Of a stretch of 64,000 nt of DNA, positions 1 through 64,000 are shown piece by piece. How positions within the stretch are numbered: the first letter of the stretch is position 1; every line of letters begins with the position of its first letter. Made by a program: the position numbers and the translations under genes. Origin of the DNA: Raillietiella orientalis (lineage: Eukaryota); NCBI GenBank assembly GCA_036172245.1, contig JAYWIR010000004.1, positions 2,418,001 through 2,482,000 of the forward strand, in the 5' to 3' direction. The notes under the pieces were generated by a model. The model did not search any database. It was not told the origin of the DNA and worked only from the letters and a program-made list of their open reading frames with translations.

Positions 1-900
1 TAGAGTCCACTTTTCTTCCTCTCCGTATGTCTATAACTTTGCCGGTGTGCTCTGTCTGCTGATTACCCTATTTTCTATGCTTTATAAGAGCGGCATTCTC
101 TAAACTCTGCCAACTTTTCAGTAGCCAGATGCCAGGACGTTTATCTAGATCGTTAGATAGGATTTACGTCACTGTTTATTTTTCTTTACTGCTGTTGCAG
201 GTGACTTTTGAAGATTAAAGTGTGATTTCTAGAGTGATACATCCACAGAAAGCCTGAAGATCCTAGAACCTCGGATGTAAAATACGTATAAAAAACGCGT
301 GATTGACATTTGGTTTCTGATTCCATAGCTGCTGCTTCATAGATAGGTAAAATACCAACTCTGCCTGAAATTTGTTTCGAATAGCGTCGAGTTCCAGCCG
401 TGTGATTCCTGATTTATCTTAAAATGTAAAGCGTTCACAATATGGAAATACAGTGAAATGTAAGCACCGGGAAAAAGAGATGTATCGAATAACACCAAAT
501 GAAAAAGAACCTGAAGTTGGTGCTCTTCCAACAGGCATTTTCTGGATCAGGGAGGAACCTCAACAACAAATTGCCATGGCAATTCCGCTGGAGTGCTCCG
601 GAAGAGATCCACTGCGGCGCTAAATAACAGCAATAGTTTGTCCTTATGTACTATGAATACTATGATTGCAGTGTTTCGAAAATGCTCTGTAAAAACTTCT
701 CGAGAGAGAGAAGAGAGAAAACAGCGCCTTGAAAATCCAAATGAAGCCACGGAAGTATTTTCTCCCTCTCGTCATATTTTGGATTGCACTCACGATTTCA
801 CATTCCAATTTCCAATTTCTTCACAAGACGTACACCTAAATATGGTTAATGTACTTGAAGTATTGTACTCGGCACGAATTTACAGCACGCAAGCACTCAT
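1..900 (-). mobile_element. Decayed L1/Tx1-like LINE, AP-endonuclease region (runs off the window edge)
   Basis: Minus-strand remnants LWNQKPNVNHAFF..PRF*D and KRPGIWLLKSWQSLENAALIK resemble the D.W...P...FT...RLD and GPG.WKLN.SLL motifs, in the expected order. Confidence 0.45.
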
Positions 901-1998
901 ATAAATGCCTTTTTTTTAAAAAAAACAAAAAAAACATGAAAACTTGCAATGTCAACCGTGAATTTACATTACCAATCTGGTGTTAATAAAATGAAGGAAG
1001 AAAGGAGAAAACAGTCTTTTCTATTCTTCGAAACTGTTTAAATACCATATTAGCAAATGCAGCATTTGAATTTGGTTGTTTATGTGCATCTCCGTGTTTA
1101 TGTAAGTGTTAGATAAGGCTCGGAATCCCTCTCCAATGACCGATGGAATAATTAAGCAGTAAGGACTCAATCTGGTATAACTTGAGTCCTGGCTGCAGTG
1201 ATAAGGAGGAGAGAAATGATTTCGATGATGTGATTTCACGTAAGCAATCGACCACGTATTCGTATTTTTCTTTAACCCCCAACGTCGTATTTTTTATTTT
1301 TTTTCCCGTTTTAACAACACTTTTACAACAGAACATTGCAGCTTCTTCTGGACTTGCTCCCTAATCAGATCTTTTTGCAGCGCTGTAACCTCCAGAGATC
1401 TGAAGATATGTGTAAATGTAAAATTTTTCCTTCGTGAAAAGCAGCAGCACCGGAAACGGTTGCAGATGGGTTGCAAAACCGAGGTAGTTTGTGGAACTAA
1501 GCAAGCATTTAGTTCAGTAAGTTAACAAGAAAAATAATAAAGAGCAAAGTGTGTATTTTCAAAATTTTATATAATAATCTACCAAGCATATGATTCAAGT
1601 TTGTTTGCTAAATTTTGATATGAATGCAACTTCCCAAATCATAGAATGCTTTCTGCAAATCGGAAGTCCGCAGTTTGGTCTTCGTGAATGAACACACTTA
1701 ATTTGCTCGTGTTGTAAATCTGTAAAGCATTATGTTTCATACACATGAATTACTGAAATCTATATTTATTTCTTGTATTCGAGTCGAGATATGGATATTT
1801 TTTTTTAAAATAAGAAAGCAGTATATCAATCAAATTCATCAAGTGGCATTTCATCCAGTTGGCATTTCATCATGCTGTATTTTCTTAGTTCAGGGAAGCG
1901 TTAAATGAAAATGAAATCGACAAACAAAGCATTTTTTTTTTTTTGTCAACTGCTGAGCACCTGTACAAGAAAAGTACATTCAATAGTAAAGAGGTATG

Positions 1999-2344
1999 CA
2001 TCACGTGACTAAAAATATTCAATAAACCATAATTAGTTGCTGCTTACGTTTTACTCCATGCACCTAATACTCAATAGTAGGGAGTGAAGTGGTTCCCAGT
2101 TTTTTCATTACGCAATTGGAATTATTTCGTAACTTTCACCCGGATGTAAACGTTGTGGGATTTTGATAACTTATCACGTTTTGTTTTCGAGAAAGACAGA
2201 GTAGAAAATTAACAAGGGAAGCCATGTAATTATTCTTATTGGAAATCAACGTTGAGAAATGTGAGAGGGTTAAGATGGTTTACTTTAGGTGACGGCTACG
2301 AACATTCCACGAAAGAGAGACGTAAAACCAAACATCACGTGACT
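1999..2344. promoter_or_regulatory. Two identical 12-mers CATCACGTGACT (extended E-box, SREBP/USF/MiT type) upstream of SAM synthetase
   Basis: Exact copies at 1999-2010 and 2333-2344 in AT-rich DNA. Confidence 0.4.
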
Positions 2345-4033
2345 GTAAAATCCTCAACTTTGTCATTTAATTCTTTCATCATAATAACGTATATACAGCA
2401 CATGTCATGCACTACTTCATCATTTCTTTTTTACAATGTTGGTTCAGTATATGTCCAGTTTTATACGTTGGAATTTTTGATTATGTATTGAAAGTATCGA
2501 AGCTTTATGACTGAGGTGCCGAAGGAAATGGAAGCCATCAAAAATCGGCACGTTAGATGCTGAATGTACGTTATCTATGATAAATCAAATTATGTTTTTC
2601 TGCATTTTGCGTTCTTGGTTGTGTTACAGTACTTTCGTGTTCAAGTTTTTAAGTATCTTAGTTTAGACTGCTCACTTGTTCAGATTGTGTTCTTTGTTTA
2701 CATTGTTTTTAATTCGATCTGGGCACATTTCACACTAAAGGGAATGCAATTCTTGCATATATGAATCGAGACATCGATAAATTTCTTTGTTCCTCTATTA
2801 TAAAATGGAATCGATCCATACGGGATACCGTTTTTCCTATCTGTCTTCAGTTCTGTAATTTTATTTTCAGATAATTTGCTTTTATTTTGACTCCTTTACT
2901 CGTTTTTATAATATTTTTATGTCAAGTTAACTTGGGATGACTCTGGAAAAAAGCCTTTCTTCTAGGAATCATCTAAATAAGAAAATTTTGTGCTGCTTGC
3001 TACACGAGAAAAGTCGATAGCATAAACTGTTTGAAAACTTGGCAGGATGAAAAAAGGTAAGCGTGAAGAAAAGACTGAATACCCGAGTGTGCACCGTATT
3101 CGGCTAAAAACACCATGGCTAATAAGCATTCGAATCTTTTAACTTGAGAGACAATATTAAGAATATTTCCGTCATAATGTATCCATTATTCATGAAAAGT
3201 ATTACGAGTTTAACTTTCGGAGGTTTTGCCTGGTTAGCAATTGCAACTTCATACAGTTCCAAGGAAACACACAAAAAACTAAGTTATGAAGTAGTAGCAT
3301 AATCAAAAGTTTTCTTCAAGATCAAATAATTGTGTTTGTTTTTTCCAATTTACGCATAATCCGCAAAATTGAGTGACTAGCATACAGAACCAAAAACCTG
3401 ATCATGGTTGCCACGCATATCTGTATTCTGTTGACGAAAGTTTATTCCTGAGATTTTTTTCTTGTTTTTGATCATTCGTGTTCGCTATGTTTGTTATGAT
3501 CAATACATTTTCACATGATCGCAATAGCAATTTTCTAAAATCTCAAAGTACCGGCAAAAAACGGAAAGGTAAAATTAATAATGACTCTTCCATGTTAACT
3601 ATAGATCATCTCCACATTTAATAGAAGAACTAAAAATTCTTAACATGAAATGCTAAGCTTAAACAGATGCTTGAGATGCAGCCACTGCGTTAATACAGCA
3701 CACACCGCGTAATGGAAATTCTGTGGCATGTGTATATTCGAAACACACACATCTAAAACCCATTGTGCCTACTAATGGTCGATTTTCGCATATGCATTAC
3801 TATTAAGAGGGAATTATTTTCAAGGTATCTTTTTTATTATTTTAATTATCGTGCAAAAATCACTATTGCATTGAAGTTCTCCGAAGCTGGTAGCCCGTGT
3901 GAGAACAGAAGCGCCATATTGAGATCATCCAGTTAGATGCAAGTTTATAGCGCGCAACATGTGTGAGACTTTAAGTAGTCCCTGCGCTAGTTGCAAATGT
4001 TTACAGTGTAATTGTGCTGCCTCTCGGAGCACC

Positions 4034-6049
4034 ATGACTCTGGATAACCAGTGTGCTTTTTCTGAAGCCGAAGGTGTCGATTCAGATTCAGTTTTTTTGT
4101 TTACATCTGAGTCGGTAGGAGAAGGACATCCAGGTAATAAATTAGGTTTTGATCCTTTTGCTGATTATAGTTGCTTCTCAGATAAAATCTGTGATCAAAT
4201 TAGTGATGCTGTCTTGGATGCGTATCTTTCCGTGGATCCAAATGCCAAAGTTGCATGTGGTAAGTTAAAACCACGAAACGTTAATAGTTTTTAATTGGCC
4301 TATTATTTTGCTTGCTATTATTTTTCGCGGTATTATTATGGATTGACATCGGAAGTTTGTAAGTGAAATGAAATTCAGATATGCACGTAACTTTACGACA
4401 TGTACAACGTGAAAATATACAACCATGTTTTATAATCATAATAAAGCGTACGATTTAGACTGCAGAGTGTTTACGAAACATTATGAAAGGAAAACATGTA
4501 TGTTCATGGCAGTTTAGTCATTTGTGACTATTGTACTTAAAAATGTGGCCGAACAAGTAGCGAAATATAAAAGGGGCGCATTTTCGTAATCAAACTGTGC
4601 AGTGTAAAGGATGCTAATTAAGTAAAACATGTACTTCGATTTTCCCTCATTTGCTTTTGGGTAAAGTGTCCTCATTCTGACGTTACGGAAAGTAAGTCAG
4701 AATATTTTTCGCTATCGATATCTCCGTTCTTCAGTAGTGTATGGATCTTACTTTGTAGAAACTGTGACGAAAACGGGAATGATTCTCCTTTGTGGAGAAA
4801 TCACATCCAATGCAACAATCGATTATCAGAAAGTAGTGAGACAAACTATTAAGGAAATAGGATTTGATGATTCGAGCAAAGGTAAGTTTTAATGCCATTA
4901 AAACAATTTGAAGTGCCATCAAGGATTTGACTGTAAAACACTGAATTTATTGGTTGCACTGGAACAGCAAAATCCAGAAATTGCTGCAGGCGTACATGAG
5001 TCTCGAAATTTGATCCACTTGGGAGCAGGAGATCAGGTTTTACTTTGATGAATGATGACAATTAATTTGTATTTTGTTATTAGGGACTGATGTTTGGTTA
5101 TGCAACAGATGAAACTCCTGAGTGCATGCCTTTAACAGTCGTATTAGCTCATAAAATCAATAAAACAATTGCAGAACTACGTCGGAATGGGACCTTTTGG
5201 TGGGCATGGCCAGATGGCAAAAGTCAGGTACTCTGTAATTAATGAATTTCCCTTTTCATCAGTAGTTTTCTAGGTGACATGTGAATATACATTCCAAAAA
5301 GGAGTTTGTATACCTTTGCGTGTTCATACAATTGTTGTTTCTGTTCAACATTCACCAAAAATTGATCTAGAAGAATTGCGCAGTACTATAATTTCTGAAG
5401 TAATTCGAAAAGTTGTACCTGCAAAATACTTGGATGAGCGCACTATCTTTCATATCAATCCATGTGGCAGTTTTGTCATTGGAGGCCCACTTGTAAGTGA
5501 AATGAAAAGCATTTTGGTTATTTATGTGATTGTCAAAGGGAGATGCTGGTCTTACTGGACGGAAGTTAATTGTAGATACTTATGGTGGGTGGGGAGCACA
5601 TGGAGGTGGTGCCTTCAGTGGGAAAGATCCTACCAAAGTAGATCGTTCAGCTGCTTATGCATGTCGCTGGGTTGCTAAATCTCTGGTTAAAGGAGGCCTA
5701 TGCCGGAGATGCTTAGTGCAGGTATGCTAATGCTGAACTACTATTGATGGTGCCCCTTGCTAGGTGTCATATGCCATAGGTGTAAGCAAGCCAATCTCAT
5801 TTACAGTTTTCACTTATGGGACTGCTGTATGCAGTGAACAGAAGCTGAAACAAGTCGTAGAACAGAATTTTGATCTGCGACCAGGTGCAATTATAAGGTT
5901 TGCTGCTGTAGATAGTTATTCAAGACTCATTCGTTTGCTCTTGCAGAGATTTGAATTTGCTGAGTCCATTCTATAGGCGTACAAGTACATTTGGACATTT
6001 TGGTTATGATGAATTCCCTTGGGAACAGCCAAAAAAGTTAATTTATTGA
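4034..6049 (+). CDS. MAT: S-adenosylmethionine synthetase (methionine adenosyltransferase). Exons 4034-4133, 4182-4259, 4759-4881, 4924-5036, 5084-5227, 5274-5492, 5539-5721, 5764-5897, 5947-6049; 398 aa. An in-frame upstream ATG at 3959 is possible.
   Basis: Spliced GT-AG translation gives [79 protein letters not shown] and FGHFG. Exon lengths sum to 1197 nt, in frame to TGA. Confidence 0.97.
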
Positions 6050-6158
6050 TGTTAATTTAAGGCACATACAATGTTTTTTTTATTACAAACGTGTTTTATT
6101 TTGACCACAGATGCAGATACTGCTATGATCGTACACATAACATACTTGGAATTAGAAA

Positions 6159-6188
6159 AATAAATTTCCATTTTAATTAAGAAATAAA
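6159..6188 (+). terminator. Putative polyadenylation signals of the SAM synthetase gene
   Basis: AATAAA at 6159 and about 6183, 110-140 nt after the stop codon. Confidence 0.5.
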
Positions 6189-6527
6189 TACTCTCCAATG
6201 CTGATCGCAAATTGGTTCTAGTGGCGTGTAGTCACAGTGCATCTTGAACTACAGGGCTACAGGTGATCCGATACACATCCTTAGCATCCTAAAGGTTATC
6301 TAAGTTTATCCGGAGTCTCGTTTCCCACGTAGCACCCTGCTTCATGTTGATTTACAGTGGGTGCCTTACCATGGGCTGCCGCGAAAGTATGCGTATGTTG
6401 GCAGAGTTTGCAAATGGAATAGAAAATTCCCTGATAATAAAAGTTCCGAAGTTTCGGAACGCTATGAAGCGCGTTGAACAGTGTGCGTTGCCTTAGGACA
6501 GACTTTACAAGTAATTAGCTCAGAGTT

Positions 6528-7145
6528 TGTTACTCGTTTGCTTCGGGACGTTTATTAATAAGAAATCGTCTGGGAACAGTTTCCAGGCAAGGGGAGCAGA
6601 AGTTAAGGGGAACGGCTTCCAGACACGCAGGTCGGGCATACTGAGAGTTCGGAACGGCAGGGGAGGGACAATAAATACAAATAGTGGGGCTGGTAGGGAC
6701 GGGTCTGCAGCTTCAGCCGTTCCTCTTAGAACCGGCGGCGAATGCCGGCAATCTCCGTCCTTCGTCGAGGTGTGGCCTCCCGGCAGCCAATTCCAGATTG
6801 CAGGTTGCACTGTCGGGGATCGATGTTGGGACCGCTCGCAGCTGCAATACATGGCGGGCCCTGACAATGGCACGGACGCAGCAGATGATTCCGATGACCG
6901 CTCCAAGAGATAGGCGTGAAGAAGCGGCGCATGCAGTTCATTGCGGTGTCCCATGGATGCCGAAGACAGCCGCCGCCACAGCCCTGGAGGGCACCGCAGC
7001 CGAATAGGAGGTGTGGGAGCGATTCCACCGCTCCGCACCTTTTCCAGTTAAGGGAAGAGACCTCCGGAAACCAGGTGCGCGCGCTGGTTGCAATAGGGAC
7101 CGCAATGCACCAGAAGGAAAGCGTCCTGGTTCCACCGAAGGGGGA
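6528..7145 (-). mobile_element. 5'-truncated L1/Tx1-like LINE 3' end (zinc-finger remnant plus 3'UTR) with an 11-bp TSD
   Basis: GC-rich block in AT-rich DNA. Minus strand reads DAFLLVH..KRCGAVESLPHLLFGCGALQ/LWRRL, with a minus-strand AATAAA at about 6551. AGCTCAGAGTT flanks both sides (6517-6527, 7146-7156). Confidence 0.8.
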
Positions 7146-8699
7146 AGCTCAGAGTTGTGGAACGCGCTTTAGAGCGTCGTATCCTACATTGAAAGTTATG
7201 AGATGCCTGTGTGTCTTTTGGAAGTGGTTATCTAAAAAGAATTATAAAGTAGTGATTACTAAGGATTATTTAGCAGTACGTGATGCCAATTAATGTAGCA
7301 CATACACTTGGGGCAAATGAAAACTAGGAAGATTGATGCAACTACTCCATACGTAATGTGAAGGATCTACATATATTAGCAATTTCATCGCTAATAGAGG
7401 GCCTATAGATTGACCAGCTTGTGTTTTGAGAAGCGAATTTCCGTTCGAACTTTTCGTGATACAGCTGATACAGTCTGATATAGCTGTGGGTTAACTATAA
7501 CTTATTTTTTCATCGTGTCTAAAACATTAATTTGAATAGCTTAAACGCTTTATGTCTTTGCATGAATTTTTCATTCCTCCAGCTAAAATCAAGCATATTA
7601 CCGTTTGCAGTTTTCTTCATCTAAAAAAGAATTTGTGTATTATTATGACATTCCAAAACTACTATGGAGAAGTTTCAGACAAATTTCTAGCAAAGTTTTT
7701 CCCCTAAAATTTGATATTGCTGATTCCTGAATTCTTCATTTTTTTTAAAAAAAAGAATCATGGTCTCAATTACTTGAGTTAGAAAAATCACATTCTGTTA
7801 ATTAAGAAATCAGAGAACAAACTCAAATTGTAGAAGTCTCATCTATTAGCCTGCTACTGTTATGCGTTCTGTTTTATAAAAGAGAGTGCTTGTTATCGTC
7901 ATGAACCTTTCCAAGGGAACCACCTAAAATGAGAAAGGCTTTCGATTGAAATCATCCAGCTCTTGCAAATTAGTAAACACTTTCCCCTCAATTTTATCGA
8001 AGCTACCAGTAAGCAACGACAGTCTTCGAGCCTTGATATCCTAGTCCTTCATAGTTAAAATGGTCTGCCTTCATACTTCTCCGCTGAGTCTGTTTGAAGA
8101 ATAAGGAAAACATACACACAAGTGTGTTTTATTATGAGCACCCTTTCAATATGACATCGCATCCCTTTTTTAAAATGTCCTTAAGGAAATGTTTGAAGGG
8201 CTATGGATTTTTTTTTTTTTCTCTAAGAATCTGTTCAGCTACAATCACCTTTAGAACTCATTTCATAATTTTAGTGCTTCAGCTCTTTTCGGTGAAATGC
8301 TTGAAACCTGCTATGCAGTTCACAGTCCGCTTCCTTTAGTTCTCCGCATTTGGCAATTTTATGATAATTTTCAACAAGAATTCTTTCTTTCGAAATTTGC
8401 ACGATTAAATCGTGCGTAAAGCAGATAACTGATATCCAATAACATGCCCATCTGCGAAATTTCTGGCGTACATTCTACTGCTTATCAATGTTGACTTGAA
8501 CTTGACTTTACATCTTCCTGGAAACAAGCATGACTGAACGGCAAATGCCAAAAAATAGTTTCACTCTTGTGAGGATTTCCGCAGTGCTTTTCTATACGCA
8601 CTTGCATAATATATTTTTATCATCATAATCCGCCATATTGACCGAAAATTACTCCTAATAAAGTGAGGATTTGAGGTTCAAGAATAATATGATCAGACT

Positions 8700-10100
8700 G
8701 ACTTGGAATACTCTCGAAATTTAACCTGGTATGGTTAATAAATCGAGGTTTGGCACACAAGGTAGTCCACCTAATGGTGGACTACTTTCTAATGCAATTA
8801 TAATTGCATAATCAAATTATGAAATGAGTTCTGCACTATCATGATGTCGATGTCATAGTGGTTGTATATTTTAGTCACTGATATTCAATAGCTTCAGAAG
8901 GAATGGTGAGTTCTTCGGATTACATGTCTTTGCAGTTGTTCAATCCCATGATTTCGTATTTCCTAAAGCTGCATAAGCTCTGTGTGTATGGGAAAAAATA
9001 TTCCTTGAAAGTACATAGATACTTGTCATCTACGAAATCCTATATTTCCAATTCCATTCTGAAAAAGCCCACTGTTCTACACAATTTTCATTTTTCGTGT
9101 GTTTTTCAGATCTCCTTCAGAATTCTTACACGGTTGCGAATCACTGCTTCATAATAGTCAACGTGCTATTCTATAATTAAATGCTCTCAGAAATGTTTAT
9201 TTTCTTTTGTTATATTTGATTTTTCTCTATTTCTTTCATTCCCTTCTCTAGACAAATCATTTCAGTTGAATAATCTACTATATTGAATGACGCTCTGGTG
9301 TAATCTTGACTTTGATTTTCTTGAATGGTGCTTTTAAAACCGAGGGTAGGGAATTTTTTTCCAAAGATTTATTTCACGCTGAATTTTCATGCCATCATGC
9401 CATAAATATGCTTTATGAAGGACTTCTCCACGATGTGTGGCGCAGAATTCTGACAAATCCGAACAGAGCCGGAATCTGCCGAAATCACTCCCGAGCTGCT
9501 AGGAGGAATCGGGTCCAAAATTCGAGATTTGTAGCCTTCGTTTGAAGGCGCTGATGAATAATGGGGAAGAAAAATCAAAGTGCTCTACATCATGGGATAA
9601 TGTCAAAAAAGATATTCCTCGAGCTGTGAGAAACTTCCGCTTACTTCCAAAGTTGTTTTCCGTCAAAGTGGCAGTCTGTGCTCGTCATACAATCCTTCGG
9701 GAAGCAAATGTGACTGAAGTAAACAGTCTCAGAATCGCACATGGGTGCGGGAGAAAGAAATTCACATAATGAAGCACTCTTAATCATTCTTAGGGTCACA
9801 GAATATATCTTTGCACTCTAGGGATGCCAGAAAGCGAGTTTTGTACATCCGATCAGATTAATTTTCCGGTTTGCAACCTCGACCACAAAGTGGTTTAATC
9901 TACAGGGGCTAATTAAGTAAAGGTTCTCGGGTAATTCTTTTGGGAAAGTGCTTCGGACCCTTTTCAATGTGTTTGAAACGCTCTTAATAGCTGTAAACAT
10001 ATGTTCTGGTCTTCCATCATGCCAGATGGACAAATGTCATTTCATGCACGCGTTTCTTTCGGACATGTTTCAAGCCATTTGAAAGTTTTGCTTTCCTTTG
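8700..10100 (-). mobile_element. Very decayed L1/Tx1-like LINE (ORF1 plus endonuclease start)
   Basis: RVRSTFPKELPENL (ORF1-like), a corrupted CCHC knuckle near 9720, then ILKEI*KTHE (QETH-like) and EIMGLNNC (GDFN-like). Confidence 0.35.
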
Positions 10101-10638
10101 TAAGGTTATGTTGATTCTTACGTAATTAAAACCGGCTCGAGTAGGCGTAAGCAGGGAAGTGTATGAAGTTGTAAGATTGTCATTTCCTTCCTATGTTTTC
10201 ATGTTTGTCACATACTATTTTTTATTCTCGTGTTGTTTACATCATTTGTTATTTCCAATTTTGTGTCCTATTAAGTCTGTGGAATGTGGTTGATGCATCT
10301 CGTGTTACGTTTGATTCCCAGTCTCCCTGGTGCGTAAATGATGCATTTGCTTTCACGTTCCAAAGACTACATCTGAAAACTGTTGTCACTTTCACAAACA
10401 CTGATCCCGGCCGGTTTTCTTAGACTACTTATTGCATTGCGTACACTCAACATAAATTGTGAACATTATTCCTAAGACCAAATTTCATGACTAAACATTG
10501 ATGCTTGCTTGTCAAACAAAAAGAATTCAAGTTTTGTGTGTAGGTTTACCTTGTTGGATTTTCTGTTTGTTACAGCCTGTATATAAGAACTGGTTTATTT
10601 GTGGGAAGCTTGTACGATGTTTAAGTTCTCATTTTAAA

Positions 10639-13274
10639 ATGACTCCCAATCGACTGATACAGGAAAACTCTTCCTATTTACAGCAGCATGCTTACAATCC
10701 TGTGGATTGGTAATTTTTATTGCATAAGAAATAGATTTTTTTTTTTTTAATGTTGTGAATAAATTTTGCGAATTCGCATCATTTTAGATTATGTAATTAT
10801 TTATATTCCTCCTAATTTCAGGTTTCCTTGGGGGGATGAAGCATTTCAAAAGGCTAGAAAAGAAAACAAAATAATTTTTTTATCGGTTGGTTATTCTACT
10901 TGCCATTGGTGTCATGTTATGGAGAAAGAAAGCTTTGAAAATCATGAAATTGCTCAGATCATGAACGAGAATTTTATTAATATCAAAGTTGACAGGGAAG
11001 AAAGACCTGATGTTGATAAATTATATATGAGTTTTGTTCAAGTATGACTTACCTTATTAAATTCAAGTGACTTTAATTCAAACAATCCTGTCATGCAGGC
11101 ATTTTCAGGGAGAGGTGGATGGCCCATGAGTGTTTGGTTAACTCCAAGTTTGAAACCATTGTATGGTGGAACATATTTTCCACCAGCTGATCAAGTTGGA
11201 ATGCTTGGATTCAAATTTGTATTGCTTAGCATTGCCAAACAAGTAGGATGCTGCACAAAAACAAAATGGGAAAATGAGCTAATCTGTCTAGTGGAAGAAG
11301 AGCCAAATGCATTTAGAAGAATTGAGTAGTCAGATTCTCAGAGATTTGATTCAGCAGCCTCAGTTCATTAATGTTGATCAAGAGTTACCTCCTTTACTTA
11401 CTGTTGATAAATGTTTTCAAATGCTACAACGTTCATATGATAAAGGCAATGGAGGCTTCAGTTCTTCACCTAAATTTCCGCAACCAGTGAACATTAATTT
11501 TCTGCTTTGTTATGCTTCCTGTTCAGAAAATGTGAAAAAGCAAGAGGAATGCATGCAAATGTGCAAACAGACACTAACCAAAATGGCCAATGGAGGCATC
11601 TATGATCATATTGGTCAGGTAATTTGTACGGACAATGGTTAGATTGTTGGCCAGGGCTTTTCCAGATACTCTACTGATGCTTATTGGCATGTTCCCCATT
11701 TTGAAAAGATGTTGTATGATCAAGCACAACTTTTGAGCATATATGCACGAACTTATCAAGCAACAGGTGAAGCTTTATTTGCTCGTGTGGCTCAAGGCAT
11801 TTATGATTACATCATCCGGGATTTGAAAGATGAAGTAGTTCCTAATATTTTCCAACATCACATTTTGTGTATTATTAGTCAGGAGGATTCTATTCGGCAG
11901 AAGATGCAGATTCACTACCTCAGATTGATGCAACTGAAAAGAAGGAAGGGTCATTCTATGTATGGACTGAAGGAGAAATTTCCGATATGTTGCATGATTC
12001 GCTCCCTGATTCTCAAGTGACTATTGCTGAAGTTTTCTCTTTGTATTATGGTGTTAAAAAGAATGGCAATGTGTCTGCTTCTGGGGTATGGAATTTTGTC
12101 TCCAGTTTTGATGTAGTTAAACTTGTGAAGGATCCCCATGGAGAATTAAGGAATCAGAATGTTTTGCACGTGAAATATAGTGTGGATGAAGTGGCAAAAC
12201 AGGTGTCATTGCCGCCAAATGTAGTGGAAGAATATTTGGAAAAAGGTCGTCAGAAGCTGTGGTTGGCTCGTCAGAATCGACCACGTCCACATAAAGATAA
12301 AAAGATGATAGCATCCTGGAATGGACTTTTGCTTTCTGGATTATGTCATGCATATGCATGTCTAAAAAATTCATGTTATCGACAAGCAGCAGTGCAACTT
12401 GCAACTTTTCTGCAAACTCACCTTTTTGATAATGTGCAGCAGATTTTGTTTCGCAGTGCTTATGCTGGCAGCCAGTCTGTTGATTTCAAGTAAGTGTCAA
12501 CTATCTAATAATTTTTTTATTTTAGTATATTATATTTTGACCCTAGAAAGTCAGATGTGCCTGGGTTTGTGGATGACTATGCTTTTTGTATTTGTGGCTT
12601 GTTAGATCTTTTTGAGATCACTTTCGATTTTTGTTGGTTAGAATGGGCCTGGAGATTACAGCAAAAGCAGGATGAATTATTTTGGGATAATGAACTTGGG
12701 GGCTATTTTCTGTCAGCAGCAGCTGATCCATTCATCCTTGTGAGGATGAAAGAAGAACAAGATGGTGCTGAACCATCTGCTAATTCTGTATCATTGAGTA
12801 ACTTATTGAGGCTATCATCAGTGTTGTGTTGGGAAGAAGGACGTTCAAAGGCACAGAAGATCCTAATTGCATTTGCTCATCATTTGAACCAGTCTCCTAT
12901 TATACTGCCTCAAATGGTTGTTGGCCTGATGTGGTATTACTATTCCACCACACAGGTGAGTAGCTTTTTCGTTGATCTAATGTTGTCTCCAGATTGTAAT
13001 TGTTGGTCATCTCTCCCAACCTGACACCCAATCTCTTCTGGAAGTTGTCTATTCCTCGAAACTATACTTTAAAGTTCTGATTCATTTGGATCCTGATAAT
13101 TTGCCTACATTTTTGATAAGTCATGTGCCATATTTTCGTGATTTTCTGAAGAAAGGAGATCATGCTACTGCATATGTGTGTAGGGATCGTTCATGTTCAC
13201 TACCACTTGTGTGTCCAGTTGAATTAGAAAAGCTTCTTAAAAGCAAATCATTAAGAAACAACACATCCGACTAA
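10639..13274 (+). CDS. SPATA20: SPATA20/YyaL-family protein (thioredoxin-like DUF255 plus six-hairpin glycosidase-like). Exons 10639-10709, 10822-11041, 11099-11242, 11292-11618, 11655-11834, 11879-12085, 12131-12489, 12547-12955, 12993-13274; about 732 aa. The true start may be further upstream.
   Basis: [96 protein letters not shown] and DGAEPSANS. Exons sum to 2199 nt in frame. Confidence 0.96.
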
Positions 13275-13489
13275 TGAAGATTAGTTTCTTTGATCAGTGC
13301 GTATTTTCTCATCTTTTCAGTGCATAAGAATGATGCTTTTTTCTTTGTTTTATAAAAAGCACTGAGGTCCTCTTCTTTGTTGGTTTATCCTTTAGGGATC
13401 ATTGATGGTATTCAAAAGGGATCATGATCTTATGGATCTGTTCCCGATCAGCTTCGTTGCAAATGATTTTCAATTAACAAATTTGTTTA

Positions 13490-13499
13490 AATAAATAAA
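13490..13499 (+). terminator. Putative polyadenylation signal of SPATA20
   Basis: Overlapping AATAAA hexamers about 215 nt after the stop, followed by T-rich sequence. Confidence 0.5.
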
Positions 13500-14399
13500 A
13501 AAGTTAAATATTAGAGTTATTTTATTTTTTCATTTCATATGCATACAAAAAATTAGTAGCATTTTATTAAAAAATTGGGCTTCTTCAAAGTGGTTAAGCG
13601 GAGTGCCAGTTTTTATCTTTCTAGAATCCATAATCAACCTCTTTCATGACTATTATATATTGCCACGTATACCGTGAAGTGCACAATACTTCATGGTATA
13701 CATGGTTTTTATTTGATAATCTGTTAGAATTTCAATGAAATTTATGCTCAAATGTGCAGTTGATATTGAGTCAGTATCAGTCAAATTACTGATCAATTTG
13801 ATTGAGCATGGAATGGAATAGAATGAATCCAAGACTTAAACCCAATTGTTAGTTCCTTTGTTTTGTATTGGGTGTGACAAAATTTTCATGATGTGTGGGT
13901 TCAACCTAATTGTTGTCAAACTAATCACCATTAAGTAAATAGTAACAGAAATCAGTTGCATGCATTTCTGAGAAGAAAAGCAGTTATCAACAAGAGAACT
14001 CGAGGATTAAGGGAGTCTTCCAGACATGTTGTAGCTTGCTCTCGGTGGAGTGGTACACAGCAATGCAAACATCAGAACAAAATAAACAAAGAGAATCCAT
14101 GTATCTAAGTGTAAGCAGTGTTGATTTGTCTGTGATTGTTTGCATATCACTCCAGAGTAATACATAATAATTAATGAAACTGGTAAGCTGTACATGGAGA
14201 TTTTGGCTCCTTTATATAAGGTTGCTGTATGAAGGATGAATGAGATGAGTTTGAATAGTAATATCAAGCACGGTATGCATATGTATGTTTTTTCATTGCT
14301 GCATAATATAATTAGGACCTTCATTCGCGAAGCAGTTCGTTTCCAAGCGGAATGTCTTTATTAATCAACAGGGTTGCGTTTTTTTCGAGGCCGATTTCT

Positions 14400-16400
14400 G
14401 CGTAAGCATTGATCAAGCACTAGATGCACTGGTTTCCAGCTTAAGATCTGATTGGAAACAGACCGAGAGTTTTCGGCTCGTGGAAGGCGTATTTCTCCGG
14501 CCTATTCTCTGCTGAGCTCAAAGTTTCTTATGTGTGGGTTGTCAAACGTTTTTTTTCTGATCCGAAGCGTACACAAATTTCATGCTTGGGGTTCCACGCG
14601 ATCCTGATTTTACTGAACAAGTAAAGTTTCTCATAGTAAAGTGAATAAATTTATACCCCAAAAAGAACAATTGAAACAAAAGATGGAACACAATATTTGT
14701 CCAGTAGCTGAGGAATCTGTATTTGTCTTTATTCGGAGAACTCGAAAAAAGAAAAAAAGAATTCATCATTCAGTAACACGTAGTAAGAATATTCACTCAG
14801 TGGTGGGACGGGTAATAATCACCATCGAATGCATTGTGATGTTTAGACGAATAACAGTACAGTACAGTAAGCAGTCCCTAGAGACCTGGTCACTTTATTC
14901 CCTTGGGTTGCTTGTTTCTGCAATTGCCATCTAGCAAGTAAACACCATAAGTTTGGGAGACAGCTAGCCTTCAAGAAGAATAGGTTCAAAGTTTGACACA
15001 AGAACCAAAGGTTCTGGTAAAACTTAAAAGCATGGGAGAGTTCTCAAATCTATTTAAAGAACCTCCAGCTATCTTGAAAAGGAAAGAGCTGGCTCTTTCC
15101 TCTTGTCAGCAATCAAACAAGGCTTCGAACAGCATCTGCAAACAAGTCGATTGCTTATCAAGGTAACACAGTGAATCATATTGGAAAACTCTTGGAAGAC
15201 TGTTTCAAAAAGTGATACTTATGCTCTTAAGGTCAACGAATTGGCAGAGCAGGACCTTCTTTATCACGGAGACTAAGCCACTGAGCCGAAGTTCACGAAA
15301 GTGATGGTTTCTGCTGTTGCGAGCTTCCCCAGATCAAGAGATTGCTCACGTTTCCAATAACTTTATGAATAAGTTTAGGCGAACTTCGCCAGTGGCACGG
15401 TTTATAAACAGATTTTAGAAGCAATAGAATAATGTATATGTCCATTGTGTTCCAAATCAAGGGGCTTTGATTTGCCCACATAGCTGATAATGGCTTGAAT
15501 GTGCGTTAGGTGGAACTGTAAGATCAATGAATTTTATCAGAGTTCTCCATTATAAACGAATGTACCTGAGGAACACTAAGAAGGATGGATGCAGCTTTGA
15601 AAATCCATTGTATATTAAAGTTTGTCGGTTAATAACGGGTCGTATCTTAGTGTCTCGAGTGCGTGATCCAAAAGTTGAATCATAAAATATCTGCGAGCTT
15701 AACGCAATCACGTAACTCATTTCCACGAGCTGTTGGAGCTCTTGGGTGACACTGACGAAGAACTTTGCGAACAAGTACTCCCGGGAAGAACATTGGATAT
15801 AGTTCTCTTGTAAATGACTCCCTTTACTCTAGATGAGGTGTTCATGTTGCTGAGAAGAGCGGTTAATTCCTCCCCCTACTATTGACGGGATTACCTACTT
15901 TCCGGATGGTGGATGGTCGATCCGAAGGCAGTGATTTTGACTCGATTTTCAACATGTCATTGAAGGTGCGTCAGGTTCCGGCTGCATGAGAGTGTGCGAT
16001 CGAGCGGTCCTTTTTCCGAAGACTGTGCCATCCCTGGATGCTTTTGAATGGAGATCGATTTGAATAGGCAACAGCGTCCACAGGCTATATACCAAGTGTG
16101 TGTCGAGAGAATATTCAGGGAATGGATCCTTGAGCTCGGAATGATCTGCCTCCAGCAGAAAGGTACATTGCCTTGTGATGGGGTGTTTAGTCAGAGCTTC
16201 GTTTTGCAAACCCGTCTGGATACTACGAGGCGCCGGTGCAGTGCCGGTACATGCCAGGATACCGGCATGGTCTTTAAAGACTTTGCCAACTCATTTGGCA
16301 CCATTTCCAATAGCAATAGCTCATCGGTGCGAAGGCACGTTCAATAAGTTATCCTTGTGAAAAAATGAGCAAAGGAAATCCACAGACCTATCCATTCACT
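14400..16400 (-). mobile_element. Decayed L1/Tx1-like LINE, RT region
   Basis: LPG..LFAKFF (PG.DGL..EF), KIRPVINRQTLIYNGFSK (RPISLL...YK..K) and LLLLKSVYKPCHW (D..KAFD.V.W), in order. Confidence 0.5.
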
Positions 16401-16799
16401 TCGCCTTTTGAAATGACCCCTTAAAAAGCATACAGAAGAATATAGCTGCAAGAGAAAAAAAAAAAAAACTTTAAAATGCCTATTGTAATTTTCATTTCTG
16501 CGTTGCAGTCCACATTTTTATATCTCCCTCTAATTATGCTTCCTCAATAGCTGTGACTTGCAATTTTGAAATCGAACTCACATGTTGAATTATCAATCAA
16601 TAGTCTGCGCTTCCCTTTCGTTATTTTTGCGATTCCTCTCCCCCCTGAAAGGAAGAAGATCTTTTGATCATTGAGAAATGCTCTTGCTAATTGGGTTTAA
16701 TCGTTTTTATGGCTGCAACAGCAACAATAACAAGCAACAAGATGCCGTCAGTAATATTGGCTCCACATCTTCTGATTACTGGAAGGATTTTGCTATGAA

Positions 16800-18000
16800 C
16801 TGATCACTTTCGGCTGCCAAAACTGGAATTCTCGGTTCCAATGTCTTCACAGGTACATTGCTGACCATGGAACAGAAAACCGTCTAATAGCTAGAGGAAT
16901 AGTAAGAAGTTCGTATCTTTGCGGAATACAAACTCAGCAGTGACACCATATCTGCAATGCAGCTTTGCAACACAGAACCCTGAAACATGGGTTGTAGGCT
17001 GGAGATGAGCTGAATCAAATGCTAACCTACCGGAGAGACTGAAGAAACAGATCATCAATACCACAGGCACTCCTCGAAAGAAAATCCTCGAGTTCCTGAT
17101 TTGCAGCTGAGATGCTGCAGCTGCGAGAACTTCCATGGAGTTCTCAACTCACGCGCAAACATGAAAATCCTCTTTTCGCTTTCGTCCTGGTGGTCCGAGC
17201 AGTTTGTCAATCACAAACAAGCAAAGGTGGAGCGGACAGTTTCCAGCAGTAACGGGGAGGACCACACGGCGGCCCTGAACATAGGGTGAACGGGAAATAA
17301 GTTTAGGGAGGGAATAGATAAACAAATGAGGGCGGAAGAAGAGATGGAAAATGAGTGAGCGCTTGGTCAGCAGAGTCTGCGTCAAGAGGGAGGGCTTTCA
17401 GAGTGGAAGGGTGCTCAGGCACAGCATGAGAACCACAGGCCTCCTGCAAACGGTTTTCCTCAGTTGGACTCACCTGGTTCGTATAAACGTAGTAATGCGG
17501 ACGATAGGCGTCTCATCTCTGCGGCGGTGTTCCTTCTTTTCTTTCTTCGGAGCACCCCAATGGGCTCGTCTCCGCGACACTGCACTGGATCATGGGAACA
17601 CCGAAGTAAATTTCCTGCCTCATCAGTACCGTGGGTGATCCGGAAGCTCCACTATCCCCCTCTATCCAGGAACCTTTGCAAGTGAGGGTGGGGACGTTCC
17701 AACAAGCCTGCGGGCTTGGGGCTGACTGAATCTCTCGGAGGACGGTTGCCGGGGATCTCCCAGTGCATGATCAGGAGCGTCGTTTGCTGCTTTGCCATCG
17801 TTTGCTCTGGTGCCAGCACAAGACATGCTCCACAAAGAGTTGACCCCAGAGTGGCGATTGCAGATTCGAGGTGCCTTCTTCCTCGCCGTAGTTTGCATCA
17901 TAGTAGCTGCACTCTCTAAAAGTATGTGGGAAAATATGAGCTCAGCTCAATTCAAGTTTGCGGTTCCATCTTGTGCTAAAAATAGCCTTTCTTCCTGATT
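16800..18000 (+). mobile_element. Decayed LINE RT fragment
   Basis: ERLVSRVCVKREGFQSGR (RL...Q.GF..GR) and FSFFGAPQW, followed by corrupted GxxQG-SP and YADD regions. Confidence 0.4.
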
Positions 18001-18599
18001 CGATTCGATTTGCTCCAGATTTTGAGGCAAAATGAAAAGAGAAAGAGATCAAAGCAGGCTTCTCACCTAGCAGCCAAAAAAAAAAAAAAAAACTGGAAGA
18101 TGAAAAAAAAAAAAAAAATGGAGCGAGAAAAGATAAAAACTCAGTCGGAGGTGAAGTTCCCGTGCTTGCACCGACGAAGAATTCGATTTCGTGTTCTCGT
18201 AGAGAAATCAAAAGAAGAAAAAGTAATCAAATAAGCAGTCTGAATGCCTTCGGTGTGAGACGTTTCAACTTTTCAGAATACATCATCTGCGGAGTGGTCA
18301 TCAACATTCTCTAGCCACGTAGAGGAACTGCTGGAATACAAAAGTGACCCTGCACAAATGGCCTCAAACCAAGGTTTATCTTTCCATATCAAACATGCAG
18401 ACAGTAAGGTTGCTTGAGAATCGTGGGGATGCCCGAAATCCCCAAGTTTGATTTCTACGATTTCCTGAGGTGATTTGAAAGATTAGGAATGCTTCAAGAT
18501 TTTCAAGTCTCGGGGAAGTTTCCACAGCTTCCACCATGCCCTCATCTGTCGTGCTTCAGCGTTGCTTCCTGACTCTCCCGCTCAGGGACTCAGCTGAAA

Positions 18600-21500
18600 T
18601 GAACATTCATTGAGGAGGTTCTAGAAGCACGACTTAAGGGACGCTGACACTCAGGTCGGTAGCTCAGAGGAAAACGCTCACAGCAAGACGGAGTTGAGCG
18701 GGTCACGGGGAAGGAACAATAAATGAACAAGTAGGAAAGCAGAGACACACGAAACAGGGAAACGCCGTGAGCAAAGGTTTATTGTCTGCGGGATGGAGCT
18801 CATGGAGTAAAGAGGGTCACCGGGTTTCCATGCGACGTCTTCCTTAGAGCCTTCCCGCAAGCCGGGGGAGCGTCCCCTTGGATTTCGGGACGGAGGTGAG
18901 GTCATCTTGCCACCCTCTGCATCACAGACGGGATGATGCGACTGGTCGTTCCCCAGCGCTTCCGTCGTGCCACCAAGTGGCGATTCGAGACGGCTGCTTG
19001 GACGGTGCAGCGCGGCGTCGCCAGCGGCCGAAGCCTTGTAGCATCAAGGACCGCCGCAGAAGCGGTCGAAGGGAGAGACCCCGATCTCAGTAGGGCTGCT
19101 GTAGTCCGTTGCCTTCCGTTGTGGTGGTCCAGAAGCAGGTGAGGGGAGGTTCAGCAGCAGCTCCACGCACCTGGTACACTTCGGGCAAGACGCGTTCCCT
19201 GCCTACCCGTGATGCCGTCAAAAGGGGAGCTGGGCTGGGGGGGAAGCTCAAGAGCAAGAAAAGTGCCACGCATGCTGCCACCAAAGGGGGAGCACCGAAC
19301 CGACGGGGACCACCAGCGCGTCCTGGGAGATGTCGAGATTGTCTGTCCACCGGTGCAACTTTTGGGCGCGAACTCTCGGTGTCGCGGAGTCCAAAAGTTC
19401 CCAATCCGACCAACCACTTATCAGTTTACTGACTCCTGCCACGCTGCAGGAGACCTCTCTTACCTAGACGGCTGGCCACTGCCATCACTTATCCATAGGA
19501 AAGACCGCCTCTGTGGCTAGAGGGACTGACGGTGATGCGCAATCGCTTGTTGGGATCTCGTCGTACCTCCTGCAGGGGCACCGCTCCAAGATGTTGGGCG
19601 GGACGGAGCAGTTCCGGGCTGGTCTGCAAGTACCGCATCCACGCATTCGCAGCTTCCTGAGCCACGGACTGCAATCGCAGCGGCAGGAGCCTGCAGGAGA
19701 TTCATGTGCGTTTTCTCAGCAGGAAAATGGAGTCCTTCGAAAGAAATCCCAAGTCATGCAACTTGTGGTTTTGGGAGACGAGAGAAGCCGCTTCCTCGCA
19801 ACCGACTGCGAGCCGAAGGATGCTACGTGAGAGGAGACACCACTGTTCATTCCGCTGACGGCCATTAGTGTCAACCTGCGACAGTGGACCTGAGTTTCCA
19901 GTTCCTCAAGCGTCAGCATGCCGAGTATGGCATTGCTATGTGGAGCGAAGAGGTCTTCAGGACTCACCCGCGCCTGCTGCTCTCCAAAGAGATTTCCGGA
20001 GAAGTCCCCGCCCTACGAGGCGAAAAAGAGAACACTTTTTCGCCTCGTAGATCGTGGAAATGAAATGAAAACCAGGGACGGAAAAAGGGGGACGGCAAGA
20101 GTGTTCCAAATTGCAGCGCTCCCGGGGAAAGGAAACTTGCCGCTTGGGAACAGCCCGGGCATTTTCGCCTTCCGGAGGCAACCATGCCATGCATCTGTGA
20201 AGCAGAAGCCGCCCGTCCATGGGCTCAACGAGGCACTAGAAGGTGAAGTCCACGGGGATCTTGGCTGCCCTTCTCACGATGCTGCAACGGGACGACCATC
20301 GGCTTCGTTCTGTTCACTCTCATGCCTCCTCCAGCTCCAGGAATTCCTCTAGAAATGCCTCCGTGTGTACATTGGTAACAGAAGAAGCAGATCATTCGCG
20401 TAGGTGCATAAGATCGATATAGCGAGGAGGAGGACGGAGGGCTCGCCAAGGTCCTCCGAAACCCATTCACCAAATGGAAGCACGCACCGAAGAACAACGG
20501 CAGGAGTCTGTCTGGCTGTTGGATCCATCGCCGCACGGGTTCTCTGTACACATGGCAGCCGCTGAAACAAATGTTGACAAACGTGTCTCGCCTCACGGAG
20601 CTCAGGTAAGCAGCAGGGTGGTCGGGAATTCAAGACGGGCCAGGAACTCCCAGAACGGTTCCCAGTTGAAAGTAGTCGAAAGTCTTTGCAACGCTGACCG
20701 CCATTGCCCGGGTTCCCAACTCTGCCTGCCATTCGTTGCCGCCCTTGTTCGAGGCGGGCAGGTCATTCGAAGCCTCGCAGCTGTCGAGCGCGATGCGATG
20801 CTGCGTTGCGAACGAGGTCCGCTTGCGGAACAGGCGCAAGTCCGTTCCTGGCAGATCACGGAGTCAGTCACCCGCTCCCGTTTCGCCTTCCCACTTTGGA
20901 AAGCAAATCGGACGCCGAGTTGCTTCACGACAGTGATCAGGCTGTGCAAATTTCCTCCCTCTGGGAGAAGACGAACCCTCGCCGGTAGGAAGGATGCAGG
21001 CGTGTCGCCCGCCGCCCTGCTCAGCTCCATCAGCTGCCGCAAGGAGACTCGGTTGTGACTCGGTTCCGCAGAGAAACTCTGGCAAAGCCCCACTGTCCGG
21101 CAGCCCTTCCCCGGTAACCAGGATTTAAAGATTTCATCCATCGCGACAGGCTCGTCGCAGGTAGCGTGTCGCCCCTCCTGCATGGAGGGGGAGCCTTCCG
21201 GCAGCAGCTGCTGTGCGGAGTCTCGCTCCGCGGATTTGCGTCCATACAGGCGGATCTCGGCCGGAGACTGTAACTCGTGACCTCGGCTCGTCCAGAAGGT
21301 CTTGGACTGCCACGTTTGCCTCTCGGCTCTGGGTCGACATTCCGCCAGCCGACGAGTCTCCGGAAAAGCGAGCGTGCATGGAAGAAGGTGCTGCTGTTGT
21401 GCACTCCTTTCCCGAAGCTCGTGGACAGTCGGTGGATGGGAAAGTGAAGATACAACTTCCGGATGGCGCCCTTGAAACATCTTCCATCCCCAAGTCTGTA

Positions 21501-22550
21501 GATGGCAAGGCCACGGAAGATACTGCGGAGGATCCTCTCCGCTTCCGATTGGCTTAGCCAGTCTCGTGGTGGCCTCCAGATATTCATGAAAGGCCCCCTC
21601 GCAGGCGGTTCCTAGCTCGAGCTCAATCCTGGGACGACCGGACAGTGTTGACCTTTGGTTCGCTTTGCACTCGACCCGAAGGCACAGGTGGCCGTCCAAA
21701 AAGGCGTGGCTCAACGGAGTACGGCACCCCATGTTCGTGGGCCACCAGGTTAGCTGCGTTCACGGACGCTCACAAATGGTTGACTTGAGATCGCTGATTC
21801 CGAATCCAAGAGTCATCAGATGGTCGGAGCATGTTAACTCGCCCGCTATCAGGTGCGCGACCTCGTGGCCAGAGGCGGAGAGCGACTACGTGGGGAGTGC
21901 ATTGACGTGCGGAGCATTTGCTGCTATCAGGTCGATCGAGTTGGACCGCTTGACGACAAACCGGCCCGTCCGACTTCTTCTGCCGAAGCGAATGTCCCTG
22001 TCCGGGATCGTAGGTCTTTACCAGGAATCCGACTCTTCAGGAATGCGGGGAGCTGCACTTCCGGCGTGGAGTCGCTCCCGTGCCCCACTCAATTTCTGCC
22101 TCATTCGATGGATTTCCTGCAGGTGGACCAGGTCGAAGGGGTGCAGCGCGCTAGCTACAGCTCTCTCGTCGTCATGGCGTAACCCGTTGGTGTTCCTCGA
22201 GGCCATACGCAGGTGACGAGGGGACGAGGCAATCCGTTGCCTTAGGGCAGGGAAGGCAAGGCGAAGTTTCCCACCTGAAGCGCCCGCGGGTGGCGTTTCC
22301 CGGGCTCGCGGGACGCAGTGCGTTTTCCCTCGTCCTTTTCACGTCCATCTGCTCACCGGACGACTCCAGCCAGCGTTTGCCAATGCAGGGAAAGCATGTC
22401 TGCGTTTTCACAAGGAGATGGTGACCTTGATCGATCGTTGCGTTCCCCTTTCGCGTCTTCGGTGGGCGCCTTTTTAGCGGACAGCACGAGACGTCTTTCT
22501 CAAGAACGGCCTCCGAGACGTCCACTCTGCACTCTGTGACCTATAGTGCG
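18600..22550 (-). mobile_element. Near full-length decayed L1/Tx1-like LINE (ORF1 end, APE, RT, zinc finger, 3'UTR)
   Basis: TCFPC knuckle; MASRNTNGLR...FDLVHLQEIH; LIAANAP; LIAGE; AVSVAKTFDY; PVRRWIQQPDRLLPLFF; LCTYANDLLLL (YADD); GAAAE/SPHLLL. Its 3'UTR resembles that of the 6528-7145 element. Confidence 0.85.
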
Positions 22551-23559
22551 GGATCGAGCGTTCTTTGCTGACACAGCGCCTCCTTGTGCTGGGCTTGCTG
22601 CGCTGCTGGGAGGGGCGGGGGCTGGGGGGGGGAGGGACTACCGCGCCGTCGCGTCTTCCGCGGCGACGCAAAAGCCCTTCAGCTATCTTTTTGTTCCTTC
22701 TTCCTCATCAACTTTATCCTCTTTTTCCTCTGCGTGTTCCACGGGTTCGGAATGGTGCTGATGGGTGGTGGATACCTCCTCTATCTTTCCTTTATTATCC
22801 CCCCTCTCTCTTTTTTCCCCCTTGTCCACTCAAGAGGTAAGCTTGATGCAAACCTTCTGACCACATTGCGGACAGTCGTTGGAAGGGATCGTCATTTCTT
22901 GACCTGTTTCGCTTCACCTTTTTCCTTCCCATATACTACGGGGACATGGAGGTTCCATCCGCCTACGGCGTATGGAGAAGAATCGCCTCGAATGAGATGC
23001 CCGTTTTCGATCCAGCAAAAGGGATGGAGGCCTGCTCCTCAAGGGCTATCAGCTATTTGCGGGTTCTCTGCCCAAAGCAGGATGTCCCTGAGGTGGACTC
23101 AGGTGGGAGCGGTCCACCGGAGAGGGTGAAACCTTTCCACCCGCCCAGGACCAGCGGCGGGCGCTGAGTGAATGCCGGATGCCAAGCAGGAGAGCTCCCA
23201 TGCGTTGCTCTCGCTCACAGGCACCAGGGGAGACGAGATCCCTCTTTCCCACCCGTGAGGCCCAAGCCCTCTTCCGAGATGCCTCAGGGTTTCTTCTGCA
23301 CCCGACTGACCGACCCGTTATCAGAGGCGGGATTGAGGGAAATCCTTTTGGGTTATTCCTTACAGCTTTTTTCTTTTCTTTCTGGTTCGATAGGTGATCA
23401 AGAACCGTTCGTTCAGGGGCTCAAGAATCTTTTTTAGTTCCACCCGAGGGTGAGTGGAACTCTTCAAGTTCGAGAGACCACCTTTGAGTCCAGGAAGGAC
23501 TCCGAAGGAAGGAACCTTTTCTTCTCATTCTTGGGAGAGGGAACCTCGCTGATTGTTGT

Positions 23560-23800
23560 CCTTGAAGGGAACCCCGGAGGAAAGCACTCCTTCCTTATTC
23601 TCTCCGGAGAGGCCCCGGGAGGAAAGGTCACTTCTCATTTCTTCTCCGCAGGGAACCCCGAAAGAATCCAAACCTGGAATTTCTTCTGCGGAGGGAGCTC
23701 CCGGGAAGGGAACAGCTCCTTGTTTCCTTCTATGAAGAGAACCTCGAAGGGACGCTTCCCAATTTATCTGAAGGGTCGCTCCCGAAGGGAGCAGTGCAAT
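23560..23800. repeat. Degenerate tandem repeat, about 6 units of about 42 bp
   Basis: Recurrent (g/a)aggga.ccc(c)gga..ga...ttc(t)tct(c)cg units. Confidence 0.55.
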
Positions 23801-26800
23801 TCTTGACAGTCTGGTGAGGTGACCATCAACTAGATCCACGGTACACGATGGAGGATCCGCACGAGGAGGGAGGAGAGGCTCCATTTGCACAACAGGAGAG
23901 TAACTCCGAAGAGCTCCTTGATTCACTGAAGACCTCGGAAGGTCAACTTCCAATCCCACCCAGTCAACGGGGGCATCCGCCTTCCGCCAGTGCCGCACCT
24001 GAAGCCAAACGAGGTCCACCAGCATCATTCTGTAGGGTGGGGACTCAAAACCCACACGACGCATCCCCCCTTTCTCAGGGTCGATCTTTCCCCCGGGCGG
24101 GATTCGAATCCTCTACTCTTGGTGCCACGTGACGACGCTGCAGCCACGCTGTCGCCCGCTGACGCGGGCACCTGTTCTTCGGGTTCAGCTCATGCTTCTC
24201 GCTACGGACGCCTGTAGCTCCGCACCAGCTGCAGGGTTCCTTTGGTGACGGGGTCCCGCGACATCCTCCGAGCTAGCAGCGAGGATGTTCCCTTTCTGGT
24301 GGCTTCCTTTGAGGGGAGGACCACGCGTCCGCATCGCCCTGGTGAAGGTGCCTACCAAACGCAAGCACAGTGAGCCTCAGCGGGGAGGGTGGCTCGCACC
24401 GAGCTAAGTTCAGCATCCCGGGAGAGCAGTTGACTCGAGCCCTGACCGAAGGACGACGACCCCAGAAGGGCGATCGCCTCGAGGAAAATAACACGCTGAC
24501 CTCGAACCATGAAGCAGCGGGAGCACGCGTCCGCGCGGACTCTCGCCCGTCGTTTTCTGGCGGAGGGAGGGCGCGCGGCAGGTGTTCAAGTGTCTGTGTG
24601 TGAGGAGTGTTCCTTCTTGGGGTGGGGACTTTGTCGGAACTATCCGGAACGCTGCGCTTTCTTCCTTGATATCCACGGATGGGAGATGCAACTGCGAATA
24701 AGCAAATATTTGCCTTGGCAACACTGGAAAATTCTGAACTGAGAGAGAAATCCTCCAACAAACCGTGCATTCACGATCGCCGATTCGAAAAGATGGAATA
24801 CGCTGCAGGGAAGCGGTGTCGGTGGGTCCAAAGATTACCAAAGATTGCTGAGATTTCAAGATTCTGCGAATCGTTCAAATTCTTTCTCCAATTTTTTTGT
24901 TCTTCTTTTCAAGTGAAAGTATAAGCAGATTTCATAGAGCTGAAATCATCCTGCCGTCCGGAATCATCGCATGGATCACGCGAACGTCTACTGCCCCTCT
25001 CGTGGAGAACTTGGGTTCTGTAGACTACCGGGATCCAGAGTGATCCAATCTCGTGCTGAGCCTTTCTATCGGAAACCCTTCCGAATTCCTGAAAAGGGAA
25101 AGGGATTTCATCACCTGCATCCGAAGCTGCTCTATTGTTAGGACCCACGCCTATCCACTTTGCAGCTCCGTCACAATGGATCTCCCTGATTCCGGCTAAA
25201 ATTCGCAACCTTCGCGCCGGAGGTGCGGAGTTCCACCAGCTGTTCGGCGCCGCCCCCAACGATCGTGGGGCTAGATCCATGAAGCCAGGGCAACGATCCT
25301 CGAGCGCTGTGCCGTCATTCCGGACGTGTTCTTTGGAGTTCTTTCCATGCTTCCAGGAGCGAGAGATCTTTCCAGCAAGCACAACGAATGGGTCCATCTT
25401 CACGCCACTTCCTGTCCCACGCTTCTTCGAACGCCTCGTTCGGATAGAGCCCACGCAGACCCGCAACGTTTCCTCGTTCGCTCACGCGGGCTCATCGCGC
25501 AAACTCTGCCTGCTTCTGCGGTATCCACGTCGCACGTAGCTTCCCAGGAAGAGGGAACTTTTTTTTTTTGTTTTTGGCTGGGATGCCTTTCGTGTACTCC
25601 GAAGGTTTTGATTTGAAGCTCCATGAGCCTCTCGCGAAGATTTACTTCCGCCGAGTGGCTTTCCTTCTTCGCGCGCGTGTGAACCAGCAGGAGCAGCTGG
25701 GAGTGCTTGCCTGTTTCTGCTGCATCTGGTTTTCCGACAGGAAGTGCGTTTCTCCTTCCTACTCTACATCCCTTACCTTTTCCCATTTAGCCCTCTGAGC
25801 TTCAGAGCAGGAACTGCGATCCTTTTCGGCAGACCGAGATGCCGAAATCTTTCCATCCTTTCAATCCTTCTGTGATTATGCATCCCAAGAGAATTCTAAA
25901 AATAGTTTTCAATTACATACAGTTTTCAATTTTCAAATTTCCCCTTTATTATCATTATTTTTTTACCTGAAACATCACTAACCTTTCAGCTGGCAACAGT
26001 GACCACGATGAAGCTGGATGCAATCATCTTTCATGGGGCAATGTTGCAGCCCGTAGAAACACATCGCAGGTGGGCTGCGAGTTGACGCTTTACCAGTGCG
26101 ACCGAGCATGAGCTGTTCAAGAGCATCAATCGGCACTTCACTCTTTCTTCTTAGGGTCCTCTTGCTCGGTGAGTCAGAGTTGCGGGTCCAGCTTCTGATG
26201 CTTGCTGTTCATATGCTCGGCGCTAATCTTCAGAGCGTGCCCCAGAAGAAAAGTCCAGGGACTCACAAAGCATTTTTGAAAAGATTCACGAAAAAGTGCA
26301 GAGATATATCTGATAGAACGAAATTCGAAAGAAGTACACTTTCCGTAATTCATTCCGTGTTCCTTCCTCTTCCCGCTCTCAGTTGCCGTTAGAAGACTTT
26401 TAGCAGAGCGGAGCTGCTTCCTCCTGATTTTATGGCCGTGATTAGCATTTTTGGTATTTTGCTCTAAGACGGATACTACTTTGGCTTTTTTTGCAGTTCC
26501 AAGATAGGTTGATCCGTATAGTTATGAATGCTGTACTGTACCTACGATGACTTTATCTCACCGATCTACCTCATTTCGCATTTACGCAATCAGCATGGGA
26601 ACCGTCATTGATTTGACGCCTCGATCTTCACTGGCCAAATGAACTAGAGGATCGTCACAAATTCGAAAGTGGATGTGTTTCAACCAGCTGTGGCTCACGA
26701 TTAATCAAACTAATCATTTCACTTGAGGCATCCGCAGGACCAAGTCCATGGCATTACGATCTGGTCATCTGAATCCTGCACACGATTCTTCTGTGCTACC

Positions 26801-28400
26801 AGAGACATCTCATTTGCTTCTTTCATGGAAAAATCATATCAGACAATCTGATGACGACTAGGGACAAGCAAAAGCTTGTTTTATCCCAAGACCACAACTT
26901 CACACGGAGATGCTGATGTTCGGATGACATCAGGAGTAATCGATTGTAGATGGAGATGTGTCGAAACATGCAGAACTGTTCAGCACGTGGCCAGTTGCAA
27001 AGAAGTCGGAAAGCTGTCACACTTGAAAAAGGTGGACTGATCCAAGGGTCCTTCCCCCATTCCAAAACTCCGACTCCTTCATTTGCTGAAGAAAGGCGGA
27101 TTACTATACGACAGCGGCCACTAGGCAGCTACTAGGACACCAGCAGTTGGCACGCCCATGAGGACAGGAAGATTCAGAGCCTTGATGAATGGATTCGGCC
27201 TCATGAAAACTTGTAAATGAAGGAACTCTGTTTTCCTCTGCTTATTGTGATGTGGTAGAGAAGCAGATTTAAAGATAGATGAGCTACAAATACACCAATT
27301 TCCAAGGGAGGAAAAAAAATGATTTCAATGATACAAAGATTTCAACCGAAAGGCAGCAGTGAGGTCAACGAACGTGTAAAAATCCAATGTGTGTAGCTGG
27401 GATTTCTGCAACTTTGAGTGCAATCCGTAAACAGATGCAAAAGGAAAGAAGATCCATGGATTTCAAGGTATTTGTTCAGAGAAAGGAAAGCAAAGCAAAA
27501 CAGACAACCAGGACAACCAGAATGCATAACATTTTGCTTGGTCTCCAAACCGCATTTCGTGTGCTGAAATTGGAGAAAAGAAGACCGGCACAAGATTTTT
27601 GCATCGACAACTTGGATATTTATGTGAATACTCAGTGTTCCAGATTACTCTATTTAGAAACTCATAGTAATCGTCCATTTTTAGGCTTTGGCTTCCTTAA
27701 TGACCGCAAACCGTCGGTCCCCTCTTTGTTGCAACTCGGTTCTTCTTCATCGCCGTAGGTTTCCCTGGACTTTCCGTGGTCCCTGGTCTGATCTCCATTT
27801 CCTTCCGCGGTGCCTTCTGTCGGCGAGGCTCGTCGCAGTCTCCTTGAGCGGTCAGGCGTTCCCGGGCGGACATGAGGCGTTGCTCGGCCGACGGCTCGCT
27901 TTCCGTGCTTCCCTCGGTCCGGTTCGGTCTTTTCTCGGTGTTGTCAGCGGCCTCACCCGTCGCCGCGGGCCCCACGACCTCACCCTTTCCCTTCCCCTCG
28001 ACCACCTGTGCACTCTGCCCTGCCTGATCGGGAGCATCGCCGAGGCCCAATCTGTTTCCCCTTCCTCTTGGAGAGAATTGGGCGTCTGGTCGCTCATTCC
28101 GCTCATCTGGACGAGTTCGTTCTTCCGTCTTCTGGAAAAGTTTGCCAGTCATCCGTCCGCCGAGGCCACACGCGTCCTCGGGCGGGACCACACGCGCGGA
28201 CACGAGTCGAGGAGGTGGATCCTCGGGGATCAGAATTCACCAGAATTTCCACTTTTATCCTCTGCCACATCTGGGAGCCGGAGCCACCGTCAAATTTTTT
28301 TTCTTGGTGCCGCGTGCGCTGTCCAGGAAAGCAGAGGATCACATCAGTGAGTCATCCTGTTGGGATGCAGTCGAATGGACCAAGGGCGGGGTGGAATTCG
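23800..28400 (-). mobile_element. Probable full-length decayed L1/Tx1-like LINE
   Basis: Charged ORF1-like tail at 27700-28200; SSEHQHLRVKL (SDH); LLLLVH..AEVNL..TFG; RERTRKRCGSAWAL (RGVRQGCPLSP); LRILAGI..W; PPSCTVDLVDGHL (zinc finger). Order and spacing match the expected layout. Confidence 0.55.
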
Positions 28401-28690
28401 AGTGGCGTCATGTTTACGTTGAGTTTTTATAGTATTTTATTATTCTGTTTTTCTTTACCAAAAAGGCATCTTAATTTCATTTAAAATAGTTATCGAACCT
28501 TGTTTCATAATACATATTCTTATCGAATAATTATTAATCTATGAAATATTTTATTTGATACCTCATGTTAACATAATATTTATAACAACATCTTGAGAGT
28601 TTTAGAAGAATAAGTAATATGATACCCTCAATGTTTAGATTAATAATACATAATTAATGATCTATAGTATAATAAGGACATATAAATGAA

Positions 28691-29055
28691 ACAATAAAAC
28701 TAAAATTTTTATAGAATTCGAGAAATCTGAATTTATAAATCTATCTATCTATATATATATGCATTACATATTCCATATATATATACATATATATGTATGT
28801 ATGAACGAATCGAAAGATACTGAGGTATTATAACATCTTTCTCCGCGAAGAAATCTCCATTTACATACACACATATATGTGTATATGTACATCTAAGTTT
28901 GTAAATTTTTTTCATGAAGATATCTTCATATATATTCTAAGGGTAGAAAGATACTATGCATATATATATATACAGCGTAGATGCATTTATCTATATCTAT
29001 AGATAGGGTATAAATTAAAATTTCTCGAATTCTATAGAAATCTTAGTTTTATTGT
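28691..29055. mobile_element. AT-rich MITE/foldback-like element with long imperfect terminal inverted repeats
   Basis: ACAATAAAACTAAAATTTTTATAGAATTCGAGAAAT... at 28691 matches the reverse complement of ...ATTTCTCGAATTCTATAGAAATCTTAGTTTTATTGT ending at 29055. The arms extend into TA-rich repeats. Confidence 0.75.
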
Positions 29056-29059
29056 AACA

Positions 29060-29900
29060 GCATATGCTGTTCTTTATATAAACATATATGGAGGGGATAT
29101 CCTCGTGGGGAAAGACGCTGCTGTTTCCAAGGGTGTGAGCGGCGGACTTGACTCTGGACATCGCGAATACAAAGGAAGGATCGTCTACAGATTTTGCCAG
29201 CTGGAGTCAAGGATACGATTGGATGTTTCACCAATCTGTTAATCCAGCGAGCAGCAACCGATGTCCAACGAAAGGGAAAGGGGACTTTGGCAGCGATATA
29301 ATGCACGGTGTTCTTTGCCTGCTCTGAAGGTGTAGGGCCGGAACACCTCAAAGGCTGACACGAAGGCGTTTCAGTCCCTGACGCTGTACGAAGAAGGTCT
29401 TGCACGAAGAGCAGGTCCAACAGCAGCTCCCACGAGAGGAGCACTTTTGCGGAGGGGAATGCAGCTGCCAGTGGACCGATGTTATGCGTGCCATCCAATG
29501 CTCTTGGAGGCACTGGTATCTGATGTTAAATGGGGACGCCAGCTCTCATAGTGACCCTGAGACTTGCTACGAACCCTGGGGTCGTCTGCTCCGCCTGTTG
29601 AGTGAACGAAGGAGATGTCATCTGGAAAAAAATGCTAACTGCGCCGACTGAAAGTAGGAGAGGGAAGCGCAGTGACGTGTGGGAGGCATCTCCATCGCAG
29701 AAGAAACTGATGGGATCCGCTGAGGGAAAGGCACACGACGTCTTCCGGTGAAATCGTGAAAGCCTGGGAGTCATCAGACAAGCCAGTGACTGCAGCCCCA
29801 TTATGACCGCCTTACTGACCCAGCTGCTGGTCCGAAAAACGGAAATCTCAGAAACCAATCTAGGGATCAGACTGCCATTTCAATCTTTTGCCCCGGGGAA
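29060..29900 (-). mobile_element. Possible decayed LINE 3' region
   Basis: QKCSSRG/ELLLDLLFV resembles C..CG..E..HLLF.C across a frameshift. Confidence 0.3.
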
Positions 29901-30599
29901 GCGATTCATTTTTTGTTGTTGCCGCTCTTGGGATGGACGCCATCTGGTCATGTGAGAGGGGGAAGGGAGAGGATACAGGAAAAAGAGGAAGGGGTGGCGG
30001 GTGGGAATCTGGTCCTACCGGAGGAGGCGCTCTTAAAACTCATAAGCTCCAAACAGATCTCTGCTGAGAGGGGGGTTGGGGAGAATCCCTTCTTCCTCCT
30101 CCTCCTCCCCTGCTTCATTTCGTTTTCCCATTTCATCCTTCCCAGCCGTTGCGCATCCCGAGGATTCCGTCAATGGAATTTTGGAGGCCGCTCTTTCGAA
30201 CTCGCGGCGGCCGCGCAGTTTGCTTTAGGTCCATTTCTGACTAGTCGGGTCAGCAGGCGCTTTCGACCACTTGCACATGGACGAAAGAGTCGAATCTTCC
30301 AGCCACTTGGCAACCAGGAGGGAAGAGGGGGGAAAAGAATTCCTTTCCCGATTTTATTCCATCCTTTCCTTCTCTTATCAAAGTGCTTCTGCATCCCGGA
30401 TCGTCGGACTGGAGGTCGCAATCCTCCATCTCCCTGAGGCGCCGCAAACTCTCTCTGAAGCGAGGTGCTCCTGCGTGTCGCGGGGAAGAGGAAGAGGGGT
30501 TTCTACGGAGACTATCTCCTTGCCGGCCATGAGGAGCGGGAGGAAGGACCCAGGCGCTTGGAGGATCCCTGGACCGCCTGTCCGCTCCAGGTTCTTCGT

Positions 30600-31350
30600 C
30601 TGGGTGTGGTGACCCTGCCTCTCCGTGACCCACGTTTTCGCTCCCTCTCTTCTTCGGGACGTCCCATTTCTCTGCTCGCGGGTCTCCGGACAAACCGCCG
30701 AGAGGGAGCTCTTCCCCCTTACCCATTCTCCCGCTTCAGCTTCGGCGCGAGTCTTCCCTCCCTGGACGCGCGCCTTCTTTCCCCCTTCTCCCCTTGAGGC
30801 GGGGGAAGAGACGGCATCTGGGTGGATCCAGTCGGGGCCCTCTGTGGACGTCCCCGCCGGGGAAGCGAGGAGCGTCTCAGTCAAGGTGATTCGGATCCCC
30901 GCTGCCCTCGAGAGGGACCTCTGGCGTTTGATGCAGAACCCTATGGGGGCGACGGATGGAGGCTCCCTTCTCTCCCCATCCCAAATTCCTGGGTTTCTCC
31001 CGAGAAACAGCGCGCTCCTGTTTCGCTTGCTCCCTGGACCGGAGGATGGCAGCGGAGGGAGAGCAGCCTCGTTTCTACGGGTAACGCCTTGGCCTGCCAT
31101 TTCCTTTTTGTCGTGCCCGCGAGGAGCGCCCATCAGAGCTCCGGCTAGGAGGGAGATGAAGGGAGCTGCTCCTTCGATCCTGCAGCCGCTTCCAGGGAGG
31201 AGGAGAGAAGAGGAGGAGGAGGGGAAAAGCATAAAGAGAGAGATCATGACAACGAAGGGCTGCAGCGTCGAAGGGAAAAGAAGGTCCTCTAGGGTGGGGG
31301 AGGAAGGGAAGAGGGAAGAGAAGGAAGCAAGGAAGCGGTGCTAACTCTTC
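30600..31350 (+). mobile_element. Decayed Tx1-like ORF1 (gag-like) remnant
   Basis: SVSVKVIRIPAALERDL..NPMG, then a frameshifted knuckle PFCRAR/SAHQSSG*, then a charged tail. Confidence 0.45.
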
Positions 31351-32256
31351 CCCACTCTGCCGTACTTCACCTCCCTGAAAGCCGCCGCCATCCTTCCGGC
31401 TACTCTCGAGATGGAAGCATCCTTCTACGGGATCGCTCTCCTTGCCCCAGCTCTGGAATGCTGAGCTTCCCCATCCATCCGTTCGCAGTATTCCCGCGCA
31501 GGGAGCGCTTTCTCTTCCACTTACCATCCCTCCTTTTTCTCTGCGCTCATATCCTGCGCCTATGCTCCCAAGCCCTCCCTTACCGCACTCGTTCACGCCT
31601 TTTGCCATCCGTCGTCGGAAACCGACAGCTGGATGCCCTCTAGACCGGCTGCTTCTCCTTGAAACCCTCGCGTCCACTCGCGATTCGGATTGTCGCTCGC
31701 CGTTCTTGAAGCGTAGGCCGGAAGGGGAGCTGACGAAGCGTTGTCAGGAGACCGGCTCTTCTCAGGGCTCCCCGCGTGCACTTCCTCTCCTCTCGCCTCT
31801 CTTCCGTCGTTCTCGTTGTCGACCCTTGGCTGTTCGGTGCAGGGGATGCGGGATGGGAGCAGAAGGGGAGCCAGGGATGCACCCTCCTCCGCTGGAAACG
31901 AGAACAAAGAAACGAGAACAACCAGAACAGAAGGAGCCGACGGGAGATGCGGAGGGGGTCGGAAGCGCGCGCACTCTTCCTCCTCTGGAGCGCGTCCCCG
32001 CGGGAAGGGGGAGGGAGGCAACGACGGCAGATCCTTTTCTCCCTCCTCCTTCCTGCCAGACCCCCTCCCCCTCCATGACGCGGCGGAGGTCGCTCGCCGT
32101 CGTTCCGCGCGCGCGCACGACGAAGACAGCGGCGGCGGCAGTGTTGTCCGCTCGCCAGAGGCGCCGCCGCTGCCATGCGGGCGGGCGGGTTCGGAGAGGG
32201 CGGGCGGCTCGCTGCCGCTTCCTCTCCGACCAGTCGCCTCTCGGACATCTGGAGGG

Positions 32257-35200
32257 ATGGACCCGTCACGGCGCCACCCGCGCGCCGCCACCGTCCGCGT
32301 GCTCCTCCTCCTTCCTCCCCTCCTCCCCCTCCCCCTCCCCCTCCCTTTCCTCCTCCCCTCCCTGCTGCTCCTCGCCCCGCTGCCGCTGCAGAGAGGCAGC
32401 TTGGCGCTGCTGGCCGTACCCTCCATAAAGAACTTCATTCATGACCTCGAAAAGACCGCCACGCTGGTGCAGGACCTCTCCATCCCTTTCCTGGACATCA
32501 CGAAAAGTGAGTAGGGGCGCGCCACCGGGGGGTGGGGTCCGTCCAGTACTTCCCGTTTCTCCTTCGAGTTTCCCTTCCTACTCTCCCCTCCTCCACCCTG
32601 CGCTTCCCCTTTTCCCCGACCCTCGTTCGGGATCGCAGTCAGTTCCCCGTGAAGACCGCCCTTCCCCACCGGCCTGGGTTTTCGCCCCACCCCAATGAGG
32701 TCGGGATCTCTACTTCCCGTCCTTCCGGTTCGAACCTTCCGGCGGCTCACGGAGAGAGTCGCTCTCGGGGCCCCCTTTCTCCTGGTCCCCCTCTTTCCTT
32801 CCCCTTCTCCTCCTCCCGGACGCACCGTCGCGCTCGGGTCCTTCTCCTGCGGGAGGGTGACGCCACCTCACGTGCTCGTTGTCCCAGCTTCTTCCTGGAC
32901 GGGGAAGGGAGGGGAGGGGGAAGAGGAACAACGGAGTGGGCCCTGGGCCCGGTGCGCATCGTGTGACGATGCCCCCTCCTTTCCAGGTGGGGAGGTCAGG
33001 AGACAGTGCTACAACGAGCTAGGATGTCTGGAGCTGGACGACGACTGGTACGACCTAACCCACAGACCGGTCAACCTGTTCCCTATCCAGCGGGAGGTCC
33101 TCAACACCCAGTTCCACCTGTACACGCGGAGGAACCTCCTGAAGCCGGAGCTGCTGGTCGCCGGCGACAACGGCACTTTCGCGCGGTCCGAATTCCGCGG
33201 TGGCCTGCCGATCTTCTTCATCGTGCACGGATTCCTGGACCACGGGAAGGTGTCCTGGATACTGGTACCTGTCAGATTCTTCCGCGTTCCTCCTACTCCG
33301 GGAGCGAGAGGACGGGGAGGGAGATCCGTCCCTCCCCTTCCTTCCTTCGCAGGGAGGGAGGGAGGAAGGGGGGGACGTCGCCGGAGGTCACGTGAGTTTC
33401 GTCCTTGCGACCGAGCGCGCAGGAGAGAGGTCGACCTCGCACGCCGCGCCCTGAGTCGTCCTCAGGGGTCGGAGGACCGAGCGGTTAGGGCATGCCCTCA
33501 GATTCCTAGGGACCGAAGGGCTTTGTCACCCTGAAGGTCCCATGAGGTACATCAGGGTCGCATAGTGAAAGTCGACCGCGACGGGCCGTGCGTAGGGTTG
33601 CTACGGAGATACGGCGCGGCATTCGTCCGAGGCAACTCGTTCCTCTTTTCGTCTCCACACCGTTCCTGCCACCACCATCGCCGCCACCGCACGTCCCTTG
33701 CCTTTTGTCCTCCTTCCCCCTTCCTCCGTTCTGACCCACGTTCACGCACCTCGAAATCATCGGGTGACCAACCTTGACCTGAACTCTCCTCCGGACTCTC
33801 TCCATGGAGCTCAAAAACAAAACAAAGCCAACAAAAAAAGGAAAGAAAGAAAGAAGGAAGCTTGCGGAGGCTGAGCGAACGAATCCGCGGACCGATGGCG
33901 GAGGAGGCTGCTCTCTGGGGCTAAGCGACAGGGAGTGTGCGCGTCAGAGGATGACCGCTCCAGTTTTCCGCGCCCGCAGATGCCGCCTCTGGCTTCTGCG
34001 CTTCGGTCCGGAGGCGGAACGAACCGATAGAGAGAGAGAAAATCTCAAACCGTAGCGGCACGGCTCCTCGTGCCCGATGTGGTGGGGCGCTGCGTGCGCA
34101 CGCGAGAGGATGTAGGGAGGGGAGGAAACTTCCCCGTTCTCGACTGACCAGCCTGGATGCGGGAGCCTTGCGCGCTCTTCTCTCCCCATCACCGCCGCCG
34201 CCGGTTCTGCCGTCGCAGTCTCGGCCGCGCATATCCCTGCCGCCGACTCTGCCGGTCTTGGCATCGCTCGCCATCTGCCGAGATCCTCCCTCCCCCTCCT
34301 TTTCGCAGTTGCTGCCGGCCTCATCGTTCTTGGAGGAGACCGGGGGCGTCTCGCGCGCGCCACGGGTCTCAGGGTCCGCTTCCCCTTCTCTTCTGTGGAC
34401 GCGGCTAAAAGAAAGCGAGGTCCTCCCGCCTGCTCTTTATCGGAGAGGTAGGAGGCGGGCGGGAAGGCTTCTTGGGCAAGAGGGAAGCTCCTGAAAAGGA
34501 GCTGCCGGGACTCCTGCCGCTGTGCACCGTGGTGCATGCAGCCGTGGCGCCCCACGGCCGAGGTCAACCGAGTCTCATTGCTGCGAAAGGGGGGGGGGAG
34601 GGGGAGGGCCTCTCCACCGCTCAGGACCACGTGCCACGTGCAGCTGGGACCACGAGAGATCCTGCTCCTCCCTTTGAGCGTCGATCTTCTTCGGCCTCAG
34701 CTCCACCGATGCTCGCATGGGGAAGTCCGCGCCAGCACGTGAACTTCTGAGCGTGCTGGCGCGGCGGGACACGCGCTCCAGGAAGAGGGCGGTGCCGCGC
34801 GTTTCTCTTCTGGGGCGCGCGGATGGCGTCCCTCGCGAGCAACCTGCTCCTAGATCCTTCTCGCGTCTTCCGACTGACGCACGTCCCTGGGCAAGACGCG
34901 TGGGAATGACTGCCGGCGAATCGTCCCACCTGACGCTCGGTGCCCCCTGGGCACGTGGCTTCCCGTCCGCCCTTCCCTCGGCCCTAAACATCCGGAGCAC
35001 GTGGCAAAGGAGCGACTGCTCCTTTGCCACGTGCTCGGAAGACGCCCGTCGGGTTTCGCTGCGCGGGGGCGTGAGGCTGCGCAGAGAACCTCGCCGACTT
35101 CACCACATCCGCTCGTTCGGTCGGCGCCGGCTACCTCCATCCTCCGCGATGCTCCTTCCCTGCTGCGAAGGTTCCTCCCGATGGGTTGCTACTGGATCGC

Positions 35201-38200
35201 CTGGAACTGTTGGTCCCGATGCGGCTGGACGGGGACAGTCTCCCGGCTCTTAGGTCGTTTGGTGATCGTCACAGCAGCCAAAGCTGCTTGCCAGACTTTT
35301 GAGAGGAGAAGCCACCCCAAGGAGCTGGATGGACGGGTCACTACTCCGTTCTCCCTCTCTCCCCTCCTCCCTCCCACCAAGCCACCGGCAGGCTGTCCAA
35401 GGAAGCGCGATATTCGAGACCGAAGAGAGTTGCGCATGCGCGCGCGCCGGTTTTTGGGAGATCGGTAGAGCCCGATGCTGCACCGAGGACAGAGGACACT
35501 CCTGAGCTCAGAGTCTCCTTCCTGGAGTCGAGCGCGACCGTCTGGAGAGGGGGCCAGCGTTCGCGGCAGCGCGGCGGGGTCTTTCCGATTCTCCGCCGGG
35601 TGGTAGAGGGCGGCAGCAGGGCTTTGGCGCGTCAAAGGGAAAGCAAAAGGTCTGCTGGCGATCGTAGGAACGGAACACTCCCCGCGGTATCCCCGTCTTC
35701 TTGCGTCCTTCAAGGCCGGTAAATCGGCTTCCCTCGGGGCCGCTGCCCTTCGAAATGGGAAAGTTCCCGACGATTGCATGTCGCCGATTGGCGGCTCGAT
35801 AGATTGTTCGTTCCCTCCTAACGAGGGAGATGTTAATTCCTTCGTCAGCCAGAAAACAAACAAACAAACAAAAAAAGGAGGAGGAGAAGAAGAAGAAGAG
35901 AAAACAAAATCCGGAACCTTCACTTAACCTTCACTTTCACCTTCCCTTTCTACCGGGAGGCGCGCGCGTTCCGAAAGGATCCACTGCGACCAAAACAAGT
36001 CGGGCAGCCTGGGGTGTTCGCCCGCGACGCGCCGGCTCGACCGGAAAGCGCGGGTGCGCGCCCTCGCACGGGACTGGGCGGTCTGCCGTCAACGAGCTGC
36101 TAAGCCGCTCCTTTTCCTCCCGGGAGCAATCAGCATCGCACGAGCGTCGATGATCGCTTGGCGGGTGCTCTTAGCCCGCTTTCCATCTCGCGGACGCCGC
36201 CGCCAGTTCGTTTCGTTCGGTACTCCTCGCGCCTGCGCGGCTACCTAGGAACGGAAGCGAAGTGTCTCGAGCACGGATCGAGGGGGGGGAAAGGTGTGCG
36301 TCCGCGGTGCCCGGGTCACCTCCTCCTGGGGAAAGGGGGGGCATGGGACCCTGTCCCGTTCTCAGGCACCCCTTTGCGCGCGCAGTGCTGCGTGACGACC
36401 GTCGACCTGTAGCCGCAGCCGGCAGTGGCGACAATGGCGGTGATGACCCCCGCGAGAAAGGTTCACCTTGAAAGTGCGGATCGCCCGCGCGCTTTCCTCC
36501 TTCCGGGACATTCCCTGTGGCCGCAGGGGTCAAGGATGACTACTGTCGGGAGACGAGCCCCGGAGCTCTCCGGACAAACGCGAGAGCATCCGCCTGGAAT
36601 GAATTTTTTCCAGGATATGGCGACCGCTCTGCTGAAGGTCAAGGATGCCAACGTGATATCCGTCGACTGGGGAGGAGGCTCCATGGGGCTGTACACCCAA
36701 AGTGTCGCCAACGCCAGGCTCGTCGGCCTTGAATTGTCCTACTTCATCCGGTACATCATGGTAAGAGGGAAGCAGAAAGAACGAAGGGGAGGAAGAACAG
36801 TGTTTTTCTCCCCCCCCTTCCCCCCTCCTTTTTTTCTTTCCCCTTCCATCTTATCTCTCCCTTCCATCTCCTTCCCCTTCCAAATTCTTCAGAAACAATA
36901 CGCCACTGATCTGTCCAAGATGCACCTGATTGGCCACAGTCTGGGGTCCCACATCGCCGGCTACGCCGGGTCGGAGATCAGAGGCATCGGCAGGATCACG
37001 GGGTTGGATCCTGCCGAGCCCTTCTTCCAAGGAATGGGGCTGAAGGTGCGGCTCGACCCCTCCGACGCCAAGTTCGTGGACATCATTCACACGGATGGCC
37101 AGAGCATCCTCTTGCAATGTAATGAACCTTCCCCTCCCCCGCGCGCCACCTTCACGCTCCCACTTCCACTTCCAGTTCTGCCCCTGCAGCTGCTCACCGG
37201 CTGGCTGTCCTCAGGTAAACCGAAAAGCAGCCCTGCTTGCCCGCGCTCTGTGTCCCGGGAATCCCGGGGTCCTTGCGGCGGTCCTTCCTTCCCTCGTCGC
37301 TCTCGGGACGCGCGCCGTGCCGTGACACTCCGGCACGCTTCCACCATTCTCCGCGCCCGTGCCCGAGACACACCCGAAAGGGGGCGTGGCCTCGGAATCC
37401 CCTGAGCGAGGAAAGCGATCCGGCGGCGACGGCAAAGGCAGGAGTCGAGTGGCGTCAGCAACAGCAGCAGCTGAACCCCTCCCCCGTGTGTCGGACGAAT
37501 CTGCCTGGATGGCGGCGGAGCGGCGAGAGAGAAAAACGGAGGGAGCAGCTGGAAGCAGGGGAAGACCGGGGTGGGGATGAAAAAGGAGGGTTCGCTCCTG
37601 AACCAGGCCACGAGCCGGCGCGTTGGCTCCATAGGAGGGGGCCAAAGAGGAGGAAGGACAGGCGAAACCCGAAGAAGACTCCCGTTGACTCGTCCGGGAC
37701 GTGTCGCATGGTGTGGCGCCGAGATACGTCCTTCGGTACCAGGCGCAGCCTCGCTCGTAGGGAGGAAGTGGGGTGGATAAATGGGAGCGCTCCCGCTTTC
37801 GCCTGCGGCATCCTCCCGCTCCTTCCCCAAGGGAGACCCGCGGCCGCCGCGACCACCTCCGCCCCATATTGAAACTCGCGCCGTGTGGTTCCAGGGCGCC
37901 ATTCGCCGCGCCGCGGGATGGCGTCCCCGTTCATGGTGGAAGAACCTGCTCCAGCGCCGAGCCTTGCCCTGCGACAGGAAGACATCCCGAGGATCTTCGG
38001 CGCCGCCGCGGACCTGTCCATGGACACACCGGTAAACGCGGAGCGCGGAAAGATCCGGGACTCCCGTCGCGGGCGGGGAGAAGAGGGGATCGGAAGAGGA
38101 AGCTCCTAAGGCGCAGAGGAGGGGGGCTCTGTGTTCCTGAGGCGAAGTATGTCGCCGAAAGAAGGGAAGGGATGGAATCGCCCCAGTACAGGAAGGGTAC

Positions 38201-41200
38201 GATGACGGGAAAACGCTGCCGGACTCGGGAAGGGAAAGTGCTGAGGACGTGGGAGCAGCGGGAAGGGTGCGAGGACGAGGATCCCCTGTTCCTGCGCGGC
38301 GTCTCACTCGGGCGCCTTTTCGTCCGGGGTTTCAGAGAAGTCCGCCGCCCTCTCACTCCAGAGCGGTGTCCCAGAGGAGAAGGCTCCTCCCTGGAACGCT
38401 ACCGATGCCGCTCTGCTCTTCACGCTTTCCCGGTCCCATGAGGGGACACGTGTTCCCTGCAGGGAGCGGCGCAGCCTGGCAGACGAACGCGGGGGACAGC
38501 CTCCCACGTTCTATCCAGCTCTCCCCCGGGCAGCAGCGTGAGCGAAGAGCGCGCTCGCACCGTGGCGCAAGAACATCAGTGACCGCGGATGTTTCTGCGC
38601 CTCCTTTTTGCTCGTGAGGCTTCTTCCCCCCCTCGTCCCCATCCTTCCGTCTCTTCCTGTCTCCCCAGTTACCGAACGATGACACTTCTTCCCGAGAGGG
38701 CGTCTCGAGGCCCCCGGGACGACCTCGCGGCCTCATCTCGAGGTCACCTGCGAAGGATGCTCTGAGGAAGAGCTCGTGGTCGGAGCTGGAGGATAAAAGG
38801 AGGATGTCCCGATACTTCTGAGCGGAGGTCGCCCTCGAGTCCAGTCGAGAGGGTGCCGGGATCGAATCTCCAGAAGAAGCCGTCCGGGAGGCGACGCCCG
38901 GAGAGAACTCGTTCTGCGGTTGGCATGGCGAAGAGTCCGCACGTCCCCAGCGATACGAAGACCTGCACCGTCCGAAGCAGGCTTTTTTCTCAGGGAGGAT
39001 GCCCCCTCCTTCCCTTCCCCTTCCCGATCTCTGCAAGAGCCGCATAAGAATGCCAGAGTCCCCGCCAATCACTTGAGTGAGGAACGCTGCTGTCCTCTGC
39101 CGTGTGCCCGGGCACGGGAGCAACGCCAGGGACACCTTGCAAGAGAGAACCTCCAGAGGACGTGATTACGCGCAGGGGCTGCCAGCAGCCGGAGGGAAGA
39201 GCGCTGGACGGCTGGGAGCTCTGCTTTCCAGGTCAGAGGGGCCGTCGCGGTGAGGGGAGGGGAAGATGGCCCGTGGGCATCTCCAAGGCAACGGATAGCG
39301 TCGCTGCTCTGCCTGCCGGCGCGCAGCGAGGAGTCACGTTCCGAGGCTCTGCGCGCTCCGACAGGAACCATCCCGCCCTGAAGTTTATTTAGCAGTGGTC
39401 ACTTGCGAAGGTGCTCATCGACGCGGGTTAAGTAGGGCTGGGTTTTGGTGTGCGAACGAGGCGGTGGGGCGTGCCGCAGAACGTTTGAGACGGAGGCGAA
39501 GTGCAAGAGGAGCTGAACCGCACGAACAGCGCATGAGCAGGAATTACTCAAGCGGAACGCGAACGCAAGTCACGTGCGTAGCCTTAATCTGAGTGACTGC
39601 GGGGTTAATCAGGACGTACCGTCCTGGCGAGCATCCGCGTCCGCGGGGAGGGGTGGCGGTGTAATTACTGAGCAATTAATTATCATTCCTACTCAGTAAA
39701 CAGGCCTCACGGAATCGTGTGCATTTGCCGCCGACGGCCGCGGAGGGGTTTCGCGGAGGCGCGTGGAAGATTTCGGGAGCAGGCCACCGCTCGCAGCGTC
39801 AGGTGGTAACATACCACGCCGTGACGTGTGCATGAGGCGTGCTGTTCCCTTGTTCTATCTCCCGGAGCGCCCTGGGGGTGCCACGCGGTTCCCCGAGCCA
39901 TCCGTATGTGCCGGAGCGGGAGTCTGCGGGACGTGCGCCCGGTGCTCGGCGCCTTTCGACGGGGAAGGGCGCGGTGCCACTCCTTTCCCCCAGGAGGAAT
40001 CCTGCTCCTGCCTGCCGTTCCAGCCGAGCTGCTGACGAGTCCGAGAAGGTGCCGTTCGAGATCCCGAGAGAGGTGAGGCGGCGACGCCGGTGACAAGGGG
40101 ACGGGGTGCGGAAGTTGAAGGTCTGAGGGGGAGTCCGAAGCCTCCGGTCCGTCCTGGAGGGAAGGAGAGGCTCCAGAGGCTCGTGCTGCCTCCTGCCGCT
40201 CCCCCGTTTCCTTCCTGCTCCCTTCCAACGCTCGAACCGTCCTCTCCTGTATCTCCTCCCGAGCGCGCGCGGCAAACGTGCGTGCATAGCGAAGTCCGTC
40301 GCGCGCGTGCAACCGGCTGAGGGATCGCACGCGTCGCTTCTCCGTGCGCTTCTTTCTCTCCTCTCTTCCAGGATACGGAATGAATAAACCTTGTGGCCAC
40401 GTCGATTTCTACCCAAACAATGGTAGGGAGCAACCAGGGTGTGCCATGGGAGGCATTCAAAAGCTACCCACTATCTTGATCAGGCAAGGGGTAGTGGAGG
40501 CGGGAAGAAACCTGTTCGCCTGCAACCATCTCCGCTCCATCAAACTCTTCACCGAATCCATAGCCACCCCGTGTCCCTTCGTGGGCTACAGGTGCTCGAG
40601 TTACGAGGTGTTCACCAAGGTAACCCGCGTGCGATCTTCGCCGGGTTCGAGCCGGCCCCTCCTCCTCGCCCCCCGCAGGGCCGGTGCTACGGGTGCGGCG
40701 CGGAAGGGAAGAGGTGCGCCTTCCTCGGGTTCTGGTCCACTAACTACGCGCCGAATCTAAGGAATAGGACGCACCAGACGTTCTACCTGCTGACAGACGC
40801 CAAAGCTCCCTTTTGCAGTAAGCATCATCCCTCCCGCCTTCCGGCAGGAGCCTCCGCTGGCGCCCTGCAAGCGGCGACCGTCATTCCAGGGCACCACTAC
40901 TCCCTCAGGATCACCCTTGCCTTTCCGAGGAGAGCGACGCGCAAGCTCCAGGGGGTGCTCACGCTGAAGCAGATCCAGGGGACGTCCTGGTCAGTGAGCG
41001 ACGTGGTCCTGGCCGACAGGTATGGGCCGGGAGGCAGTGGCAGCGGCGACAGCTCCCTCACCTCTTCCCCCTCTCCCCCATCCTGCCCAACAGGTTCTTC
41101 CCGCTACAGCACGGAAGGTCCTATGACTTTCTCATCACGTCCGGCAAGAGCCTTGGGGCCATCCAGAGCCTCAGGCTGCACTGGCAGTACGAGTCGAAGA

Positions 41201-41457
41201 TCTTCCCGGCCTGCATCCTGTGGTGCGACTATAGCCTCTTTGTCAGGACCGCCGAGCTGGTGGAGTTCGACACACTCCAGCCGTTCAGCAGGTGCTTCCG
41301 TCGCTCCCGCCTCGCCCCGCCGGCTGACGCGTCCCGTTCCAGGAACTCCAGGAACCCTGGAAGCTCCGCCGTCATGTGCAGCCCTCATTCCGAGTACGCG
41401 CAGATAGAGAACGATTCCTCCGAGTCCCTGTTTCCCGATCCGTCCTGCGTGAAGTGA
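32257..41457 (+). CDS. Pancreatic triacylglycerol lipase-family protein with PLAT-like C-terminus. Exons 32257-32506, 32987-33264, 36614-36760, 36893-37118, 37176-37214, 40372-40619, 40679-40817, 40890-41019, 41094-41291, 41343-41457; about 589 aa.
   Basis: CYNELGC, FIVHGF, NVISVDW, GHSLG (catalytic Ser), ITGLDPAEP (Asp), LDPSDAKFVDIIHTDG, GHVDFYPNNG..QPGC and FACNH (His). All junctions are GT-AG and exons sum to 1770 nt. Exons 1 and 5 are less certain. Confidence 0.92.
34995..35036. repeat. Perfect hairpin with 19-bp arms and a 4-nt loop, in lipase intron 2
   Basis: GAGCACGTGGCAAAGGAGC-gact-GCTCCTTTGCCACGTGCTC. Confidence 0.9.
35200..35800 (-). mobile_element. Decayed LINE endonuclease remnant in lipase intron 2
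   Basis: AALYHPAE...LQEGDSELRSVLCP resembles VYAP...GDFN.VL. Confidence 0.4.
37400..39400 (-). mobile_element. Decayed L1/Tx1-like LINE (APE plus RT start) in lipase intron 5
   Basis: VIGGDSG (GGDFN), PSRLDSRATS...SSSDHELFL (SRLD...SDH), GVPDLSALRVYRCV and ARVSIW, in order. Confidence 0.65.
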
Positions 41458-41811
41458 GAGCCTCTCCCGGGGACGGCATGATGTCCCCTGCCCCACAGAG
41501 CTTCCAAGCTCACGTCAAGATATTTCTCTCCCCCTTTCCCCCCAACTCCCTTTCGGCTTCCTTCCCCTCCTCCTCCTTCCGACCCGCGCTCACGTTCATC
41601 CCCCGACCTCCTGTCGTCCTTCCCCATCCGAAAGTGGAACGGTACGAGGGAAATACACGGACGTGTCGCCCTACATGGTGGAAAGCTGCACCTTGGGTCG
41701 TAGGTCGTCTATGATAGAGAAGCGATCGCCGCCCACCCTCTGAGCATCATCGGACGTGCGACCGCTCTCCGAAGAGGAGAGGAAAGGAAAGGAAGGGGGG
41801 AGGAAGGAATG

Positions 41812-41950
41812 AGGAAAGACCTTTCCAGGGAGGGCGGAGGAAGAAAGGAGGAAAGACTTTCCCAGGGAGGGAGATGGGAAGGAAGTAAGAAAGACCTTCC
41901 CGGGAAGGAGGGTGGGAAGGAAGGAGAAAAGACCTTCCCGGAGGAGGAGG
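41812..41950. repeat. Purine-rich tandem repeat, 4 units of about 37-39 bp
   Basis: A core resembling AAAGAC(C)TT(T/C)CC(A/G)GG occurs four times, separated by GGA/GAAG spacers. Confidence 0.75.
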
Positions 41951-42899
41951 AGGGAAGGGGGGAAGAAACAAAGCAGAACGAGCAAGAAGCAGCAACATGC
42001 AGCCGGTGCTCTGTTTGAGCTTGAAGTTTCGCGAGTGTCGGACCACCCTCACTGCCGCTACTCAGGAGGTAGCGGGCGAGAAGGACGGTCCGCTCAAGAA
42101 TCCAGTGAGCTCCTCCAAGGTCGCCCGGCTTTGCACCTCACTTGAGTCCCTTCCTACCTTCCTGTTGCTCCTCCGCGTGAGGCCGATCTCGCCTCCCCCC
42201 GTTTCGGAAGGCGACGTGTGATCTGACCTCCCACTTTCTCCCTTTCCGCCATCCGCAAGATGGAGACATCCGGTAGCCCTGAAGAGGAAACCGGGGAAGC
42301 TCCTCGTCCGGGAGGAGCGCTCAAGTCGGAAACGGACGCGGAGCCCCCCCACCACCAGCAACTTCCTGCCGCCGTCTCGGATTCCCTGCCACCTCTGCTC
42401 TTTCCGGCTTCGACTGGCGTCACTTTCCGGGGAACGTTTCGAGGGTGGCACACCCGGGGTTCCGCCTGCGATTCTTTCCCGCTTCCCCCTTTTGCTCTAG
42501 TCGGCCTCCCTACTGGCCATCTATTCCTTCCAGCCTCACTCTATTTCTCTGTCTGTAATCCGTTTGAGTTTCTCCATGTTTCCAGATCTACTCTAGATCG
42601 TTCCTGCTCGCTCGCCCGCTCGGGATTCCTTGTGAATGATGGGTTCGCATCCGATAGTCCTACCCTAGCGACCCACTTTCTTCGGCTCTGCCCAGTGGAA
42701 AATGCTCCCAATGCAAATCTCTAGCCAACTGTCCTTCTCTCCCAACATCTTGGAGCTCCATGCATCTGGACCTGCCTCCTCGGAGAGCTGAGCATCCATC
42801 TGAAACATCTGCAGGGATGCGCGCGTCTTCTCTCCGAGGAAGAAGACCTCGGTTCTCGTTCAAAGAGGAAGCTCAAGAGCCTTCTCCTAGCAAACCTCT

Positions 42900-44680
42900 C
42901 TCTCCACCCCCGCTCCTCTTGCAGCCCAGCTTGCGAAGCTGCGGGTTGTCTTTATAAGAATCTCTCCACAGCCAACCGAAGTGCAACATCTGAAAAAGAG
43001 GCGTCGCCCACTGGGAGCAGCAGCACGGGGAGCAGGAGAAAAGTCTTCTAGGAGACCGACTTGCTGCTCCAAGCTCTTGACGTCAGCTGCCACGGATTCG
43101 AACTGAGAAAGCTGCACCTCGTCGACGCCGCAAATCTTCACTGAGCTGAGAGGGAGACGGCATCCGTGAGAAATCGGAATCGATTTTCTCTTGTTGACGC
43201 CACTTGTTTGCTCACGAATAAACAATGTACCGGTCTTTTTCCGATCGCTCCGATTGCGTCATATCTTCACGTCATTCCTTCCTTTCATTCGAAAAAGACG
43301 TTGGCTGTTGCCCAGCAACCTCCCAGTGCACAAATACAAAGCCAAACAAAGGTCACCAGCGCCATCTCAGCTCCGCGAGTGGCTGCCGAGCGACTGGCGC
43401 GAAGACGAAGTCTTCCTCATGCACCGGACCCATGAACTTGCCGCTCGCTATTTCATCTTTGTGATGGACGTGATCGCCACAGAATCCCCATTTCCTATTT
43501 TCGTTGCTCGTGAACGCATCCCATGACAATTACGAAAATGACCCCGTCACGAGCTTCTACCATGACAGAAACTCCCCATCATCATTCGCCGTCTCGCTCT
43601 CCAGATCCAAGTCAGCGCACCATTCTGCAACGCGGCAGACACCTTTCCTTTGTCAGTCTTGCATATTCCACTCGTCTTGCTCTCTCCAGCCTTCCAGAGT
43701 TTTCGACAAAGCACTGTGACAGTTCGTGAGAGATGATCACACCGCTGATTTCTTCGAGTTCATCAAGATCAGCAGCGTCTTATCTTGCTCTGAATACGTA
43801 AGACGAGGCGGGGTGTGCGGGTGAGAAATGGGTCACCGCTCTCCGTGACCACATTTCCCTCGATGGGAAGAACTCATTTCAGGGGCTACGATGCCCAAAT
43901 CTGCCGGCATAACTTGTAACAACATCCTCTCAGTAGCATTCTCGCTCTCATCTTGCCATTCGACGGGTCCACCATACGGTTGGTTTTTCCTCTAATGCTG
44001 CGCCTTTCCAAGAAACATAAGCAAACCATCCTTCTCAGGGAAGCATTGTCGAATTACCTGCAAGTTTCGGTGGATCACTTGATCCTGAAGAGGATTCATC
44101 ATCGTTGGCATGCCGAGCATCATCGGCGTTCCGTTAACCAGGATAAACTGTGCTGAGGATTCTTGTGGTCGGTAACATGGAAGCATCCTGAATCCATGGA
44201 AAGATAGGAGAGGAACAAGGAAGGGGAGGAGGAGCGCTGCATAGTTCTTCTAGGAAATTCCGAAACGAGTTTCATCTTCCTGTCTTCCCTGATACTAGAA
44301 ATGAGCTATTTCTATAAAATTCTTAGAAGACTCTGCTTTGAGCTCGCTCATCTGGTCTCTCCCAGTGAAAGATGGTTGGATTCTTTCACAAGGAAATTAT
44401 GCCATCTCTACGTTCTCTGGAGGCCTGGGACCCGAAAAAGTACGAACCCGAGAACAGAACCCATAGATGCAAAAAGCATGAGCCGGGTCAGAGTTCAGCA
44501 CTGCAGGAACATTTGTTGGGAACGCATCTTAGGTCGCCATCCAGGACGAGTCACTGTCAGCCAGCTTCCCATTGAACAACCAGACGATTGTTCAATGAAA
44601 TTCAAAATTATGAACAATTCCTCCTCCCTTTCCCAACGTTTATTGTAGAAAATAAAAATAAAGAAAGTAAACAAGGAACA
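42900..44680 (+). mobile_element. Decayed RTE-like LINE RT region
   Basis: WLPSDWREDEVFLMHR (P..W....V.LI.K), RHLSFVSLAYSTRL, RRG.VRVRNGSPLS, SHLA/FDG (HL.FADD) and IMPSLRSLEAWDPKK (P.L.YG.ETW). Ends in A-rich sequence. Confidence 0.6.
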
Positions 44681-46049
44681 ATGAAGCCGAGCTGATTCTG
44701 CAGTCCCAGAGGATCTCATGGCTTACTTGGCTCAGTGTTTGAAAATTTCCTTCTAAAAAAAAAAAAAAAAACAGTCAACTGTTCGCCTAATGACGAACGC
44801 ACGTACGCAACTCTGCCACTTCCTTTCCGATGCAGCTTTCTTTCCTGTTTCCTAAAATCGCCGTCGAGACACCACGTATCTCCCGTTCCATTTTTTTGCT
44901 TCCTTTTCCTCACCGTTCCCTCAACCCTTCACTCAGCTTTTTATTTCTTCAGCACTGACATACTTACTGCTTGTCCAGAAACCACCTTGGCTCCTTCACA
45001 AGGACTCTTTCTCATTTCTCGTAAATGCGTTTGGAGTCATCGTCGAGCGGATTGAGTCTCATCTGGGCTCTTTGAAGGAAAAAATTATCCTAAAATAAAA
45101 TACAGAACAAAACTCCTTTAAAGATGTGGATGGATTTTCATACCACTGTTGGTACTGCGGATATGCAAGTCACACCTCGTTCATCACTGCTGAAGTCTTC
45201 TATTGTATCCAACCAATCCTACTGCGATGTACTGGGATACTTTCGTGAGCCGCTAGACTTCTGTGCTGATTCTGAAAACAAGCCAAGATCGGCTCTTTAG
45301 ACCAATCTCACTGGACGAGGAAGATCACGGTCAGATTGCGCTGAACTCCTGGAATCCAGCAAACCTGGATATCATTCTGCCGGATACTTGAGACAGACAA
45401 GAACAGGACGAAAGAGAAATTCATGATGCGTGCGTGTGCATTTGGGAAACATTCTGCTGGTTTAGTGAGCACCTGATTTTTCTCTTTTAAAAAATAAAAA
45501 TCTCTGAAAAGAAGGAGTATGCTTCCGGAATCTAGAACCTGGATTCGCAGGACAGGCGCGGCACTTTAGCCAGCATGGGAAGCGCAATTTCCAAGCCCCT
45601 CCCCCCCTCACACTGACGCATGCAAAGCCTGACATGATCTTGGAGAGAAATCTCTGTGATTTAAGATTGTGGTGTTTACACTTTCCCATGCTGAGTCAGG
45701 ATAGCAGTGCCGAAATGGCGTGTTCCGGCTGGACATCCCCTTGGTCATTCCGACAGTTTGTCGGCACAGGTCGTAGAAAGGATCGTGATGTACCTGCGTC
45801 CGCCTATTCAACATTTCGGTCGTAAATTGAAACTGCGAAGCGACGATTCAGAGTTTCACTTCTCTTCGTTGAAATTCAAATCCCCCGATTTCGCAATGCC
45901 TCGCCTTTAGACTGAGCCACCGGACGTTAAGACAGTGCACTATTTTAAACACTTGTGAGCTCGCGTGTTTTTAACGAGGAGGACCACGACGTACGGAGGC
46001 TGCAAATCCGCTGGACGAGGTGTTTCGTGCACACGGTACTGCATCCATA

Positions 46050-47700
46050 ATCCTTGATTGTGCATAACAAATAAGATAACCCACGAAGCACATCATGCGG
46101 ATAGGTGCAGCAGCTGTCTGCCCGTGTTCTGAACCGTCCGTTCGAAGAGCTTCATAGACGTGTTTGCATCATCTGCGCTCCTAGCGAAAAAGAGGGGCTG
46201 TGGATGCTTCCTCCTTTCCCTCCTCCTCCTCCTCTCTCCCTTTTTCCATTTTCCTTTGTTTTTCTCATGTGAGCTTACTGAATTTTTGTAAGGGGAGAAG
46301 CACAACAGCATCCGCGAAACGCGGCACGAGGACCAACGCTTGCAGATACTGAAGTTCGGCTCTGCGGGTTTCGATTTCAGGTGGTAGAAGGGCAATCCCC
46401 AGTACCTCAGCGACAATCGGGTTCATCGGAGAAATGGGATGGCTGGGTTTGCGCTCGTGATGAAGTTTTGCGTTGGCAGTTTTGCTTCGTGCTCTGGGAT
46501 TTAGGGATACCAAGTAGGCGCAGCTGCTGGCACGCATCCTTACATAACCATGTGGGTCTTGGGGGATGAAGCGGCTATCCACTGAGTCTTCCATGCCCAA
46601 TAATTTTTGCTATATTCCCGTTTTAGCATTTCTTTCCCCTCGACTTCACTGTTTCTTCAGCTTTGGCAAGTGCAACCAGCCGCCTGCAAGGGTGTCGCTC
46701 CAGTATTGATTTCCAGCGGTTCCCTAGGAGAAGCAAACGATTCAGGACTTCGGGACCGTCCTTTATGGCTTCATCAGTTTGTGATCCTTTTCGGAACCAG
46801 CAACCACTTCATTCGGATGAAAAAGGAACTCGGTGTTTCTATGATCCATTGCTCCATATGGCATTGTTTCGTCCAATGGAACCAAAGAACGCCATCGGAC
46901 TTCAGAATGGCATCGGAACCCATCTTTGGAGTCACAGAAAACAGAATCGTAGCTGCTGAAAATGTCAAGTATAAGATGCTGTTTCGTGTCCAACCATGGT
47001 TCGTGGAACTTTCTCTTCTGCGTTTGCTGCTTCAGCAACTGGAGACGGCAACAGAAGGAAGCAGGGAAGTCGTTTCCTTTAAGAAGTTCATCCTTGGAGT
47101 GGAATTCCTTCTTTTCCGCAAGGGAAGTCGTATCCTACAAGAGGGGGGAAGGACGAGAAGGGTGATCATTCTGAACTCTGCTTGCCTCTTCGATAGCGCA
47201 CCTGAAGATTTCGACGGGCTTCGGAAGAGAATGGCGACCAAGTGCAAAAACCTCTCTGCCTGTCCGTCAACGAACGGTGTTCACATGACACTCCGAGCCC
47301 TACTAGTTAACTCTCAGGGGTTCTGAGATCCTTGAAATGAAGTGATGAGAGGACTGGAAATCCCGGAGCTACACCACCGGGTACGACAGAGTGAAGCACC
47401 TTATGGTTGCCTTCAACATCCGGTATGGCCACGATAGCTATTGGACCACAGACTGGGGCATTTCCTGATGCAGAGAACGTACCAAGGGGAGGCAGCACCA
47501 GTAGTCGTGGATACAGACGTAGGTTTTTGAAAAGTCATCCCGTGACCTCATTCTCCCAGAACGACATGACAAGGCATAAGCATGAAGATATTGAAGACGG
47601 AGTGAAGACAGAGTCCTGCCTCCCAATCGTTTCGCCTGCTTTTGTTCCTTTTTCTTCCATTTATCTCGGATTAGCTTTTCGATTTTCGAATGAGGATTTT
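46050..47700 (-). mobile_element. Decayed L1/Tx1-like LINE (ORF1 plus APE)
   Basis: KVLHSVVPGGVAP, DGQAERF/LGRH knuckle, MGMEDSV..P, and RYWGLPFYHL (GYWKLN.S.L). Confidence 0.55.
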
Positions 47701-47899
47701 TTCTTCAGTTTTTCCCGATGGGGACTGCGTGACATCGCCATCCCCCCACACCGACGACAATCAAGAGTGGGTGTTGGGTTCCCAACAGCGGAAGGACTAG
47801 AACGTGTTCCCGATGTTCCTTCTGTTTGGACTCGCGCATCTTATTGAACGCTGAGCTTCAGAATGGGCAGCGTGAGTGGAGTAATTAGCACCATCCCTT

Positions 47900-50200
47900 T
47901 TTTTTTCAGGGCGGGGGCAGTTCCGAGGTCACGCCGGGTGTATCTTGGTTGAGAGAGCCCAATAGTATGCCACAAAAGCATTCTGTTCCACTGACATTAA
48001 CGGAAGTAATGCAGGAAAATGTGTTGGCCATCCCATCATCTTTCATGGTCATGTAGTTGCTTCTCTGGTGTTACTAAGACCACTGGTTTTACTAAGACTG
48101 GGCTCCATGTCAGCCAATAATGCAGATTCTCCTTCTGGCAGTTCCAACTTGGAGAGGAGAAGAATCGAAAGAGTACCCAGCTAAGAAGTTCACCGCTGAC
48201 GGTTCACCATGTAGGAAAAGTATGTGTTCGATACAGATGCTGACCTTCGGGTGGAGGAAGTAGGGAAGACCAAAGCGAGGAGAATGTCCTCCTGGGTGTA
48301 TCCTCCAGAAGGCGGCTTTCACCTCTTTGTTATGCCATGAGGCATGAGAGGATGAGCGCACACTTCTCTCCTGCAGCCAAATGGCGACTCTGTACAACGT
48401 CTGCCAAAATCGCTCAAGTTTGAGCCTAAAGAGATGTCTCCCCATCTTCCTAGTGCTGAACGCCTCCCGAATGACTTGTCACTGTGCTTTTCCTGTTCTG
48501 CTCGAAGTGGAGTCGGGGAGTGGACGTTATCGAAGATGGGAGGAAGACTGGACCATTGCTGCGACAGAGGAGCGTCTTCGTACTTGGTCTTCTTCTTACA
48601 GAAAACAACTGTCAGAGAGGTTGGTTAGCAGCTGAGGGCTTCCGTGGGAATATGCCTTGTTCTTTCGCAAGAGGCTCCGAGAAAGTTGAAACTTCAAAGA
48701 AGTTCAGTTCTGAGGCGGGATCCTGGTTAAAGGAGATGTTCTATTCGTTTACCCGAGCTATGGATTTGCATGTTTTCCTCGAAGAGAATCGAGACGGAAG
48801 ACGAAGAAGCCTCAGGGCTATTGTGGTCACGCATAAAGAAAACAGCAGTGCGTGTTGCGGTTTTCAGCTTCCTCTCCATCAACTCCGGCTATTTCCAACG
48901 CATCATCTGATGAAGATTCGGACCATGGCCAGGCAGTTCGAGAACATTTCTTCCTTGGGCTTCTTTTTGCATCGATTACTGATCGGCTGCCTGACTCTTT
49001 TTCAAGACTAGTCAGAGTAAAAGACTCAAAATGAAGGCAAAATGGGAATTAACACAACATTTGTGGAAGGGCTTTGAGGATTCACGCTTCCTCGTTCTGT
49101 CCTCAGGATCCAACGTTCCTGAGAACTTGCAGCATTCTGTGGGCTGAGAATTTGCTTTGCCTGCTGTTTCTTTCTAGGTTCACAGAAGATGGATGCTGCA
49201 AGAGTTCCTTTGAATCTCGTGACTGGTGCGAGAACGCTTCGGCAATCAATCTGCCATCGCCATGAAGATCTCAGCATGCAAGGTGCTTGTGACGTGTCCT
49301 GCACCACACGAAGTCTGTCTCTTGGACTCGGGGTTGCACACACGAAACCAGCGCATTTGGGGCAGGGATCGCTGCGGGGCTAAACCAGCGGATAATTAGG
49401 AAGGGCAAAACAAACTGGAATTGTGCTCCTTCAAGTGGAGCAGAGAATCCTTTCTTCTCTACTTCTTCTCTACTTCTTCTTCCCTGACAAGTTGTAATTG
49501 GAGACTTACACAGAAAGCAGCTCCAAGCTTTTCCGTTCCCGTTCCTTCTTCCTTTCTTTCTCTTTGAGGAGCTTTGAGCACGAGGGTGTTCCTATAAGCT
49601 ATAAGCCTCACCAATAGAACTTCTCGAAAAGAAGGTCTGTACGGAAGCTTCTATTTTCTGGGGAATCACAAAGGTACAACTTCAAGTCTCTGCTTAAAGG
49701 ACACATGCCACGAGCGCACGATTAGCACGTTCGTTGTCACTGCCAATCGTATCCATGGCTTCAAAGCAGTAGCAGCTTCGAAGTCGTCTGCGGAATGAGA
49801 TTGCCTGTGCTTTCCGTGAAGAGTGCCAAATTTTTCCACCGTCAGCCTTTCCTTGGCCTCGGTGCACCTTCGTAAACGTTCCATCCGGGATAATGAGAAG
49901 CACCAAAGGTAACCCTTTGGAAAGACCCTCTTAGAAGATCAGTCATTTCTAAGCGATGATTTTCCATAGATAGGAAGCAAACTTGAAACAATGATCGTGA
50001 AATATATATTTGCACAATATTTTGTACGTCTATGGTATTATAAACAGAAAATATGTTCATCTTAGCAATAGAGGCAGAATCGTAGTAAATGTTGAATTCT
50101 GGTTTCCAGCCAAGCATGTGTTCATGGAAGGGTAGGCGACAGTTCAGCACAAGTTCCACGACCCATACTCTTATACGGTGGACGATAAAGTGACCTTAGA
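47900..50200 (+). mobile_element. Decayed L1/Tx1-like LINE (APE end plus RT)
   Basis: TCHCAFPVLLEV..RRWEED, EKVETSKKF, QDPTFLRTCSIL..SRF, EGVP/SPIEL and VTANRIHGF (YADD position). Confidence 0.5.
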
Positions 50201-50499
50201 TATTTCACGTGATGTCATGAACGATAGTTAAACGCTGAGGAGTAGCATTTTTCTCCTTTCGTCATCCGCACATTTCACACATCATCGCCATAACGAACGC
50301 CGTCCCCATTTACATCACAAAATCACTGCAAAGAGTTTCTCACTAACAATTGGGAAAACGTGGTCAGGTGCACAACATCCAGGGTTTCTCCCAAAGTCGA
50401 AGCGCAGAAGCTCAAGAGTGGCCGATTTCTGGTCAGGAAAGACGCTCATGATAATTGAGAATGGGATCGCTGCGGGGCTAAACCAACGGAGAAAGAAGG

Positions 50500-52520
50500 G
50501 AATGGCAGAATACAGGGAGATATCGCGGGAGCCTCTGATGATTGTCCGGAAGGCAGTTGTCACTTTTAAACAGGTCACGAACACGCGAGAGCAATGAAGG
50601 CGGCGTCTCCTCAAACGAAGCCCTGGGGAAGGCCCCCAGAGTGGAAATTTCCGAAATGCCGAGAAAGATCTCGCAGATGCAAGGAGATCTACAGCGCTCC
50701 GCCATGGTTCCGACGCTCCATCCCGGAATTAAAAACACGAGTGCTCTCCAGTGGTAGTGCATTTTGGTGTTGGCTTCCGCTCCGCCACATCCGAGAGAGC
50801 AGACCGCCTGCCGTCGTGCCCATCGGCCTTTTCGCGTCTTCGCTTCGCAGAGGGAGCGCCGAGTGGGGCCTTGCAGTTTCACCTTCTTCACGAGGACATC
50901 CTGGCTACTCTTTGACCGATCTCGCGCTCGGTTCGCCTCTCCGACACAGCTCTGTCCCAGATGGGTGGGCTGCGCAGCACCCCTGAGGAACTCACGTGGG
51001 ATGCTGTGTCGTTCGTGGTCCAGATGACCGAAACTGCTTCGTCCTGATTAGCCGTTGGGGGCTGGGGAATACGGCCTGCTGTCACCATGCGGAAAAGCGC
51101 AGTTCCGGTCGGTAGGCTTTGTGCTGGTGGTCGGGGGCGATGGCAGTGGTGGTGGAGGAGGGACGAGGGGGAGCGTTTGGAAATAGGCAGCGTGCAGGCT
51201 CCCCAGGATGGGTCGAATGAGCGCCCGGGGAGGGCGGCGCGTAGCCGTCCGTCTGCCCTTCGTCTCGACATGACCACTTCCTTTTCGATAAGGACTTGGA
51301 TCGATTGCGGGTAGGAAAGGATGCGAGAAATCCTCCGTACGGGCAAACCGCGTTACTGGGTCAGCTTCGGGTGCTGCTGGGTCGCAGAGCACGAGCGTCA
51401 ATTCGGGTCAGTTACACCCTCTGCTGGCGTTGCACGCTTCATTACACGCTCCGCACTCTGGAATTCCTTTCTTGTTCCGGGTCCCGGGCGTTTGAAAATG
51501 GTCCAACAGAACCATTAGGCGCCATCGTGCCACTGCAACGATCCCACTCTTTTCCCCACCTTCGCTTTCCCCCTCTTTGGGCCTTGGGAAAGAGGTTGCT
51601 CTTACTGGACAGCGTGTGCCGGTACTTTGCCAGCCCACCCACGGCAACTCACGCGTTTTTCGAGGAGATGCCTCGAAACCAGAACCCAGTCGGTTCGCTG
51701 CGCATGAAACCGTCACAGCGAATCACTCCTTCCCGCCTTTCCTCCCTTCCCCCCCCACTGGAACGCCTCGCAAACAACACTGCCGTGGTTTAGCAGGGAA
51801 AAGAGCAAACGGTGATTTGGAGAGAGGGAGCAGCATTGAGGAAGCTGGACGTTCCCTCTGGAGAGAAAAGGAAGCTGAGCAGACAAAAAAAGGATGATCT
51901 GCGGCTTGAATGCTGGTTCCGAACGCGTGGAGCAGGTGGGAGGAGGGATGCTCCGGAACCCACCTGCAAGCAAGCATTTCCGGTCATATTCGAAGCGAAC
52001 CACACGAATCTTCCGAGGGACCGTCGAAGATGGTGCAAAACGTGTTAGCGTGGGAGCTGGAAGATCTCCAAGGATAGTTAGCTAGCCTTTGATGATCTCC
52101 CAGTTCGGATGCTGGAAACATTCTCCATCGAAGACGTCACTGGCTGAGGTCGCTCGCTTAAGGAAGGAGGTCATTTGACCACCTTCTTCCCATGTTTCCA
52201 CACCAGGGAATTCCGACCGCCACCGAACCGTTCACGGGACCTTGCAGGATCTCTTGCTTTACAGGCAAGTGACAAAGTCCGGTCCTTGGAAGATGATCTT
52301 CTACGGATGGATTGCAGCAGTGGTGTAGCACTGTCGGAAGCAAGTCTCTACTCTGCTTATAGGAGAAGAAGTCTTGCTCCTGGGATTTCGGTGCATGGTC
52401 CACTCCTCATCTTGGATGGGGACCAACCCCGCCCCAATATCTATTTCCTCCCATTGCGGGAGCACCGTTCTTCCATCCGTTTCCGGAACAGCGCACAGAT
52501 GCCAAGGAATCTGTAGCTCT
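50500..52520 (+). mobile_element. Decayed L1/Tx1-like LINE (ORF1 plus APE plus linker)
   Basis: EISEMPRKI..HPGIKN, GPCSF knuckle, ORF2 start MTTSFSIRTWIDCG, LLLDSVCRY..AFFEEM, RKLD and ALSEA..LAPG. Confidence 0.55.
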
Positions 52521-52559
52521 TGAAACGCCGGGAGGGAGCTCAGGGCTAGAGTGCACAGC

Positions 52560-52860
52560 TGATGCACTCATGTACGGTTCAGTTCCACACACGTAGGTTT
52601 TCACGTGTTCCTGTGCATCTACATTTAGATGGACACGTGCGAGTGTATACCTAAAAATGTCATTCTTTGGTGTACCTTTCTACGTGTTCAGGTATACATG
52701 TGAACACGTCCTGTAATGCACATGCGAATGCTTGAACAGCATCGCTCACAGACGCATCTGAATGTGAGAATGCACGGATATAAGTGTGCTGTATGCTGCA
52801 CACCATGCACACAGGTGCATGGTGCGCATAATGTGAACAATAAAGAACGCGTATGTAGAA
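52560..52860. repeat. Degenerate alternating purine-pyrimidine (CA/TG-rich) tract with a small hairpin
   Basis: Dense cacac/gtgt/acgt words and CACCATGCAC-acag-GTGCATGGTG near 52800. Confidence 0.5.
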
Positions 52861-54899
52861 TACAATAAGGAACATCGAAGTTACAGATGGAAAATGAAAT
52901 GCATTCATCTTGCTGGGATTTTGGTGTTCAGAACAGCTTCCGTAGGGAAATGGGTTCTTAACAGGAACGCATATTTCTCTTCTTTCCTCTTGGTTTGGCT
53001 CCCATCCGAATTTCAATTCCCGGTCCACCGCTTGTGTTCACCCACTTGCGCATCTTCCTCGTAGCCTGGGAATCCCTTGTTTTCCACACCGTCAGAAGCC
53101 AGGAAAAGCCATCCGACCGCTCCGCGAGGTCCCTTGGGCAACTTTTGGAATCTTGCCAATCCCATATTTTGCACCTTCCTCGCTTCCTGCTTTCGAGTTC
53201 TCGAAAGCTCCACCTGCACTTCTGACTTCTCGTTGATGAAGTCATCCTGTTTCTTCATGCCGATTGAATCTCTGCATTCATCTCGTTCTTTGGTTTGCAT
53301 CTGCATACCTCGCTTATTTTTCTCTCTTTCCTGTTTCTTCTTCATGGCCATTTTATCGCCGTGTCGTGACTCTTCTCCCGAAATCAGGACCGAGGTTTCC
53401 TCCATTGCATTAAAAAATCCCGCGTGATCAGTGAGATCTGACCAGCAGCAGGGAGAAAACAGGAGAAGGGAGATGGACCGAAAACGAAGCCGAGATACTC
53501 CATTAAGGAAAATGAATAAATAAATCACCCATAGGATTTTACTAGCCTCTCATCTGATAGATCTCGAAGCGACACTCCTGACCCCTCAAAAATTGGAATT
53601 TTCCTTCGAAGAATTTTCAAAGAATAAACTGATTCGCGTTGCTGCTCAGTGATGGAAAATGAGGAGGTTTTTAAGAAGAAGGCACTGCCATGCAACATAC
53701 CCATGTAATGGGAATAGCAACGGATGCTGCATTCATCACTTAATGTGAGGTGCGCTGCTTCAATAGGAGCACCGGGACACGCAGCACATGCAACGTGAGC
53801 GACGCATTTACGTGGCTACCGGCTGGGATTGACGTGCTGTTCTCTGGAGGCCTACCTAGTGGGAGAGCCCCGAGTGACCTGGAAGTGAAGACAATCGGCA
53901 CGATTTTTGCTTCGATTCAGCCCAGGGGTCTCCAGCTTTGCCTTGGATGGACAAGGACATGCAGACGAATTTTTTTTTCAAACAGCCAATCTACTTCCAT
54001 ATATTTCTTTTTTGTTATCTACAGGTTCTCAAAACTTATGTGGTGTTTTCTTTTTTTTTGAAAAAGGCAAATTTCGACTGGTTCTTCCAGCCTTGATGGA
54101 CCCTTTCGATCCAACAACACGGTGCCCTTCGTACGTAGCACTCTGGTAGTACACGAATCGTTCCGTTCAAACACGTCGACTACCTTGAAGACTTTCTCGT
54201 CTGACTGATGCTGTTTCGAGAGGCGGTTCCACGCACACTTTTCTTCATTATATATATACTTCATTATACATATTTCTTCCTTCTTCTGTGGGAACGACCA
54301 TCAAGATCACGGTTGCTTTTCCTTCCCACCAGGATCATCGTCTTGCGCTGCATTTGGAAAAAAAACCTCCCATTCTGCATGCTCCCTACTATAAGAAAAG
54401 GACCAATGATAGAAAGCTCTGATAATCGCTCCTGCCATCAAACAGGCAAACGGAAACGAGCGCTCTCCACAGACGAGATCGTGGGATGGAGTTCATCCAA
54501 CTTAGCATGCAAGATGACTACGATATAACGAATTGATTCAGAGCAAACATGCAGATCTTTGTTTGTTCTTTGGATTGTTTGTTCTTTTTTTTAAAAAAAA
54601 AATTCGAGATGTTTACTTCCCAAGTGTGTGCGCACGCGCGTGTGTTTTCCTGCCGCCGTTCCAATTCTCTTTGTTGCTTGATTTAAGCTGTTTCTTCCGA
54701 GTCAAGGAAGAATCACTGCCGACACCATTACGTTGGAATATCACCATTCCCCGTTCGAATCCCATAAAAGTTTTCGAGGACGAGCTTCCCATTGACGCAT
54801 GCCGCCCCTATTGTTCAAAGCATGCTTCGTTGGTGAAAACGTCTTTGCCGCCTAGACCCATCCAGCCTCCCCGAGCTGCACGGAACGACACACGCCACA

Positions 54900-57800
54900 A
54901 ACTCTTCGAGCCAATCTTTCTTCTTCTACCTCGAGCGTCAACCACACTAGCCAAACTCCAATTTTATTTCATTTTTCCAAACAGAAAAGTGGAAGGGTCG
55001 AATTCTCAACCGGACGCAGCTATGAAACAACGTGGTAGCTGAGGTAGCTGAGGAACCAGAAACAAAAAGGTGGTCTGTTAGCAGTGGCCCCATAGGCAGG
55101 CCACACGCATCGGTTTCAGAAAAGCAGTTCGTTGAAGTTAGCACTTCCTGGAGCTTCCCAAAGATCGGCCACTCTCGAATCCAATGCGAACTGACCTTAT
55201 AAACAGCAGGATTCTGGACGCTCACGTATGGAAAGGGTCAAGTGGACTTAAAGCGCCGAATATAGAAAGGTTGATCGGTCTCTGTAGCCACCCATTAACC
55301 TCCCAGCTACCTACACGCTTCGAACGGTTGACCTTGTTTACCTCGCTGTCGGGAAAGACGCGGTCTCCGGTCTAGCTCGAGGGTGCCTCTCACCTCGAAG
55401 CCCACCGCGAGACTTGCCGTCCTCGGATAGAACCCCTAGGTGCTCCGGTGGGTTCGGACTCTTTTCCGCCACCGGACCCTTGGACGAGGATCTGATCCGA
55501 ACTTGACTCCCCTTCAGGGCGGTGTTGCCGCCCTCGCGGCTCCGCTGGAATCCAAGCGCCTCCTCAACGAATCCCTTTAGGGGCGACGCGCGGATTCCGA
55601 AAACCCGGAAATCTCCGAGCCGGTCGTACCAGAAGCCAAGCTCGCCAGCAGCTCCTTTGAGTGTCGCCGCAGCCATTCGGATCGCCCAGAAACCCCGCAT
55701 GAACCCTAGACGGGAGATCCCTGACCTCTGTCTCGCTCACGCAGAGTGCGTGCGGTGTCAGCAAACGACGACGAAGCTCTTCGGAGATGGAAGAACGCCC
55801 GGCCGCCGCATCACTGCGTCCTAGCGGTACCCGCTCGAAGGGAGGACGCTGGCTGGCTACCGTGATGATCGGACCCATTTTTTCCTTCTACGCACTGATT
55901 GCGTTGCACCACCTCCGCTCCCTGCTAAAATGCGAGCGAATGCGTAAACTTCGAGAACATTCGGGTCATTTTTTGTTTTTATTTTTTCCTATTGAGAGAG
56001 AGAGAAAAAAAAAAAGCGAAGATGGGATGCGAATGTAGAGCATCGAGGGTTCCACCGATGCAGCTTCCGAACTTTGCCGGCAGGCGCCCATACAAAGCGC
56101 TTTCTCCGGAAAGAAGAGGAACAGTCCACAATGTCCGGGAGGGTTGAAGATTTCGTCCCGAATCCTCCCACCCCAAGGGACAACGCAATGGGAAACAAAA
56201 ACAGCCGATTTTCGGGGAAAATTCCGTTTGCGCTTGTGATACCCCTGGAAAGGGTGAACGAGAAGATGAGCGGAGGAGAGCAGGGGAGGCAAGTGGCTGC
56301 AGCAACGAAAGCAAGGCGACACGACCTGCGCTGCGAGTGTCCCCATAACCGGTCTGCACGTAGGAGGCCGGTCGTGGAGTTGACTCCCTGGGCTACAGTT
56401 GCCTGAAGGGAGTAGGGAGGTCTCACGTGGATTTTCTTCCATCCTCCTCCTACGGATGAAGGGAACACAAGGAGCTGGAGATACTTTACTCGGTCAGAGA
56501 CGTCTTGCGGGCTACGTGGACGCGTACGTGGGATCTTGAGGCGAATTTCCTTTTTCCCTTCGCTCGCCGAAACCCTCATCGAACAGATGATGTCATCTGT
56601 CTCGGATCATCAAGCTGCTAGATGCATTTCCTCCGGAAGAGATAAGATCCATGAGAAGTAGAAGTTCAAAGAGAATCTGGAGGACAAGGGATGCATCACA
56701 AAAGCAGACGCTCCTGTGCTCTGCAGTAACAAGCAGCTCCCTATTGCTGCTGGAAGAGCGACCGTTGCGGATCACAAAGATCTCTCTCCCCCTTTCTTCC
56801 TCGCCCGCGACGTCGGATGCGGATGGGTTGGCGTCCATGCAAAATGAACCATGACCGTGGATGACTACGAGATGTCTGGAGGTGCAGAAGTTTGCTATAA
56901 ATACGGAGGAAGTTCAGGGGACGGCAGGGACGTCTTATAAAAGGTGGCGGCACTCGGCACGAAAGAGCATCCGGCAGTCGTCTGGTGAGCGTAGAGGCGG
57001 CAGGAACCGGAAGAAGGGCGGCGGGTCGCCAGAGAGGACGAGGTGAGCCGTCCCGCTCGCTCAACGTTCCAGGTGACCCAGCGAAGGAATCAGCCTTGAG
57101 CCGTGCGGGACTTCAGCGGGGATTCGAACGTCGCAGGTGCACGGACTCCTCCGCCTCCCCAGACACTTCGGAAGCTGCTCGAAGGGAGATCTTCGACAAG
57201 ATGAACCTCCCGAGGATGCTGAGGTGGCAACTGAGAGAGAATTCCTGGAAATATTACTTGCCATCAGAGGCGGAGGGGGGAAAGAAACGAGGGTGAATCC
57301 GTGCTCCGATGAAACATCTCGGAAGATGAGCGATTTCTTCATCTGAGGGGGAGGACAGCACCAGGAGCGCACGAAACCGGATTACCCATCCCATTCCCGC
57401 GAGCGGGTGGGCTTGAAGCTTCCGGGCAAGCCTCCCCGCGCTTTCAAGACAACCTGCGAGGCGATGGACAACCGTTCGATGAGTGACCAGTTTCGTCCTG
57501 TTGCGCGCTCTCTCAAGTGCGAGGGCTTCCTTCTTGGTTTCGTGAAGCTGCCTCCATCGCCTCAAGAGGGAGGACGAGGACTTCATTTCCTCTTTTCCAG
57601 GTGGAAGGAGGGGCATGCGCGAGAATGGCAGTATGGGTGGCAGGAAGAACGAATAAAAGACCACCGGCGGCAGAGACCTGCAGTGCCTTCGAATGTGACC
57701 AGGCGGACACCCAATCAGAACCAATGGTATCTTCCAAGAGACGCAGTGTGCGCTTCTACGGAGATAGTGGAGAGAAGCGCTCGCTCCCTCCCTTCTTCCT

Positions 57801-59400
57801 CCGCTCCTCCAACGAGGATAAACCCTAACTTTCTCTCTGCTCTTGCCAAGTGTTTGGACACCCAAAACCTCTGGACGAATGTCTCCGAGTTTCTCCTAAG
57901 AGGGAAAAGGGGGAGTCTGCACCCAGCCGCTAGGAAGGAATCCACGCGTCCGGATAGGGGTTGAAGGAAGAGCAAGTGGGCATCCTGTGGTGTCTGACGA
58001 CCGGCGCCCTCCCACGGCTGGCACGATGCAGCAGAAGACGTCGTCGTCACGGAAACCCAGCCTCCGATGTGGAAGGAGAAACTTCCGATGCGGAACCGAT
58101 CGCTGTGGCCGTGAACCGCTCGAGCTGCTGCTCTCTGGACCAAGCAGTTCAACAAGCTGGTGTTTTGTGTTTCCGATGCTCGAGGCTGTGCTCTTCAAGG
58201 CGACACTGCGCATGGTGTTCAGGAAGGTTGCCAATGTATACAACAAAAAACTCTTTGGAAAAGCAAAGGGGAAACCGTGAAGGCGCAGAAAGGAGCAGCT
58301 GTACTTGAGTTTTACCCCTTCCGGTTACAAGGGGACGCCTGGGCTGCTATTAGCAAGACGCCTCAATTATCTCCTCCCCTCCTCCCTCCCTCCGTCACAT
58401 GCAAAATCTTGCATGCGTGGATTTAGGCGTCGAGATGTGGATTTGAGGAGTCGATCCAAAGTCAATAGGTTTGCCCGTTACGATGTGAGATCTTTCGGAG
58501 ATTCCATCTCTCAACTCCCCTGCATAGCTCCTTGTCCTGGGGGAGCAGAAAAGCCATCCGCTCCGAGAGTTCAGAAGAGGCTCTCAAGAGGATGCGTTTA
58601 GTCCCTCTTCTCCGGAGATCTGTCAATTCGGATGGGCACCTTCAGCCGTGGTGTCCGCACGAGGGACAAGGGGCCGACCTGTCTTTCAAGTGGACCGACC
58701 GGGTATTCCCATGTTTGCTGAGGGTTCCAAGTGTCTCGCTCCGAGAGAAGCTCAGACTGTTCCAAATTTTTGCGAGGGAGACGTTGAAGAATCAAGGTAT
58801 CTGACCAGCTAGAATTGGTGGCCTTTTTCGGAGAGCAACAGGATCCGTTTCAGGACCGTGCTCTGCACTGCCGAGGGATTTGCAGTCCTCTCTTGCAGCC
58901 GGGGAGCCTCACTTCGCCGCCGCAACCCGTTTCCGAGGGGTTTCCTTCCCTGAGCTCTTCTGGGACAACTCCTGGCTCTTGAGTCGTCGTCGTCGCTGTC
59001 GAGAGGGAGAACGAGGCGAGAAGACGAACAGAACTCTGAGGAGGGGAAGGTCGGAAGATACAGCAGCTGGCAGATGCACCTGAAGCCGCGCAGTTCAAGT
59101 CTCATCATCATCGTTTAGGTGAGTGACCGTTTTTGATTCGCGGAAATCCTCGTTCGATGGGCGGCAGCACCCGACTTTCCATATGCTCGAAGGGATGCTC
59201 TTCCTAGTCGAACAGCTTTCTTAATATCGAAAACTGAGAACATCTTCTCTTCCACATCGCTGCTGATGAGAGCAGCGTTCTCTGCTGGCTGCGACACGCC
59301 TCAGTGAGACGAGGGAATGCGAAGCGAAACTATCTGTTCTTCGCCTTTGAAGCTGTGACGCCGTTCTTAACAAGAGCGAGCTGCTCCCTATGACTTGGCT
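54900..59400 (-). mobile_element. Near full-length decayed L1/Tx1-like LINE
   Basis: ORF1 QLLYLPTFPSSEF..GNGLR..LLSEKGHQ; SLPPVVFYSFF; ILHGRQPIRIRRRGRGRKG (NG...RGVRQG); VCFCDASLV (YADD); RVKYLQL; LSLGVGGFG (GGLG); DACGL..TDHLFVS (zinc finger). Confidence 0.7.
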
Positions 59401-61899
59401 TTCGGATTTCACTGTCTTTTCGGAAGATTCCAAGGTTCCTGCTAAATTGACGTATCCACCATGTGTTGATCGTCAAATACCTATCAGGCACCTGCCACTA
59501 GTTGATTTATTGCCTAAAGCTTCAGAATGATAGCTTTTATCTTCATATATTACTCTGTGTTGTGATAACATGCTATATGGGCACATTTATTCGCAAATAC
59601 AGTTTCCCTGCAATCATAGTATAAGTCGAGAATGATTTTTTTGTTCAGGCAGCTTCACACACTTGGGCGTGTGACACATACGCACTTGCACGTAAATCAC
59701 AGGCGTGCCTCCAAAAATATGTAAATGCTTGATTTTGCTTTCAAAGAAGGAGATTGGGAATCGAAATTCACTAAGGTTTGCTACGTAAGCAGGGGGGAGG
59801 CGGGAGTTCGATAAAGGTGTTCTCAGCAGATGTCGTTTTTAACTGTATGAAATCCGATCGCCGGGCTTTTGCTGACCGAGCGCGCGAAGCAGCCAGCAGC
59901 TGCATTTACGTGACTGGTCACGCTGGTCACGTCTCAGGTCTGTTCTAAATCCTCTTCTGTCAGTGTAACATACTCTTAAGGCTGACGGCGTGCGTCATCT
60001 CGCGGAGAGTTCCCAAACTACCAAGCAGTCGACCCCGCGTGTGCTTCTAAGTGCTGCGTAATATCACCGTGATGTTTTTGATCTGCTAGCGTGTCCAATG
60101 CAGTCAGTTTGCTTGCTTACGTATGAAAAAAAAAAAAAAAAAGCCTGTGATTAAATGCTTTCTCTCTACACATGATGGAAGCTCTCTCATATCCGAGTAA
60201 TGTGCATCCTCCGGATACGTGTAAGAAGAAATTTCGTTTTTTTAATCTACCCTGAGTCACGGTTCTCCAAATGTACCACACTCTGATTCCAGTGGATGTA
60301 CCGGTTGGATCAGTCGACTGAATCCAAGTTTGCTGGGAGTCTGGATCGCGCCTACTGCTCGAGCCCATCGGGAGGACCAACTGTCATCGTACGAAGCGCA
60401 ATGAAGAACGGCAGGAATTCTTCAATTAGGGTTTCTGGTCGCCGGAAAAACAGACCAGAGGGAAAGCAATCGGAACATTCCACAGCGAATACTTAGCGAG
60501 ACTTGGCTGCTGTTCCACGGATTGACGATCCACGTAAGCGAGAAACTCCAGGAAACTGCAACGGAAGCATGGAGATATCACGGAAGAAGTAAGAAAGGGA
60601 ACAAAACGCTGCAGTTCAAGTACTTTTCCCAGAAACAGATTTGTTTCTATAGCTTTTTTTCTTCCCTGCGGATTTCCTTGGACACCACTTCCAAAACACT
60701 CTGCAGAAGAGTCCAGTGAATGGTTTTCTTTCTTTCCGAAAAACGGGAATCCATGGCAACATTTCTTTGGAGACTGGAAATCGAGCCATTTCTGCGACGG
60801 AGTTTACTCAACGCATTTATTTGATATTCTTGGTCTTTGCCTTCTCGAGACAGTCTCAGAGAGGCTCTCTAAGCATCCGAGACCGACCCATTGTCTGAAA
60901 ATTGTCAGGATCGAGACGTTGACCGTGATTTAGGTAACTGTTAACTGCGAGGGAGAGAGAGGAAAAAAAAAAGGAAATGAAAATAAGAATAAAATGGGTA
61001 CACGGGGGAGGGGATGTTAAGACGATTGAAGAGCGAAATTCTCAGCCCGAGCCTCTTAAGATGGTGGTGTGTAGTAATTAGAATCCCTAACTGTGTCACA
61101 CAGTCACTCGTGAGTTGGATCCGAGACCTGTTCTTGGCTCGCAGCACGCGAACGGTGTTTCCCATGGCAGTAACCTCAGTGCCTACTTAGGTGGACAGGC
61201 ACGAACGCATCGCGGTGGAAGGCACGAGAAAACCACTGAGCATGAAATTAAAGAGAGGCGCTTGCAGCTACCAGAGGTGACCAACAAAAAAGAAAAGAAA
61301 AGTCTGTCATGAAATGAAGAGTTTCCCTTTAGGTCAACAAACTCCATTTTTACGAATGAGGTCACCAGAATGTTCCGTGTACGTTCTGGAGGGATGACTG
61401 TCGCCGCCCTCACAGCCTTCCCTCCGTTCCCTTTGTCAGGATGCGGCGGCCTCGAGCGCCGCCGCTTCCCCGCCAGGCGCGCGCGCGCGCGCCGCTCTCC
61501 GTCGCTTTCCGAGAGTTGCCACGACCGCAACGGCGTAACCCAGCGCAACTGGAATACCTTCGGAGCCGGAGAGGAAGGAAGCGTCCCGAGGGCCGCAGAG
61601 AAGTCTCTCGGGGTGGCCAGCTGGAGACCCGAGTTTCCGCACTGTGGAGTTTTCCTGCGGATCGGGCGGGGCAGGCGACCCCCCCCCCCCCCAAAAAAAA
61701 AAAAAAAAAACACCCGACCTTTATAAGCAAACGTGTTCTCGTTTCGTGGTGGTAACCTAGAAACCGCAAGTTCTTGACCGCAAAAATGGAAGTGTGGACG
61801 GCGGAGCAGGTTGGGAAAAGCGTCGTCGAGAATAGCAGCAGAGAGCGAAGCTCGCAGAACGGGAACTCGGAGACGTCGGATGCGAAATCGATTTTCCCA

Positions 61900-64000
61900 C
61901 TTGTGGAACATGCCAGAACCTTCCTGAACAGGGCAAGCGGGAATCAGCGCCGGAAATTTCCGGTTCACCACGGTTTAAGAGCTGAAAAATTATGAGGGAG
62001 GGGGAGGGAAGGGAGGGAAGGCTGGAAGACACAGAGCAGGGACAGCTCAGTACCTTGAAGATAAGTGGTGGTGGGATAAACCGTTTCCCAGACGTCCGGT
62101 CCCTCACTTCCTCCCGTGCTCTGAGAGAGAACGGTGACGACCACACGCCTGCGCGGATTAGGCTCCAGTGCTTCTCCATGCGTGCCATCTCTAGAGCAGA
62201 GGTGGGAAACAAAGGGTGAATGGAATGGGGTGAGTTCGAGCAGCGAGGCGCCGGGCGGCCGAGCTGCAAAGAACTCCGGAGGTCTTTCTACGAAGGCGAT
62301 GATGCGGTTGCTGCAGGGTAGCGGGCCAAAAAGCATCGCGTGTCAGTGCAGCTGCGGTCTCTGATCCAGTCTTTCGGTCGCCGGGCCTTCGAAGGCAACA
62401 TCGAATCCTCCAAACGAGGACTTGATCTCCAGACGAGATTCAGAAGTGGAATTGCCATTCGTCAAAAGAGCCAGATCCGTCCGTCTTCCTCTCGGAAGGC
62501 GGTCACGGCGAGATTTTTCCTCGTTCACGGAAAAAAAACCCAACTCTGAGCCTTGGAAACCTTCCAATCGTGAAGATTCGACGGAAGATCCGGTGCTCTG
62601 AGGAGCGGTGCCGCCGCTTCCGGGACGCTCTGGAAACCCCTGTAGGACGCATGATGCCCTGGAGTCAGGTTTCCTTAAGGTAGAACTGATCGATCAGGTG
62701 ATCCAGATTGTATCCGAAGATCCAGGTGTTTGCGTGCCCAAGTTTTTTTTTGTCGCTGTTCTTTGGAAGTGTTCCAAAAGAGATGCGTATCCGTGACATG
62801 AAATCATCACGACCTGTTAACAGCAGCTTCTCTCCGGTGGTTTGGTCCATCTGGAACGGAAGGGGGGGTGCTCCCGCTCTGCCGAACTTCTGGCAAAACT
62901 TTCAGCAGCTTCAAGCGCAGCGCACGCAGCAAGTCCTCTCAGGTCCGTGTTTTCTAGCGTCCACATCAGCGGCTCCAACAGGCTATTTTGGATAGGAAAG
63001 AAGGGGAAGGTGCAGCGGGTGATCAGGCTGTTTATAACTCCTCCTCTTCCTAGGACTGATATTTGCGGTACTCGTGGTGCTGCCACCAGATGTTTGGAAA
63101 GGTCTTTCCCTCGGGCGAACTCTCTGCTGCCTGCGCTCGAGATGCTTTTTCTTCTCGGGACAGAAAAGCGTTCCAAGTGAGTCCTCTCACTTGGGATGCT
63201 TTTCTCAGCTGTCCAGGGATCTCGGAAAGCGTCGGTCTGCGAGTCATCCCCGGGCAGAATTCCCTCAAGGGAGAGCGAGCGCCTCCCCAGTTCTTGCCGC
63301 TCTGAGCATCACGGCAGCGAATAGATGGCGTGGAGTCGCTGCTTTGTTCCCGAGGGACTCTTCGCAGAGGGCGCACCCTTCGTTTGAGGAGAGCGCGACC
63401 TCCGCGGCCTGGCCGATATCGCTGGTTTGGTTTTCGGCGAACCAGATGCCAGTAGAAGCGTCCTCTGGGGTGCTAACCCTGCCCCTGATTATTGGAGGAT
63501 CTCGGGACACGGAGTGTTCTCCGTGAAAGGAGGAACTCATTGTCCAGAATGGACGAGGATCAAGAAGAGGGCTCGATGGGAGCATTCTCCTGTGTCGGGG
63601 GCCAAAGAAGTGAGCTCATGCGCGAGGTTCCTAACTGGAGTTCCACTCCCCGGATCCCTACTCTCCAAACCGGAAGGGTAAGCCACCTCCCAAGCTAAAG
63701 GACAGTCGTCTGCTGGTGCGTGGTTCTCCCTGCTGGCCTCCCCCGACTTTTAGAGCCGCTTTCCTGTCCCCCTGCTGCGTGGTGGCTTTCCAGAGCCCTC
63801 GAGGCGCGTGTCTTCACGCGGCCACCCACCTGCACGCACGCCCACGAGTGCAGGCAAAAATCGACTCTGCCGGACCGCGTTGCCGGGGGAACCGCGCGCG
63901 CGCGGAAAGCGTTTCGAAAGCTACGAATAGCCGGGCGGAAGAATCCACGCATCCGACCTCCGTGGCGCCCTCCGCGGCCCGCGGTCAGCGTTTGTCTTCG
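61900..64000 (-). mobile_element. Decayed L1/Tx1-like LINE RT region
   Basis: PTLSEI..KASQVRGLT, WTLENTDLRGLA (L.NTDYK.LA), MDQTTGEK..FMSRIRISFG and GYN..FYLKET*LQG. Confidence 0.6.

Follow-up and report, generated by a model that had tools for sequence, protein, structure and literature searches.

A long second intron in an arthropod-like SAM synthetase gene, at the junction regulated in worms and without a METTL16-type motif

In vertebrates, MAT2A carries hairpins in its 3'-UTR (UACAGAGAA), and the retained intron controlled by METTL16 is the terminal intron of the gene. For worms, a second study is reportedly that of Watabe et al. 2021 (EMBO J). The worm study on which we draw here, that of Mendel et al. 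2021 (PMC8208822), places the site, in its accessible portion, at UACAG|AAAC within the loop of a stem-loop and with the AAC in exon 3, and mutations of either the motif or the stem abolish methylation. From the RT-PCR bands given there (502, 225 and 133 bp) we derive a worm intron of 369 nt with an alternative site 92 nt upstream. With the sams-hp RNA, in which the pentamer is numbered U14-A15-C16-A17-G18, substitutions A15G and C16U each reduced methylation by METT-10, according to the available sections of PMC10018337. In the fly, where the nonamer is intact, the available text of PMC13608003 reports that neither Mettl16-dependent m6A nor a Mettl16-dependent change in expression was seen under normal culture.

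The gene described here bears on the proposal that a SAM synthetase switch acting through m6A at a 3' splice site is general among invertebrates. Its second intron lies at the junction that is regulated in worms, and our analysis leads to the view that it is, on balance, probably an ordinary, constitutively removed long 5'-proximal intron that is spliced at 4758.

Gene structure and the length of intron 2

We analysed a stretch of DNA of 64 kb (the window), whose + strand holds a SAM synthetase gene running from an ATG at 4034 to the end of the stop codon at 6049. In the spliced model, nine exons (4034-4133, 4182-4259, 4759-4881, 4924-5036, 5084-5227, 5274-5492, 5539-5721, 5764-5897 and 5947-6049) encode a SAM synthetase of 398 aa without internal stops. 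Full-length comparison of this product with animal SAM synthetases gave 70-75% identity to many of them across ~380 residues, and none was closer. Exon 6 belongs to the MAT-domain class, with 110 MAT-domain matches among which the full-length ones have PF00438/PF02772/PF02773; over this exon the best named matches are arthropod SAM synthetases, at 63-71% identity.

The eight introns measure, in order, 48, 499, 42, 47, 46, 46, 42 and 49 nt. Intron 2 (4260-4758, + strand) is in phase 1 and splits a Glu codon between KVAC and ET; it opens with a consensus donor, GTAAGT (4260-4265, + strand), and ends in TTTGTAG ahead of AAAC. Retention of this intron brings in a stop codon at 4292-4294. The sequence-only reading had singled it out for its 499 nt, as against 42-49 nt in the other seven, and all coordinates and counts proved exact on re-checking against the sequence.

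A second gene of the window offers a wider comparison. It is SPATA20-like (thioredoxin-domain, PF03190; 10624-13274, + strand), and for one of its exons the best named matches are from fishes and sharks (45-48%), with those from arthropods at 43-44%. Its seven short introns measure about 112, 57, 49, 36, 44, 57 and 37 nt. Modelling of the two genes gave 15 introns, eight in SAM synthetase and seven in the SPATA20-like gene (the latter from a guide-protein splice model with some boundaries approximate). Intron 2 is the longest of them and a real length outlier, the other 14 spanning 36-112 nt. Introns close to the 5' end of a gene are often long.

Directly after the 3' end of the SAM synthetase gene lies a G+C-rich stretch (6200-7300), in which both strands carry open frames of 110-175 codons; the segment 6150-7400 had 0 matches elsewhere in the window. 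At a larger scale the composition changes sharply, from 35-40% G+C in 1-16000 to 53-64% in 18000-44000. Within the GC-rich part, lipase (PF00151) exons occur in the open reading frames 32695-33534 and 36425-37405, ~3 kb apart; they resemble arthropod clusters of phospholipase A1 type. The gene architecture of this part is very different from that of the AT-rich part with introns of 36-112 nt. This change could represent an isochore-like shift or a chimeric assembly.

The acceptor of intron 2 and its splicing

The acceptor of the gene model reads UGUAG followed by AAAC (4754-4762, + strand), which occupies the position of the worm nonamer UACAG|AAAC and differs from it at the second and third bases. 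The sequence-only reading had equated this junction with the one regulated in worms and had transcribed the motif as UAC-UUUGU-AG|AAAC. The transcription is exact, and the equation is consistent with the nonamer and with the placement of its AAC in exon 3 in the accessible portion of PMC8208822. As at the worm-type junction, AG|AAAC falls inside the Glu-Thr codons that follow KVAC, the boundary here being GTAG|AAACTG. Since the codons for Glu and Thr impose the exonic AAAC, its presence is uninformative. The sole free part of the motif, a UAC directly before the AG, is absent, and the UAC lying five bases further upstream carries no weight. The recognition pentamer is UGUAG, not UACAG, and carries both A15G and C16U.

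A + strand search for TACAGARAM found no match within the gene or in its 3' flank (none in 3300-6600), and the three matches in the 64 kb all lie elsewhere. Folding of four windows around the acceptor predicted no stem-loop (z = +0.71, +1.09, -0.18 and +1.08), and the 36-nt fold at the acceptor gave an MFE of -1.4 kcal/mol with an empty centroid, so that by prediction the stem-loop is missing too. With a UGUAG pentamer, no nonamer and no predicted hairpin, the defining METTL16-type features of both sequence and structure are thus lacking. From these features we infer that acceptor 4758 would not be a METT-10/METTL16 substrate, and that m6A is probably absent from it. The earlier suggestion that an m6A switch had been lost here holds in so far as no working METT-10/METTL16-type site is found (UGUAG, no hairpin on folding, no nonamer). 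The word "lost" goes further than the data, in which a site lost from intron 2 would look the same as one never present.

Outside the gene, TACAGAACC at 3383-3391 (+ strand), 650 nt before the ATG, is the sole + strand TACAGA in the vicinity. It was considered as the METTL16 site of the gene and rejected, as there is no sign of co-transcription and the window shows no enrichment of TACAGA (24 occurrences vs 18.2 expected).

Two further AGs precede the acceptor within the sequence CAGTAG (4732-4737, + strand), one ending at 4734 (CAG) and the other at 4737 (TAG). As the sequence-only reading had held, they lie 24 and 21 nt before the used acceptor and are both in frame and stop-free. Splicing to 4734 would add 24 nt and the eight residues VVYGSYFV, and splicing to 4737 would add 21 nt and the seven residues VYGSYFV. 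That reading had also described the upstream acceptor as the better-looking one, in agreement with our local PWM (a small one, built from 14 other acceptors in the window), which gave scores of 5.7 bits for 4734, 4.8 for 4737 and -2.6 for 4758. The two upstream sites have the top scores among all AGs in intron 2 and a higher pyrimidine content than 4758, which, together with the PWM scores, counts against an ordinary intron. Leave-one-out scores of real sites extend from -4.3 to 9.8; 4758 falls inside this range and is not abnormal for this genome.

Skipping of upstream AGs is a common feature of the gene. Four of the seven short introns contain such AGs 8-22 nt before the used acceptor on the + strand (intron 1 at -11; intron 3 at -10; intron 5 at -11 and -8; intron 8 at -22), and RNA of a relative, described below, confirms the distal acceptor for introns 1, 3 and 8 despite them. 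Shortly before their acceptors, intron 5 (5257-5273) and intron 2 (4729-4758) both have TCAGTAGT; the two AGs of the intron 5 CAGTAG, 11 and 8 nt upstream of the TAG in use, are both out of frame.

The last 60 nt of intron 2 contain a single YTNAY, the putative branch-site-like motif CTTAC (4747-4751, + strand), which includes the "UAC" cited in the sequence-only reading and whose A, at 4750, lies 8 nt from the intron end. We take CTTAC (A4750) as the candidate branch site of intron 2. Six of the seven short introns have a YTNAY at 14-18 nt from their 3' end, and the skipped AGs lie beside this motif or ahead of it; the 8 nt that separate CUUAC from 4758 are a shorter distance than this, which counts against the ordinary-intron reading. 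In the 36 nt before 4734 no YTNAY was found. Given that the sole branch-site-like motif of intron 2 lies downstream of 4734 and 4737, these two sites are probably not competitors.

Evidence on splicing came from one metatranscriptome with a small share of the sequence words (0.05), which contained three contigs matching the SAM synthetase gene. Their identity to the window is 90-99%, which indicates that they derive from a relative, itself put at 90-95% identity. The contigs are spliced as modelled at introns 1, 3, 4, 6, 7 and 8, that is, at six of the eight introns. At intron 2, one contig ends its alignment at 4257 and continues for 10 more letters that span the exon 2/exon 3 junction: the first two correspond to the final dinucleotide of exon 2 and include a synonymous change, and the last eight are those of 4759-4766, so that exon 2 runs directly into AAACTGTG. 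The relative therefore splices exon 2 to exon 3 at the canonical start, and not to 4735, to 4738 or to the intron. This junction rests on one low-depth contig and 10 letters, and minor isoforms are invisible in contigs; as rare forms drop out of contigs, the lack of contig cover over intron 2 says nothing on retention.

Under the ordinary-intron reading, intron 2 would occupy an old, widely shared phase-1 position (KVAC|ET) of animal SAM synthetase, and would have reached about ten times the length of its neighbours by happenstance. Splicing would proceed from the GTAAGT at 4260 to the TAG ending at 4758, presumably in a constitutive manner. The AGs at 4734 and 4737 would be skipped because the branch-site-like CUUAC lies downstream of them, in the same way as the short introns skip AGs close to their branch-site-like motifs, and acceptor 4758, with UGUAG and no hairpin, would stand outside the METT-10/METTL16 substrates.

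Content of intron 2 and alternative readings

Rfam gave 0 matches in the window at the gathering threshold and 0 at E<=1 in 3900-6300. The fold of the whole intron 2 is unremarkable (z = -0.95; 15 of 100 shuffles reach an equal or better fold), it contains no ORF of note, and no other copy of it is present in the 64-kb window, where a 17-mer is the sole standout. This 17-mer is an exact repeat, TTGTAAGTGAAATGAAA (4357-4373 and 5491-5507, + strand; blastn-short E = 0.002), of which the first copy lies inside intron 2 and the second spans the exon 6/intron 6 donor. In addition, a 16-nt near-copy of exon 6 (5465-5480) is found at 4507-4522; it is not collinear with the 17-nt repeat. A 69-nt in-frame cassette picked out by eye (4623-4691) was discarded: it would place ~31 foreign residues in a conserved strand, and its acceptor is outside the 12 best-scoring AGs.

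Besides its own donor, intron 2 carries two internal GTAAGT on the + strand, one at 4359-4364 inside the 17-nt repeat, and one at 4692-4697, at a distance of 43 nt from the downstream AG that ends at 4734 and of 46 nt from the one that ends at 4737. Two extra copies were reached by 431 of 20000 shuffles (2.2%), which counts against the ordinary-intron reading. The spacing from the 4692 donor equals the usual intron size of the gene (42-49 nt), and the segment is a possible nested or decoy mini-intron.

The alternative that survives best attributes the extra length to neutral debris, that is, to decayed inserted or duplicated DNA which includes a fragment of the exon 6/intron 6 boundary and has no function of its own. 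The exact 17-nt copy and the 16-nt near-copy of nearby gene sequence point in this direction, as does an intron devoid of structure, Rfam family or notable ORF, although the two matches are not collinear and the window holds no other copy of intron 2. We give this origin a small but real chance; it is compatible with, and not opposed to, the ordinary-intron explanation.

Intron 2 could, alternatively, be a module for unproductive splicing that is independent of METTL16, in which the internal donor at 4692 (or at 4359) is set against the true donor at 4260. Joining 4692 to 4734 or 4737 would remove an intron of 43 or 46 nt while keeping 432 nt of intron 2, and the stop at 4292-4294 would turn the product into a decay target that tunes enzyme output. 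Several features would suit such a module: the GTAAGT at 4359 and 4692, rarely matched by the shuffles; the agreement of the 43/46-nt spacing with the introns of 42-49 nt; the position of 4734 and 4737 as the best-scoring AGs in intron 2; and, in the accessible portion of PMC8208822, the worm intron at the same junction, which is both long (369 nt) and regulated and whose length counts in turn against an ordinary intron here. A shuffle frequency of 2%, however, is weak after many features have been viewed, and the 17-nt repeat around the 4359 site could have arisen by neutral duplication. On the sequence features at hand, such a module appears rather unlikely.

Improbable as well, in our estimate, is feedback, again independent of METTL16, through a decoy mini-intron. 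If introns in this genome are defined by a length of ~45 nt, donor 4692 with the CAG/TAG at 4734/4737 might act as a decoy, and either use of this mini-intron or retention of the remainder would leave the mRNA with the stop at 4292-4294. The regulated step would in that case be productive splicing over 499 nt to the weak TAG at 4758, and a junction under m6A control in worms would have been taken over by splice-site competition. If it were true that the intron is regulated by another route, a single intron position would serve SAM homeostasis through two mechanisms.

The sequence-only reading had proposed a different outcome, a rewired SAM-sensing switch in which regulated use of 4734/4737 yields an in-frame isoform with eight or seven extra residues before the conserved Glu, that is, an inactive protein and not a decay target. 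Both AGs are in frame, stop-free and outscore 4758. However, in random sequence of the composition of intron 2, the probability of an in-frame, stop-free AG in 30 nt is 0.305 for at least one and 0.062 for at least two, and the frames of the two AGs are not independent, as they lie 3 nt apart; their occurrence is not beyond chance. Skipped AGs are common in the gene, and the identical CAGTAG stands out of frame in intron 5, 8-11 nt from the acceptor. Moreover, all 73 of the 73 homologues that cover the junction show standard spacing and no insert of 7-8 residues, the contig of the relative has the canonical junction, and the 36 nt before 4734 are free of YTNAY. We consider this proposal unsupported and very improbable.

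Weakest of all is the idea that A4757 is methylated in its UGUAGAAAC context, perhaps by an enzyme of altered specificity, and blocks U2AF35 as in worms: the junction and the exonic AAAC are identical to the worm nonamer and the intron is long as in sams-3 (accessible portion of PMC8208822), but UACAG is required, A15G and C16U each reduced methylation and are both present here (available sections of PMC10018337), motif and stem mutations abolished activity in the worm study, no hairpin is predicted at the acceptor, and the intact motif of the fly went without Mettl16-dependent m6A under normal culture in the available text of PMC13608003, and we find the idea hardly credible.

The same junction in other organisms

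Using as query the open frame from the end of intron 2 through exon 3, we found 26 short ORF fragments on genomic contigs. In 25 of them foreign sequence stands directly before Glu-Thr/Ser, which reveals an intron at this junction. The residue before Glu fixes the last three bases of the intron plus the first base of Glu, assuming phase 1 as at the window junction. Among the 25 fragments it is Thr (ACAG) in 14, Leu (YUAG) in six, Ala (GCAG) in three and Ser (UCAG) in two, so that at the peptide level ACAG is absent in 11 (P0232, P0236, P0243-P0247, P0251-P0253 and P0256). When exon peptide and upstream dipeptide are taken together, the fragments form 15 distinct combinations, five of them of the Thr type; the fragments are not phylogenetically independent. 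According to these residue counts, introns at this junction often end in a plain YAG that is not part of ACAG.

The fragments without the motif resemble the window gene in that a phase-1 intron with a plain YAG end precedes Glu-Thr, the residue before Glu being Leu, Ala or Ser in them and Val in the window. Unlike the window intron of 499 nt, their introns are short where the length can be inferred: P0253 reads through an intron of 75 nt, and P0232 reads from exon 2 through ~61 nt in a shifted frame (compare the window frame 4146-4268). A metagenome scan with exon 6 returned 31 loci at a best identity of 66% (69-72% over the full length), none of them a close relative, and the 14 metagenome loci containing the KTGM region have no intron at KVAC|ET.

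Eleven fragments on different contigs (among P0233-P0242, P0248, P0249 and P0254) have Val-Thr directly before Glu-Thr, even though they diverge in the intron read-through further downstream. Such a pattern points to conservation of an intron end GUN-ACA-G across the species of the Val-Thr fragments, as a maintained UACAG would give.

With the pentamer absent here and ACAG absent in 11 of 25 fragments, a 3'-splice-site m6A switch is unlikely to be universal. As it stands, the locus shows an ordinary gene structure and adds little beyond this.

Among the known systems, vertebrate MAT2A shares with the locus the enzyme whose production is under feedback through the splicing of one intron, but the intron regulated there is the terminal one and not intron 2. 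Also unlike MAT2A, the window gene has no + strand TACAGARAM in or after it, that is, no 3'-UTR feature of the UACAGAGAA type. Insects stand closer, the enzyme of the window being arthropod-like: an intron is present at the homologous junction in Drosophila Sams (intron 4/exon 5; available text of PMC13608003) and in Bombyx (accessible portion of PMC8208822). According to the same portions of these two papers, insects retain UACAGAAAC, which METTL16 methylates in vitro, whereas the window gene is without the motif.

The closest counterpart is intron 2 of C. elegans sams-3/4/5 (Mendel et al. 2021, accessible portion of PMC8208822). The two differ in the pentamer (UGUAG here, UACAG in the worm) and in the stem-loop, which is not predicted here (PMC8208822 and PMC10018337, in the portions available), and also in the alternative sites, which here are in-frame AGs at -21/-24 and in the worm a frame-shifting site 92 nt upstream. 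They agree, in the same portion of PMC8208822, in the enzyme and in the AG|AAAC junction within the Glu-Thr codons, in alternative AGs upstream of the productive acceptor, and in an intron well above the genome norm, of 369 nt in the worm and 499 nt in the window.
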